Positions 1-52,361 of a stretch of 52,361 bases of DNA are shown here, piece after piece; position 1 is the stretch's first letter, and every line of letters starts with the position of its first letter. The stretch is from positions 1-52,361 of the forward strand of contig JAUIMK010000001.1 in NCBI GenBank assembly GCA_030432735.1, in the 5' to 3' direction. The translations under genes were made by a program, and so were the position numbers. The DNA comes from a bacterium. Its GTDB lineage: Bacteria > Myxococcota_A > UBA9160 > UBA4427. A model generated the notes under the pieces. The model did no database searches, had not been told where the DNA came from, and saw nothing but the letters and a program-made list of their open reading frames with translations.

Positions 1-1664
<1,664 letters not shown>

Positions 1665-1781
1665 GCTGCGGGTCCTCGTGCCGGACGGGCTCCCGCACCG
1701 GGGCGGCGGGGGCGCGAGCGGTCGTGGGCGGTCGATGAGGAGAGACCCGCCGCGCGCGACCGAGAGCCGGACCGGAAGCGG

Positions 1782-1888
1782 TGCACGACGGCAGGGCGTG
1801 CAGTTCTAGACCGGAATGAGTTCTGAATCAAACAACTCGGTCCATTTCAGCACGAACCGACACTCGACTGTGCATCCCCAGGCACAGT
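1782..1888. promoter_or_regulatory. Two inverted repeats with TGCAC/GTGCA cores upstream of amtB (candidate NtrC-type enhancer sites)
   Basis: TGCACG-N9-CGTGCA at 1782-1802 and ACTGTGC-N8-GCACAGT at 1867-1888, which lie 120-225 nt upstream of the amtB start (1664) in a locally AT-richer stretch. The half-sites resemble the GCAC/GTGC cores of NtrC sites but the spacing is non-canonical. Confidence 0.25.
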
Positions 1889-1900
1889 TCGAGGTCGAGA

Positions 1901-1928
1901 CCCCGCGCGCGGCCGGCCGCAGGCGGGG
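1901..1928 (-). terminator. GC-rich hairpin downstream of bolA (terminator-like, no U-tract)
   Basis: The near-palindrome ccccgcgcgcggccggccgcaggcgggg forms 6 bp, a 2-nt mismatch, 4 bp and a ccgg loop. It sits 38 nt after the bolA stop. No T/U run follows on the minus strand. Confidence 0.25.
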
Positions 1929-1965
1929 AGTCGGTCCCGGTCAGGGTCATCGTCGCGCCCTCGGC

Positions 1966-2235
1966 CTAGGGGACGAGGCACTCCAGACGATCGACCGCGT
2001 GGACCGGCGGATTCGCGCCGGCCATCAGGTCGGTGATCGCGCCGTAGACGAGCTGCTGCTGCTTGACCCGGTTCAGGCCGTCGAAGGCCTGGTCGGTCAC
2101 GGTGATCTCGAAGTGGCCCGGACCCTGGGGCCGGACGTCGATCACCGCCTCCGGCAGCTTCCCCGCGATCGCCGCGCGGATCTGCTCCGCGATCTCCTCC
2201 GGCGGCGGTCCAGCGTTGATGATCTGCAGTGCCAT
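1966..2235 (-). CDS. bolA: BolA family protein
   Basis: I use the internal ATG at 2233-2235 of ORF 1966..2352. The 89-aa product MALQIINAGPPPEEIAEQIRAAIAGKLPEAVIDVRPQGPGHFEITVTDQAFDGLNRVKQQQLVYGAI... has BolA motifs (H-F-x-I-x-V, RVxQHRxVY-like). It is adjacent to a monothiol glutaredoxin, the known BolA partner. Confidence 0.85.
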   Translation of the reverse strand: MALQIINAGPPPEEIAEQIRAAIAGKLPEAVIDVRPQGPGHFEITVTDQAFDGLNRVKQQQLVYGAITDLMAGANPPVHAVDRLECLVP

Positions 2236-2308
2236 GGTGACGCAGCTCCGATGGGTTCGAGTTCGCCGAGTCGCGCGCGCTTCTCGCCGAGCGCCCGCAG
2301 TCGAAGGT

Positions 2309-3250
2309 TCAGTAGCGCGGGACGTCCGGGTCGATCTCCTGGCTCCAGGCATCGATCCCGCCGACCACGTTGAAGACCTGCGTGAAGCCGAGGGAGACGA
2401 ACTGCTCCGCCGCCTGCTGCGAGCGACCGCCGTGGTGGCAGAAGAGGACGAGCTTCGAGTCCCGGGACAGGCCTTCGATCCGGGCCGCCTCGGTCTCGTT
2501 CAGCAGGACGGCGCCGGGGATCGCGGCGATCGCCCGCTCTTCCGGGGTGCGCACGTCGAGGAGCTCCATCGCCTCGCCCGAGTCGATCGCGCGCTTCAGG
2601 TCCGCGACGGACATCTGCTGGACCTTCGGTGCGTTCGGGTTGTCGACCTTGAAGGCCTGGCCGTTCGGCGTGTCGGCGACGTCGATCTTGATGCCGTCCG
2701 CGCGGCCCGCCGACATCGGGTCGAGGAGCAGCGTCATGCCCGCGCCGCCGCCCTCGACGATCGCCTCGACGTCCGCCGGGGTGCGCGGCGCGATCGAGAG
2801 ATGCGCCTGGAAGGTCGCGTCGACCGAGAGGTGGAGCTCGCGCCCGCCGCCGCCGTGCTCCGCGGCCGCGCCCGCGAGGGCCTTCGCCGCGACGTCGGTC
2901 ACGGTGATCTTCGGTTGCACGACCTCGACGGGCTCGAGGCCGAGCGCTTCGTAGAGCTCGCCGTTGCCCATCATCTCCTGGACGATGTCGCAGCCGCCGA
3001 CGAACTCGCCCTTCACGTAGAGCTGCGGGATCGTCGGCCAGGACGAGAAGGTCTTGATCCCGTCGCGAATGTGCGGCGCCGACAGCACGTCGACCGTGTG
3101 ATAGGTCTCGAGCATCGAGTCGAGGATGCCGACGACGGTCGCCGAGAAGCCGCACTGCGGCGAGCGGCGATTGCCCTTCATGAAGAGCACGACCTCGTTC
3201 GACTCGATCGTGTCGGTGATTTCCTGGCGGACGGATTCGTCGAGGGACAT
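2309..3250 (-). CDS. Monothiol glutaredoxin (Grx4/GrxD, CGFS) fused to a Cys-less A-type-carrier (IscA/HesB)-like domain and a C-terminal rhodanese domain
   Basis: I use the ATG at 3248-3250 (MSLDESV...), giving 313 aa. The domains are Grx4 (VVLFMKGNRRSPQCGFS...WPTIPQLYVKGEFVGGCDIV), a middle ~100 aa that aligns by eye to IscA/HesB (ITVTDVAAKAL...LLLDPMSAGRADGIKIDV...FKVDNPNAP) without ligand cysteines, and rhodanese (LLDVRTPEE...LFCHHGGRSQQAA...GGIDAW). Confidence 0.8.
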   Translation of the reverse strand: MSLDESVRQEITDTIESNEVVLFMKGNRRSPQCGFSATVVGILDSMLETYHTVDVLSAPHIRDGIKTFSSWPTIPQLYVKGEFVGGCDIVQEMMGNGELYEALGLEPVEVVQPKITVTDVAAKALAGAAAEHGGGGRELHLSVDATFQAHLSIAPRTPADVEAIVEGGGAGMTLLLDPMSAGRADGIKIDVADTPNGQAFKVDNPNAPKVQQMSVADLKRAIDSGEAMELLDVRTPEERAIAAIPGAVLLNETEAARIEGLSRDSKLVLFCHHGGRSQQAAEQFVSLGFTQVFNVVGGIDAWSQEIDPDVPRY

Positions 3251-3432
3251 GGGGACTCCGCGTCTTGGCTGGTCGGGGCGCGATCCAGGCGAGATCGGGC
3301 GCGCCGACAGCGGCGTCACGCGGGGTCGCGGGCGTGCTGCGGACCGGGAGGTCCGGCGCCGATCGCGCCTACCCTAGCAGCAAAGGGCGCAGATGGCCGA
3401 AATCGGGACTTCGGGAAAACCGAAGGGCGGCC

Positions 3433-4287
3433 TCAAGTGGCGACGTCCTGGCTGTCCTTGATGCGATCCGCGCACAGCGTCAGGATCGGCTCGACGTCGG
3501 CCTCGGTCAGATCGAGGAAGGCCCACGCGGGCTGGGCCGCGAGGTCGAGGTCCTCGATCGGGCGGGAGCGACCCACGCCGAGCTTCGACAGCGCCATGCT
3601 CGTGACGGTCGTGAGGGCGCAGGTCCGGGCGACGTCGTCGTCGAGCTCGGCGAGCATGCCCGGGTTGTGGTGGTGCTGGATCGTGAGGACCAGGCTGTCC
3701 GGCAGGCCCCACTGCTGGACGACCGCCGCGCCGAGCTCGGCGTGGCTGAAGCCGAAGACCTCGTTCTCCACTTCCGTGAAGCTCCGGCCCTCGTTGTAGA
3801 CGGTCATCATGACGCGCTCGTACTCGGAGCGATGGCTGTTGGCGAGGGCCGTCTTGCCGATGTGGTGCATCAGGCCGGCGGTGAAGGCGATGTCGGGATC
3901 GACGCGGATCCCGCGATGGTCGGCCAGCAGCGCGGCGACCGGGCCCGAGAGCGAGGAGTGCTGCCAGAGGAGCTTCTCCATCAGGCCGAAGCGCTTGTAG
4001 GTCTCCTTCATGGAGGCCGCGAGCACCAGGTTTCGCACGGTCATCGTGCCGAGCAGCGAGATCGCGTGGGAGAGGCTCTGGATCTCGCTCGGAAAGCCGT
4101 AGAGGGCGGAGTTCGAGATCTTGAGGATGCGCGCGGCGATGGCCGCGTCCTGGTCGATCAGCGCGCGGATGTCGTCGATCGAGCTGTCCGGATTGTCGAC
4201 CGCCCGGACCACCTGGTTGGCGATCGCCGGCATGGTCGGGAGGTCCCCTTCCGAGGCCTGCAGGTAGCTGTCGAGACGATTGCTCAT
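3433..4287 (-). CDS. HDOD domain-containing signalling protein
   Basis: 284-aa ORF with the typical HDOD pattern (LPTMPAIANQVVRAVDNPDSSIDDIRALIDQDAAIAARILKISNSALYGFPSEIQSLSHAISLLG...AGLMHHIGK...). Confidence 0.85.
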   Translation of the reverse strand: MSNRLDSYLQASEGDLPTMPAIANQVVRAVDNPDSSIDDIRALIDQDAAIAARILKISNSALYGFPSEIQSLSHAISLLGTMTVRNLVLAASMKETYKRFGLMEKLLWQHSSLSGPVAALLADHRGIRVDPDIAFTAGLMHHIGKTALANSHRSEYERVMMTVYNEGRSFTEVENEVFGFSHAELGAAVVQQWGLPDSLVLTIQHHHNPGMLAELDDDVARTCALTTVTSMALSKLGVGRSRPIEDLDLAAQPAWAFLDLTEADVEPILTLCADRIKDSQDVAT

Positions 4288-4327
4288 GGAAAGATGAACT
4301 CCGGGCGGACGTCGGCGAGCCTGGGGC

Positions 4328-4349
4328 GAACGAGGGGGCGCCCTCGTTC
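4328..4349 (-). terminator. Perfect 9-bp hairpin between the small Cys-rich gene and the HDOD gene (terminator-like, no U-tract)
   Basis: gaacgaggg-ggcg-ccctcgttc forms a 9-bp stem with a 4-nt loop. It is 160 nt downstream of the 4513 stop and 40 nt upstream of the HDOD ATG. Confidence 0.3.
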
Positions 4350-4512
4350 AGCCTCTTCGACCGGAGCGGAGCTTTCCATGAGGGTTGGATTGCCCGAGCG
4401 TCGGGCGGGCCAGGTGGCCCCTCTGGGGAGGGGCGCGGGGGCGCTACGAGGCCGCGAGGGGAGCGCGAAGGAGGCGGCGGGGGAGCGACGAAGGGCGGTC
4501 CCGACGGCTCGG

Positions 4513-4776
4513 CTACTCGGTGCAGGTGCGCGAAGCGGCCGGGAGCCGATCGCACTCGAGGGTCTCGGTCACGCCGCCGGTGACCTGGGAGCAGGCTCCG
4601 CTGTGCGCCTGCATCTCCGCCATCCCGAGGTCCGCGGCCTGGGAGATCGAGCACGCGCGGCGCCCTTTGTACTCGACGCAGATCTCGCACTGGACGCGCG
4701 TGGCGTCCAGCGCGTACCAGATCACGGCCGCGACGAAGGCGATTCCGATCGCAAGGCCGATTGCGGTGCGCGCCAT
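4513..4776 (-). CDS. Small membrane-anchored cysteine-rich protein (hypothetical)
   Basis: 87-aa ORF with an N-terminal TM helix (MARTAIGLAIGIAFVAAVIWYAL) followed by a ~60-aa segment with six Cys (CxxC...C...C...C...C). GC3-rich codons. Its start overlaps the last 55 nt of the prc ORF. Confidence 0.5.
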   Translation of the reverse strand: MARTAIGLAIGIAFVAAVIWYALDATRVQCEICVEYKGRRACSISQAADLGMAEMQAHSGACSQVTGGVTETLECDRLPAASRTCTE

Positions 4777-6959
4777 GACGACTTCGCGGTCTCCTGCAGC
4801 TCGACGAGGTCGGCCAGGATCCGGAGCGCCTCGACCATCTGGGGCGTCGGCTCCTCTTCTTCCTCGTCGTCGGCGGAAGGAGTAGCGCCTTCCTCGGCTT
4901 TCTTCGATTCCGGATCCGCCGTGTCCGCTTCTTCCGCGCCACCGGATGCGCTCGTCGCGCCCTCGTCGGCTTCGCCTTCCGCCGTCTCCGTCGCGGGGGC
5001 TTCGTCGAGCTTCTCCTCCGCCTCGTCCTGCTCGGCGAGCCAGGACGCGAGGTGGATCACGTCGTCTTCCTCCGCCTGCTTGGTCAGGAGCTCTTCGATC
5101 TCCTTGAACTCCTCGTCCTTCGCGACCCGTTCCGCGGAGCGATTCCGGAGCTCCGCGAGCAGCGCGTCGTTGACCGGGGTCCAGGTCGGCTCGACCGGCG
5201 CCGCGGGCTCGCTGCGGCCGAAGCGCGCAAGCCCGGCGAAGGTCGACTGGACGCCCAGGAAGGGTGTGATCGTCTGGCTACCGAGCGAGTAGGGGGTGTA
5301 GCGCTCGCCGAACTCGTCGGTTGCGAAGAGCGAGGGAAGGACGATGTCGGCGGCGACGCCGGAGTGCTGGGTCGAATCCCCGCCCGGTCGGAAGAAGAGG
5401 GCGGTCGTGACCTTGAGGGCACCGAGACGGCCGGGCTGGTCGACGTAGCTCTGGACGGTGCCCTTTCCGAAGGTGTGGTCGTCGCCGACGATGACCGCGC
5501 GCCCGTAGTCCTGCATGGCGCCCGCGACGATCTCGGAGGCCGACGCAGTGATGCGCGACGTGAGGATCACGAGGGGGCCATCGTAGACCGTGTCGGGATA
5601 GGGGTCGGCCATGTACTGCACTTCGGAGAAGACGTTCTTCACCGCGACGACGTTGCCTTCGGGAATGAAGAGGCCGGCGATGTCCCGGGCGCTGTCGAGC
5701 TTGCCGCCGCCGTTGCGGGAGAGGTCGAGCAGCACGCCGTCCGCCTTCCATTCGGCGGCCTGACGCAGCAGGTCGCGCACGTCGCGGTGGCTCTGGCGCT
5801 TCGACGGATCCGCGTCGCCGTAGAAGGTCGGCAGGTCGATCACCGCGAGGCGTCGGATCTCCCCGTCGACCTCGATTTCGTGCTTCTCGAGGGTCGCCGC
5901 CGCGTCCTCGATCATGACCTTGTCCCGCACGATCGCGACCTCGAAGCGCTCCTTCTTGCGCAGGACCGTGAGCTCGACGGTCGTGCCGCGTTCGCCTCGG
6001 ATCATCGCGACCACGTCGCGGAGCGCCATGTCGACGATGTCGACCGGATCCTCGCCTTCCTGGCGGACGGCGATGATCTTGTCGCCGGGCTCGAGGGCGT
6101 CGGCTCGCTCCGTCGCGCCGCCCGGAATGATCCGCTCGACGACCGAATACCCGTCCTTCGACGAGAGCGCGACGCCGATCCCGTCGAGCGAGAGGCTCAT
6201 CTGGATCTTGAAGTCCTCGTCGGCCTCGGGCGGATAGTAGGCGGAGTGGGGATCGAGGGCGCCGGCGAAGGCATTCAGGAACGTGCCGTAGGTGTCGCGG
6301 GGCTCGAGCTCCTTCGCGCGCTTGGTCATCAGCTCGTAGCGATGGATCAGCTTCTCCTTCGCCTTCGGGAGCTCCATGTCGCTGCTCAGGTAGTTCGACA
6401 TCTGGAAGTGGACGAGGCGATGGATCAGCTTGACCCGGCTCTCGTCGTTCGAGGGATGACCGCGCTTGTCGGGATCGAGGATCAGGCGGACGTCGGTGTC
6501 GAGGGCGTAGCTCTCGTCGGAGACGAAGTCCCGGACCTCCTTCTCCATCCGCTCGTAGCGCTTCACGAGATCCAGCTCGATCTCGTCGAGCAGATCGCAC
6601 TCGCCGTTCTGGAGGGCGAAGAAGACGCCGGCGAGTCGGCGGCGCAGGTCCTTGATCTCGCTCGCCAGAAAGAGGGTCTTGGACGAGTCGATCTTCTCGA
6701 TGTAGGCGTCGATGGCGCGCTCACGGATCTCGGTGTCGAGGCCGCGGTAGCTGATGTGTCGCTTGAGCAGCGCCTGCAGCAGATCCCAGCTGGTGGAGCA
6801 GGTCAGCTCCGGCTGGGTGTAGGCGCTGGCCCCGGAGGGGACGAGAAGGAGGGCGAGGGCGCTGGCCGCGAGGAGTCCGCGAAGCAGGCGCGATCGGCGC
6901 GGGGAATGGGGGCGGGCCGACCCGGGCCGGTCGAACGGGGACTCGTAGCTACGCATCAT
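4722..6959 (-). CDS. prc: Carboxy-terminal processing (tail-specific) protease, S41 family, with long acidic C-terminal tail
   Basis: I use the ATG at 6957-6959 (MMRSYE..., followed by the signal-like LLRGLLAASALALLLVPSGASA). The ORF has Prc-like N-terminal helical, PDZ and S41 catalytic regions (LDLSRNGGGKLDSA...LTSRITASASEIVAGAMQDYGRAVIVGDDHTFGKGTVQ) and a DUF3340-like C-terminus. Confidence 0.9.
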   Translation of the reverse strand: MMRSYESPFDRPGSARPHSPRRSRLLRGLLAASALALLLVPSGASAYTQPELTCSTSWDLLQALLKRHISYRGLDTEIRERAIDAYIEKIDSSKTLFLASEIKDLRRRLAGVFFALQNGECDLLDEIELDLVKRYERMEKEVRDFVSDESYALDTDVRLILDPDKRGHPSNDESRVKLIHRLVHFQMSNYLSSDMELPKAKEKLIHRYELMTKRAKELEPRDTYGTFLNAFAGALDPHSAYYPPEADEDFKIQMSLSLDGIGVALSSKDGYSVVERIIPGGATERADALEPGDKIIAVRQEGEDPVDIVDMALRDVVAMIRGERGTTVELTVLRKKERFEVAIVRDKVMIEDAAATLEKHEIEVDGEIRRLAVIDLPTFYGDADPSKRQSHRDVRDLLRQAAEWKADGVLLDLSRNGGGKLDSARDIAGLFIPEGNVVAVKNVFSEVQYMADPYPDTVYDGPLVILTSRITASASEIVAGAMQDYGRAVIVGDDHTFGKGTVQSYVDQPGRLGALKVTTALFFRPGGDSTQHSGVAADIVLPSLFATDEFGERYTPYSLGSQTITPFLGVQSTFAGLARFGRSEPAAPVEPTWTPVNDALLAELRNRSAERVAKDEEFKEIEELLTKQAEEDDVIHLASWLAEQDEAEEKLDEAPATETAEGEADEGATSASGGAEEADTADPESKKAEEGATPSADDEEEEEPTPQMVEALRILADLVELQETAKSSWRAPQSALRSESPSSRP

Positions 6960-7171
6960 GACTCCGATAATAGGGAGGGGCGCAGGTGGCGTCAGGCACG
7001 CCCCGGAGCCCTCCCCGCTTTTCCCATCGGCCGCGCGCCTCGGGGAGCTGAGGTTTTGGGGTCCGACCGCCCCGTTTTCGTTCACGAATCCACCGGACCG
7101 AAGGTCCCTCGGCTACAGTCGCCGCCCCCGAGGCCTGCCCCACATGGCTTCGTCGCGACGGAGAGGGATCG

Positions 7172-8782
<1,611 letters not shown>

Positions 8783-8904
8783 TCCGAAGGATCCGATGTT
8801 CGTGGGCCGCGGGCGCTCCTGGCTCGAGGGCCGCGGGTGATCTCGCCGCTCCGCCGCGGGCATTCTTTCGGTTCCGGCGCGGCGCGTTCGCGCGGAGGTG
8901 AAGC

Positions 8905-10173
8905 GTGGCGGATGGAGCCGGTCGGTCGCCCAGCCGTCAGGTCGTCGAGATCCCGGCCGTGCGTCTCTTCCTGGGGGCGCAGTTCTTCTCGGCGTTCGCG
9001 CGGTCGCTGCTGCAGGCGACGATCGCCTGGCATCTCTGGAAGCTGACCGAGTCGTATTTCATGCTCGGCGTCATCGGCTTCGTCGAGTTCCTGCCGGTGA
9101 TTCCGGTCTCGCTCTTCGCCGGGGCCTTCGCCGACGCGCACGATCGCCGGCGAATCGTGCTGACGACGCGTTCGCTCACGCTCTGTGGCGCGTTCGTTCT
9201 CGCGGCGGCGACCGGCGCGGCGTCGCCGGACGTCGAGACGGGGCTCGTCCTCGCGACCGCCTTCGCGCTCGCGTTCGCTTCGTCCTTCGAGAACCCGGCG
9301 AGCTCGTCGATCCTGCCGAACCTGGTGCCGATCCGGATCTTCGCGTCGGCGACGGTCGTGTCGGCGAACGTCCGGAACGTCGCGCGCATGAGCGGGCCGG
9401 TCGCGATGGGTGCGCTCACCGCGACCTGGGGGATCGCGTCGGCCTACCGGGTGACGGTCGCGTGCCTCGCCCTCTCGCTCGCGCTGCTCGCTCGCGTCGC
9501 CGTCCCGCGACTGGATGCGAGCGCCCGTCCGCGCGTGTCCTGGGCGGCGGTTCGGGAAGGGCTCGCCTTCGTGCGCGACCAGAAGGCGATCCTCGGATCG
9601 ATGACCCTCGACATGTTCGCGGTGATCTTCGCCGGGGCGACGGCGATGCTGCCGGTCTACGCGGACGAGATCCTTCGGGTCGGCGAGTTCGGCTACGGGC
9701 TGCTCAGTGCGTCGATGCAGATCGGGACGATGGCGATGGCGCTGATCCTGCTGTGGCTGCCGCCGATGACGAAGCCCGGGCGAGCGCTCTGCTGGTCGGT
9801 GCTCGTCTTCGGGCTCGCGACGATCCTCTTCGGGCTCTCGCGTTCGTTCCCGCTCTCGATCGCGGCCTTCGTCCTGGCGGGCATGGCGGATCAGGTGAGC
9901 ATGGTGACGCGCTCGGTGATCCTGCAGCTCTCGACGCCGGACGCGCTTCGGGGGCGCGTGAACTCCGTCGGCATGATCTTCATCGGTGCGAGCAACGAGC
10001 TGGGCGCCGCCGAGTCCGGCTTCCTCGCGGCGGTCACGAACGCGACCTTCTCGGTCGTCGCCGGCGGCTTCGCCTGTCTCGGGGCGCTGGGAATCGTGAA
10101 CGCGCGGATGCCGGAGCTGCGTCGATTCGAGGTCGGGGCCGCGGGGGGAGCGGTCGCGGGAGAGATGCCCTGA
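8905..10173 (+). CDS. MFS transporter
   Basis: 422-aa ORF starting at GTG 8905 with a strong SD (GGAGG, 6-nt spacer). About 12 hydrophobic helices and the MFS loop motif (GAFADAHDRRR). The overlapping frame 8898..10238 is Arg/Gly-rich junk. Confidence 0.85.
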   Translation: MADGAGRSPSRQVVEIPAVRLFLGAQFFSAFARSLLQATIAWHLWKLTESYFMLGVIGFVEFLPVIPVSLFAGAFADAHDRRRIVLTTRSLTLCGAFVLAAATGAASPDVETGLVLATAFALAFASSFENPASSSILPNLVPIRIFASATVVSANVRNVARMSGPVAMGALTATWGIASAYRVTVACLALSLALLARVAVPRLDASARPRVSWAAVREGLAFVRDQKAILGSMTLDMFAVIFAGATAMLPVYADEILRVGEFGYGLLSASMQIGTMAMALILLWLPPMTKPGRALCWSVLVFGLATILFGLSRSFPLSIAAFVLAGMADQVSMVTRSVILQLSTPDALRGRVNSVGMIFIGASNELGAAESGFLAAVTNATFSVVAGGFACLGALGIVNARMPELRRFEVGAAGGAVAGEMP

Positions 10174-10185
10174 AGCGTCGCGCAT

Positions 10186-10222
10186 CGCAGCGCTACGCAG
10201 CGGGCACGCAGCCCCCACGCAG
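10186..10222 (+). repeat. Four helically phased direct repeats of CGCAG (three as ACGCAG)
   Basis: CGCAG starts at 10186, 10196, 10207 and 10218, a spacing of 10, 11 and 11 nt (about one DNA turn). The last two copies are CACGCAG. They lie just after the MFS stop in the largest non-coding stretch of the window. Confidence 0.4.
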
Positions 10223-10375
10223 GCCGCACGATCGGTGACGGATCGCGTGCGCGGCCGGACGCTTTTCGCGTCACCCCGGGTCGGTCCGCTGCGACATACG
10301 AGGCGAGGGTGGATCTCCCCGTCTTCGTCCAGGGACGAGGAGCTCCGCGAACGAGTTGCCCGAGGTGACGTGACG

Positions 10376-10519
10376 ATGGCGCGGTCGATGCTCTGGCTCA
10401 GATACGGATTCTGTACCTGCCTGGGATTGGCAGTGATCGGTCTGGCTGCGGTCTCCCCCGATCCCATGCCGGCCGCATCGACCAGGACCGACGTCCCCAC
10501 GGACGGCGTCCGCGACTAG
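10376..10519 (+). CDS. Candidate small membrane protein (47 aa), hypothetical
   Basis: Internal ATG of ORF 10235..10519 with GAGG 10 nt upstream. The product MARSMLWLRYGFCTCLGLAVIGLAAVSPDP... has one hydrophobic helix. It is followed 57 nt later by the strongest terminator-like hairpin in the window. I recognise no homology. Confidence 0.35.
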   Translation: MARSMLWLRYGFCTCLGLAVIGLAAVSPDPMPAASTRTDVPTDGVRD

Positions 10520-10575
10520 CTCGCCGTCTCGCCTCACCCCATCCGATCCGGGTCCATCGACTCCCTGGATGGACC

Positions 10576-10615
10576 GCCGCCCCACCGTCCCTCGAGCGGT
10601 GGGGCGGCCTCGTTT
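10576..10615 (+). terminator. Intrinsic-terminator-like hairpin (12-bp perfect GC-rich stem plus short T run)
   Basis: gccgccccaccg (10576-10587), loop tccctcgag, then cggtggggcggc (10597-10608), followed by ctcgTTTc. Confidence 0.55.
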
Positions 10616-10678
10616 CGGGACGGCGCCGACGCGGCGCGAGCGGCGGCGCCCGAAGCTCGCCTGTGCTTCGCTCGCGCG

Positions 10679-11509
10679 ATGGAACCCGTCCGGATCGAGA
10701 CGCTCGACGATCCCCGGATCGCCGACTACCGGAACCTGAAGGACGCGCAGCTCGCGCGGGACCGCGACCGGTTCATCGTGGAAGGCCGCGGCAACCTGCG
10801 CGTCCTGCTCGACCGCTCGCCGTTCAGGCCGGAGTCGATCCTGCTCTCGGCGCGATCCTGGGGCGCGCTCGAGGTCGAGCTCGCCGAAGCGAAGCCCGAC
10901 TGTCCGGTCTACGTCGCCGACCAGCCGGTGCTTGACGCGATCGTCGGCTTCGCGATCCACCGGGGCGTGCTCGCCGCCTGCCGGCGTCCCGGTCCGACCG
11001 ATCCCCTCGCGCTCGCCCGGAAGGGGATCACTGCGGCGCGATCGCGCGGGCGAGCGGCCCGCCTCGTCCTGCTCGAAGGCCTCACGAATCACGACAACGT
11101 GGGGGGCATCCTGCGCAACGCGATGGCGCTCGGCGCCGACGCGGTCCTGCTCTGTCCGCGGTCCTGTGATCCGCTCTATCGGAAGGCGATCCGGACGTCG
11201 ATGGGCGGAAGCCTGGTCGTTCCCTTCGCGCGCGCGCCCGATTTCGAGGCGCTGCTCGACGGGCTCGTGGCGATGGGGGTCGCCGTCGTCGCCCTCGACC
11301 CGGATCCGCAGGGAACGGACCTCGCGGCCGTCGATCCGGCGGCGATCGGTGACGCGGCGCTGCTCGTGGGGACCGAGGGGGAAGGCGTCAGCGCCGCGGC
11401 GCTCGCGCGCGCGACCCGGCGGGTCCGCATCGACATGGAGCCCGGCGTCGACTCCCTGAACGTCTCGGTCGCCGCGGCGATCGCGCTCCATCGTCTGCGC
11501 GTCGACTGA
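10679..11509 (+). CDS. SpoU/TrmH-family RNA 2'-O-methyltransferase
   Basis: 276-aa ORF with SPOUT motifs (LLEGLTNHDNVGGILRNAMALGADAVLL..., LLVGTEGEGVS..., IDMEPGVDSLNVSVAAAIALH). Confidence 0.85.
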   Translation: MEPVRIETLDDPRIADYRNLKDAQLARDRDRFIVEGRGNLRVLLDRSPFRPESILLSARSWGALEVELAEAKPDCPVYVADQPVLDAIVGFAIHRGVLAACRRPGPTDPLALARKGITAARSRGRAARLVLLEGLTNHDNVGGILRNAMALGADAVLLCPRSCDPLYRKAIRTSMGGSLVVPFARAPDFEALLDGLVAMGVAVVALDPDPQGTDLAAVDPAAIGDAALLVGTEGEGVSAAALARATRRVRIDMEPGVDSLNVSVAAAIALHRLRVD

Positions 11510-11593
11510 CTCGCGGGGATCATCGGCGAAGGCATTGCCAGACCCGGATTCCGGGCCCAGATTCCCGGCTCGCGCACGAAGGGAGCAGGCAAC

Positions 11594-12328
11594 GTGACTC
11601 GGGACGGCTCGATCCTGGTGTTGAAGACGGGGGATGCGCTCACGCCGGTGAAGGCGGTGCGAGGCGACTTCGACGAATGGATCGCGAAGGGAATGGGCGT
11701 CGCGGAAGACGAAGTCACGGTCGCGAACGTCCATCTCGGGGATCCGCTTCCGGACCCGGCTTCGATCGCCGGTGTGGTCGTGACCGGCTCGCCGGCCATG
11801 GTCACCGACCGCGCGGATTGGAGCGAAGCGTCGGCCGCGTGGCTCGCCCGGCTCGTCGAGGCGGACGCGATGCCCGTTCTCGGGATCTGCTACGGCCATC
11901 AGGTGATGGCGCACGCGCTCGGTGGGGAGGTCGGCGCGAATCCGAACGGGCGCGAGATGGGGACCGTCCTGGTTCGTCACGACACGGCGGCGATCGCCGA
12001 CGACCCCGTCCTGACCGGCACGGTCGACCCGGGTCACATGTCCCACCTGGAGAGCGTGCTCCGGCCCCCGCCCGACGCGCAGATCCTCGCGACGACGGAT
12101 CTCGAGGCCCACGCGGCCCTGCGGTTCGGACCGCGCCAGTGGGGCCTCCAGTACCACCCGGAGTTCGACCGCGACATCATGCAGCGCTACGTGGAGGCGC
12201 GCCGTGAGGTCGTCGCGAGCGAGGGGCTCGACCCCGATGCGATGGTCGAGAGCGCGGTGGAGACGCCGGTGTTGACGAGCACGCTGGTGCGATTCGCGGC
12301 GTTCGTGCGGAAGGCGTCGGCCGCCTAA
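11594..12328 (+). CDS. Class I glutamine amidotransferase-like protein (GMP synthase GATase-domain family)
   Basis: GTG start with SD GGGAG upstream. 244 aa with the nucleophile elbow VLGICYGHQVMAHALGG and a later HPE motif (LQYHPEF). Confidence 0.8.
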   Translation: MTRDGSILVLKTGDALTPVKAVRGDFDEWIAKGMGVAEDEVTVANVHLGDPLPDPASIAGVVVTGSPAMVTDRADWSEASAAWLARLVEADAMPVLGICYGHQVMAHALGGEVGANPNGREMGTVLVRHDTAAIADDPVLTGTVDPGHMSHLESVLRPPPDAQILATTDLEAHAALRFGPRQWGLQYHPEFDRDIMQRYVEARREVVASEGLDPDAMVESAVETPVLTSTLVRFAAFVRKASAA

Positions 12329-13041
12329 CGTCTCGACGCGCGCTTTCCCCGGGCACGGGCCTTCTCTTCCAGCCGGGCCTCCTCGCGGTGGCGGCGGACC
12401 TGCTCCCGGTAGATCCACCGGAGCAGCTGCGATCGGTTCGTCTCGTCGAGGCCGAAGAACTCGACCGCGATGCTCGGCTTGCCGCGGGTCGTGGGCGGTG
12501 CGTCGGGGGCGCGGACGATCCGACCGGGCAGCACGAAGCAGAGCGAGCCCGGGAGCTCGAAGTGGCACACGACGTCTTCACCGGTTCCGAAGTCGGTGTC
12601 GGAAGCGAAGCGGATCCCGCCGGCCGAGACGTAGATGAGGTCGAACACGTCGTCGACGAGGTCGTTCCGGGCTTCGTCGGGGCCGGGCAGCGCGAGCCGC
12701 ACGACCCGGACCTGGAAGCCGTGGGCGGAGACGCGGACGAAGGCGCGCTGCTGGAGGCGCTCCCATTCGGACTCGATCTCGAGGCCGAACGTGGACGGCG
12801 AGCACGCTGCCACCTTCGCGCGGGTCGCGTAGCGCGCGTCGCCGGGGACGGGGCACTCCACGATCAGCGACTGCCCCCGGCGGAGCGGCTCGATCGAGCC
12901 CAGGAACCAGTGGGTGCCCTTTTCGACGTGGTCGACCGGGACGACCATGGGGAACCCGCCGGCAGGTCCGTCCGGATGGAGGATCACGAGGCGGCCGGCC
13001 TCGAGCTCGATCCGTCGCGTCTTCGCGCTGCCTTCGTCCAC
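12325..13041 (-). CDS. PilZ domain-containing protein (YcgR-like two-domain architecture); start uncertain
   Basis: This is the C-terminal part of ORF 12325..13887. The upstream part is antisense to the MerR gene, so I truncate to GTG 13041 (alternative ATG 12948). The PilZ-like motifs QQRAFVRV (RxxxR) and YVSAGGIRF (D/NxSxxG with Y in place of D/N) are partly degenerate. Confidence 0.6.
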   Translation of the reverse strand: MDEGSAKTRRIELEAGRLVILHPDGPAGGFPMVVPVDHVEKGTHWFLGSIEPLRRGQSLIVECPVPGDARYATRAKVAACSPSTFGLEIESEWERLQQRAFVRVSAHGFQVRVVRLALPGPDEARNDLVDDVFDLIYVSAGGIRFASDTDFGTGEDVVCHFELPGSLCFVLPGRIVRAPDAPPTTRGKPSIAVEFFGLDETNRSQLLRWIYREQVRRHREEARLEEKARARGKRASRR

Positions 13042-13182
13042 CCGAGCCCGTCCCTTCGGCCCTCCCCGCGCCGGGCCTCGTTCCCGTTTCGGCCCGCCGG
13101 GCGGCTCCTTGAGACGAGGCACCGCTCCGCCAGTTTTGCCCCGTGGGAAACGGCGTCTGGACGTCGATCCTGCAGCCCCAGG

Positions 13183-13215
13183 TTGCTCGACATTGAGAGC
13201 GATCACTCTTAGAGT
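13183..13215 (+). promoter_or_regulatory. Candidate MerR-type promoter with over-long spacer; possible leaderless merR-family transcript
   Basis: TTGCTC (13183-13188), then a 20-21 nt spacer containing AGAG-N6-CTCT and ACTCT-t-AGAGT dyads, then TTAGAG/TAGAGT (13209-13215). The ATG at 13222 follows 6 nt later with no SD. The stretch is locally AT-richer. Confidence 0.3.
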
Positions 13216-13221
13216 CGTCGC

Positions 13222-14007
13222 ATGGATCTTCGGGTCGCAGAGCTCGCGGTGGCCGCCGGCGTCGGCGTGGACACCGTCCGCTTCTACCAGTCGCGAGGCC
13301 TGATCCCCGCGCCCCGGCGCGAGGGCCGCTTCGCGATCTACGGCGCGACCCACCTCGAGCGCATCCGGCGGATCCGGACCCTCCTCGACCAGGGATTCTC
13401 CCTCGCCCAGATCCGTCGCCTCGTCGAAGACGAGGAGGCCGATCGCCGCTCGAGCGGGGACGCGGTCGAGACCGACGACCGCGCGCTCCTCGAGGCCCTC
13501 GCTGCCCGGAGCATCGGCGAAGGCACCGTCTCCCGCGCCGAGCTCTCGGCCGAGACCGGCGTTCCCGAGGCCCTCGTCGCGTCGGTGATCCAGGCCGGCC
13601 TGATCCAGCCCATCGAAGTGCAGGGCGAGGAGCGCTTCCCGCGCCAGGACCTCGAGATGGTGAAGGGGGCGCTCGAGATCCTCGGGATGGGGCTGCCCCT
13701 CGACCGCCTGCTCGAGCTCGCGGCCCAGCACGCGGCGAACGTCGATGCCCTCGCCGAGCAGGCCATCGATCTCTTCGACGACCACGTGCGCACGCCGCTC
13801 CGCGAGGCGTCCGGGGACGAAGAGGAGGAGGTGCGCCGGACCTTCGAGCGGCTGCTCCCGCGCGCGACCCAGATCGTCGCCCTGCATTTCCAGCGCACCG
13901 TCGTCGCCCGCGCCCTCGCGCGGCTGCGCGGGCGCGGCGAGGAGAGCGCCCTCGAACGCGCGCTCGACGCGACCCAGAAGGCCCGTCTCGAAGTGTCGTG
14001 GCGTTAG
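13222..14007 (+). CDS. MerR-family transcriptional regulator (N-terminal HTH plus a second degenerate MerR-like repeat; no cysteines)
   Basis: 261 aa. MDLRVAELAVAAGVGVDTVRFYQSRGLIPAPRREGRFAIYGATHLERIRRIRTLLDQGFSLAQIRRLV is a canonical MerR HTH. Residues ~105-160 repeat the pattern (VSRAELSAETGVPEALV...ERFPRQDLEMVKGALEILGMGLPLDRLLEL). Confidence 0.85.
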   Translation: MDLRVAELAVAAGVGVDTVRFYQSRGLIPAPRREGRFAIYGATHLERIRRIRTLLDQGFSLAQIRRLVEDEEADRRSSGDAVETDDRALLEALAARSIGEGTVSRAELSAETGVPEALVASVIQAGLIQPIEVQGEERFPRQDLEMVKGALEILGMGLPLDRLLELAAQHAANVDALAEQAIDLFDDHVRTPLREASGDEEEEVRRTFERLLPRATQIVALHFQRTVVARALARLRGRGEESALERALDATQKARLEVSWR

Positions 14008-14046
14008 GCGCGACCCTCGTTCGCAGACGGAGAGAATGGAGAATCC

Positions 14047-14775
14047 GTGTCGCTAGGCGATCTGCCCACCGGTGAAGACAAGCGCGTCCGCGTCCAGGAC
14101 ATGTTCGACCGCATCGCGCCGAAATACGACGCGCTCAATCGCGTGATGAGCGTCGGCATGGATCAGCGATGGCGCCGCCGCGCCCTCGACAAGATCGGCG
14201 TCGGGGAGGGCGACCTGGTCGTCGACCTCGCCTGCGGAACCGGCGACTTCTGCGAGCTCGTCGAAGAGCGCGGCGCCGAGGTCGTGGGCGTCGACTTCGC
14301 GCTGCAGATGCTGAAGCAGGGGCGGACGCGCGGCCTCGATTTCCGCTCCGTCCAGGGGGACGGCGAGTGGCTGCCCTTCCGGACGGCGTCCGTCGACGTC
14401 GTGACCTGCGGCTTCGCGCTAAGGAACTTCGTCTCGTTGAAAGGCGTGCTCGCGGAGATCGCCCGGATCGTGCGGCCGGGCGGCCGGGTGGCGCTGATCG
14501 ACGTCGACCGGCCCGCCTGGGGGCCGATCCGTGCCGCGCACTCGCTCTACTTCGATCGGATCGTCCCGCTGGTCGGCGGTCTCGTCTCGGACAAGAAGGC
14601 CTACGCCTACCTGCCGCAGTCGACGGCCTATCTCCCGCCGCCGGAGGAGCTGAAGGAGATGCTCGCCGCCGCGGGCTTTCTCGAGGTCGAGCGCGAGAGT
14701 CTCTTCCTCGGCTCCGCGCAGATCCTGACCGGCGTCCGCGGTCCGCTCACGCCCGTGGGAGGAGGTGTGGAGTGA
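14047..14775 (+). CDS. menG: Demethylmenaquinone methyltransferase (UbiE/MenG family)
   Basis: GTG start with SD GGAGA upstream. 242 aa with ...VQDMFDRIAPKYDALNRVMSVGMDQRWRR... and the SAM motif VVDLACGTGDF. First enzyme gene of the men cluster. Confidence 0.88.
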   Translation: MSLGDLPTGEDKRVRVQDMFDRIAPKYDALNRVMSVGMDQRWRRRALDKIGVGEGDLVVDLACGTGDFCELVEERGAEVVGVDFALQMLKQGRTRGLDFRSVQGDGEWLPFRTASVDVVTCGFALRNFVSLKGVLAEIARIVRPGGRVALIDVDRPAWGPIRAAHSLYFDRIVPLVGGLVSDKKAYAYLPQSTAYLPPPEELKEMLAAAGFLEVERESLFLGSAQILTGVRGPLTPVGGGVE

Positions 14776-16229
14776 GCGGCGGAGTCGACGTCGAGACGAT
14801 CGCGCAGGTCGTGGACCGGGCGCGGAGCGAAGGACGCACGCGGTGGATCGCGCGCGTCGTCGACGATCCCTCCGTCGCGGACGTGCTCGCCTGTCCGCTC
14901 AGCGGCTTCGCGGCGGCGGGGCGGGAGGACCGCTTCTTCTGGGAGCAGGGCGAGTCCGGTGATCTCGCCCTCGCGGTCGGCCTGGCGGACGAGATCGAGA
15001 GCGCCGGAGCGGATCGCTTCGCGGACGTCCGGAGCTGGGCCCGCGACGTCGCGACGAGGATCGCCTGGGAAGGCTGCGAGCGGGCCCCCTGCTGTCCGTC
15101 GTTCTTCGGCGGCTTCGGGTTCGAGCCGACCTCGCGAGGGAGCGAAGACTGGAAGGCCTTTCCGGCGGCCCGCTTCGTGTTGCCCGGGTTGATCGTCTCG
15201 CGCATCGGCGGCGAGTCGAGCGCGACGTTGATCGCGCGGGTCGAGCCCGGGGCGAGCGTCGCCTCCGTCGAGGAAGCGCTCGGCCAGCGCGCGCGCTGCC
15301 TCGCGTCCCTCGCCGCGGCGCAGCCCACCGCCGACGGCGACGCGGTCGACCTCTCTCGCGCCTGGGGCGACGGGCCCGAGTTCCGCGTCCAGGCGGATCG
15401 TCCTCATGCCGTCTTCCGTGCGCAGGTCGAGGAGGCGCTCGCCGCCTTCGAGGACGGTGAGCTCGAGAAGGTCGTGCTCGCGCGGTCGCTGTCGGTCGAC
15501 CACGACGGTCCGATCGACGTCCCCGATTTCCTGGGCCGTCTGCGCGGCCTCTATCCGACCTGCACCCTCGTCGCGATGGGGCGGGGAGACGACACGTTCC
15601 TCGCGGCGACGCCGGAGCTGCTCGTGCGCACCCGGGGCGATGCGGTCGCGACCGCTGCGCTCGCCGGGTCGGCGCCGCGCGGGCGTCATCCGGAAGAGGA
15701 CCGGTCGCTCGGTGAGGCGCTGCTCGCGAGCGCGAAGGAGCGCGCCGAGCACGGGCACGTCGTCGACGCGATCCGCGGCGTCCTCGAGGCGCGCACGGAA
15801 CACCTCGACGTGCCCGAGGCCCCGGTGCTCCGGCGGCTCTTCGGCATCCAGCATCTCGAGACGTCGATCGAGGGGCGGCTCCGCCGCGAGGACACCGACA
15901 TCGTCGGCCTCGTGGAGGCGCTGCACCCGACGCCCGCCGTCGGCGGCGTGCCGGGGCCCGCCGCGCGCGACTGGCTGAACCGCGTCGAAGGGCTCGATCG
16001 AGGCTGGTACGCGTCGCCGATCGGCTGGCTCGACCTCGAAGGGGGCGGCGACTTCCGGGTCGCGCTCCGCTCGGCGCTGATCCGCAACGGCGCCGGAGAC
16101 GGAGGGCAGGGGAGCCGCTCGCTGCTCTTCGCGGGAGCGGGACTCGTGGCGGGCTCCGTCCCCGCACAGGAGCTCGCCGAGACGCGCATCAAGCTGCGCG
16201 CGCTGCTCGCTCCGCTGACGGAGATCTAG
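14772..16229 (+). CDS. menF: Isochorismate synthase
   Basis: GTG 14772 overlaps the menG stop (GTGA). 485 aa with chorismate-binding-enzyme motifs (ALHPTPAVGGVP, GWYASPIGWLD, LFAGAGLVAGSVP). I discard the Arg/Pro-rich N-terminal extension of ORF 14169..16229 because it overlaps menG. Confidence 0.88.
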   Translation: MSGGVDVETIAQVVDRARSEGRTRWIARVVDDPSVADVLACPLSGFAAAGREDRFFWEQGESGDLALAVGLADEIESAGADRFADVRSWARDVATRIAWEGCERAPCCPSFFGGFGFEPTSRGSEDWKAFPAARFVLPGLIVSRIGGESSATLIARVEPGASVASVEEALGQRARCLASLAAAQPTADGDAVDLSRAWGDGPEFRVQADRPHAVFRAQVEEALAAFEDGELEKVVLARSLSVDHDGPIDVPDFLGRLRGLYPTCTLVAMGRGDDTFLAATPELLVRTRGDAVATAALAGSAPRGRHPEEDRSLGEALLASAKERAEHGHVVDAIRGVLEARTEHLDVPEAPVLRRLFGIQHLETSIEGRLRREDTDIVGLVEALHPTPAVGGVPGPAARDWLNRVEGLDRGWYASPIGWLDLEGGGDFRVALRSALIRNGAGDGGQGSRSLLFAGAGLVAGSVPAQELAETRIKLRALLAPLTEI

Positions 16230-18026
16230 GTGGCCGCCTTCGTCGCCGATTCCGCGGCGGTCTATGCCTACGCCGGCGCCTTCTTCCACGGCCTCCGCGA
16301 GGCCGGCGTCCGGCACGTGGTCGTCTCACCGGGCTCGCGCTCGACGCCGCTCACGATCACCGCGCGTCATACGCCCGGTCTGCGGACCTGGGTCGAGCTC
16401 GACGAGCGCGCGGCGGCGTTCTTCGCCCTCGGACTCGCGAAGGCGTCGGGCCGGCCGGCGGTGCTCGTCTGTACCTCCGGGACCGCGGCGGCGAACTATC
16501 TGCCGGCGATCGTCGAGGCGCACTACGCGCGGGTGCCGATGATCGTGGCGACGACGGACCGACCGCCGGAGCTCCGGGACTGGGGGGCGGGACAGACGAT
16601 CGAGCAGAACGGGCTCTACGGACGTTATGCGCGGTGGGCCAGCGAGGTCCCGATTCCCGAGGCGGGGGAGGAAGCGCGTCGCCACGCGGGACAGCTCGCG
16701 GGGCGCGCGTTCGACGAGGCGACGTCGACACCGGCGGGCGCGGTCCACCTGAACTGGCCGCTGCGCGAGCCGCTCCCGCCACCGGCGGGCGAGCTCGAAG
16801 CGATCCTTTCGGCCTCGGCGGAGGGGCTCCGGGTGCCGCGCTTCCGGACCGCCCCCGCGATCCCTGCGCGGGACGACGTCGACGCGCTGGTCTCGCTCGC
16901 TCGCGCGCACGAGCGCGGCGTCGTGCTCGTCGGACCCCGCGCCGACGACGTGGCGCTCGCCGACGCGATCGCGGCCTTCTCGGCGGCCGCGGGCTGGCCG
17001 GTCCTCGCGGACCCGGCGTCGAACCTGCGATCCGGCCGCGATCCCGCGCGGGCGCCGATCCTCGACGCGGGGGACCTGCTGCTTCGGGAAGGCCCGTTCC
17101 GGGAGGCGCACGCGCCGGAGGTGGTCGTCCGCGTCGGGGATCCGCCGGTCTCGAAGCCAGGGCGTCTGTGGATCGAAGCCGTCGAGCCGCGGGAGGTCGT
17201 CTGGCTCGACCTCGGTGGTCAGTGGGGCGAGCCCTCCCGTCGCGCGACCCGCGTGCTGCGCGGGGGCGCTGCGGCGCTGCTCGACGGGGCCGCGGCACGG
17301 CTCGCCGCGCCGCCCGACCGAACGACGCTGCGCGACCGGAGCTGGTGTCGCGACTTCGAAGCGATGAACGCCGTCGCCCGGCAGGCCCTCGATCGCGCCG
17401 CCCGCGACGACGCCGGCTTCTGCGGCCTCTCGGTCGCGAGCGCGGTCGCGCGCTGCGCACCCGAGGACGCCGAGCTCTTCGTGTCGAACAGCATGGCCGT
17501 CCGCCTCCTCGATCTCGCCTTCGCCGCGCGAACGGCGCCGCTTCGCGTGCACGCGAGCCGCGGTGCCGCGGGAATCGACGGCATCAACTCGACCGCCCTC
17601 GGCATCGCGGCCGCGAGCGATCGGCCGACGATCCTCTTCACGGGGGACCTCGCCTTCCTGCACGATCTCTCGGGTCTCTTGATCACGCGCCGGGTCACGC
17701 TCCGGCTGACGATCGTGGTGCTCGACGACGATGGCGGCGGGATCTTCTCGATGCTCCCGATCGCGAGCCAGGGCGAGGCGGTCGCCTTCCGCGAGCTCTT
17801 CCATACGCCCCATGGACTCGACCTCGAGCGCGTCGCGGCGGCCTTCGCCCTGCCGTATTCGAAGGCCGGGGACGTGGCCGGACTCGAGGCGGCGATTCGC
17901 GCGGGGACGAGCGCGCGGGGCTTCTCGATCGTGCACGTGCCGGTGGAGGCGAAGACGAACGAGACGCGATTCCGCGGCGCGGTGGCGGCGGCGCGCGCCG
18001 CGGTCGACGCCGAGGCGACGCGATGA
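16230..18026 (+). CDS. menD: SEPHCHC synthase (2-succinyl-5-enolpyruvyl-6-hydroxy-3-cyclohexene-1-carboxylate synthase), ThDP-dependent
   Basis: GTG 16230 abuts the menF stop. 598 aa with a ThDP-enzyme N-terminus (GVRHVVVSPGSRSTPLT) and a ThDP-binding region (FTGDLAFLHDLSGL). Size and context fit MenD. Confidence 0.9.
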   Translation: MAAFVADSAAVYAYAGAFFHGLREAGVRHVVVSPGSRSTPLTITARHTPGLRTWVELDERAAAFFALGLAKASGRPAVLVCTSGTAAANYLPAIVEAHYARVPMIVATTDRPPELRDWGAGQTIEQNGLYGRYARWASEVPIPEAGEEARRHAGQLAGRAFDEATSTPAGAVHLNWPLREPLPPPAGELEAILSASAEGLRVPRFRTAPAIPARDDVDALVSLARAHERGVVLVGPRADDVALADAIAAFSAAAGWPVLADPASNLRSGRDPARAPILDAGDLLLREGPFREAHAPEVVVRVGDPPVSKPGRLWIEAVEPREVVWLDLGGQWGEPSRRATRVLRGGAAALLDGAAARLAAPPDRTTLRDRSWCRDFEAMNAVARQALDRAARDDAGFCGLSVASAVARCAPEDAELFVSNSMAVRLLDLAFAARTAPLRVHASRGAAGIDGINSTALGIAAASDRPTILFTGDLAFLHDLSGLLITRRVTLRLTIVVLDDDGGGIFSMLPIASQGEAVAFRELFHTPHGLDLERVAAAFALPYSKAGDVAGLEAAIRAGTSARGFSIVHVPVEAKTNETRFRGAVAAARAAVDAEATR

Positions 18027-18874
18027 GCGCGGTCTTCCTCGAGGTCGAAGGGATCCGCCTGCGCGCGGTCGTCGACGGACCCGGGACGGGACGTCCCGTC
18101 CTCGTCTTGCACGGATTCACGGGCAGCGCCGAGAGCATGGCCGGCGTCGCCGCGCCGCTGGCGGAGGCGTATCGCGTGGCGCGCCTCGAGCTCGTCGGTC
18201 ACGGCGAGAGCGACGCGCCCGACGACGTCGCGCCCTATGCGATGGACGCCTGCGCCCGACAGATCGCGCAGGCCGCGAAGGCGCTGGGCTTCGAGCGTCC
18301 CCATCTCGTCGGGTATTCGATGGGCGGCCGCGCCGCGCTCGCGGCCGCGGTCGCCCACCCGGATCGCTTCGCGAGCGTGACCCTCGTCGGCGCGACCGCG
18401 GGCATCGCCGACGAAGCGGATCGCGCGGCGCGGATCGCCGCGGACGAGGCGCTCGCCGACCGGATCGAACGCGAAGGGCTCGAGTCCTTCGTCGACCACT
18501 GGATGGCCCTGCCGATCTTCGCGAGCCAGTCGCGTCTCGGCGGGGACTTCCTCGCGCGGGCGAGGGCGGAACGCCTGCGCCAACGACCGCGCGGTCTCGC
18601 GAACAGTCTGCGGGGCATGGGCGCCGGGGCGCAGGCGCCGGTCTGGGACGCGCTCGATCGGGTGACCGCTCCGGTGCTCCTGGTGGTCGGGGGCGAGGAC
18701 GCGAAGTTCCGCGCGATCGCCGCGGCGTTGTCTGCGGCGATTCGCGACGCGCGCACCACGATCATCGAGGGCGCAGGCCACGCGGCGCATCTCGAGGACC
18801 CGGAGGCGTTCGCGGAGGCGCTTCGCGGATTCCTCGCCGGGATCGACGAACGAGGACGGGGAGACGGAAGATGA
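18023..18874 (+). CDS. menH: SHCHC synthase (alpha/beta hydrolase)
   Basis: ATG 18023 overlaps the menD stop (ATGA). 283 aa with LVLHGFTGS, the nucleophile elbow GYSMGG and a C-terminal GAGHAAHLE. It sits between menD and menA. Confidence 0.8.
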   Translation: MSAVFLEVEGIRLRAVVDGPGTGRPVLVLHGFTGSAESMAGVAAPLAEAYRVARLELVGHGESDAPDDVAPYAMDACARQIAQAAKALGFERPHLVGYSMGGRAALAAAVAHPDRFASVTLVGATAGIADEADRAARIAADEALADRIEREGLESFVDHWMALPIFASQSRLGGDFLARARAERLRQRPRGLANSLRGMGAGAQAPVWDALDRVTAPVLLVVGGEDAKFRAIAAALSAAIRDARTTIIEGAGHAAHLEDPEAFAEALRGFLAGIDERGRGDGR

Positions 18875-19776
18875 GCGAGATCCGACCGGGCAGCGCAGCG
18901 GCGTGGGCGATGGCGGTCCGACCGCAGACCCTGCCCGTCTCCGTCGGGCCCGTGCTCGTCGGGACGGCGGTCGCGTTCGTCGAAGGCGGGACGCACGTCG
19001 GTGCGGCCCTCGCCGCCGGGATCGGGGCGCTCTGTCTGCAGATCGGCTCGAACTTCGCGAACGACCTCTTCGACTTCGAGAAGGGCGCCGACACCGAAGA
19101 GCGGATCGGTCCCCCTCGCGCCGCCCAGCTCGGACTCCTCACGCCTTCGCAGCTGAAGCGCGGGATGGTCGTCGTGTTCGCCCTCGCGACTCTCGCCGGT
19201 CTCTATCTGACCTCGGTCGCCGGCCCCGTGATCCTCGCCGTGGGAGCCGTGTCGATCCTCGCGGCCATCGCCTACACCGGCGGCCCCTACCCGCTCGGCT
19301 ATCACGGCCTCGGAGACGTCGCGGTCTTCCTCTTCTTCGGTCTCGTCGCGGTCGTCGGCACGACCTTCGTCCAGACCGGAACCCTCCCGCCACTCGCCTG
19401 GCTCTGCGCGATTCCCGTCGGCGCGTTCGCGACCGCGATCCTCGTCGTGAACAACCTGCGCGACGTGGATACGGACAGGGTCGCGGGAAAGCGGACGCTG
19501 GCGGTGCGCCTCGGGCGGAACGGGGCCCGCGCCGAGTGGGCCTTCCTGGTCTGGGGGGCGCTGCTCTTTCCGGTCGGCCTCTGGCTCGCGGTGGGTCTCT
19601 CGCCCTGGGTGCTGCTGCCCTTCGCTTGCGGACCTCGCGTCGTCCGGATCTTCGGCGTGATCCAGACCAGCGAGGAGGGCCCCGCCCTCAACCAGGCGCT
19701 CGCCGCGACGGCGCAGACGAGCTTCCTCTACTCGCTGCTGCTCGCGCTCGGACTGATCGCCGGGGTGACGGCATGA
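18871..19776 (+). CDS. menA: 1,4-dihydroxy-2-naphthoate polyprenyltransferase (UbiA superfamily)
   Basis: ATG 18871 overlaps the menH stop (ATGA). 301 aa, polytopic, with Asp-rich motifs NDLFDFEKGAD and NNLRDVDTDRVAGKRTLAV. Confidence 0.88.
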   Translation: MSEIRPGSAAAWAMAVRPQTLPVSVGPVLVGTAVAFVEGGTHVGAALAAGIGALCLQIGSNFANDLFDFEKGADTEERIGPPRAAQLGLLTPSQLKRGMVVVFALATLAGLYLTSVAGPVILAVGAVSILAAIAYTGGPYPLGYHGLGDVAVFLFFGLVAVVGTTFVQTGTLPPLAWLCAIPVGAFATAILVVNNLRDVDTDRVAGKRTLAVRLGRNGARAEWAFLVWGALLFPVGLWLAVGLSPWVLLPFACGPRVVRIFGVIQTSEEGPALNQALAATAQTSFLYSLLLALGLIAGVTA

Positions 19777-19816
19777 CGCGCGCGTGGCCGCGTCCGCTCC
19801 CTCGACGAGGTTCGGC

Positions 19817-20935
19817 GTGACCGCCGACCCTTCCGTGCCCTGGCGACGCGGCCGCCTCCTGCACGCCGCGCTGCCGCTCGTCCGTCCGCTCGCGACCGCC
19901 CACGGTCCGATCGAGCGACGCAACGCCCTCGTCGTCGCGCTCGAAGACGACGAGGGGCGCGTCGGTTGGGGCGAGGCGACGCCGCTTCCGGAGTTCGGCA
20001 CCGAGGGCTTCGAGGCCTGCCGCAAGCGGCTCGTCGCCCGGCTCGGAGGCGCTCCATCCGGCTCCGATCCCTCGAAACCGTGCGCCGACTTCGCCTGGTC
20101 GACGGCGCTCCGGGACCTCGCCGCGCAGCGGGCGGGGGAGGGGCTCGCGGCGCAGCTCTGCCGCGAAGCGGGCTTCGGAGACGGGCCGGCGTCCGCCGTC
20201 GCGTCCCAGGCCCTGGTCGCAGGAGCGACACCGGAAGAGGTCGTCGCGTCCGCGCGCGGCTTCGTCGAGAAGGGATTCCGCGCGTTCAAGCTGAAGCTCG
20301 CGGTGTCGCCGGGCGCGCGGGGGCTTGGGGTCGATCTCGATCGGGTGGCGGCGCTTCGCCAGGTGATCGGTCCGGAGGCGCTGCTGCGACTCGATGCGAA
20401 CGAGGCTTGGAGCGAGGCGGAGGCGCGTCGCGCGCTGGTCGCCTTCGCGTGCTTCGACGTCGACTACGTGGAGCAGCCGGTGGCGCGCGGGGACGTCGAT
20501 GCGCTCGGTCGTCTCGCTGCGCAGGGGGAGGTCGCGGTGGCGGCGGACGAGGCGCTGCTCGGGCAGGGCTGGCGAGACCTGCTCGCGGCGGAGGCCGTCG
20601 GGATCTGGATCGCGAAGCCGGCGGCCCTCGGCTCCCTCGACGTCGCGCTCGAGCTGGTCCGGCGCGTCGCGGCGCAGGACGGCCGGCTGATCTGGTCCAC
20701 GCTGATCGACGGCGCGATCGGTCGCGGCGCGGCACGCGCGCTCGCCGGAGCGACGAGCGCTCCCGGGGAAGTACACGGCCTCGGGACCGGCCCGCTGCTG
20801 GCGGCGGATCTGCGCGAAGGGACCGATCCGGTCCGCGACGGCCTGCTCCCGACGCCGATGGGCCCGGGGCTCGGGATTGCGCCGGAGGGCGCTGTCCTCG
20901 AAGCGGCGCAGGCCCTCCACGAGGTCGTGCGGTGA
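19817..20935 (+). CDS. menC: o-Succinylbenzoate synthase (enolase superfamily)
   Basis: Enolase-superfamily motifs (FKLKLAV, LRLDANEAW, VDYVEQPV). I prefer GTG 19817 (SD GAGG with a 6-nt spacer). The in-frame GTG 19784 is the alternative and would add 11 codons. Confidence 0.82.
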   Translation: MTADPSVPWRRGRLLHAALPLVRPLATAHGPIERRNALVVALEDDEGRVGWGEATPLPEFGTEGFEACRKRLVARLGGAPSGSDPSKPCADFAWSTALRDLAAQRAGEGLAAQLCREAGFGDGPASAVASQALVAGATPEEVVASARGFVEKGFRAFKLKLAVSPGARGLGVDLDRVAALRQVIGPEALLRLDANEAWSEAEARRALVAFACFDVDYVEQPVARGDVDALGRLAAQGEVAVAADEALLGQGWRDLLAAEAVGIWIAKPAALGSLDVALELVRRVAAQDGRLIWSTLIDGAIGRGAARALAGATSAPGEVHGLGTGPLLAADLREGTDPVRDGLLPTPMGPGLGIAPEGAVLEAAQALHEVVR

Positions 20936-22437
20936 CGGACGCGGGGGAGGGCGTGCTCGCGGCGGCTTTGCGCGACCACGGACGCGCCGAGGCGATCCGG
21001 ATGGGGACCGCGTCGCTCACCTGGTCGGCGCTCGCCGAGGCCTCGCGAGGGATGCAGGCGGCCCTCGAGGGAGCGGGCGTCGAGCGCGGTGATCTCGTCG
21101 CGGTCCTCGCGCCACCGTCCCTCGAAGGCGTGGCGCTGCTCTTCGCGGCCCTCGATCTCGGGGTGCCGATGCTGCCGCTCAACGCGCGCCTCTCCGAGAT
21201 CGAGCAGGCGCAGGCCGTCGTCGAGAGCCACGCGCGCTTCCTCGTCGTCGCGCCGGGGGAGCCCCGCGGCGCGCGCCTCGCGGCGGAGGCGGGCTGCGGA
21301 CTCCTCGAGCTCTCTGCGGCGGGAGGCGCGCGTCCCCTCGCTCGTCTCGCGTCGCCCGACCCGCGCCGCGCCGACGCGTTCGCAGCAGCCGCCGCGCGAC
21401 GACGCGACGAAGGCGCCGCGCTCGTGCTCCGCACGTCCGGGACGAGTGGACGGCCGAAGGGGGCGGTGCTCGGGCTCGACAACCTGATCGCCAGCGCCGA
21501 CGGTGCGGCATCGCTCCTCGGCAGCGCGCCCTCCGATCGTTGGCTGCTGTGCATGCCGCTCTTCCACATCGGCGGGCTCGCGATCCTGCTGCGGGCCGCC
21601 CGGGTGGGCGCGAGCGTGGTCCTGCACGCGCGCTTCGACGAGGCCCGGGTCGCGCGGGCGCTCGAGGAGGAGGGGATCACCCGGGTGAGCTTCGTGGCGA
21701 CGATGCTCGAGCGGGTGCTCGCGGTGCGCGGCGATCGGCCGGCTCCGGCTTCGCTCGAGCTGGTCTTGCTGGGCGGAGGTCCCGCGAGCGACGCGCTGAT
21801 CGAGCGCGCCGAAGCGCTCGGCTATCCGGTCGCGCCCACCTACGGCCTGACCGAAGCGGCGTCGCAGGTCGCGACGCGCCCGCCGGGCGCGGATCGCGCC
21901 GAGGCGGCGGGCGGACTGGTCCCGTTGGGCGGCGTGTCGCTTCGGATCGTCGACGAAGCGGGGACCCCCTGCGCGCCCGGGACCGTGGGCGAGATCCGGG
22001 TGCGTGGGCCGATCGTGATGCGCGGCTACCTCGATGATCCCGAGGCGACGCGCGCGGCTCTCGAAGACGGCTGGCTCGTGACGGGGGACATCGGCCGTCT
22101 GGACGCCGAGGGACGCTTGCGCGTGCTGGACCGTCGAACCGACCTCATCCTCTCGGGAGGCGAGAACGTCTATCCCGCCCAGGTCGAGTCCGCCCTCGAG
22201 GCCCATCCCGACGTGGTCGAAGCCGGCGTCCGGGGCGTGGCAGACGACACGTACGGCGCGCGTCCGGCCGCGTGGGTCGTCCTTCGGGACGGCGCTTCCC
22301 TCGAGCCGGATGCGCTCCTCGCGTTCTGTCGCCTTCGCCTCGCCGGCTACGCGGTTCCCGTTCGGATCGAGCGGGTCGACGAGCTGCCACGCAACGCGAC
22401 GGGCAAGCTGCTGCGCCGGCACCTCCGAGAGCGTTAG
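20932..22437 (+). CDS. menE: o-Succinylbenzoate-CoA ligase (adenylate-forming enzyme)
   Basis: GTG 20932 overlaps the menC stop (GTGA). 501 aa with the AMP-binding motif LRTSGTSGRPKG, then YGLTEA, GDIGRLDAEGRLRVLDR and C-terminal PRNATGKL. Confidence 0.88.
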   Translation: MTDAGEGVLAAALRDHGRAEAIRMGTASLTWSALAEASRGMQAALEGAGVERGDLVAVLAPPSLEGVALLFAALDLGVPMLPLNARLSEIEQAQAVVESHARFLVVAPGEPRGARLAAEAGCGLLELSAAGGARPLARLASPDPRRADAFAAAAARRRDEGAALVLRTSGTSGRPKGAVLGLDNLIASADGAASLLGSAPSDRWLLCMPLFHIGGLAILLRAARVGASVVLHARFDEARVARALEEEGITRVSFVATMLERVLAVRGDRPAPASLELVLLGGGPASDALIERAEALGYPVAPTYGLTEAASQVATRPPGADRAEAAGGLVPLGGVSLRIVDEAGTPCAPGTVGEIRVRGPIVMRGYLDDPEATRAALEDGWLVTGDIGRLDAEGRLRVLDRRTDLILSGGENVYPAQVESALEAHPDVVEAGVRGVADDTYGARPAAWVVLRDGASLEPDALLAFCRLRLAGYAVPVRIERVDELPRNATGKLLRRHLRER

Positions 22438-22455
22438 GCGAGCATTGGTCGCGCT

Positions 22456-23187
22456 TCAGGCGGTCGGCGCTTCGAGGACCGCGGCGATCCGCGCGCGCAC
22501 CCGGTCCATCATCTCCTCGGGCTCGGTCTGCTCGACGTCCGCCGGCGCGACCGGGTCGAGGATCTCGATCGAGATGTCGTGCCGCCCCTGGAGCACGAAG
22601 CCGCGCTTCGGGAGCGCGTCCCCGGTACCGCGGATCACGAGAGGCTGGATCGGCACGCCGTTGCGCTGGGCGATCTCGAAGGCGCCGGGTTTCCACGCGC
22701 GCATCCGACCCGTCGCCGAGCGCGTGCCTTCCGGGAACATCACGATCGAGCTGCCGTTCCGGAGGGCCTCGTCACAGGCGCGCATCATCGACAGCACGCT
22801 CGTCTTCGTGCCGCGCTGGAGCGGGATGTAGCCGCAGAGGGTCATGTTCCAGCCGATCAGCGGCACGCGAAAATTCTCGATCTTCGACACCCACTTGAAG
22901 TGGCTATGGAGCCGGAACATCACGAGGATGTCGAGCAGCGAGAGATGATTGGCGACGATCACGGCGGGCCCGGATCGGTGGAGCCGTTCGCGCCCGTGGA
23001 TCGTGACGCGCCACGCCGGGTTGAGCCACGTGTAGAGCGAGGCCCAGAAGCAGGTGAATCGGTGGAGCAGGGCCCGGCGCCGGTCGAAGGGGGCCGTGAC
23101 GAGGAAGATCAGCACGGCCAGCGGAAAGAGCGCGAGCGACGAGAGCCCGACGAAGCCCCAGAAGACGGCGGAGAGCACGCGCCGCAT
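22456..23187 (-). CDS. plsC: 1-acyl-sn-glycerol-3-phosphate acyltransferase family protein
   Basis: I use ATG 23185-23187 (MRRVLSAVFWGF...), which overlaps the upstream gene's stop (ATGA). It has the HX4D motif (ANHLSLLD) and the FPEGTRS motif. Confidence 0.85.
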   Translation of the reverse strand: MRRVLSAVFWGFVGLSSLALFPLAVLIFLVTAPFDRRRALLHRFTCFWASLYTWLNPAWRVTIHGRERLHRSGPAVIVANHLSLLDILVMFRLHSHFKWVSKIENFRVPLIGWNMTLCGYIPLQRGTKTSVLSMMRACDEALRNGSSIVMFPEGTRSATGRMRAWKPGAFEIAQRNGVPIQPLVIRGTGDALPKRGFVLQGRHDISIEILDPVAPADVEQTEPEEMMDRVRARIAAVLEAPTA

Positions 23188-23906
23188 CAGCCCACGCGCT
23201 CCCGCCCGCGCGCGGCCCGCGCCGCCTCGACGAAGGCCGCGAAGAGGGCGGGGCTCGTCGATTCGTCCATCTTCTCCGGGTGCCACTGCACGCCGATCTC
23301 CCAGCGGTCGAGGTCCTCGATCGCTTCGATGACCCCGTCGGAAGCCGTGGCCGCGATCCGGTGGGTCTCGCCGATCGCGCGGACGGCCTGATGATGGAGA
23401 CTGTTGACCGGGTGCGCACCTGCGCCGAGGATCGAGGCGAGCCGGGTACCCGGGACGACCGAGATCGGGTGGCGCGCGGCCTCGTCGAGGCGGTGGACGT
23501 CGAAGTCGCCCTCCGCGCTCGGCAGATGGGGCTCGAGGAGGCCGCCCGCGTCCCGGGCGAGGAGCTGCATGCCGTAGCAGACGCCGAGCACCGGCAGGCC
23601 GCGGACGCGCGCGGCGGCGAGCAGCGCCGCGTCGAAGGCGACCTGAGTCGCCGGCGCGAGATCGAGCTCGACGCCTTCGGGCAGGGATCGATCGCTCGGA
23701 AAGTCGTCGCCGCCCGGAAGCAGCAATCCGTCGAGCCCCGCCACCAGTCCCGTCGGGTCCGCCTGGACCGGCAGGTGGAGCGCGAGGCCGCCGGCGTGGT
23801 CGATCGCCCGGGCGTAGGCGTGGTCGACGTAGAGGTAGTCCCGGCCCGGGCGCCAGCGGCCGCGGTCGTCGAGGCAGAGCGGGATCCCGATTCGCGGCCT
23901 GTCCAT
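23187..23906 (-). CDS. Gamma-glutamyl-gamma-aminobutyrate hydrolase-like peptidase C26 / class I GATase
   Basis: 239 aa with GLLLPGGDD, the nucleophile elbow VLGVCYGMQLL, and SLHHQAV...VQWHPE. Confidence 0.8.
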   Translation of the reverse strand: MDRPRIGIPLCLDDRGRWRPGRDYLYVDHAYARAIDHAGGLALHLPVQADPTGLVAGLDGLLLPGGDDFPSDRSLPEGVELDLAPATQVAFDAALLAAARVRGLPVLGVCYGMQLLARDAGGLLEPHLPSAEGDFDVHRLDEAARHPISVVPGTRLASILGAGAHPVNSLHHQAVRAIGETHRIAATASDGVIEAIEDLDRWEIGVQWHPEKMDESTSPALFAAFVEAARAARGRERVG

Positions 23907-23941
23907 GGCACGAGCATAGCCAGCTGCGGCATCCTGCCCGG

Positions 23942-24805
23942 ATGGCGCAGGTGGTGATCGCAGGATGCGGCTACGTGGGGAACGCGTTGGCCGGGATGCT
24001 CATGGCGGAGGGCCACGAGGTCTTCGGCGTGAGGCGCAACGTCGCTGAGCTGGCCGAGGGAGTCCGCGGCATCGCCGGCGATCTCGCAGAGCCTTCGGCC
24101 CTCGGGCCGGCCCCGCCGCGCGTCGACTACGCGGTCTTCGCCGTCGGCGCCGACGGCGGAACCGAGAAGGCCTATCGCCGCGCCTATCTCGACGGGCTGG
24201 CCGGCTTCCTGCAGTGGCTCCTCGACGAGGGCCAGCGCCCGAAGCGGATCGTGATGACGTCGAGCACGAGCGTCTACGGGCAGCGTCGGGGCGAGGTGAT
24301 CACCGAACGCTCGCCGACCCATCCGACCCAGTTCCGCGGCGAGACCCTGCTCGCGAGCGAGGGACTCGTCGCCGCGAGCGCGATCCGGAGCGTCGTCGTC
24401 CGGCTCGGCGGCATCTACGGCCCTGGGCGCACGCGCCTGATCGACCGGGCCCGGGCGGGGGAGCTCGTGCTGCGCGGGCGCGAGCACTACACGAATCGGA
24501 TCCACCGGGACGATGCCGCCGGCCTGATCCGCCATCTCCTCTTCCACCCCGATCCGGCGCCGCTCTATCTCGGCGTCGACGACCACAGCGCCGAGGAAGC
24601 GGAGCTCTACACCTGGCTGGCGAAGGAGGCCGGGGGGCCGCCGCCCAAGGCGCCCGACGAGGACGCGGCGCCGAGCGACCGCCGGCGCGAGGTCGGAAGC
24701 AAGCGATGCAGCAACGCCCTCGCCCGCGAGAGCGGCTACCGCTTCCGATACCCGACCTACCGTGAGGGCTACGGGGAGCTGATCCGCGAGACGGCCGGCG
24801 CTTGA
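23942..24805 (+). CDS. NAD(P)-dependent epimerase/dehydratase-like SDR family protein
   Basis: 287 aa with the Rossmann motif VVIAGCGYVGNALAGML, and later SSTSVYG and RLGGIYGPGR. Confidence 0.75.
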   Translation: MAQVVIAGCGYVGNALAGMLMAEGHEVFGVRRNVAELAEGVRGIAGDLAEPSALGPAPPRVDYAVFAVGADGGTEKAYRRAYLDGLAGFLQWLLDEGQRPKRIVMTSSTSVYGQRRGEVITERSPTHPTQFRGETLLASEGLVAASAIRSVVVRLGGIYGPGRTRLIDRARAGELVLRGREHYTNRIHRDDAAGLIRHLLFHPDPAPLYLGVDDHSAEEAELYTWLAKEAGGPPPKAPDEDAAPSDRRREVGSKRCSNALARESGYRFRYPTYREGYGELIRETAGA

Positions 24806-25974
24806 GCGACGCCCCCGCTCGTCCGCCGCTCGCCCCCGAGACCCTCGCCATGCCCGGGGCGATCTATTCGCCCTTCGCGGATCGCATGGCGGACCATCCC
24901 GGCCCGCTCTTCCCCCTGCACGTCGGCGATACCTGGCGCGACCCCTTCGTCGGCGCGCGATCCGAGGACATCGCCTCCGCCGATCATCCGCGCCTGCACG
25001 CCTACGGCGACACCCGCGGCCTGCCCGAGCTGATCGAGGCGATCGCCGGGAAGCTCGCCCGCCGGAACGGTCTGGACCACGCGACGGACGAGATCCTGGT
25101 GACCGCGGGCGCGACCGGCGGTCTGGCGGCGGCCGCGGGGGCCACCCTCTCGCCGGGTGACGAGATCCTGATCCTCGCGCCCTTCTGGCCGCTCATCCGT
25201 GGGATCGCGCAGAGCTTTCGCGCCACGCCCGTCGAGGTGCCCTTCTTCGATCGCGTCGCGAACGCCCGCGAGGCCGTCGAGGCGGTCGCGTCCCGGATCA
25301 CCGCCCGGAGCCGCGTGCTCTACGTCTCGACGCCGTCGAATCCGACGGGCCGGGTGATTCCGGGGGAGACGCTCGAGGCGCTGGCCGCGCTGGCCCGCCG
25401 GCACGACCTCTGGATCTTCTCCGACGAGGTCTACGAGGACTACCACTACGAGGGCGGCCCCGAGGCGCACGTGTCGATGGCCCGCTTCGCGCCGGAGCGG
25501 ACGGTGTCCGTCTACTCCTTCTCGAAGAGCTATGCGATGGCGGGGCAGCGCGTCGGCTATCTGGCCGCGCCGGCGGAGCTGATCCACAACGCCCGGAAGA
25601 TCGGGACCCACGTCTACTACCACGCCCCGATCATCGCCCAGCGGACGGCGCTCGCGGCCCTCGAAGGTGGCGCGGACTGGCTCGCCCGGGCGCACGCGCA
25701 GGATCGCGAGGTCGGTCGCCGGGTCGCGGCGCGCCTCGGCGAGGCGGAGCCCCAGGGCGGGACCTTCCTCTTCCTCGACGTCGGGGACCGGCTGGACGAG
25801 CGCGGTCTGCCGGGACTGCTGGAGGACTGCTTCGCCGAGGGGGTCCTCGTCGCGCCGGGCTCGAGCTGCGGCGCGGACTACGGCGAATGGATCCGACTGA
25901 GCTTCACCGCCGCGCCCGGCGCCGACGTGCTCGAAGCGGCGGACCGGCTCGCGAAGGTGCTCGGGCGACGCTGA
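24802..25974 (+). CDS. Pyridoxal phosphate-dependent aminotransferase (class I/II)
   Basis: 390 aa from TTG 24802, which overlaps the SDR stop (TTGA); ATG 24850 is the alternative. PLP-lysine motif YSFSKSYAMAGQRVGY; also SNPTGRV. Confidence 0.85.
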   Translation: MSDAPARPPLAPETLAMPGAIYSPFADRMADHPGPLFPLHVGDTWRDPFVGARSEDIASADHPRLHAYGDTRGLPELIEAIAGKLARRNGLDHATDEILVTAGATGGLAAAAGATLSPGDEILILAPFWPLIRGIAQSFRATPVEVPFFDRVANAREAVEAVASRITARSRVLYVSTPSNPTGRVIPGETLEALAALARRHDLWIFSDEVYEDYHYEGGPEAHVSMARFAPERTVSVYSFSKSYAMAGQRVGYLAAPAELIHNARKIGTHVYYHAPIIAQRTALAALEGGADWLARAHAQDREVGRRVAARLGEAEPQGGTFLFLDVGDRLDERGLPGLLEDCFAEGVLVAPGSSCGADYGEWIRLSFTAAPGADVLEAADRLAKVLGRR

Positions 25975-26099
25975 GCCGGCGGCGGGTCGGCCCGCCCGGC
26001 GCACGATCGAGTATCCTCGCCCGTCCGCGCATCGCCGCCGTCCCTGTCCCCGCGCCGTCCGGGCGCGCGACCGAAGCAACCCCGCGAAGGAACCCCATC

Positions 26100-26525
26100 A
26101 TGTCGATCGATCTCGTCAAGAACGCCCCCAAGACGCCGGCCCGGGAGGCGAGCATCCAGTCGATGGAGCTCGCGGTGGCCGGCGATGGCGAAGGCTGGCT
26201 CGCCCTCTTCGCCGACGATGCCGTCGTCCAGGATCCCTACGGGCCCTCGCCCTGGGACCCGGAAGGCCGCGGTCGGATCGGGAAGGAGGAGATCCGTGAC
26301 TTCTGCGCGGCCTTCATCAAGCCCGACTCGCTTCGTTTCCAGGTGCGTCAGACCCTCGACGGCAACGGAGCGTGCGTGAACGTCGGCACGATCATCACCA
26401 AGGGGGAGGACGGCCGCGTCGGCTGGAACGAGGTCGTGAACGTCTACGAAGTGAACGACGAGGGCAAGATCACGCTCCTGCGCTCCTACTGGGACTTCGC
26501 GGCCAACCAGAAGACCTTCTTCTAG
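26100..26525 (+). CDS. NTF2-like (SnoaL/ketosteroid isomerase-like) protein
   Basis: Internal ATG 26100 of ORF 25887..26525. The 141-aa product has the pattern ...GDGEGWLALFADDAVVQDPYG...VNVYEVNDEGKITLLRSYWD typical of SnoaL-like folds. It ends 15 nt before recC. Confidence 0.6.
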   Translation: MSIDLVKNAPKTPAREASIQSMELAVAGDGEGWLALFADDAVVQDPYGPSPWDPEGRGRIGKEEIRDFCAAFIKPDSLRFQVRQTLDGNGACVNVGTIITKGEDGRVGWNEVVNVYEVNDEGKITLLRSYWDFAANQKTFF

Positions 26526-26540
26526 GCCGCGCGAGCGCCC

Positions 26541-29500
26541 TTGCTCACCGTCGAACGCAGCAACCGGACCGAACGACTCTTCGAAGGTCTCGCCACCCGA
26601 CTGATGGCGCCCGGTCGCGACCCGCTCCGGCCCGCCACCGTCGTCGTCCAGGGCCCCGGGATGGAGCGGTGGCTCGCGCAGTCCCTCGCCCGCGAGTACG
26701 GGATCTGCGCGAACACCGAGTTCATCTTCCCGCGGACCTTCCTCGAACGCGTCTTCTCCCAGGTCGAGGGCGACGATGGCGTCAGTGCCGGGATCTGGCA
26801 GGGCGGGCGCCTCGTCTGGGCGGTCGCGCGTCAGCTCGAGGCGCTGCGCGGCGATCCGGACTTCGCCCCGCTGGCGCTCCACCTCGACGCGACGGACGGG
26901 GACTGGCGTCGGGTCCAGCTCGCCGGCGAGATCGCGGCGATGCTCGATCGTTATGCGACCCATCGCCCCCAGTGGCTCCACGACTGGTGCGCCGGGCGCA
27001 ACCTGCCGACCGACGGCGACGCGCGCTGGCAGGGCCGGCTCGTGCACGCGCTCGGGCAGGCGAGCGAGGATCGGCCCTTCGCCGATCGGGCGCTGCGGGT
27101 GCTCGAAGCGCTCGAGACGACGTCGGCGCAGACCGCGCTCGCGCGGGCGTGGCCCCGGGGCGTCGAGGTCTTCGCCGTGTCGACGCTGCTCCCGGTCGAT
27201 CTCGCGGTCCTCGACCGCGTGTCACGGATCGTCGACGTCCATCTCTCGATCCTGAGTCCCTCGCGTCAGTGGTGGGCGGAGCTCTGGCACGAGGTCCGGG
27301 AGGCGGAGCGCGCCGGCCTGCTCCAGCCGGGCGGACTGCCGATGGCGCCTCCGCCGGCGGAGGCGCTGATCGACCCGCCCACGCCGGTCGGGCGCCTGCT
27401 CGCGGGGCTCGGGCGCCTCGGCGCGGACTTCCAGCGCTGTCTCGAGGAGCTCGAGTCCGCCCAGGAGGCCGACGAGTCCCGCTACGAGGCGCCTCCCTCC
27501 GACACGTTGTTGGGCCGATTGCAGCGCCGATTCCTCGATCTCGACGAGCCGGGGGACGGGGAGCGCGTCGTGCCGGCGAGCGACGCGTCGATCCAGGTGC
27601 ATCGTTGCTACGGTCCACGCCGCGAGCTCGAGGTCGTCCACGCCCAGCTGCACGAGGCGTTCCGCGCGCTGCCGGATCTCGTGCCCGAGGACGTGATCGT
27701 GATGGCGCCGGGCATCGACGCGATCGCGCCGGACATCGAGGCGGTGTTCGGTGCGCTCGGCGAGGAAGAGGGCGCGATTCCCCACCGCATCGCCGACCGC
27801 GGCGCGATGCGCCGCTCGCCCGTCGCCGAGACCTTCGTGGCGCTGCTTCAGCTGCTGACCGGGCGCGCTGGCCGCGGCGAGGTCATCGACTGGCTCGCCC
27901 GCGAGCCGGCGCGAGAGCGCTTCGGTCTCGCACCCGACGCCGTCGAGGAGGTGGCGGATTGGGCGGCGCGGGCGGGGATCCGCTTCGGGCTCGATGCCGA
28001 GCATCGCGCGGCCCTGGGCCTCGCCGCCGACCCGGCGCACACCTGGACGGAGGGCCTCGCGCGGCTCGCGCTCTCCCATGCGGTCGGCACGACCGGAGCC
28101 GCCTATCGGTCGCTCGCGGCGGAGCGCATCGGTCCGATGGCGGATCCGGCGCTCCTCGGCGCGCTCGGCGATCTGATCGATCTGCTCGTCGACGCGCGCC
28201 GCGGGTCTTCGGGTCGCCGAACGGTGGGCGGTTGGTGTCGCTGGCTCGCGGAGCTGCTCGATGCCTCCTGCGAGGGCGGGGGCCTGTCCGCGGACGAGCA
28301 CGTGCGGATCCGCACCCATCTCGGACGGATCACCGAAGACGCCGCGGTCGCGGGATTCGAGGACGAGATCCCCTTCGAGGCGATTCGCGAGCGCGTCGTC
28401 GAGGCGTTGACGGCGAGCCCTGCGCCCCAGGCGTTCCTAGCCGGCGGCGTGACCTTCTGCGAGCTCGTGCCCCTGCGCGCGATTCCCTTCCGGGTCGTCG
28501 TGATCCTCGGGCTCGTCGACGGTGCGTTCCCGCGCGGTCGACCGGCACCGGGCTACGACCTGATGGCGCGCGCGCCCCGCGCGGGCGACCGGAGCCAACG
28601 CAACGACGACCGCTACCTCTTCCTCGAGGCGTTGCTCTCCGCTCGGGACCGATTGATCCTGACGGCGCCTGCGCGCGACGTCCGTGACGGCAGCGATCTC
28701 CCGCTCTCGATCGTCGTGACCGAGCTCCTCGAGGCGCTCGACGGGACCTTCTCGACGGACGACGGTCGACCGCTCCAGGAGCGGCTCGTCGTCTCACACC
28801 CCCTCCATGGCTTCAGCCCGAGCTATTTCGCGGGGCGCCGCGAGCCGGGGCTCTTCGGAGTCGACCCCGACGCCTGGGCGGGCGCGCGCGCGCGGAAGGC
28901 GGCGCTCGAGGCCGGAGGCGGTCGCGTGCGTCGCTTCCTCGACGCGCCGATCGATCCCGACGACGCCGTCCCGCCGACCTCGCAGCTCGGCCTCGAGACG
29001 TTGATCGCCCGGATCGCGCGTTCTTCTCGGACCTTCCTCCGCGATCGACTGCACGTCCGCCTACCGCAGGAAGAGGACGTCGTCGACGAGCTCGATCCCT
29101 TCACCGTCGACGGCCTCGACCGCTGGGGGCTCGGCAGCGCGCTGCTCCAGGCGATGGAGGAGGGCGTCTCACCGGAAGCCGCGCTCGAGCGTCTGACCGC
29201 CTCACCCTCGACCCCGCGCGGTGTCGCCGGGGGCTCCGCCCTGCGAAGCATCCAGGCCCAGGTGCTCGAGGTCGCCCGGGTCGCGGACGCGCGACGGGCT
29301 TCCGGATCGTGTCCGGACCACGCGGCGGTGCTCGAGCTCCAGCTCGCTTCCGGCCGGTCCGTGCAGCTCTCGGGTCGCCTCGATCGTCTCACGCCGGAGG
29401 GGCGCGTCCTCGCGCGGTTCACGAAGCACGGGAAGCGCGCCGAGCTTGAGGACTGGATCCGCCATCTCTTCCTTTGCGCGTGCGTCGACGACGGGGCCGA

Positions 29501-29921
29501 TCTCGTGCCGCGTACCTTCCTCGTCGGGAGACCGGCTGACACGAAGAAGCCGCGAGCGGTGATCGAGTTCGAGCCCGTCGACGATGCGCGGAGCCAGCTC
29601 GAGCGGCTGCTCGACTGGGTGCTCGAGTCCGGGGACGGTCCGCTGCCCTTCTTCGCGGAGACGTCGCGCGAGTACGCGGCCGGGGCCGCGGACGATCCGG
29701 CGCAGGCGAAGCGAAAGGCCAATCTCCTCTTCTTCGGGAGCGGATCGGTCGCGTTCGGATCGGGACCCGAGGGCGAGCGCGACCTCGAGACCCTGCGCCT
29801 CTGGGAAGGACGTTCGCCCCTCGCCGAGGCGGTGCCCGGCGTCGAGGGGCTCGAGTTCGAGGGGCTGGCCCGGGCGATCTACCAGCCGCTCTTCGAGGCG
29901 CGGAAGGAGCACGCGTCGTGA
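26541..29921 (+). CDS. recC: Exodeoxyribonuclease V gamma subunit
   Basis: 1126 aa from TTG 26541. The N-terminus MLTVERSNRTERLFEGL...VVVQGPGMERWL parallels E. coli RecC (MLRVYHSNRLDVL...). It is followed by recB and recD. Confidence 0.92.
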   Translation: MLTVERSNRTERLFEGLATRLMAPGRDPLRPATVVVQGPGMERWLAQSLAREYGICANTEFIFPRTFLERVFSQVEGDDGVSAGIWQGGRLVWAVARQLEALRGDPDFAPLALHLDATDGDWRRVQLAGEIAAMLDRYATHRPQWLHDWCAGRNLPTDGDARWQGRLVHALGQASEDRPFADRALRVLEALETTSAQTALARAWPRGVEVFAVSTLLPVDLAVLDRVSRIVDVHLSILSPSRQWWAELWHEVREAERAGLLQPGGLPMAPPPAEALIDPPTPVGRLLAGLGRLGADFQRCLEELESAQEADESRYEAPPSDTLLGRLQRRFLDLDEPGDGERVVPASDASIQVHRCYGPRRELEVVHAQLHEAFRALPDLVPEDVIVMAPGIDAIAPDIEAVFGALGEEEGAIPHRIADRGAMRRSPVAETFVALLQLLTGRAGRGEVIDWLAREPARERFGLAPDAVEEVADWAARAGIRFGLDAEHRAALGLAADPAHTWTEGLARLALSHAVGTTGAAYRSLAAERIGPMADPALLGALGDLIDLLVDARRGSSGRRTVGGWCRWLAELLDASCEGGGLSADEHVRIRTHLGRITEDAAVAGFEDEIPFEAIRERVVEALTASPAPQAFLAGGVTFCELVPLRAIPFRVVVILGLVDGAFPRGRPAPGYDLMARAPRAGDRSQRNDDRYLFLEALLSARDRLILTAPARDVRDGSDLPLSIVVTELLEALDGTFSTDDGRPLQERLVVSHPLHGFSPSYFAGRREPGLFGVDPDAWAGARARKAALEAGGGRVRRFLDAPIDPDDAVPPTSQLGLETLIARIARSSRTFLRDRLHVRLPQEEDVVDELDPFTVDGLDRWGLGSALLQAMEEGVSPEAALERLTASPSTPRGVAGGSALRSIQAQVLEVARVADARRASGSCPDHAAVLELQLASGRSVQLSGRLDRLTPEGRVLARFTKHGKRAELEDWIRHLFLCACVDDGADLVPRTFLVGRPADTKKPRAVIEFEPVDDARSQLERLLDWVLESGDGPLPFFAETSREYAAGAADDPAQAKRKANLLFFGSGSVAFGSGPEGERDLETLRLWEGRSPLAEAVPGVEGLEFEGLARAIYQPLFEARKEHAS

Positions 29922-32900
29922 AAGCGCTCGATCCGTGGACGTTGCCCCTCTCCGGCACGGCGCTCATCGAAGCGAGCGCCGGAACCGGCAAGACCTTTAC
30001 GCTCACGACGCTCTACGTCCGGCTGCTCGTCGAGCGGAGGCTCGAGCCGCGCGAGATCCTCGTCGTGACCTACACGAACGCGGCGACCGCCGAGCTACGC
30101 GAGCGCGTGCGCGGCCGGATCCTCGACGTGATCGCGGCGGGGGATCGCGCCGAGAAGGGCGAGCCGCTCGGCGACGACTCCGACACCGAGCAGCGTCTGC
30201 GCGACCTCGCCGCGAAGGCCAGGCAGGATCCCGCCGGCGATGCGCTCCTGCGCGCGCTCTCCGGCTTCGACGAAGCGGCGATCTTCACGATCCACGGGTT
30301 CTGTCAGCGAACGCTCCAGGAGAACGCCTTCGAGAGCGGCATGCCCCTCGATTCACAGCTCGTCGAGAAATCGAAGCCGATCGAGCAGACGCTGGCCCAC
30401 GACCTCTTCCGGCGCCTGATCGACGCGGAAGATCCGGGGATGGTGCGCTGGCTCGTCGAGGGCCCCGGGACGAAGTGGGGATTCGAGCCGGACGCGCTCT
30501 ACGCGCGAATTCTCTCACAGCTCGGCGCGGACGACGACATGCCGCTCCTGCCCGGTGCCGACGCCGAGACCGGAGTCGGGCTCGCGGCGTTCCTCGCGGA
30601 CGCGGCGTCGGCGCGGCGGGAGTGGGCCCGGGCCTGGCGCGCGGCGCGCGACGAGATCCGCGAGCGGTTCGGCGACCCCCGTCGCATGCGGCAGGGGACC
30701 TACAAGCTCGCACGGATCGACGAGCAGTTCCTGCCCTACTTCGACAGCGTCGCCCAGCGGATCGAAGATGCGGGCGACGACGACGGCGCGATCACGGCGG
30801 TCCCGCTCCCCGAGCCCCATTTCGAGCAGTTCACCAACGCCGGGCTCGCGAAGGCCACGAACAAGGGGCACGAGCCGGTTTCCCACCCCGTCTTCGACAC
30901 GTTCGACGAGGTCTGGTCCCACACGAAGTCGATGGCTGCGATGCGCGAGGCACGCGTGGTCGAGCTGCGGCGCCGCTTCGTCGAGCTCGCCCGCGAAGAG
31001 GCCGCGCGGCGGCGCGACGAGCGCCATCTCTACTTCTTCGACGACCTGCTGAGCGAGGTGCGGCGCGCGCTGAGGGGCGACGCGGGGGCGCGACTGACGG
31101 CGCTGCTCCGCGAGCGCTACCGGGTCGCACTGATCGACGAATTCCAGGACACGGATCCGGTCCAGTACGACGTGTTCCGCCGGGTCTGGCACGATGCGCC
31201 GAGCAGCGAGGATCTCGGCCTCGTGCTGATCGGCGATCCGAAGCAGGCGATCTACTCGTTCCGGGGCGCCGACGTCTTCACCTATCTCTCTGCGCACGAA
31301 GACGCGGGGGACGCGGTGTTCGGCCTCGAACGCAACTACCGCTCGGACCCCGGTCTGATCGCGGCAGTCAACGCGCTCTTCGGGCGGTCGGACGATCCGT
31401 TCCGCGTCGGCAAGATCGAGTTCGTGCCCGTGGATGCGCGCCCGGATTTCGTGCCGAGCTTCGATCCCGGGAAGGGGGTCGACGGGGCATTGCGCGTCCT
31501 GATGCTCGAACGGGAGTCGATCGAGCCCGCCACGGGTCAGCCCGTCGACCCGAGGGCGCGGCTGGAGGCGCGGTTCGGGCGGACGCTCGGGGTTCGGGCG
31601 GTCGCGAACGACGTCGCGCGACGCCTCGAGTCCGGTGCCCGGGTGAAGGACGAGGCGCTCGCGCCATCGGACATCGCGATCCTTTGCCGCAAGAAGTCGG
31701 AGATCCGCTTGATGCGGGAGGCGCTCGAAGCCCTCGGCATCCCGTGCGTCGACCAGGGCGAAGCGGACGTCTTCGAATCCCGCGAAGCGTGGGAGCTGTC
31801 GAGCATCCTCCAGGCGATGCTCCACCCGACGGATCCGGCGCGGCTGCGAGGCGCGTTCTCGACGGGGGCGCACGGCGCGGACGCGGCGCGAATCGCGGCG
31901 CTGTCCGACGAGTCCAGCGACCTGGCGGAGCTCTCCGAGGCCTACGCGGAATACGGCCGGATCTGGACCCAGTCCGGATTCGGTCGAGCCTTCGAGACCT
32001 GGCGCCGCCGCCAGCGCGTGATCGAACGACTCCTCGCCTATCGCGACGGCGAGCGGCGCATCACGAACTGGCTCCACCTCGCCGAGCTGCTCCAGCGTCA
32101 TGCGAGCGAGAACCGTCCCTCCCGGGGCGGCCTGGTCTCGGCCCTCGATCGCGCCATCGCTTCGCCGGAAGCGCGCTCGGTCTTCGGTGGGGACGCGTCT
32201 CTCCTGCGGTTGGAGCGGGACGATCGCGCGGTCCAGCTCGTGACGCTCCACAGCAGCAAGGGCCTCGAGTATCCGCTGGTCTACCTGCCCTTCGCGTGGG
32301 AGGATCCGGATGGCAGACCCCCGAGAGGGCGCCCGCCCGTGCGCTTCCACGACGAGAAGACCGGCAAGCGGAGTCTCGACCTCGCGCGTTCCGACGAGAG
32401 CGTCCGAGCGGCGAAGGCCGAGACCTTCGCCGAAGAGCTCCGCCTGCTCTACGTTGGCCTCACGCGGGCGCGGCATGAATGCGTGATCGCCTGGGGCACG
32501 TTCAAGACGGCGTCGAAGACGCCGCTGGCTTCTCTCCTCGAAGGGGCGAGCGGGTCGGACGAAGCGCTCGAGGAGTGGAGCGACGACGATTGGGTCGCGG
32601 CGTTCGAAGCCATCGGCGCGAAGGAGAGGGCGTCCGTCTCGGTCGAGACGATGGACCTCTCCGAACGATCGCCGTGGGCGGGCGATGCACCGGCGCTCGC
32701 GCCGCTCGTCGCGCCCCCCCCGCCGGCCGTGCTGCCCGCCGCGACGCGGACGACGAGCTTCACCGCGCTCACACGCGAAGGTCCTGCGGTGGCAGGACCC
32801 TCGGCGGGGGCGGAGGTGCTGGGGCGCGACCTCGACGCCGCGGCGGAGGTCGCGGACGACGCCGCGGTCCTTCCCGACGAACCGGATCTCGTGCGCGGTC

Positions 32901-33670
32901 TCCATCTCTTTCCACGGGGTGCGGAGGCGGGGACGCTGCTGCACTCGGTGCTCGAGATGGTGGATTTTTCGACCGTCGCGGCGAACGGAAGCGAGCCTCA
33001 TCGGGACGACGCGCGGCGTCTCCTCGCCGCGAGCGGATTCGACGCGGGCCTCGTCGACACGGTGCTCGGGGTCGTGGACGCGGTCGCGACGACGCCGCTT
33101 CGACTCGACCCGTCGCCGTTCCGGCTGGCGGATCTGGATGCCTCCGCGCTGCTCCCGGAGATGGAGTTCACGCTCGGGGCGCCCGGTGGTGGCTTCACCC
33201 CGGCGGCGCTCGCTGCGGAGCTGGAACGCGCGCCCGAAGGCTCCCCGCTCCGACGTTATGCGCCCTTCGCGAAGCGACTCGCCTTCCCGGCGCTGCGCGG
33301 CTTCCTGCGAGGCTTCATCGACGCCGTCTTCTTCGACGGCGAGCGCTACTTCCTGGCGGACTACAAGTCGAACCATCTCGGCGCGCGGCAGGCGGACTAT
33401 CTCCCGGATGCGCTCGTCCCGCCGATGATCGAACACGACTACGTGCTGCAGTATCTGCTCTACACGGTGGCCCTCGATCGACACCTCGCGACCTGCGTGC
33501 CGGACTACGACTACGATCGCGACTTCGGTGGGATCTACTATCTCTTCCTCCGCGGCTTCGCCCCGGAGCACGCGCCGCTCTGTGGCGTGTTCCACGACCG
33601 GCCGCCGCGGGAGATCGTCGAAGGAGTGTCGGCGCTGCTGGGACGCGAGACCGGGGAGTGCGCTGCATGA
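29918..33670 (+). CDS. recB: Exodeoxyribonuclease V beta subunit (UvrD-type helicase plus PD-(D/E)XK nuclease)
   Basis: GTG 29918 overlaps the recC stop (GTGA). 1250 aa with Walker A IEASAGTGKTFTL, UvrD-like motifs, and the C-terminal nuclease motif GFIDAVFF...LADYKSN. Confidence 0.93.
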   Translation: MKALDPWTLPLSGTALIEASAGTGKTFTLTTLYVRLLVERRLEPREILVVTYTNAATAELRERVRGRILDVIAAGDRAEKGEPLGDDSDTEQRLRDLAAKARQDPAGDALLRALSGFDEAAIFTIHGFCQRTLQENAFESGMPLDSQLVEKSKPIEQTLAHDLFRRLIDAEDPGMVRWLVEGPGTKWGFEPDALYARILSQLGADDDMPLLPGADAETGVGLAAFLADAASARREWARAWRAARDEIRERFGDPRRMRQGTYKLARIDEQFLPYFDSVAQRIEDAGDDDGAITAVPLPEPHFEQFTNAGLAKATNKGHEPVSHPVFDTFDEVWSHTKSMAAMREARVVELRRRFVELAREEAARRRDERHLYFFDDLLSEVRRALRGDAGARLTALLRERYRVALIDEFQDTDPVQYDVFRRVWHDAPSSEDLGLVLIGDPKQAIYSFRGADVFTYLSAHEDAGDAVFGLERNYRSDPGLIAAVNALFGRSDDPFRVGKIEFVPVDARPDFVPSFDPGKGVDGALRVLMLERESIEPATGQPVDPRARLEARFGRTLGVRAVANDVARRLESGARVKDEALAPSDIAILCRKKSEIRLMREALEALGIPCVDQGEADVFESREAWELSSILQAMLHPTDPARLRGAFSTGAHGADAARIAALSDESSDLAELSEAYAEYGRIWTQSGFGRAFETWRRRQRVIERLLAYRDGERRITNWLHLAELLQRHASENRPSRGGLVSALDRAIASPEARSVFGGDASLLRLERDDRAVQLVTLHSSKGLEYPLVYLPFAWEDPDGRPPRGRPPVRFHDEKTGKRSLDLARSDESVRAAKAETFAEELRLLYVGLTRARHECVIAWGTFKTASKTPLASLLEGASGSDEALEEWSDDDWVAAFEAIGAKERASVSVETMDLSERSPWAGDAPALAPLVAPPPPAVLPAATRTTSFTALTREGPAVAGPSAGAEVLGRDLDAAAEVADDAAVLPDEPDLVRGLHLFPRGAEAGTLLHSVLEMVDFSTVAANGSEPHRDDARRLLAASGFDAGLVDTVLGVVDAVATTPLRLDPSPFRLADLDASALLPEMEFTLGAPGGGFTPAALAAELERAPEGSPLRRYAPFAKRLAFPALRGFLRGFIDAVFFDGERYFLADYKSNHLGARQADYLPDALVPPMIEHDYVLQYLLYTVALDRHLATCVPDYDYDRDFGGIYYLFLRGFAPEHAPLCGVFHDRPPREIVEGVSALLGRETGECAA

Positions 33671-35505
33671 CGCTTCCGCTCTTTCCGGAAACGAGCGACG
33701 GACCGCCCCCGGCGGAGGAGGGGCGCGACGTGCTCGCGCGCATGCGCGCGGCCGGCGTCCTCACGGCCCTCGACGAGCAGTTCGCGCGCCGCCTGTCGGC
33801 GCTCTACGAGGCCGAGGACGAGGGCGTTCGCTGGGCGGCGGCGGTCGTCTGCCACCAGCAGGCGAACGGACACGTCTGCGCGGACCTGCGCCAGCTCGCC
33901 CGGGACGGACTCGTCTCGGAGCTCGGGGACGAGATCCGGGTGGAGTCGGCGCTCCAGACCCACGACGACGTCGATGCCTGGATCGACACGATCGCGGCGA
34001 GCCGGTTGGTCACACGCGAGGGGCAGGAGACGGAGCCTCGGCCCTTCGTCCTCGATGCGAAGGACCGGCTCTACCTGGCGAGGGAGTTCGAGGCGGAGGT
34101 CGGGCTCGCGCGCCATCTCGCCGCGCGCGGGGCCGCGCCGGATTTCGAGCTCGACCCGGATTGGACCGAGGACGTGGTGGCGCGACTCGCAGGAAACGGC
34201 GACCCGGCTGCGGCGTCCGCCCTCCGCGTCGGACTGGCGCGTCCCCTCGCGGTCGTCACCGGCGGGCCCGGCACCGGGAAGACGACCCTCGTCGTGCGGC
34301 TGATCGCGGCGCTCGTGGAGCGGGCCCTCGAGCGGGACGAGCCCGCACCGCGGGTCCGGCTGCTGGCGCCGACGGGCAAGGCCGCGGCGGCGATGGCCGG
34401 TGCCTTCGCTCGGGGTCGCGAACGCGTCGACGCCCCCGCGGCGGTGCTCGAAGCGCTGCCGGAGCAGGCGGGCACGATCCAGCGCGCGCTGCTCGGTCAG
34501 TCGCGCCTCGATCGCTTCGGGCGCGCGCCGGACGTCCGGCTGGACGCCGACGTCGTCGTCGTCGACGAGGCGTCGATGGTCGACCTCGACCTGATGAAGC
34601 GCCTCTTCGACGCCTGCGTCGACGTGCCGCGCGTGCTCCTGTTAGGCGACGCGGATCAGCTCGCGAGCGTCGAGTCCGGCGCGGTGCTCCACGAGCTGAG
34701 CACGCCCGGCGACGCGATCGAGTCGGATGGTGGGCTCGCGCGCTCGTTGGTCCGGCTGACGACGAGCCATCGCTTCGATGCGGAGGGTGGGATCGGTCGG
34801 CTCGCCGCGGCGATTCGCGACGGCGACGTGGAGACGGTGCTCGCGCTTCTCGACGATCCGTCGCTTCCCGAGGTCTCGCGCTTCGACGCCGCCCGTCCGG
34901 AGGAGGTGGTGGCGCGCGTGGTCGCGCAGGCCGAGGAGACCCATCGGGCCGTCGCCGAAGCCACCGATCCCGCCGAGAAGCTCGAGCGACTCGGGCGCCA
35001 CCGGGTCCTCTGCGCCCATCGCCGCGGTCCCCTGGGCGCCGCGACGCTCGGGACGCGCCTCGACGAGGCGGCGGCGGCGATCCACGCGACGACGACCCGC
35101 GCGGGCTGGTGGCGCGGGCGGATGCTCCTCGTGACGCGCAACGCGCCGGATCAGGATCTCTGGAACGGCGACATCGGCCTGATCGCCGACACGGCGAAGG
35201 GGCTGCGGGCGCTCTTCCCGGACGGCCACGGCGGTGTGCGGTCGCTGTCCGCCGGACGACTCCCGAGCCACGAGAGCGCGGTCGCCATGAGCGTGCACAA
35301 GAGTCAGGGCTCGGAGTTCGACGAGGTCGACCTCGTGCTCGGGGATCGCTCTTCGCCGATCATGACGCGGGAGCTCTTCTACACGGGCGTGACCCGCGCG
35401 CGCCGGGCGATCCGGGTCTTCGCGTCCAGCGAGGCGATCCGTGCGATGATGGCGCGACGGATCGTGCGCGACTCGGGGCTCGCCGAGCGGCTCTCGAGGG
35501 CGTGA
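33667..35505 (+). CDS. recD: Exodeoxyribonuclease V alpha subunit
   Basis: ATG 33667 overlaps the recB stop (ATGA). 612 aa with Walker A VVTGGPGTGKTT, then VVVDEASMVD, and C-terminal SVHKSQGSEF...LFYTGVTRAR. Confidence 0.92.
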   Translation: MTLPLFPETSDGPPPAEEGRDVLARMRAAGVLTALDEQFARRLSALYEAEDEGVRWAAAVVCHQQANGHVCADLRQLARDGLVSELGDEIRVESALQTHDDVDAWIDTIAASRLVTREGQETEPRPFVLDAKDRLYLAREFEAEVGLARHLAARGAAPDFELDPDWTEDVVARLAGNGDPAAASALRVGLARPLAVVTGGPGTGKTTLVVRLIAALVERALERDEPAPRVRLLAPTGKAAAAMAGAFARGRERVDAPAAVLEALPEQAGTIQRALLGQSRLDRFGRAPDVRLDADVVVVDEASMVDLDLMKRLFDACVDVPRVLLLGDADQLASVESGAVLHELSTPGDAIESDGGLARSLVRLTTSHRFDAEGGIGRLAAAIRDGDVETVLALLDDPSLPEVSRFDAARPEEVVARVVAQAEETHRAVAEATDPAEKLERLGRHRVLCAHRRGPLGAATLGTRLDEAAAAIHATTTRAGWWRGRMLLVTRNAPDQDLWNGDIGLIADTAKGLRALFPDGHGGVRSLSAGRLPSHESAVAMSVHKSQGSEFDEVDLVLGDRSSPIMTRELFYTGVTRARRAIRVFASSEAIRAMMARRIVRDSGLAERLSRA

Positions 35506-35539
35506 TGCGCGGACGGCCGAACGCGCGCAGGAGCGATTG

Positions 35540-36496
35540 ATGGCGCCGGGACGTCGGAAGAAGCCCGCTCGACGCGGACGGAGCGCCGAGGATGCGCCGC
35601 CGCAGCCCGACTTCGAGGGCGGGACGCCGGGCCTCGTCGTGGCCCATCATGGCGTCGCCGTGCTCGTCCGTTTCGAGGACGGCAGCGAGCGGCAGATCTG
35701 GCTCCAGCCCGATCAGCGCGCCGTGGTCGGCGACCGCGTGCGCGTCCGGGGCGACCGTCTCGCGGTCGATCCGGCCCACGGCGTCCTGCGTCGCCGCGAC
35801 CCGCGCGGACGCGAACGCACGATCGCCACGAACCTCGACTGGCTCGGCATCGTCGTCGCCGTCGAGCCCCGCGAGCCCCCCGGCTACATCGACCGCGGCT
35901 TCGTGATCGCGCGGGCGGCGGGGATCGAGCCCTTCCTCGTCCTCAACAAGACGGACCTCGACGAGGGCGGCGCGCTCGGAGCGCGCCTCGAGGAGATCTA
36001 CGCCTCGTCCGGTCCCGTCTTCCGGGTCTCCGCCGAGAGTGGCGAGGGGCTCGAGCAGATCCCGGTGCTGCTCGCCGGAGGGAAACTCGGTGCGTTCGTC
36101 GGCCCCTCCGGCGTCGGCAAGAGCTCGCTCGTGAACGCGCTCGTCCCGGATCTCGACCTGCGCGTCGGTGCCCTCAACCGGGGCAGCGGCAAGGGCACCC
36201 ACACGACGACCACCGCGACGCTCCACGCGCTCCCGGGCGGCGGCTTCCTCGTCGACACCGCCGGCTTCAAGGATTTCATCGCGGTCGACCTCGAGCCGTC
36301 GGAAGCCGCCGCCGGCTTCCCTGGATTCGAGGTGCCGCTCGAGGCGGGCTGTCGCTTCCGGGATTGCCTCCACCGGACCGAGCCCGGCTGCGGCGTGCTC
36401 GCCGCCCTCGCGGCCGGTGAGATCGACGAACGGCGCCATCGCGCCTATCTCCAGCTCGTCGAAGAGCTCGAGTCCCCGGACGACCAGCGGCGCTAG
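35540..36496 (+). CDS. rsgA: Ribosome small-subunit-dependent GTPase A
   Basis: ATG 35540 with SD AGGAG at a 6-nt spacer. Circularly permuted GTPase motifs ([27 protein letters not shown]) and the C-terminal zinc motif [14 protein letters not shown]. Confidence 0.9.
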
Positions 36497-37368
36497 GCCG
36501 GATCGGCGTCCGGTCGCTCGAAGCTGATCGGGCCGATCTTGCCCGCGCGCAGATCACGCAGGAAGATGTCCGCGGCGCGCTCGAGGTCGACGTGTCCGCC
36601 GGAGCGGAGCGCGCCCCGCCGGCGCCCCACCGCTTCGAGGAGCAGGACGGCGCGGGTGGCGTCCGTCGGATCCGGCGAGGTCCGCGAGAGGATCTCCTCG
36701 ACGCCCTCGTCGAGGTCGAAGCGTTCCTCGAGGAGCTCGGGGTAGGTCGTCGCGACGAAGCAGACGGCCCAGCCGGCGACGTCGACCGGTTCGAAGGCGT
36801 TCTCGCCGACGGCGCCGCTCGCTGCCAGTCGTCGCGCCCCTTCCTGGTCGTCGAGCCTGGGCCAGAGGACGCCCGGGGAATCGAAGATGGAGAGGTCGTG
36901 GTCGAGCTCGACGCGCTGGGCACGTCGCGTGACCGCCGGCCGGTCACCGACCTTCGCCACGCGCTTGCCGGTCAGCGTGTTGATCAGCGTGGACTTCCCG
37001 ACGTTCGGGATCCCGACGACCAGGATCCGGACGGTCTTGCCGGGCCCGCCTCGATGGGGGGCGAGCTCCCGGCAGCGCTCGGGGATCTTCGCGACGCTCT
37101 TTCGATCGCTCATCACCAGCGCGAGGGGACGCGGTCCCTCCCAGGCCCGGGTCCAGGCTTCGGTCACGACGGGGTCCGCGAGGTCGGACTTCGTGAAGAG
37201 GGTCAGGATCGGCTTCTCCCTCGCGAGCTCGCCGAGCATCGGGTTCCGGCTGGAACGCGGCAGCCGAGCGTCGACGAGCTCGACGACCACGTCGCATTTC
37301 CGGATCGCCTCGCCGATCTCCCGGCGCGCGCGATTCATGTGTCCCGGGAACCAGTTGATCTTCGTCAT
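36493..37368 (-). CDS. rbgA: Ribosome biogenesis GTPase A (YlqF/RbgA)
   Basis: ATG 37366-37368 gives 291 aa, [37 protein letters not shown]...[13 protein letters not shown]. The remainder of ORF 36493..38754 is antisense to asnS and is discarded. Confidence 0.88.
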
Positions 37369-37461
37369 GACCGGCGACGTCCGCGCCTCTCCCGCAAAGG
37401 TGCCCGCACGATAGCGATCCCCCTCGTTCCGACGGTACTCTCGGCCGCGGGGGGGCCGTCC

Positions 37462-38862
37462 ATGTCGTCGAGCGAGTCGATCCGAAGCATGCTGCGCCGC
37501 GAGTCCGCCGGCGGCGAGGCCCTCGTCCGCGGCTGGCTCCGCACCGTCCGCCACGCGAAGGGCGTCTCCTTCCTCGACGTCTCGGACGGCTCGTGCATGG
37601 ACGGTCTCCAGGTCGTGGCGAGCCCCGAGACCGAGGGCTACGAGGACGTCGTGAAGCAGCTCTCGACGGGCTGCTCGGTCGTGGCGCGCGGAGAGCTCGT
37701 CGACTCGCCGGCGAAGGGGCAGCGCTTCGAGCTCAAGGCGCGCGAGGTCCTGCTGGTGGGCGACGCGGGCGAGGACTACCCGCTCCAGAAGAAGCGGCAC
37801 AGCTTCGAGTTCCTGCGCACGATCGCGCACCTGCGGCCGCGCACGAACACGATCGGCGCGGTGCTCCGGGTGCGGAACGCCGCCTCGATGGCGATCCACG
37901 AGTTCTTCCAGCGCGAGGAGTTCTTCTACCTCCACACGCCGATCATCACGGCGAGCGACGCCGAGGGTGCGGGCGAGATGTTCCGCGTCACGACGCTGCC
38001 GGTCGGGGATCCGCCGCGGGACGCCGACGGGAAGGTCGACGATGCGCAGGATTTCTTCTCGCGGCCGGCCTACCTGACGGTCTCCGGGCAGCTCGAAGGC
38101 GAGATCGGTGCGCTCGCGCTCTCGCGGGTCTACACGTTCGGTCCGACCTTCCGCGCGGAGAACTCGAACACGGCGCGCCACCTCGCCGAGTTCTGGATGG
38201 TCGAGCCGGAGGCGGCCTTCTACGACCTCGACGACCTCGCGGATCTCTCGGAGCGCTTCCTCAAGTCCGTCTTCGCGGACGTGCTCGACCGCTGCGAGGA
38301 CGACATGGCCTTCTTCGAGAAGCGGATCGAGAAGCAGGCGATCGAGCGGATGAAGACCGTGATCGAGCGGCCCTTCGAGCGGATCCCCTATCGCGAAGCG
38401 GTCGCGATCCTCGAGAAGGCGCGGGACGGCGGGGAGGCGTTCGAGTTCCCGGTCGGCTTCGGGCTCGATCTCCAGAGCGAGCACGAGCGCTACCTGACCG
38501 AGAAGCACACCGGTTGCCCCGTCGTGGTCACCGACTGGCCCAGGGACATCAAGGCCTTCTACATGTACCGGAACGACGACGACGAGACCGTCGCGGCGAT
38601 GGACGTGCTGGTCGGCGGTGTCGGCGAGATCATCGGCGGCTCTCAGCGCGAGCATCGCGCGGACGTGCTCGAGGCGACGATTCGCGCCCAGGGCCTCGAT
38701 CCCGACGACTACTGGTGGTACCTCGACCTGCGCCGCTTCGGCAGCGTGCCCCACGCGGGCTTCGGCCTGGGCTTCGAGCGGATCGTCCAGTTCATCACGG
38801 GGATGGCGAACATCCGCGATGTGATCCCGTTCCCGCGCACGCCCGGCTCGGCGGAGTTCTAG
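37462..38862 (+). CDS. asnS: Asparagine--tRNA ligase
   Basis: ATG 37462 gives 466 aa. It has an OB-fold N-terminus ([23 protein letters not shown]) and class IIb motifs ([37 protein letters not shown]). Confidence 0.9.
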
Positions 38863-38895
38863 CCCGTCCTGCCGCGCAGAGCATTGTCGGTCCGA

Positions 38896-39315
38896 TCAGA
38901 TCTCGTAGGTCTCCCTGGCCCACCGATCGAGCGCGCGGTTCATCCGCTCGAGGTCGGCGACGGCGAACCGCTCCTCGGCGACCGAGTCGCGCAGATCCGC
39001 ACCGACCCGGACCAGGCGCGCGAGGCGACGCTTGCGACCGGCGGGCGAGAGGGGCTGGCCGCGCCGCGGACCCGTCTGGACCGTCGGCTCGCCTTCCAGG
39101 AAGGGGCGCTCGAGGTCTTCGAGCTCCCGGGCGAGCCGCGTGCGCCGCGCGCGCACGCGGTTCACGCGTCGCACGACCGCGTCGTACTGGTCCTCGGCTT
39201 CCGCGCTGATCGGGTCGAAGGGGCGAGCGAGCGGCACCACGCGCGTCGCGGTCGGTCCACCCCGGGTGTCCACGGCGGTCGAGGCCCTGGCCTTCGGTTC
39301 CTGCGTGTCGTCCAT
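38896..39315 (-). CDS. Hypothetical protein (Arg/Glu-rich, predicted helical)
   Basis: 139-aa ORF with a strong SD (AAGGAG, 7-nt spacer) and GC3-rich codons. The opposite-strand ORF 38884..39384 looks like a shadow frame. I recognise no family. Confidence 0.55.
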   Translation of the reverse strand: MDDTQEPKARASTAVDTRGGPTATRVVPLARPFDPISAEAEDQYDAVVRRVNRVRARRTRLARELEDLERPFLEGEPTVQTGPRRGQPLSPAGRKRRLARLVRVGADLRDSVAEERFAVADLERMNRALDRWARETYEI

Positions 39316-39474
39316 CGTCGACTCCTTGCCCGCGAGCGGGCGCTCTGCGGCGACTCTAGATTCCCGGTCGTCCTCGACAGGTAGGTTCCTCCACGGGCCG
39401 ATTCGGGTCGGCGGGAAAGCGCCACCCGAACGAACGATTCGAGCCGAGACGGCGCTCTACGGACCGTCAGATCG

Positions 39475-39500
39475 CGCGACGGGGGGCGCCTCCCGTCGCG
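39475..39500 (-). terminator. Perfect 9-bp GC-rich hairpin downstream of the GT2 gene (terminator-like, no U-tract)
   Basis: cgcgacggg (39475-39483), 8-nt loop, cccgtcgcg (39492-39500). It is 54 nt after the GT2 stop. Confidence 0.3.
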
Positions 39501-39553
39501 GGCGCGCGGTGGCAGCTAGGGAGGATCGACGGAGTCGGCGCTTCTCGCGGTGC

Positions 39554-40555
39554 TCAGGCGGCGCAGACGTAGTCGAGGCCCTCGCGGTATCCGTACTCGT
39601 CGAGGCGTGCCCGGATCTCCCCACGCGGGCGCGATCCTGCGACCGAGACCACGAGCGGGTAGGGCGGTCGCTCCGCGAGGATCTCGATGGGGACGACCGG
39701 CGCGCCGGCGATCGCGTTCCCGAGCCGGCCGGGGTGGACCTCGACGATCGCGGCCGGGCGTCGGCCGAGCGACTCGAGCTGGCGTCGCAGGGCCTTGCCC
39801 GTCGCGCCGTGTCCCCAGAGCAGGTACTCCGGCGCCGCGGCGAGGAAGTCGCGGGACAGGTGCCACGCGCGGCAGGCGGTGAAGCGGTCGAGGCGACAGC
39901 GCGGGTCGGTCCGCGAGAGTCGGGTCGGGAGGTCGCGCCAGCCGAGGATGCGTTCGGGAACCGTGCCGACGACGGGGCCGTCGCGGAGCAGCCGCAGCAA
40001 CAGGTCGTAGTCCTCGGGCCAATCCCGATCGCGGTAGCGCAGGGTCGCGAGGCGTTCGCGACGGATCATGAGTGCGGGGTGGGCGACGGGACATTCGATG
40101 AAGCGCTCGCGCCAGATGCGTTCGGGGCTGTCTAGGCCGTTCAGCCAGCGTTCGTACGCGCGTCTTCCTTCGCGCAGCCCCTCGCGCGGAAAGAGCCGGA
40201 CCCCGCCGCCGACCGCCTGGAGTCCGGGTCGGGCGTCGAGCAGGGCCGCCTGCTTCGCGAGTCGGTCCCGACGCATCCAATCGTCGGCGTCGAAGCGGGC
40301 GACCAGCGGCGCCCGCGCCTCATCGAGGCCCGCTTCCAGGCTCGCGACGATCCCTTCGTGCGAACGCGCGAGGAGGCGGAAGCGCGCATCGCTTCGCGCG
40401 AACGACGCGGCGACGCGGGCCGAGTCGTCCGTCGAGCCGTCGTCGACGATCAGGCACTCGAAGTCGCGCTCGGTCTGTCGCGCCACGCTGCGCAGCGCCG
40501 TCGCGAGGGTGGCGTCGGCGTTCCAGACCGGCATGAGGACGGTCACACGGGGCAT
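39554..40555 (-). CDS. Family 2 glycosyltransferase with C-terminal Rossmann-like extension
   Basis: ATG 40553-40555 gives 333 aa. It has a GT-A N-terminus (VTVLMPVWNADATLATALRSVARQTERDFECLIVDDGSTDDS...RFDADD). The C-terminal ~110 aa (LLWGHGATGKALRRQLESLGRRPAAIVEVHPGRLGNAIAGAPVVPIE) resembles NeuD/PglD-type N-terminal domains. The upstream part of ORF 39554..41305 is antisense to the yfiR-like gene. Confidence 0.8.
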   Translation of the reverse strand: MPRVTVLMPVWNADATLATALRSVARQTERDFECLIVDDGSTDDSARVAASFARSDARFRLLARSHEGIVASLEAGLDEARAPLVARFDADDWMRRDRLAKQAALLDARPGLQAVGGGVRLFPREGLREGRRAYERWLNGLDSPERIWRERFIECPVAHPALMIRRERLATLRYRDRDWPEDYDLLLRLLRDGPVVGTVPERILGWRDLPTRLSRTDPRCRLDRFTACRAWHLSRDFLAAAPEYLLWGHGATGKALRRQLESLGRRPAAIVEVHPGRLGNAIAGAPVVPIEILAERPPYPLVVSVAGSRPRGEIRARLDEYGYREGLDYVCAA

Positions 40556-40726
40556 CGGGGGAAATCCTGAATCGGCGCGGCTGCGCAGCTGGGGGATCTC
40601 ACCCACGTCGGAATGAGATTTCGGTGACGAGGGTTGGGTTTCGCGATTCGGCTGCCGATGAATTGGAGCGAGCGGGTTCCCCGCCCCTCGATTGGAGTCA
40701 CGCGCGTGCTTCGAGCGACGCTTCTC

Positions 40727-41278
40727 ATGAGACCCGGACTGGTCCGCCTGCGTCGAACGTCGATCGGTTTCGCCCTCGGTCTGGTCGCTCTCGGCCTGAC
40801 GGCGACCGTGGCGCGCGCGCAATCCGAAGACCAGATCAAGGCCGCCTTCCTCTTCAATTTCGCTCGCTACGTCGAATGGCCCGACGCGGCCTTCTCGAGC
40901 GGGAGTACCCCGGTCCGGATCTGCATGGCCGGCGCCGACGACTTCGCGAGCATCGTGTCGAAGGCGGTTGGTGGCAAGAGCGTGGGCGACCGCGCGGTCG
41001 AGGTCGCCTCCGGCGTAGGCCTCGAAGATGCCGGCACCTGCCACATCCTCTACGTCGGTGCGGGTCTCGAGGCCGGCGCCGACGTCGTCGCGTCGAGCGT
41101 TTCCGGCGGGCACGTGTTCACCGTCGCCGATCGCGAGGGCTTCGCCGCGTCGGGCGGGATCGCCAACTTCATCCGCGCGGACAACAAGGTCCGCTTCGAG
41201 ATCAACCCCGATGCCGCGAAGCAGGCAGGGCTCAAGATCAGCTCGCGCCTGCTCCGTCTGGCCAAGGTCGTGGAGTAG
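40727..41278 (+). CDS. YfiR-family (DUF4154) periplasmic protein
   Basis: I use ATG 40727 (MRPGLVRLRRTSIGFALGLVALGLTATVARAQ, a signal peptide). The mature part has DUF4154/YfiR hallmarks KAAFLFNFARYVEWP and VRFEINPDAAKQAGLKISSRLLRLAK, plus two Cys (VRICMAG, GTCHILYV). Confidence 0.8.
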   Translation: MRPGLVRLRRTSIGFALGLVALGLTATVARAQSEDQIKAAFLFNFARYVEWPDAAFSSGSTPVRICMAGADDFASIVSKAVGGKSVGDRAVEVASGVGLEDAGTCHILYVGAGLEAGADVVASSVSGGHVFTVADREGFAASGGIANFIRADNKVRFEINPDAAKQAGLKISSRLLRLAKVVE

Positions 41279-41288
41279 GAGTCCGGAG

Positions 41289-43388
41289 ATGGGCGAATAC
41301 GACACCGATTCCGGGCGACGGGCGATGGGAACCTCCGCGGCACCGGCTTCCAGCCATCACGCGGGAAGCGATTCGATCCAGAGGCGGATCCAGCGCGGAT
41401 TCTTCGCGACGACCGGCCTCGCACTCGTGCTCACCGCCGGCGCACTCTTCACGACGGCCTTCGTGCAGTTCCGCCAGGACATGGACGAGAACCTGCTCGT
41501 GCTCGCCCGGGTGACCGGTGCGAACTCGGAGGCGTCGCTCCTCTTCGACGACGACCAGGCGGCGATGGAGACGCTCCGCGCCCTCAAGGCGGTCGATTCG
41601 ATCGAAGCGGCCGTGGTCTACGACGCGGAGGGTCGGGTCTTCGCGAAGTACGTCCGCACCGGGATCCAAGGCTTCCGGCCGCCCGGCGAACTCTCCTACG
41701 AACCGACCTGGACGCGCAAGAACATCGACCTCGCGTCGAAGATCCTGATGGGCGAGGAAGAGATCGGCACGGTCTTCCTCCGCTCGGACACGAAGCAGGT
41801 CCAGGCCTTCCTCTTCACGTCGATCGCGATCGTGGTCGGCGTGGTCGTCATCTCCCTCGTGCTCTGCTGGTGGGGTGCCGCCCGGCTGCAGCAGACGATC
41901 GCGACGCCGCTCGAGCAGCTCGTGCGCGGCGCGGCTTCGATGGCCGAAGGCGACCTCTCGACCCAGGTCACCGTCGGATCCGACGACGAAACCGGGGTCC
42001 TGGCTCGCGCGTTCAACGCGATGGTCGACAGCCTCCGCGGCCTGGTCTCGCAGGTCGGCGAGAACACGCGCTACGTCGCGTCGGCGATGGGCAAGCTCAC
42101 GTCGGCGAGCGCCGCGATGCGGGAAGAGGTCCAGCGTCAGGAAGAGGCCGTCGAGTCGACCGCCGAGTCCGTCGAGGGAATCATCGCCTCGATGCACGCC
42201 GTCAACGAGAACGTCGAGGCGCTCTCCGAGAACGCGATCGAGACCTCGAGCGCGGCGATCGAGATGGACTCCTCGATCGCAGAGACCGCGAACCACATCG
42301 ACGAGCTGTCCGAGATCATCGAGACGACGGCGTCGAGCGTCGTCGAGATGACGAGCGGAATTCGCGAGATCGCGCGCAGCGCGGACATCCTGAACCAGTC
42401 GACGGAGTCGACCGCCCAGGCGCTGGAGCTCCTCTCCGGGTCGGTGCGCACGGTCGAGTCGAACGCGAAGGAGAGCCACGCGCTCTCGGACCAGACCCAG
42501 AAGAAGGCGGAGGAGGGCATGTCCGCGGTCCACGAGACCGTCGAGGGCATGGTCGAGATCCAGGAGTCCTTCGAGGGGATCGAGTCGATCATCGGGAGCC
42601 TCTCGGAGAAGAGCGAGTCGATCGGCGCCGTCGTCAAGGTCATCGAGTCGGTCGTCGAACAGACGAACCTCCTCGCCCTCAACGCCGCGATCATCTCGTC
42701 CCAGGCGGGGGAGCACGGTCGTGCCTTCTCGGTCGTCGCCGAAGAGGTTCGCAGCCTCGCCGAACGCACCGCGTCGAGCACCCGCGAGATCGCCGACCTG
42801 ATCGACTCGGTCCAGGGCGGCGTCCACAACGCCGTCGCCGCGATGGACCAGGGCTCGACCCGCGTCGAGCGCGGCGTCGTGCTCGCCAACACCGCCGGGC
42901 GGATCCTCCAGGAGATCGGGGAGAGCACCCAGCAGTCGACCCGCTGGGCCCGGGAGATCGTCGAGGCCACCCGGAGTCAGGCGGCGGACATCGACCAGGT
43001 CGGCGTCGCGATGACGCGGGTCAAGGAGACGGCGACGCAGCTGAACCGCGGGACGCACGAGCAGGACAGCGCCAGCGCGGAGATCACCCGCGGCGTCGAG
43101 AAGATGCGTCACCTGGGCCTCGAGGTGAAGAACTCCGCGCAGGAGCAGCGCCGCGAGTCGAGCCTGATCACGCAGTCGGTCGAGATCGTCGCTGCGAAGA
43201 TCAAGGAGATCTCGGTCGAGACCAAGGATCAGAGCAAGCGTGCGGATCAGATCCAGGAAGCCCTCTCGGTCTTCCGGGAGGTCACGCTCCAGACGACCCG
43301 GCGCGCCGCCGAGACCGCCGAGACGGTCAGCGACCTCGCGGCCCACGCCGAGGGGCTCGAGCGCGAGATCGACCGCTTCCGGATCTAG
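41289..43388 (+). CDS. Methyl-accepting chemotaxis protein with YfiN/CHASE8-like periplasmic sensor, HAMP and very long signalling domain
   Basis: ATG 41289 lies 10 nt after the yfiR-like stop, preceded by GGAG. 699 aa: TM1 at about aa 37-59, periplasmic aa 60-171, TM2 at about aa 172-196, HAMP (PLEQLVRGAASMAEGDLSTQV...ETGVLARAFNAMVDSL), then the MCP tip EQTNLLALNAAIISSQAGEHGRAFSVVAEEVRSLAERT. Confidence 0.85.
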   Translation: MGEYDTDSGRRAMGTSAAPASSHHAGSDSIQRRIQRGFFATTGLALVLTAGALFTTAFVQFRQDMDENLLVLARVTGANSEASLLFDDDQAAMETLRALKAVDSIEAAVVYDAEGRVFAKYVRTGIQGFRPPGELSYEPTWTRKNIDLASKILMGEEEIGTVFLRSDTKQVQAFLFTSIAIVVGVVVISLVLCWWGAARLQQTIATPLEQLVRGAASMAEGDLSTQVTVGSDDETGVLARAFNAMVDSLRGLVSQVGENTRYVASAMGKLTSASAAMREEVQRQEEAVESTAESVEGIIASMHAVNENVEALSENAIETSSAAIEMDSSIAETANHIDELSEIIETTASSVVEMTSGIREIARSADILNQSTESTAQALELLSGSVRTVESNAKESHALSDQTQKKAEEGMSAVHETVEGMVEIQESFEGIESIIGSLSEKSESIGAVVKVIESVVEQTNLLALNAAIISSQAGEHGRAFSVVAEEVRSLAERTASSTREIADLIDSVQGGVHNAVAAMDQGSTRVERGVVLANTAGRILQEIGESTQQSTRWAREIVEATRSQAADIDQVGVAMTRVKETATQLNRGTHEQDSASAEITRGVEKMRHLGLEVKNSAQEQRRESSLITQSVEIVAAKIKEISVETKDQSKRADQIQEALSVFREVTLQTTRRAAETAETVSDLAAHAEGLEREIDRFRI

Positions 43389-45541
43389 CGCGGGACGGGG
43401 TCGCCCGCTTCGCGCGCCGCGTCGACGAAGATCGGGCTCGACCAGGCGTTGCCGCCGTCCACCTGCCGGATCCGGACGTAGTGGAACTCGCCGGCCTGGA
43501 GCGCCGGGATCGTCCGCTCGAGGTCCACGTGGAGCGGATCCTCCGGTAGGAGGCTCGCGACGCGTCCGCTCCGGACGAGCTCGATCGCTTCGATCGGCTC
43601 GGTCGCCTCGTAACGGAGGCGCAGGAGGTGGTCGCGGTCCCCTGCGACGAGGGTTCCGCCCATGTCGATGCCGTCGATCGACACCTCGAAGAAGGGGCGG
43701 ATGCCATTCGTCGCGAAAGTGTGTCGCCGCTTCAGGCTTTCCTTGACCGCGTCCCGGTCGAGGCGGTCGACGAAGAGACCCGCGAGTCCGCCGTGCCCTC
43801 CGGCGATCTCGGGGAGGCCGGGATGTCCGTCGTGGGAGTCGCCGCTGCCCACGAAGCCGAGCCGGTAGCCCGCGCGAAGGGCGTCGAGGACGAACCAGCC
43901 GGGCATGCCGCCCCGGACCGCCATCGGCATCTCCATCGACTCGCTCTGCCCGTGGACCGAGGCGATCTCGGCTACCGGCTCGAGCTCCGGATCCGGTCGG
44001 AAATGCCAATTCGTGGCGACCGGGTCGCCCGCGGAATGGTGCGTGAACGTCAGGGCGTTGCGGTCGCGGAGCGCGGCCCAGAGCTCGTCGGGGCGGTCGG
44101 TGGCGAAGTCGACGGCGGAGAAGATTTCGGGTCGGGGCTCGGCGCCCACCGGATCGAAGTAGAGGACGTGCCGGTGGCCGTGCAGCCAGCTCGTCCACTC
44201 GTAGCCGGGGATCGTGACGAATCGCTCCTGCTCTTGCGCTTCGTCGGTCGTCTCGAAGACGTCGCGGGTCGCCGCCGGGTCGAGGGCGAGGGGGCGGGCG
44301 CCCCAGTGGTCGTGGTCGGTGAGCGCGACGACGTCGAGGCGCGCGACCTCTCTCGCATAACGGAAATAGTCGTCGGGCCGGCCGGTCCCGTCGGAGAGCC
44401 GGCTGTGGCCGTGGAGGTCGCCCCAGACGAGTCGCTCGGGCGAGCGTCGCACGACGATCGGCGGGAGCGTCGCCGCCAGGCCGTCGAGGGCGTCGAGGCC
44501 GCGGATCCCGAGGCGGAGAACGCCTTCGCGCGAGACCGGACCGAGGGGAAGGCGCGCGCTGCCGTCCTGCCAGGCGTCGACCGCGAGGGTGCGCGGCTCG
44601 CCGAAGTCGACGGTCGATCCGGGCAACGCGCGGATCTCGAAGCGCGCGTTCTGCGGCCCCCGCGGCCCGGGCGCCTCCGCGTCGTCGAGACGCGGCGTGC
44701 GGTTGCCGAGGGCATCGAGCAGGGCCACGCGAACGGAGAACGCTTCGCCGGGTCCGAGATCCGCCGGACCGTGTGCGACGAGAAGCCGCGCGCGGCGCGC
44801 GGTGACGTCGAGGAGGGGGCCGTCGTCGATGAAGCGGCGATAGCCGTCGCCGTCCGCATCGACGGCGACGAGGATCCGGGCATCGTGCTCCGCATAGCGA
44901 TCCACCTGCGCGCCCCCCGGCCCGGCGCCGTAGACGAAGCGGATGCGGTCGCCCTCGCGGAGCGCGCCGCCCTCGACCCGGAAGCCCGTGCCGTGGTCGT
45001 CGGGAGCGAGGGTGGCGTCGCCGCGCACGACCACCGCCGTCGTGAAGCCCGGGGCCTCGCGGTCGACGTGCTGGACGGTGCTCCAGTCCCAGGATGCTTC
45101 GGCCATCGGGAAGATCGCCCCTCCTCGCGCGATGCCGTGCGGACCGACCTCGTAGACGAACTCGAAGCGGTGGGCGCTCGCCGCGGGGAGCGCGGGGCGT
45201 CGCGGCGAGTCCGCGCCTCGTCGCCATGCGGTCCATCCTCGCCAGGGCGGGGCGCCGATCGGCTCGACCCGCTCGAGCCAGGCGCGTCCGCCGCCGTCGC
45301 CGGGATGGGCGTCGGCCTCGAGATCGGCCAGCAGTAGGAGGTGCGTCTCGAGCTGGGCGTTCGGGGAGAGGGTGGGGTGTTGCTCCGTCCAGTCCTCCGG
45401 CAGCTCGAACCAGGGCGCGGACGGCAGGATCGGGGATTCCCCGTCCGTCGCCTCCGGCGAAGCGGGGGCTTCGGAGCCGGCCTCCTGCTCGGCCCCGCAT
45501 CCGAGGATTCCGAGGCAGAGGGCCGCGAGAAGCCCCTGCAG
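43385..45541 (-). CDS. PHP-domain / DUF3604-like metal-dependent phosphoesterase lipoprotein; 5' end unresolved
   Basis: Frame of ORF 43385..46138. Lipobox LGILGCG preceded by ARRLQGLLAAL; PHP-like motifs (VWGDLHGHSRLSDGTG, ALTDHDHW, GSGDSHDGHPG). No ATG/GTG/TTG lies in frame between the lipobox and the divergent gene. The coordinate 45541 is a CTG and only a placeholder. Confidence 0.6.
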   Translation of the reverse strand: MQGLLAALCLGILGCGAEQEAGSEAPASPEATDGESPILPSAPWFELPEDWTEQHPTLSPNAQLETHLLLLADLEADAHPGDGGGRAWLERVEPIGAPPWRGWTAWRRGADSPRRPALPAASAHRFEFVYEVGPHGIARGGAIFPMAEASWDWSTVQHVDREAPGFTTAVVVRGDATLAPDDHGTGFRVEGGALREGDRIRFVYGAGPGGAQVDRYAEHDARILVAVDADGDGYRRFIDDGPLLDVTARRARLLVAHGPADLGPGEAFSVRVALLDALGNRTPRLDDAEAPGPRGPQNARFEIRALPGSTVDFGEPRTLAVDAWQDGSARLPLGPVSREGVLRLGIRGLDALDGLAATLPPIVVRRSPERLVWGDLHGHSRLSDGTGRPDDYFRYAREVARLDVVALTDHDHWGARPLALDPAATRDVFETTDEAQEQERFVTIPGYEWTSWLHGHRHVLYFDPVGAEPRPEIFSAVDFATDRPDELWAALRDRNALTFTHHSAGDPVATNWHFRPDPELEPVAEIASVHGQSESMEMPMAVRGGMPGWFVLDALRAGYRLGFVGSGDSHDGHPGLPEIAGGHGGLAGLFVDRLDRDAVKESLKRRHTFATNGIRPFFEVSIDGIDMGGTLVAGDRDHLLRLRYEATEPIEAIELVRSGRVASLLPEDPLHVDLERTIPALQAGEFHYVRIRQVDGGNAWSSPIFVDAAREAGDPVPR

Positions 45542-45655
45542 CCGACGCGCAGGCTTCCAGCAGGAACGGACCCTGGCGCCGCGGGCTCGCGGGGTTCGCG
45601 GGACTCGGTGTTCGCCCTCACGGATTCCCGCTAAGGCGAGTCCCCGGTCCGTCCG

Positions 45656-48376
45656 TTGAGCAGAAGAGCCAGGAACGTCGGGGGGGTGGTCCGTCCGGTG
45701 TCCGGCTTGTCCAGGGAGACGACCGGATTGGGTTGGCTGCAGAAGACGCCGCTCGTGAGCCTGCTCTTCGCCGTCGCGATCGCGGCTGTGCCCTTCCTGC
45801 TCGGCGATCCGTCGCCCGGCGCCGGGGCCCGCTTCGACGACGCGCGCGAAGCGGCCCGGGACTACTTCGTAAGGAACCCCTCCCTCGACGTCGACGCCGT
45901 GGGCGAGCTCGTCCTCGACGGCGTCTGGCTGGCGGAGGCCCGCACTGCCGCGGCCGAGTCCGGGGAAGCCAGCGACGTCCGTCTGCCACCGCGCCTGCTG
46001 GCGCGCTCCCAGGCTCGGCTCGACAGCCTGATCGACGAGGCCTACGTGGCGCGCATGGCGGCGGATCCCGCCTGGCGTCTCGGAGTGCTCGATCAGCAGA
46101 CCCCCGCTCGCAACTACGTCGCGCATGCCTTCGTCCACGAGACGATGGTGGCGTTGGGGCTCTGCATCGCCGTTCTCCTGCTCGTCGGGATGCCGCTCGA
46201 GCGCACCTGGGGCTCACCGATCTTCGCGCTCTTCGTCCTCGCCGCGATCCCGTTGACGGCCCAGGCGTACCGCGTCCTCGACGGATCGAGCGGTGTGCCC
46301 TGGAGCGGGAGTGCCGGGCTGGCCGGAGCGCTGCTCGGAGCCTACTTCATTCGCGGTCTCGGCGGGCACTACGCCGTGCCGGGCTGGGTTCTCCTACCCA
46401 GCTGGATCGCGACGGAAGCGTTCGTCGTGCGCGGATTCTGGATCGACGATCTCGGCTCGATCCCCTGGGCGACGCTCTGCGCCGCGGTGGGCGTCGGCGC
46501 GTCGACCGCCGGCGCGCTCCGACTGCTGAACGTCGAGGCGCGCGTCGATTCGCTCTCGTCGTCTCGCCGGAGCAAGGCGCCGAACCCGGTCGTCCTGCGC
46601 GCGGCGCGGATGCGGAGCGACGGAGATCCCTATCAGGCCTTCGACCTGATCCATGCGGCCTGGCGGGAGGATCCCGAGGATCGCGACGTCTGCGAGGCGT
46701 TCTTCTCGATCGCCGTCGAGGTCGGCCAGCCCGAGGCCGCCGCCGACGCGATCGTTCCGAGTCTGCGCACGGCCCTTCGAAGGGGCGAGTTCACGCGCGC
46801 CGTGGAGACCTGGCTTCCCCTGGCTACGAAGCGCTGTGAAGTCGCGCTGGAGCCGACGGCCTTCGTGCGCCTCGGCGAAGCGCTCCTCGACGCGAGTCAC
46901 CCGGAAGAAGCGCTCTTCTCGTTGCAGAGCGCGATCGACGCCGGGGTGTCTTCCGCCGGCGCCGCCCGGATCGTGAACATCGCCCGCGACCTCGAGCCCG
47001 GGCTCACGCGACGGGCCGCCGAGATCGCCCTCGCGGACCCGTCGATCGAGGGCAACCTGCGCGAGGAGCTCGAACGGCTCGTCGCGTCGACCCACACGGC
47101 ACCGCCGGCCGCGAGCCCGCCGCCGCCGCCGGAATCCCGCTCCCAGCTCGACCGCCGCGTGCATGCGGAGCATCAGCCGGTCGAGACGACCGCCTTCCCG
47201 CTCGAGCTCGATCGAGACGTCGAGACGACGTCCGCGCCGGATCCGAACGAGGAGGCCCTCGCCGCGCAGGCCCTCGACGTCGGCGCGTTCTCCGCGGCGC
47301 GCCTCGGTTCGCCCCCCGCTTCGGCGTCCGCTCCGGAAGCGCCCCCCGTCGACTCCGGCGACGTGCTCTCCCACTGGAACGACCCGTCCTCGGTCGAGCC
47401 CGACGCGCTCGCCGCCTTCGCCCCCGATCTGGACGAAGCCATGAGCGAGGAGGCGCTCTTCGAGGTGGACGATCTCGAGACGCCGGAGACGGGCTTCGAC
47501 TTCGGGCTCCGCAGTGTCGGCGCCGATCAGGTCGACCCGCGAGACGACGAGACCGACACCGACCTGACGCCGCTGATGGACTCGACCGACGAGCTCACGA
47601 GCCCGCTCGCCGACGGCGACGAGGAAGACACGTCGACGGCGGTCTTCGGTTCGTCGGAGGCCCCCGCGTCGACGGAGCCCGAAGCGCCGACCACGTTCCT
47701 CGAGGTGGAGGACGCGGAGGCGAAGACCGCCTTCTTCGAAGCGGAGGACGCCGACGCGAGGACGGCCTTCTTCGAGGCGGAGGATGCGGAGGACGCGGAG
47801 GCGAAGACGGCGTTTCTCGACCTGTCCGCCCCCGCGGAGGGTCCGGCGCGGACCGCGAGTGCGGGCGAGGATGCGACGCCCGTCGCCGCGTCGGCCACGG
47901 ACATCGCGTTCGCGTCCGCCGGTGCCGAGGCGGCGACGACCCTGCTCGAGCGCCGCGCGCTCAAGGCCGTCGCTGCGGTTCCGGTCGACGCCCGCGAGGA
48001 CTGGATCGAGATCGACGCCGAGGGCCGCGGGAAGTCCCGGCTTCCGCTGCATCGGATCGAGGCGATCGCGATCGGCGCCGTCGACGGGCTCGGGCCGCGG
48101 CCGGTGCTCGTGATCGACTTCGTCCTCAACTGGCGCGGCGACGCGAGCGAACCGCTCAAGTCGATCCGGTTGCGGAGCGATCGCTTCGATCCGCTGACCT
48201 TCTCGCCGGACGCCGCCCACCCGCTCGAGGCGCTCACCCGCTGGATCGGGACGCTCGAAGCGAGGACGAACGCCGCCTGCCTGCCTTCGCGGGACGTCCT
48301 GGCCGGCACCTTCGCGCGCTTCGCGGACCTCGCGTCCTACGAGCGCGAGGTGCTGCTCGCGGAGTCGACGTCCTAG
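45656..48376 (+). CDS. Rhomboid-like polytopic membrane domain fused to TPR-like helical region, long acidic repeat-containing linker and an uncharacterised C-terminal domain
   Basis: 906 aa from TTG 45656; in-frame GTG/TTG alternatives exist up to about 45728. It has a rhomboid-like core (VGMPLERTWGSPIFALFVL...WSGSAGLAGALLGAYF), a helical-repeat middle, an Asp/Glu/Ala/Pro-rich region from about aa 490-760, and a C-terminal ~130 aa with no family I recognise. Confidence 0.7.
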   Translation: MSRRARNVGGVVRPVSGLSRETTGLGWLQKTPLVSLLFAVAIAAVPFLLGDPSPGAGARFDDAREAARDYFVRNPSLDVDAVGELVLDGVWLAEARTAAAESGEASDVRLPPRLLARSQARLDSLIDEAYVARMAADPAWRLGVLDQQTPARNYVAHAFVHETMVALGLCIAVLLLVGMPLERTWGSPIFALFVLAAIPLTAQAYRVLDGSSGVPWSGSAGLAGALLGAYFIRGLGGHYAVPGWVLLPSWIATEAFVVRGFWIDDLGSIPWATLCAAVGVGASTAGALRLLNVEARVDSLSSSRRSKAPNPVVLRAARMRSDGDPYQAFDLIHAAWREDPEDRDVCEAFFSIAVEVGQPEAAADAIVPSLRTALRRGEFTRAVETWLPLATKRCEVALEPTAFVRLGEALLDASHPEEALFSLQSAIDAGVSSAGAARIVNIARDLEPGLTRRAAEIALADPSIEGNLREELERLVASTHTAPPAASPPPPPESRSQLDRRVHAEHQPVETTAFPLELDRDVETTSAPDPNEEALAAQALDVGAFSAARLGSPPASASAPEAPPVDSGDVLSHWNDPSSVEPDALAAFAPDLDEAMSEEALFEVDDLETPETGFDFGLRSVGADQVDPRDDETDTDLTPLMDSTDELTSPLADGDEEDTSTAVFGSSEAPASTEPEAPTTFLEVEDAEAKTAFFEAEDADARTAFFEAEDAEDAEAKTAFLDLSAPAEGPARTASAGEDATPVAASATDIAFASAGAEAATTLLERRALKAVAAVPVDAREDWIEIDAEGRGKSRLPLHRIEAIAIGAVDGLGPRPVLVIDFVLNWRGDASEPLKSIRLRSDRFDPLTFSPDAAHPLEALTRWIGTLEARTNAACLPSRDVLAGTFARFADLASYEREVLLAESTS
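47690..47824 (+). repeat. In-frame tandem repeat (36-nt / 12-aa unit, about 3.5 copies) inside the rhomboid-like gene
   Basis: TTFLEVEDAEAK | TAFFEAEDADAR | TAFFEAEDAEDAEAK | TAFLDL. The units start at 47690, 47726, 47762 and 47807. The third unit carries a 9-nt (AED) insertion. Confidence 0.85.
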
Positions 48377-48436
48377 TCGCCTTCGGGACGGATCGTCCGT
48401 CGCGACCGAGGCGTGTCCCAGGAGCCGATCGGACGA

Positions 48437-49123
48437 TCAGCCGATCGCCTCGCTCGCGAGGGCGGCCAGCCGATCGCGGGGGATCGAGACGAAGAGCCCC
48501 TCGGCCTCGGCCGTCAGGACGTCTCTGGCGTAGACCTGCGCCTCGGTGAAGATCTTGCGCCCGTCCTCACGGACGAGGCGGGCCTCGAAGCGGAGATCGA
48601 CGTGGAGCGGGGTGGGGCGGCGATAGTGGACGATCAGGCGTCCGGTCATGCCCGGGTTGCCGCCGAGGCTCTGGACGTAGCCCAGGACTTCGTCGAAGGC
48701 GGCGGCGACCCAGCCGCCGTGCACGTGCCCCGGCGGGCCTTCGTAGGCGGAGCCGAAGTTCGCGGAGGCGCGGGCGGTGAGCTCGCCGCTCCGGGCGATC
48801 GAGAGCGGGGGGGCGAGGGGGTTGGCGAGGCCGATGATCGGGCTCTGGTCGAAGAAGGCGGCGACGTCGCCGGAGGTCGCGGCCTCCGGATGTCCCATCG
48901 TGCGTACGAGCTTCGGGTGGGTCTCGAGGCGGTCGGCATAGCGCTCGAGGGCATCGGCGGCGCTGGCGAGCTCGTCCTCCGGTGCGTCCGAGAGCACCAT
49001 GTGCTCGGTCACGCGACGGAGCGCATCCGCCAGGCGGCGCTTCTGGCGCCAGACGCTCGGATTCGGGACGGCGTCGGGGTCGTAGTAGGTGCGATCACCG
49101 TCGATCGGGTCGTCCTGGGCCAT
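48437..49123 (-). CDS. PaaI-family hotdog-fold thioesterase
   Basis: ATG 49121-49123 gives 228 aa with the motif GPPGHVHGGWVAAAFDEVLG. The longer ORF 48437..49510 has an Arg/Pro-rich extension overlapping xth, which I discard. Confidence 0.7.
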   Translation of the reverse strand: MAQDDPIDGDRTYYDPDAVPNPSVWRQKRRLADALRRVTEHMVLSDAPEDELASAADALERYADRLETHPKLVRTMGHPEAATSGDVAAFFDQSPIIGLANPLAPPLSIARSGELTARASANFGSAYEGPPGHVHGGWVAAAFDEVLGYVQSLGGNPGMTGRLIVHYRRPTPLHVDLRFEARLVREDGRKIFTEAQVYARDVLTAEAEGLFVSIPRDRLAALASEAIG

Positions 49124-49137
49124 GCTGCACGCTCCGT

Positions 49138-49974
49138 TCAGCCGAAGATCGCCGGATCGAGGTCGACGCCGATCGGGCAGTGGTCGGAGCCCTGCGTGTC
49201 GGGCTCGATGAAGGCACTGCGAACGAAGGGCATCGCCGATGGCGACGCGAGGACGTAGTCGATCCGCCAGCCGATGTTCTTGGCGCGGACGCCGAAGCGC
49301 TGGCTCCACCAGGAGTAGTGGCCGGGGCCGCCTTCGAAGGCGCGGAAGGTGTCGATCCAGCCCGCCTCGATCCAGCGATCGAGCTCTTCGCACTCTTCGG
49401 GGAGGAAGCCCGAGGTCTTGCGATTGTCCTTCGGGCGGGCGAGGTCGATCTCCTTGTGGGCCGTGTTGTAGTCGCCCATCACGAGCACGCGGTAGCCGCC
49501 GCGTCGCCATCGCTCGACCTTCTCGAAGAGCGCGCGATACCAGTCGAGCTTGTAGGGCACGCGGTCGTTGCTTCGATCCTTACCCGAGCCGTTCGGGAAG
49601 TAGCCGTTCGCGACGACGAGACGCCCGAAGCGCGCTACCTGGAGCCTTCCCTCGGCGTCGAAACGCTCTTCGCCCAGGCTCGTGTCGAGCCGGTCCGGCT
49701 CGCGGCGGGAGAGCAGCCCGACGCCGGAGTAGCCCTTCCGTTCGGCGGCGACGTAGTGGTGGTGGTAGTCGTCGAGAGACCGGATCTCTTCGGGGATCGC
49801 CGTCTCGTCCGCGCGCACTTCCTGCAGGCCGATGATCTCCGCCTGCGACCCGCGCACCCAGGAATCCAGGCCCTTCTTCGTCGCGGCGCGGATCCCGTTC
49901 ACGTTCCAGGAATAGACGCGCACGTCGTCCGCGTTCTTCGTCGGGTTCGCGGGAGACTTCTTCTTCGCAGCCAA
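49138..49974 (-). CDS. xth: Exodeoxyribonuclease III (AP endonuclease)
   Basis: 278 aa from TTG 49974; GTG 49923 is the alternative, just before VRVYSWNVNG. Motifs include SWNVNGIRA, IIGLQE, VANGYFPNG, GDYNTAH, WIDTFR and SDHCP. Confidence 0.88.
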   Translation of the reverse strand: MAAKKKSPANPTKNADDVRVYSWNVNGIRAATKKGLDSWVRGSQAEIIGLQEVRADETAIPEEIRSLDDYHHHYVAAERKGYSGVGLLSRREPDRLDTSLGEERFDAEGRLQVARFGRLVVANGYFPNGSGKDRSNDRVPYKLDWYRALFEKVERWRRGGYRVLVMGDYNTAHKEIDLARPKDNRKTSGFLPEECEELDRWIEAGWIDTFRAFEGGPGHYSWWSQRFGVRAKNIGWRIDYVLASPSAMPFVRSAFIEPDTQGSDHCPIGVDLDPAIFG

Positions 49975-49977
49975 GGT

Positions 49978-51912
49978 TCAGCTCTCGTCCGACAGGTAGG
50001 TATAGCCGTCCAGTCCCTGGTCGTAGCGCTTTCGCAGGAGCGCCGAGTCCTCGAGGGAGATCCGCCCTTCGCGCAACGCCCGCTCGATCGTCCGGCGGAC
50101 CCGCTCCGAGAGGGCGCGGCGGTCGTATTGTACGTAGTCGAGAACCTCGCTCACCGCGTCGCCCACGACGAAGTGCTCGACTTCGTAGCCTGCGTCGTCG
50201 TCGAGGCGGACGTGGACCGCGTCGGTGTCACCGAAGAGGTTGTGGAGATCGCCGAGGATCTCCTGGTAGGCGCCGACCAGGAAGACGGCGAGGAAATAGG
50301 GCGCGCCGTTCCACGGATGCAGGCGCAACGTCGGCTGCTCCTCGTGCTCGCCGATGAAGCGGTCGAGGCGTCCGTCGGAGTCGCAGGTGAGGTCGACGAT
50401 CGTGCCGTTTCGCGAGGGCGTCTCGTCCAGGCGGTGGATCGGCATGACCGGGAAGACCTGCTTGACCGCCCAGGCGTCGGGCGCCGACTGGAAGATCGAG
50501 AAGTTCCCGAAGTAGGTGTCGGTCAGGAGCGCGGTCAGGTCGTCGAATTCTTCCGGCGTCTCGCCGAGCTGAGCGAGGACCTCGCCGATCCGCCGGCAGC
50601 CGGCGTGGAAGAGGCTCTCGGACTTCGCGCGCCCTCGCAGGTCGAGGTAGCCGAGAGAGAAGAGGGACGCGGCCTCGTCTCGTCCGTGCAGCAGGTCGTG
50701 GTAGCACTCGGAGAGCGTCTCGGGCGCGATCGACTCGACCGCCTCCCTGAGCGCGTGCAGGACCGCGTGGTCGTCGTCGTCGCAGGACGGAGGGTGCGCC
50801 GGGCTCTGATCGCGATTGACGCCGATCACGTCGAAGACGAGCACGGAGTGGTGGGCGACCATCGCGCGCCCGGACTCGGTGATGATGTCCGGCTCCGGGA
50901 TCCCGGCGTCCGCGCAGGCCTGGCTCGCGGCGTAGACGATGTCGTTGGCGTATTCCTGGGTCGAGTAGTTCATCGACGAGGGGTCGTCGGTTCCGCCCCC
51001 CATGTAGTCGACGCCGAGGCCGCCGCCGACGTCGAGCAGATGCAGGGAATCGGCGCCGAGCCGGTGGAGCCCGACGTAGATCCGCATCGCCTCGCGGAGC
51101 GCGTCCTTGTGGGCGCGGATCGACGTGATCTGGCTGCCGATGTGGAAGTGGAGGAGCTCGATGCAGTCGAGCATGTCCTCGGAGCGCAGGCGCTCGACCG
51201 CACCCACGAGCTCGCCCGCGGAGAGGCCGAACTTCGAGTGTTCGCCGCTCGACTCGATCCAGCGGCCCGCGCCGACCGTCGACAGCCGCGCGCGCAGGCC
51301 GATGTGGGGGCGGATGCCGAGGCTCGCGGCCGCCTTCACGATCACGTCGATCTCGTTGTAGCGGTCGACGACGATGACCGGAGTCCGGCCGAGGCGCTGG
51401 GCGAGGAGGGCGGTCTCGACGTAGGCGCGATCCTTGTAGCCGTTGCAGACGAGGAGCGCGTCCTCCGTGTCGAGCAGCGCGAGGGCGATCAGCAGCTCCG
51501 GCTTGCTGCCGGCTTCGAGGCCGACGCCGAAGGGTTTGCCGAAGCCGACGACCTCTTCGACGACGTGCGCCTGCTGGTTCACCTTGATCGGATAGACCCC
51601 GCGCCAGCGCCCGCCGTACTCGTTCTCTTCGATGGCCTCGGCGAAGCAGCCGGCGAGATGTTCGATCCGCGTGGCGAGGATGTCGGAGAAGCGGATCAGC
51701 ATCGGACGGCGCAGTCCCCGCCGCTCGAGCTCGCCGACGAGGTGGGGTAGATCGATCGAGCGCTCCGGCTCGATCGCCGCCGCGCTCGAGCCCGCGTACG
51801 CACCGCGCGGATGGACGCGCAGATCGCCCTGCGGCGACACGGAGAAGAAGCCTTCGCCCCAATCGGCGATCCGATAGAGGTCGGCGCTCTGTTGCGGGGT
51901 CCACTCGGACAT
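49978..51912 (-). CDS. speA: Biosynthetic arginine decarboxylase
   Basis: 644 aa with the SpeA N-terminus (WTPQQSADLYRIADWGEGFFSV), the PLP site YPIKVNQQAHVVEEV, and typical length. Confidence 0.92.
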   Translation of the reverse strand: MSEWTPQQSADLYRIADWGEGFFSVSPQGDLRVHPRGAYAGSSAAAIEPERSIDLPHLVGELERRGLRRPMLIRFSDILATRIEHLAGCFAEAIEENEYGGRWRGVYPIKVNQQAHVVEEVVGFGKPFGVGLEAGSKPELLIALALLDTEDALLVCNGYKDRAYVETALLAQRLGRTPVIVVDRYNEIDVIVKAAASLGIRPHIGLRARLSTVGAGRWIESSGEHSKFGLSAGELVGAVERLRSEDMLDCIELLHFHIGSQITSIRAHKDALREAMRIYVGLHRLGADSLHLLDVGGGLGVDYMGGGTDDPSSMNYSTQEYANDIVYAASQACADAGIPEPDIITESGRAMVAHHSVLVFDVIGVNRDQSPAHPPSCDDDDHAVLHALREAVESIAPETLSECYHDLLHGRDEAASLFSLGYLDLRGRAKSESLFHAGCRRIGEVLAQLGETPEEFDDLTALLTDTYFGNFSIFQSAPDAWAVKQVFPVMPIHRLDETPSRNGTIVDLTCDSDGRLDRFIGEHEEQPTLRLHPWNGAPYFLAVFLVGAYQEILGDLHNLFGDTDAVHVRLDDDAGYEVEHFVVGDAVSEVLDYVQYDRRALSERVRRTIERALREGRISLEDSALLRKRYDQGLDGYTYLSDES

Positions 51913-52100
51913 GGCGACTCCGGCGGAAGGCGTCGCGGAAGGCGGCGCGCGACCGGCGAACGAAGGGGACGAGACGAAGGGCGTCCGGGTCCGACGACGG
52001 GCCCGGGGATTCGAGGGCGGGGGAGGGGCGGCCGCGCGGACGCGCGCCGTCGGCGCTTGTATACCAATTTTCGGCGCGGTCCGAAGGCGGAAAGCGGGGG

Positions 52101-52361
52101 CTAGAGCGGCTCCTCGTGCTCTTCCTGGGCGGCGAGGTCGCGGACCTTCACGACTCCCCGGCTGCGTTCGTCGTCGCCGATCAGGAAGACGCGCAGGGCG
52201 CCCGCCTTGTGCGCGTCCCCGAGCACGCGCTTCAGCTTGCTCTGGCCGAGACTGAGCTCGACCCGCCGACCTTCCGCGCGAAGCCGCGTGGCGACGCCGA
52301 TCGCGGCCGGTTTCTCTTCGGGACCGAACGCATAGACGATGTCCTGCACATCGCGGGAGAG
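52101..52361 (-). CDS. hisS: Class II aminoacyl-tRNA synthetase C-terminal anticodon-binding domain, most like histidine--tRNA ligase; 5' part outside window
   Basis: The open frame to the window edge reads ...DIVYAFGPEEKPAAIGVATRLRAEGRRVELSLGQSKLKRVLGDAHKAGALRVFLIGDDERSRGVVKVRDLAAQEE. This matches the HGTP anticodon-domain pattern (LR..G..v......k..k....A.k.ga....i.G..E...g.v.vkdl). Confidence 0.6.
   Translation of the reverse strand, partial: LSRDVQDIVYAFGPEEKPAAIGVATRLRAEGRRVELSLGQSKLKRVLGDAHKAGALRVFLIGDDERSRGVVKVRDLAAQEEHEEPL

Follow-up and report, generated by a model that had tools for sequence, protein, structure and literature searches.

The question raised by this locus is whether a YfiR-type periplasmic protein may be wired to a chemoreceptor instead of a c-di-GMP synthase. 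To our knowledge, work on the YfiR-type switch has so far been confined to its role in c-di-GMP and biofilm control in pathogens. An earlier note, made from the DNA sequence alone, had pointed to two adjacent genes on a contig from an uncultured member of the Myxococcota and had read them as such a pair. We followed this up within the complete stretch of 52,361 nt (the window). All positions refer to the window, and the features of the pair that are given with positions lie on the forward (+) strand. We consider it probable, if not assured, that the two genes form an operon for a YfiR/YfiN-type periplasmic partner-switch sensor in which an MCP output replaces the diguanylate cyclase.

The first gene, referred to as yfiR-like (40727..41278), starts with the ATG at 40727, ends with a TAG stop codon at 41276-41278 and codes for a precursor of 183 aa. 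Its product matches the Pfam family DUF4154 ('YfiR/HmsC-like', PF13689) with an E-value of 7.2e-42 (143.3 bits, cut-off 24.9), covering profile positions 2-143 of 143, that is, the full length. Phmmer also relates it to Pseudomonas aeruginosa YfiR (4zhu, E=1.6e-6). As read from the sequence, the N-terminus, MRPGLVRLRRTSIGFALGLVALGLTATVARA|QSED, is a Sec signal peptide of 31 aa that ends in an AxA site (40727..40819, ...TVARA|QSED). In alignments of homologues, conservation begins at A29-x-A31-Q32-S33-E34-D35, and residues 1-30 form an isolated helix of low confidence in the AF2 model (pLDDT 90.5 for the product). When this model was compared to the PDB, the best 15 matches were all chains of P. 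aeruginosa YfiR (probability 1.00, TM ~0.70). The first operon product is a secreted, periplasmic YfiR-family protein, as had been claimed, and the YfiR fold is confirmed by the model.

The second gene (41289..43388) codes for a transducer of 699 aa and starts with the ATG at 41289, leaving the gap of 10 nt that the earlier note had reported. That note had also described the gene as preceded by GGAG. This tetranucleotide is present but directly abuts the start codon, and therefore AGGAG at 41277-41281, 7 nt before the ATG, is the better Shine-Dalgarno candidate as judged from the sequence. Hydrophobic segments at residues ~37-60 and ~173-196 (TM1 and TM2) enclose a periplasmic stretch of ~112 aa, and Pfam assigns a CHASE8 sensor domain (PF17152, residues 62-164, 41472..41780; E=1e-17, 64.7 bits with a threshold of 27), a HAMP domain (PF00672, residues 202-250, 41892..42038; E=3.1e-15) and an MCPsignal core (PF00015, residues 399-580, 42483..43028; E=6.1e-40, 137.3 bits with a threshold of 34.6). 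The domain order given previously is thus reproduced by Pfam and the hydrophobic segments. As there is no Pfam match to GGDEF in this protein and an MCP domain is found instead, it is not a YfiN orthologue and is homologous to YfiN only in its sensor domain.

The C-terminal 450 aa constitute the MCP signalling domain. Its hairpin tip, NLLALNAAIISSQAGEHGRAF (residues 461-480, 42669-42728), is flanked by arms of 225 aa before and 224 aa after it. This corresponds to 32+32 heptads and to the length of class 64H among the heptad classes listed in PMC6943060 and PMC8235581. The cytoplasmic domain contains no canonical methylation motif; the sole match is located in TM2/HAMP and is not meaningful. 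In a tblastn search, E. coli Tar matches this gene only within the window (31% identity over 317 aa). The second operon product is an inner-membrane transducer in which HAMP connects a periplasmic CHASE8 domain to a long MCP signalling domain.

The likeness of the sensor to E. coli DgcN, for which the earlier note had quoted LEAAVVFADGPAATETLAALG and GETIGEVRLTA, is borne out: the strings are correct and the window protein shows 25% identity to DgcN over 139 aa (E=1e-7). Residues 60-171 match CHASE8/YfiN-type sensors well above threshold, and the AAVVF-type motif is kept. In detail, E81-A-S-L-L-F86 (41529..41546) aligns with EAAVVF of DgcN and is the counterpart of the YfiN 'AAVVF' motif, which has a role in YfiR binding (Malone et al. 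2012, PMC3375315). The Phe of this motif is shared by all of 76 sensors linked to DUF4154 and by all of 122 CHASE8 representatives, the latter collected by exhaustive HMMER search and classified with phmmer probes from the loci. In the AF2 model, the periplasmic part (pLDDT ~88-91) adopts a helix-helix-four-strand PDC/PAS-like fold; TM1 runs without a break into its first helix, and TM2 comes after its last strand. A search by sequence found no solved CHASE8 structure. At the level of single domains, the best PDB match is to 4u64 (TM 0.68), which is the periplasmic part of CdgS9, a LapD orthologue; the CitA PAS and WalK sensor domains come next.

The surface of the YfiR-like protein that would meet this motif is also recognizable. 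Its C-terminal patch, F157-E158-I-N160 ... L175-L176-R-L178 (41195..41260), is equivalent to the hydrophobic surface of P. aeruginosa YfiR on which binding of YfiN and YfiB has been proposed to take place (Malone et al. 2012, PMC3375315; Xu et al. 2016, PMC4887326). F148, F157, E158 and L178 align with F151, F162, E163 and L183 of P. aeruginosa YfiR and show little or no variation among relatives, and the same holds for F157, N160, L175, L176 and L178 in relatives linked to MCPs and kinases. The three residues F157, N160 and L175 are found in all 28 MCP-type pairs and are kept in 40-43 of the 43 kinase-type pairs, while the corresponding counts for L178 are 27 of 28 and 37 of 43. The interface that Malone et al. 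proposed is conserved on either side.

The YfiR-like protein contains exactly two cysteines, C66 in VRICMAG and C105 in GTCHILYV, the same two that had been spotted before. Their codons (40922..40924 and 41039..41041) align, according to phmmer with 4zhu, with Cys71 and Cys110 of P. aeruginosa YfiR. That protein has two disulfides, Cys71-Cys110, which is made or broken between oxidised and non-oxidised crystal forms (PMC4887326), and the folding-critical Cys145-Cys152; the latter has no equivalent in the YfiR-like protein in the 4zhu alignment. Cys66 does not vary among 50 close homologues, and the pair is kept in 23 of the 28 relatives of MCP type and in 38 of the 43 of kinase type. Redox sensing as a general input of YfiR-MCP pairs is ruled out because the cysteine pair is missing in the other five MCP-type partners (L027, L029, L031, L040, L045).

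A genome scan seeded with DUF4154 yielded 80 loci. A CHASE8 gene is immediately downstream in 76 of these; the output is a hybrid kinase in 43 cases, an MCP in 27 and GGDEF-EAL in 1. In most relatives, the DUF4154 and sensor genes are separated by -4 to +84 nt. Most of the MCP-type loci (21 of 27, and L001-L004) share the neighbourhood of the window, where RecBCD-like genes, RsgA, AsnRS and GT2 precede the pair and DUF3604 follows. MCP-type pairs also occur outside this synteny block (L022, L027/L029, L031/L040/L045, L087, L088, L089, L092, L093), and the pair is found in at least eight unrelated gene neighbourhoods. A search that started from CHASE8-MCPs, independent of DUF4154, found DUF4154 immediately upstream in 5 of 7 cases; the remaining two (L091, L094) have no neighbouring DUF4154, and the sensor can therefore exist without a linked partner. 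In a neighbour-joining tree of partner and sensor, MCP-type pairs fall into two groups with unresolved deep nodes, compatible with one origin or with two. All 10 clusters of MCP-type representatives that were looked up consist of metagenome or MAG proteins. The pairing of a YfiR-type protein with a CHASE8-MCP is real and conserved across deep divergence. Given the CHASE8 match and the conserved adjacency, comparison lends good support to the reading of the two genes as a YfiR/sensor pair whose output is an MCP. The two proteins would interact physically; repression as the direction of control, envelope or redox stress as the input and a Che-type pathway as the output, as the earlier note had it, are conjectural.

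A divergent family-2 glycosyltransferase gene is located upstream of the pair in the window, and a convergent gene follows it; scanning of 40300-43800 for promoters and terminators gave nothing above shuffled expectation. The statement that the window holds no yfiB homologue and no che genes was upheld: tblastn and Pfam analysis of the main ORFs detected no counterpart of E. coli CheA/W/Y/B/R/Z, of MotA/B or of YfiB in the 52 kb, and the flanks of related loci are likewise free of che genes. No OmpA-family match came up in Pfam scans of the window ORFs. Neither these scans nor tblastn with two TonB-dependent receptor (TBDR) queries revealed a TonB-receptor gene in the window.

By homology to P. 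aeruginosa YfiR-YfiN, the YfiR-like protein would bind the sensor via its C-terminal hydrophobic patch (F157, L175, L176, L178). It would make contact where the first periplasmic helix ends and the Phe of the ASLLF motif is exposed. Binding would hold TM2 and HAMP in one signalling state, and release would flip the receptor and shift, up or down, the activity of a CheA-type kinase whose gene lies outside the window. Genetics and biochemistry provide a precedent, as YfiR represses YfiN through these residues (PMC3375315). More speculatively, release may follow when the partner is lost or misfolds, for instance upon reduction of Cys66-Cys105, which is homologous to the redox-switching Cys71-Cys110. 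An equally speculative alternative is that the YfiR-like protein is sequestered by an unlinked envelope partner, neither YfiB nor a TBDR being encoded nearby. The physiological output may be motility or some other function under Che control.

In about 50 of the 80 loci, a gene for a protein with plug and beta-barrel domains is found immediately upstream of DUF4154, with gaps of -4 to +76 nt where measured. These TBDR-bearing loci span Acidobacteriota, Betaproteobacteria, Nitrospiraceae, Thermodesulfobacteriota, Calditrichaceae and Myxococcota, and the triad of TBDR, DUF4154 and CHASE8 occurs at five MCP-type loci (L031, L040, L045, L087, L088) as well as at ~45 kinase-type loci. The TBDR gene is thus present upstream in most distant relatives and absent from the window, and this linkage may be less known. 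A FecA-type N-terminal signalling domain was not detected in the linked TBDRs even at E<=1, and other members of the clade of the window have no TBDR within the flanks examined.

It is possible, though we put it forward tentatively, that the YfiR-CHASE8 pair forms the inner part of a trans-envelope signalling system that has yet to be described. The TBDR-like protein would be its ancestral outer-membrane part and YfiB a gammaproteobacterial replacement, with the DUF4154 protein shuttling between receptor and sensor. Myxococcota would have rewired the system to an MCP of 64-heptad length, and the lineage of the window would either keep its outer-membrane partner elsewhere or have turned the pair into a stand-alone periplasmic, possibly redox, sensor. 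If this holds true, a Che-like pathway is controlled by an event at the outer membrane or in the periplasm. That the window pair itself is a reduced system of this kind, in which an outer-membrane partner encoded elsewhere captures or releases the YfiR-like protein as YfiB does in Gammaproteobacteria, seems doubtful to us. The upstream TBDR genes, including those at the five MCP-type loci, argue for it, but they are missing from the window and from clade members in the examined flanks, and the TBDRs lack the FecA-type domain.

The maltose-binding protein presents its cue to Tar, and the DUF4154 protein might likewise be a small-molecule binding protein that docks on CHASE8 only when loaded or only when empty, thereby presenting a chemical cue instead of serving as a repressor that stress sets free. 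Gradient sensing would fit an MCP output better than a stress switch, and the folds next to YfiR in the structural comparison belong to periplasmic substrate-binding proteins (3lkv; 3lft, which contains L-Trp; and a Rhodothermus 'substrate-binding protein'). In crystals of P. aeruginosa YfiR, vitamin B6 and L-Trp are bound where YfiB would bind, but the affinity is reported to be in the ten-millimolar range (PMC4887326), and a DUF4154 protein is only a half-size, single-lobe relative of the binding proteins. We thus regard such a co-receptor as unlikely. It is highly improbable that the gene order is inherited without functional coupling, the MCP sensing otherwise via CHASE8 and the DUF4154 protein acting on another target: the shared neighbourhood could be plain synteny and two CHASE8-MCPs are unpaired, but there are at least eight unrelated neighbourhoods in which the pair persists, it is combined with three kinds of output domain, the gaps are tiny or overlapping and both interface motifs are conserved.

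The preferred reading, a YfiR/YfiN-type partner switch with MCP output, is not a new concept. The earlier note was unaware of any study of a YfiR-MCP module. We also found no experimental study of such a pair in the literature, but an in silico description exists since 2012. Malone et al. (PMC3375315, Discussion and Table S4) described YfiR-YfiN[PAS/HAMP] in silico as a modular core with histidine-kinase, GGDEF-EAL or MCP outputs, stating, for instance, 'Polaromonas: YfiN has MCP output domain'. Their survey covered few genomes, does not mention the TonB-receptor neighbour, and the MCP-type systems were not followed up (PMC3375315). As the conceptual point was made in 2012, the gain is incremental. 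The system shows that the YfiR-type partner switch is a general-purpose input module, which uncultured Myxococcota routinely couple to chemoreceptor-type signalling. A tractable YfiR-MCP pair would allow one to follow, by fast and quantitative chemotaxis read-outs, how a PDC domain regulated by a protein partner drives HAMP and MCP, and could clarify the still unsolved YfiR-YfiN interface. It is the TonB-receptor linkage, found in most distant relatives, that could open a new direction.

Compared to the core module of Malone et al., the window pair is an exact match in its synteny with yfiR, in having an MCP in place of GGDEF, in the absence of yfiB from the operon and in the retained interface residues. 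It differs from the Polaromonas example in coming from an uncultured member of the Myxococcota, not from a betaproteobacterium, and in its signalling domain of 64-heptad length. With YfiBNR/TpbB from P. aeruginosa, YfiRNB-DgcN from E. coli and HmsCDE from Yersinia pestis it has in common a periplasmic DUF4154 protein beside a TM-CHASE8-TM-HAMP sensor, the AAVVF-type Phe motif, the YfiR hydrophobic patch, the pair equivalent to Cys71-Cys110 and the gene order, with yfiR preceding the sensor. It differs from these systems in that the output is an MCP and not GGDEF, hence there is no direct synthesis of c-di-GMP, that YfiB, a Pal/OmpA-like lipoprotein, is missing from the operon and the window and that Cys145-Cys152 is absent. 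Sequence identity to the E. coli and P. aeruginosa counterparts is only 20-25%.

In LapD-LapG and WalK-YycH/YycI, a periplasmic or extracellular PDC/PAS domain binds a protein partner and not a small ligand. The likeness to the window pair consists in the structural matches of the sensor model (best to a LapD orthologue, also to WalK). LapD signals inside-out, and its partners are unrelated to DUF4154. In Tar-MBP and Trg-RBP/GBP, as would be the case here, a soluble periplasmic protein with a binding-protein-like fold modulates an MCP. However, Tar and Trg have four-helix-bundle sensors and their partners are full two-lobe binding proteins encoded with transporters, while the window pair combines a single-lobe DUF4154 partner with its receptor in the same operon.

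The yfiR-like gene runs from an ATG at 40727 to a TAG at 41276-41278 on the forward strand (183 codons, by sequence reading and Pfam). The MCP gene follows on the same strand after a gap of 10 nt (ATG 41289 to 43388, 699 codons, by sequence and Pfam), with a ribosome-binding site AGGAG 7 nt upstream of its start. A family-2 glycosyltransferase gene upstream of the yfiR-like gene is transcribed divergently. Downstream, a DUF3604-family gene on the reverse strand converges with the MCP gene, and the stop codons overlap in the palindrome CTAG (43385-43388), so that there is no space for a terminator between them. Being enclosed by a divergent and a tightly convergent gene, the pair forms a two-gene operon. 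The window has a G+C content of about 70% and the MAGs closest to it carry Myxococcota labels. No YfiB, TonB receptor or che genes were found within its 52 kb, which for yfiB and che bears out the earlier note. At 45656-48376 (+) lies an ORF of 906 aa without Pfam match, in which a membrane region at the N-terminus is combined with a long central part that is repetitive, acidic and rich in Ala and Glu (…AEAKTAFFEAEDADARTAFFEAEDAEDAEAKTAF…). Its counterparts in relatives occur at the same position (819-882 aa, 45-76% identity) and are likewise devoid of Pfam matches.

At its N-terminus, the YfiR-like protein has a Sec signal peptide of typical form (…TVARA|QSED, by sequence reading), and it covers the Pfam model DUF4154 'YfiR/HmsC-like' in full (E=7.2e-42, 143 bits versus a cut-off of 24.9). 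By phmmer, its only PDB matches are P. aeruginosa YfiR chains (best E=1.6e-6). An AlphaFold2 model built from 50 homologues (pLDDT 90.5, pTM 0.80) has exclusively YfiR among its top 15 PDB fold matches (probability 1.00, TM about 0.70), followed by periplasmic substrate-binding proteins. Residues F148, F157, E158 and L178 correspond to F151, F162, E163 and L183 of P. aeruginosa YfiR, which have been assigned to the YfiN-/YfiB-binding surface (PMC3375315, PMC4887326), and are invariant or near-invariant in relatives. C66 and C105 align to Cys71 and Cys110, the disulfide of which is made or broken between oxidised and non-oxidised crystal forms of P. aeruginosa YfiR (PMC4887326). Equivalents of the Cys145-Cys152 pair, reported to be important for folding (PMC4887326), are absent from the alignment.

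In the MCP protein, Pfam matches CHASE8 (residues 62-164, E=1e-17, 64.7 bits versus 27), HAMP (residues 202-250, E=3e-15) and MCPsignal (residues 399-580, E=6e-40). Together with the DUF4154 match, these and the sequence itself confirm every element that had been observed for the pair in the earlier note, and the strings of E. coli DgcN which it gave proved correct on alignment. Residues 53-189 align to residues 37-170 of E. coli DgcN (25% identity, E=1e-7), with E81-ASLLF86 placed opposite EAAVVF. 'AAVVF' is the YfiR-binding site of YfiN, with Phe at its centre (Malone et al. 2012, PMC3375315). This Phe is invariant in 76 of the 76 DUF4154-linked sensors collected and in 122 CHASE8 representatives. 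GGDEF is absent from the MCP protein, which is therefore homologous to YfiN in its sensor domain and not a YfiN itself.

In an AlphaFold model of residues 1-260 (periplasmic pLDDT about 88-91), TM1 runs into a long helix ending at the ASLLF motif, which is followed by a second helix, a four-stranded sheet and TM2. The sensor is thus modelled with a PDC/PAS-like fold; no solved CHASE8 structure was found. The PDB structures that match it best at domain level are CdgS9, a LapD orthologue (periplasmic domain, 4u64, TM 0.68), and CitA PAS; WalK sensor domains are also among the matches. In LapD and WalK systems, the corresponding domain acts through binding of a protein partner. The hairpin tip of the signalling domain (…AGEHGRAF…) is at residues 473-480, with 225 residues from the HAMP end to the tip and 224 after it, equivalent to 32+32 heptads. 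This is the length of MCP class 64H (classes according to PMC6943060 and PMC8235581). A canonical methylation motif was not found in the cytoplasmic part.

Three close to moderately distant relatives (81%, 60% and 56% identity of the YfiR-like protein, the first on contig ERZ26052130:ctg19848l) have the same pair in the same neighbourhood, which on its own is weak evidence. A survey of one genome per GTDB species with a DUF4154 alignment yielded 80 loci. A CHASE8 gene begins a few nt downstream of DUF4154 in 76 of these. The outputs are hybrid histidine kinases (43; Acidobacteriota, Zoogloea/Accumulibacter, Thermodesulfobacteriota, Calditrichaceae), MCPs (27; Myxococcota-type MAGs only) and one GGDEF-EAL protein (Nitrospiraceae), the rest being truncated. 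Six MCP-type loci (L022, L027, L029, L031, L040, L045) have the pair and none of the flanking genes of the window. Independently of DUF4154, the CHASE8-HAMP segment was searched against 1.84 billion representatives, which gave 13,810 clusters at E<=1e-3; the best 150 of these comprise 84 kinases, 25 MCPs and 3 GGDEF/EAL proteins. DUF4154 is directly upstream in five of the seven MCP-type representatives inspected (L087, L088, L089, L092, L093), each in a distinct neighbourhood, and was not found next to the other two (L091:6001-8049, L094:1581-3626). Adjacency of DUF4154 and the CHASE8 sensor is thus strongly, if not absolutely, conserved. The earlier note had let its reading stand or fall with this adjacency, and the pair is kept in other genomes and in unrelated neighbourhoods. 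In L091 the upstream gene is GDSL/ALGX-like and in L094 it is divergent, while the Phe motif of the sensor is kept in both.

At a locus sharing the neighbourhood of the window (L019:6001-6790, Myxococcales MAG UWMA-0330), the yfiR-like gene is intact and the MCP gene is cut to its first 75-100 codons or so before DUF3604, which is either a natural receptor loss or an assembly artefact. Several MAGs titled 'uncultured Spirochaetaceae' (L006, L010, L015, L022, L023) and one titled 'Planctomycetota' (L013) have loci collinear with those of Myxococcota MAGs, with 79-96% AsnRS identity, and these record labels look unreliable.

Zoogloea and related Rhodocyclaceae have, behind the CHASE8 hybrid kinase gene and on the strand of the latter, a gene with GGDEF and EAL matches, at about +3500 from DUF4154 (L048, L050, L053, L056, L062, L065, L067, L069-L072, L074, L075, L078, L082, L083); in Accumulibacter-type loci (L049, L052, L058, L059, L066, L068) the GGDEF match is slightly nearer. 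With such genes behind the CHASE8 kinases, these kinase-type systems may still end in c-di-GMP turnover. For Dechloromonas, Table S4 of Malone et al. 2012 states that the 'operon contains cdG genes' (PMC3375315).

About 50 of the 80 loci have a gene resembling a TonB-dependent receptor (Plug and beta-barrel, 670-740 aa) as the same-strand neighbour directly upstream of DUF4154, with gaps of -4 to +76 nt where measured. This triad spans six phyla or classes (Acidobacteriota, Betaproteobacteria, Nitrospiraceae, Thermodesulfobacteriota, Calditrichaceae, Myxococcota) and its sensors are of kinase, GGDEF-EAL or MCP type, the latter in L031, L040, L045, L087 and L088. Receptor genes are located at L028:305-2494, L044:726-2897, L049:3870-5924, L032:3-1853, L045:357-2426, L031:2-1330, L087:3444-5447 and L088:3246-5459, and the survey contains about 45 further triad loci. 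Culturable carriers among these are Zoogloea oleivorans Buc and Z. oryzae NBRC 102407 (L048 and L071). No FecA-type signalling extension was found in these receptors. In a Burkholderiales MAG (L077:6001-9500), DUF4154 stands between two TonB-receptor genes, the second of which separates it from the CHASE8 kinase. TonB is not mentioned in Malone et al. 2012 (PMC3375315), and no literature linking such receptors with DUF4154/YfiR was found. The triad suggests an ancestral YfiR-CHASE8 system with an outer-membrane component whose place YfiB may have taken in gammaproteobacteria. The receptor gene is absent from the window and from the flanks covered for its clade, and this reading bears on the relatives more than on the window.

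The domain matches and the conserved pairing support the YfiR/YfiN-type architecture and its coupling to an MCP. What is directly observed is which domains the two proteins have, that both sets of motifs are conserved, and that the genes are kept together as an operon. The best-supported reading beyond this is the P. aeruginosa YfiR-YfiN model, transferred by homology. The secreted YfiR-like partner would bind the exposed sensor Phe via its C-terminal hydrophobic patch and thereby fix the TM2/HAMP state; unbinding would switch the MCP and hence a CheA-type kinase. The binding, its sign and what triggers the switch are all inferred. The YfiR-like protein might instead be a co-receptor which docks on the sensor in a ligand-dependent manner. 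Its binding-protein-like fold and the weak binding of vitamin B6 and L-Trp reported for YfiR (PMC4887326) point in this direction, and we consider such a role rather unlikely. As to the input of the transferred YfiR-YfiN model, redox control via C66-C105, a pair invariant in the clade of the window, is plausible there. As a general input it is ruled out by five MCP-type partners that are missing these cysteines.

Full-text literature searches found no experimental work on a YfiR-MCP module, and to this extent the earlier impression that it is unstudied holds. The idea itself has been published: Malone et al. 2012 described YfiR-YfiN[PAS/HAMP] in silico as a modular core with histidine-kinase, GGDEF-EAL or MCP outputs, giving Polaromonas as a case of MCP output in their Table S4 (PMC3375315). 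The pair in the window is therefore not conceptually new and belongs to a kind of system already published in silico and barely explored.
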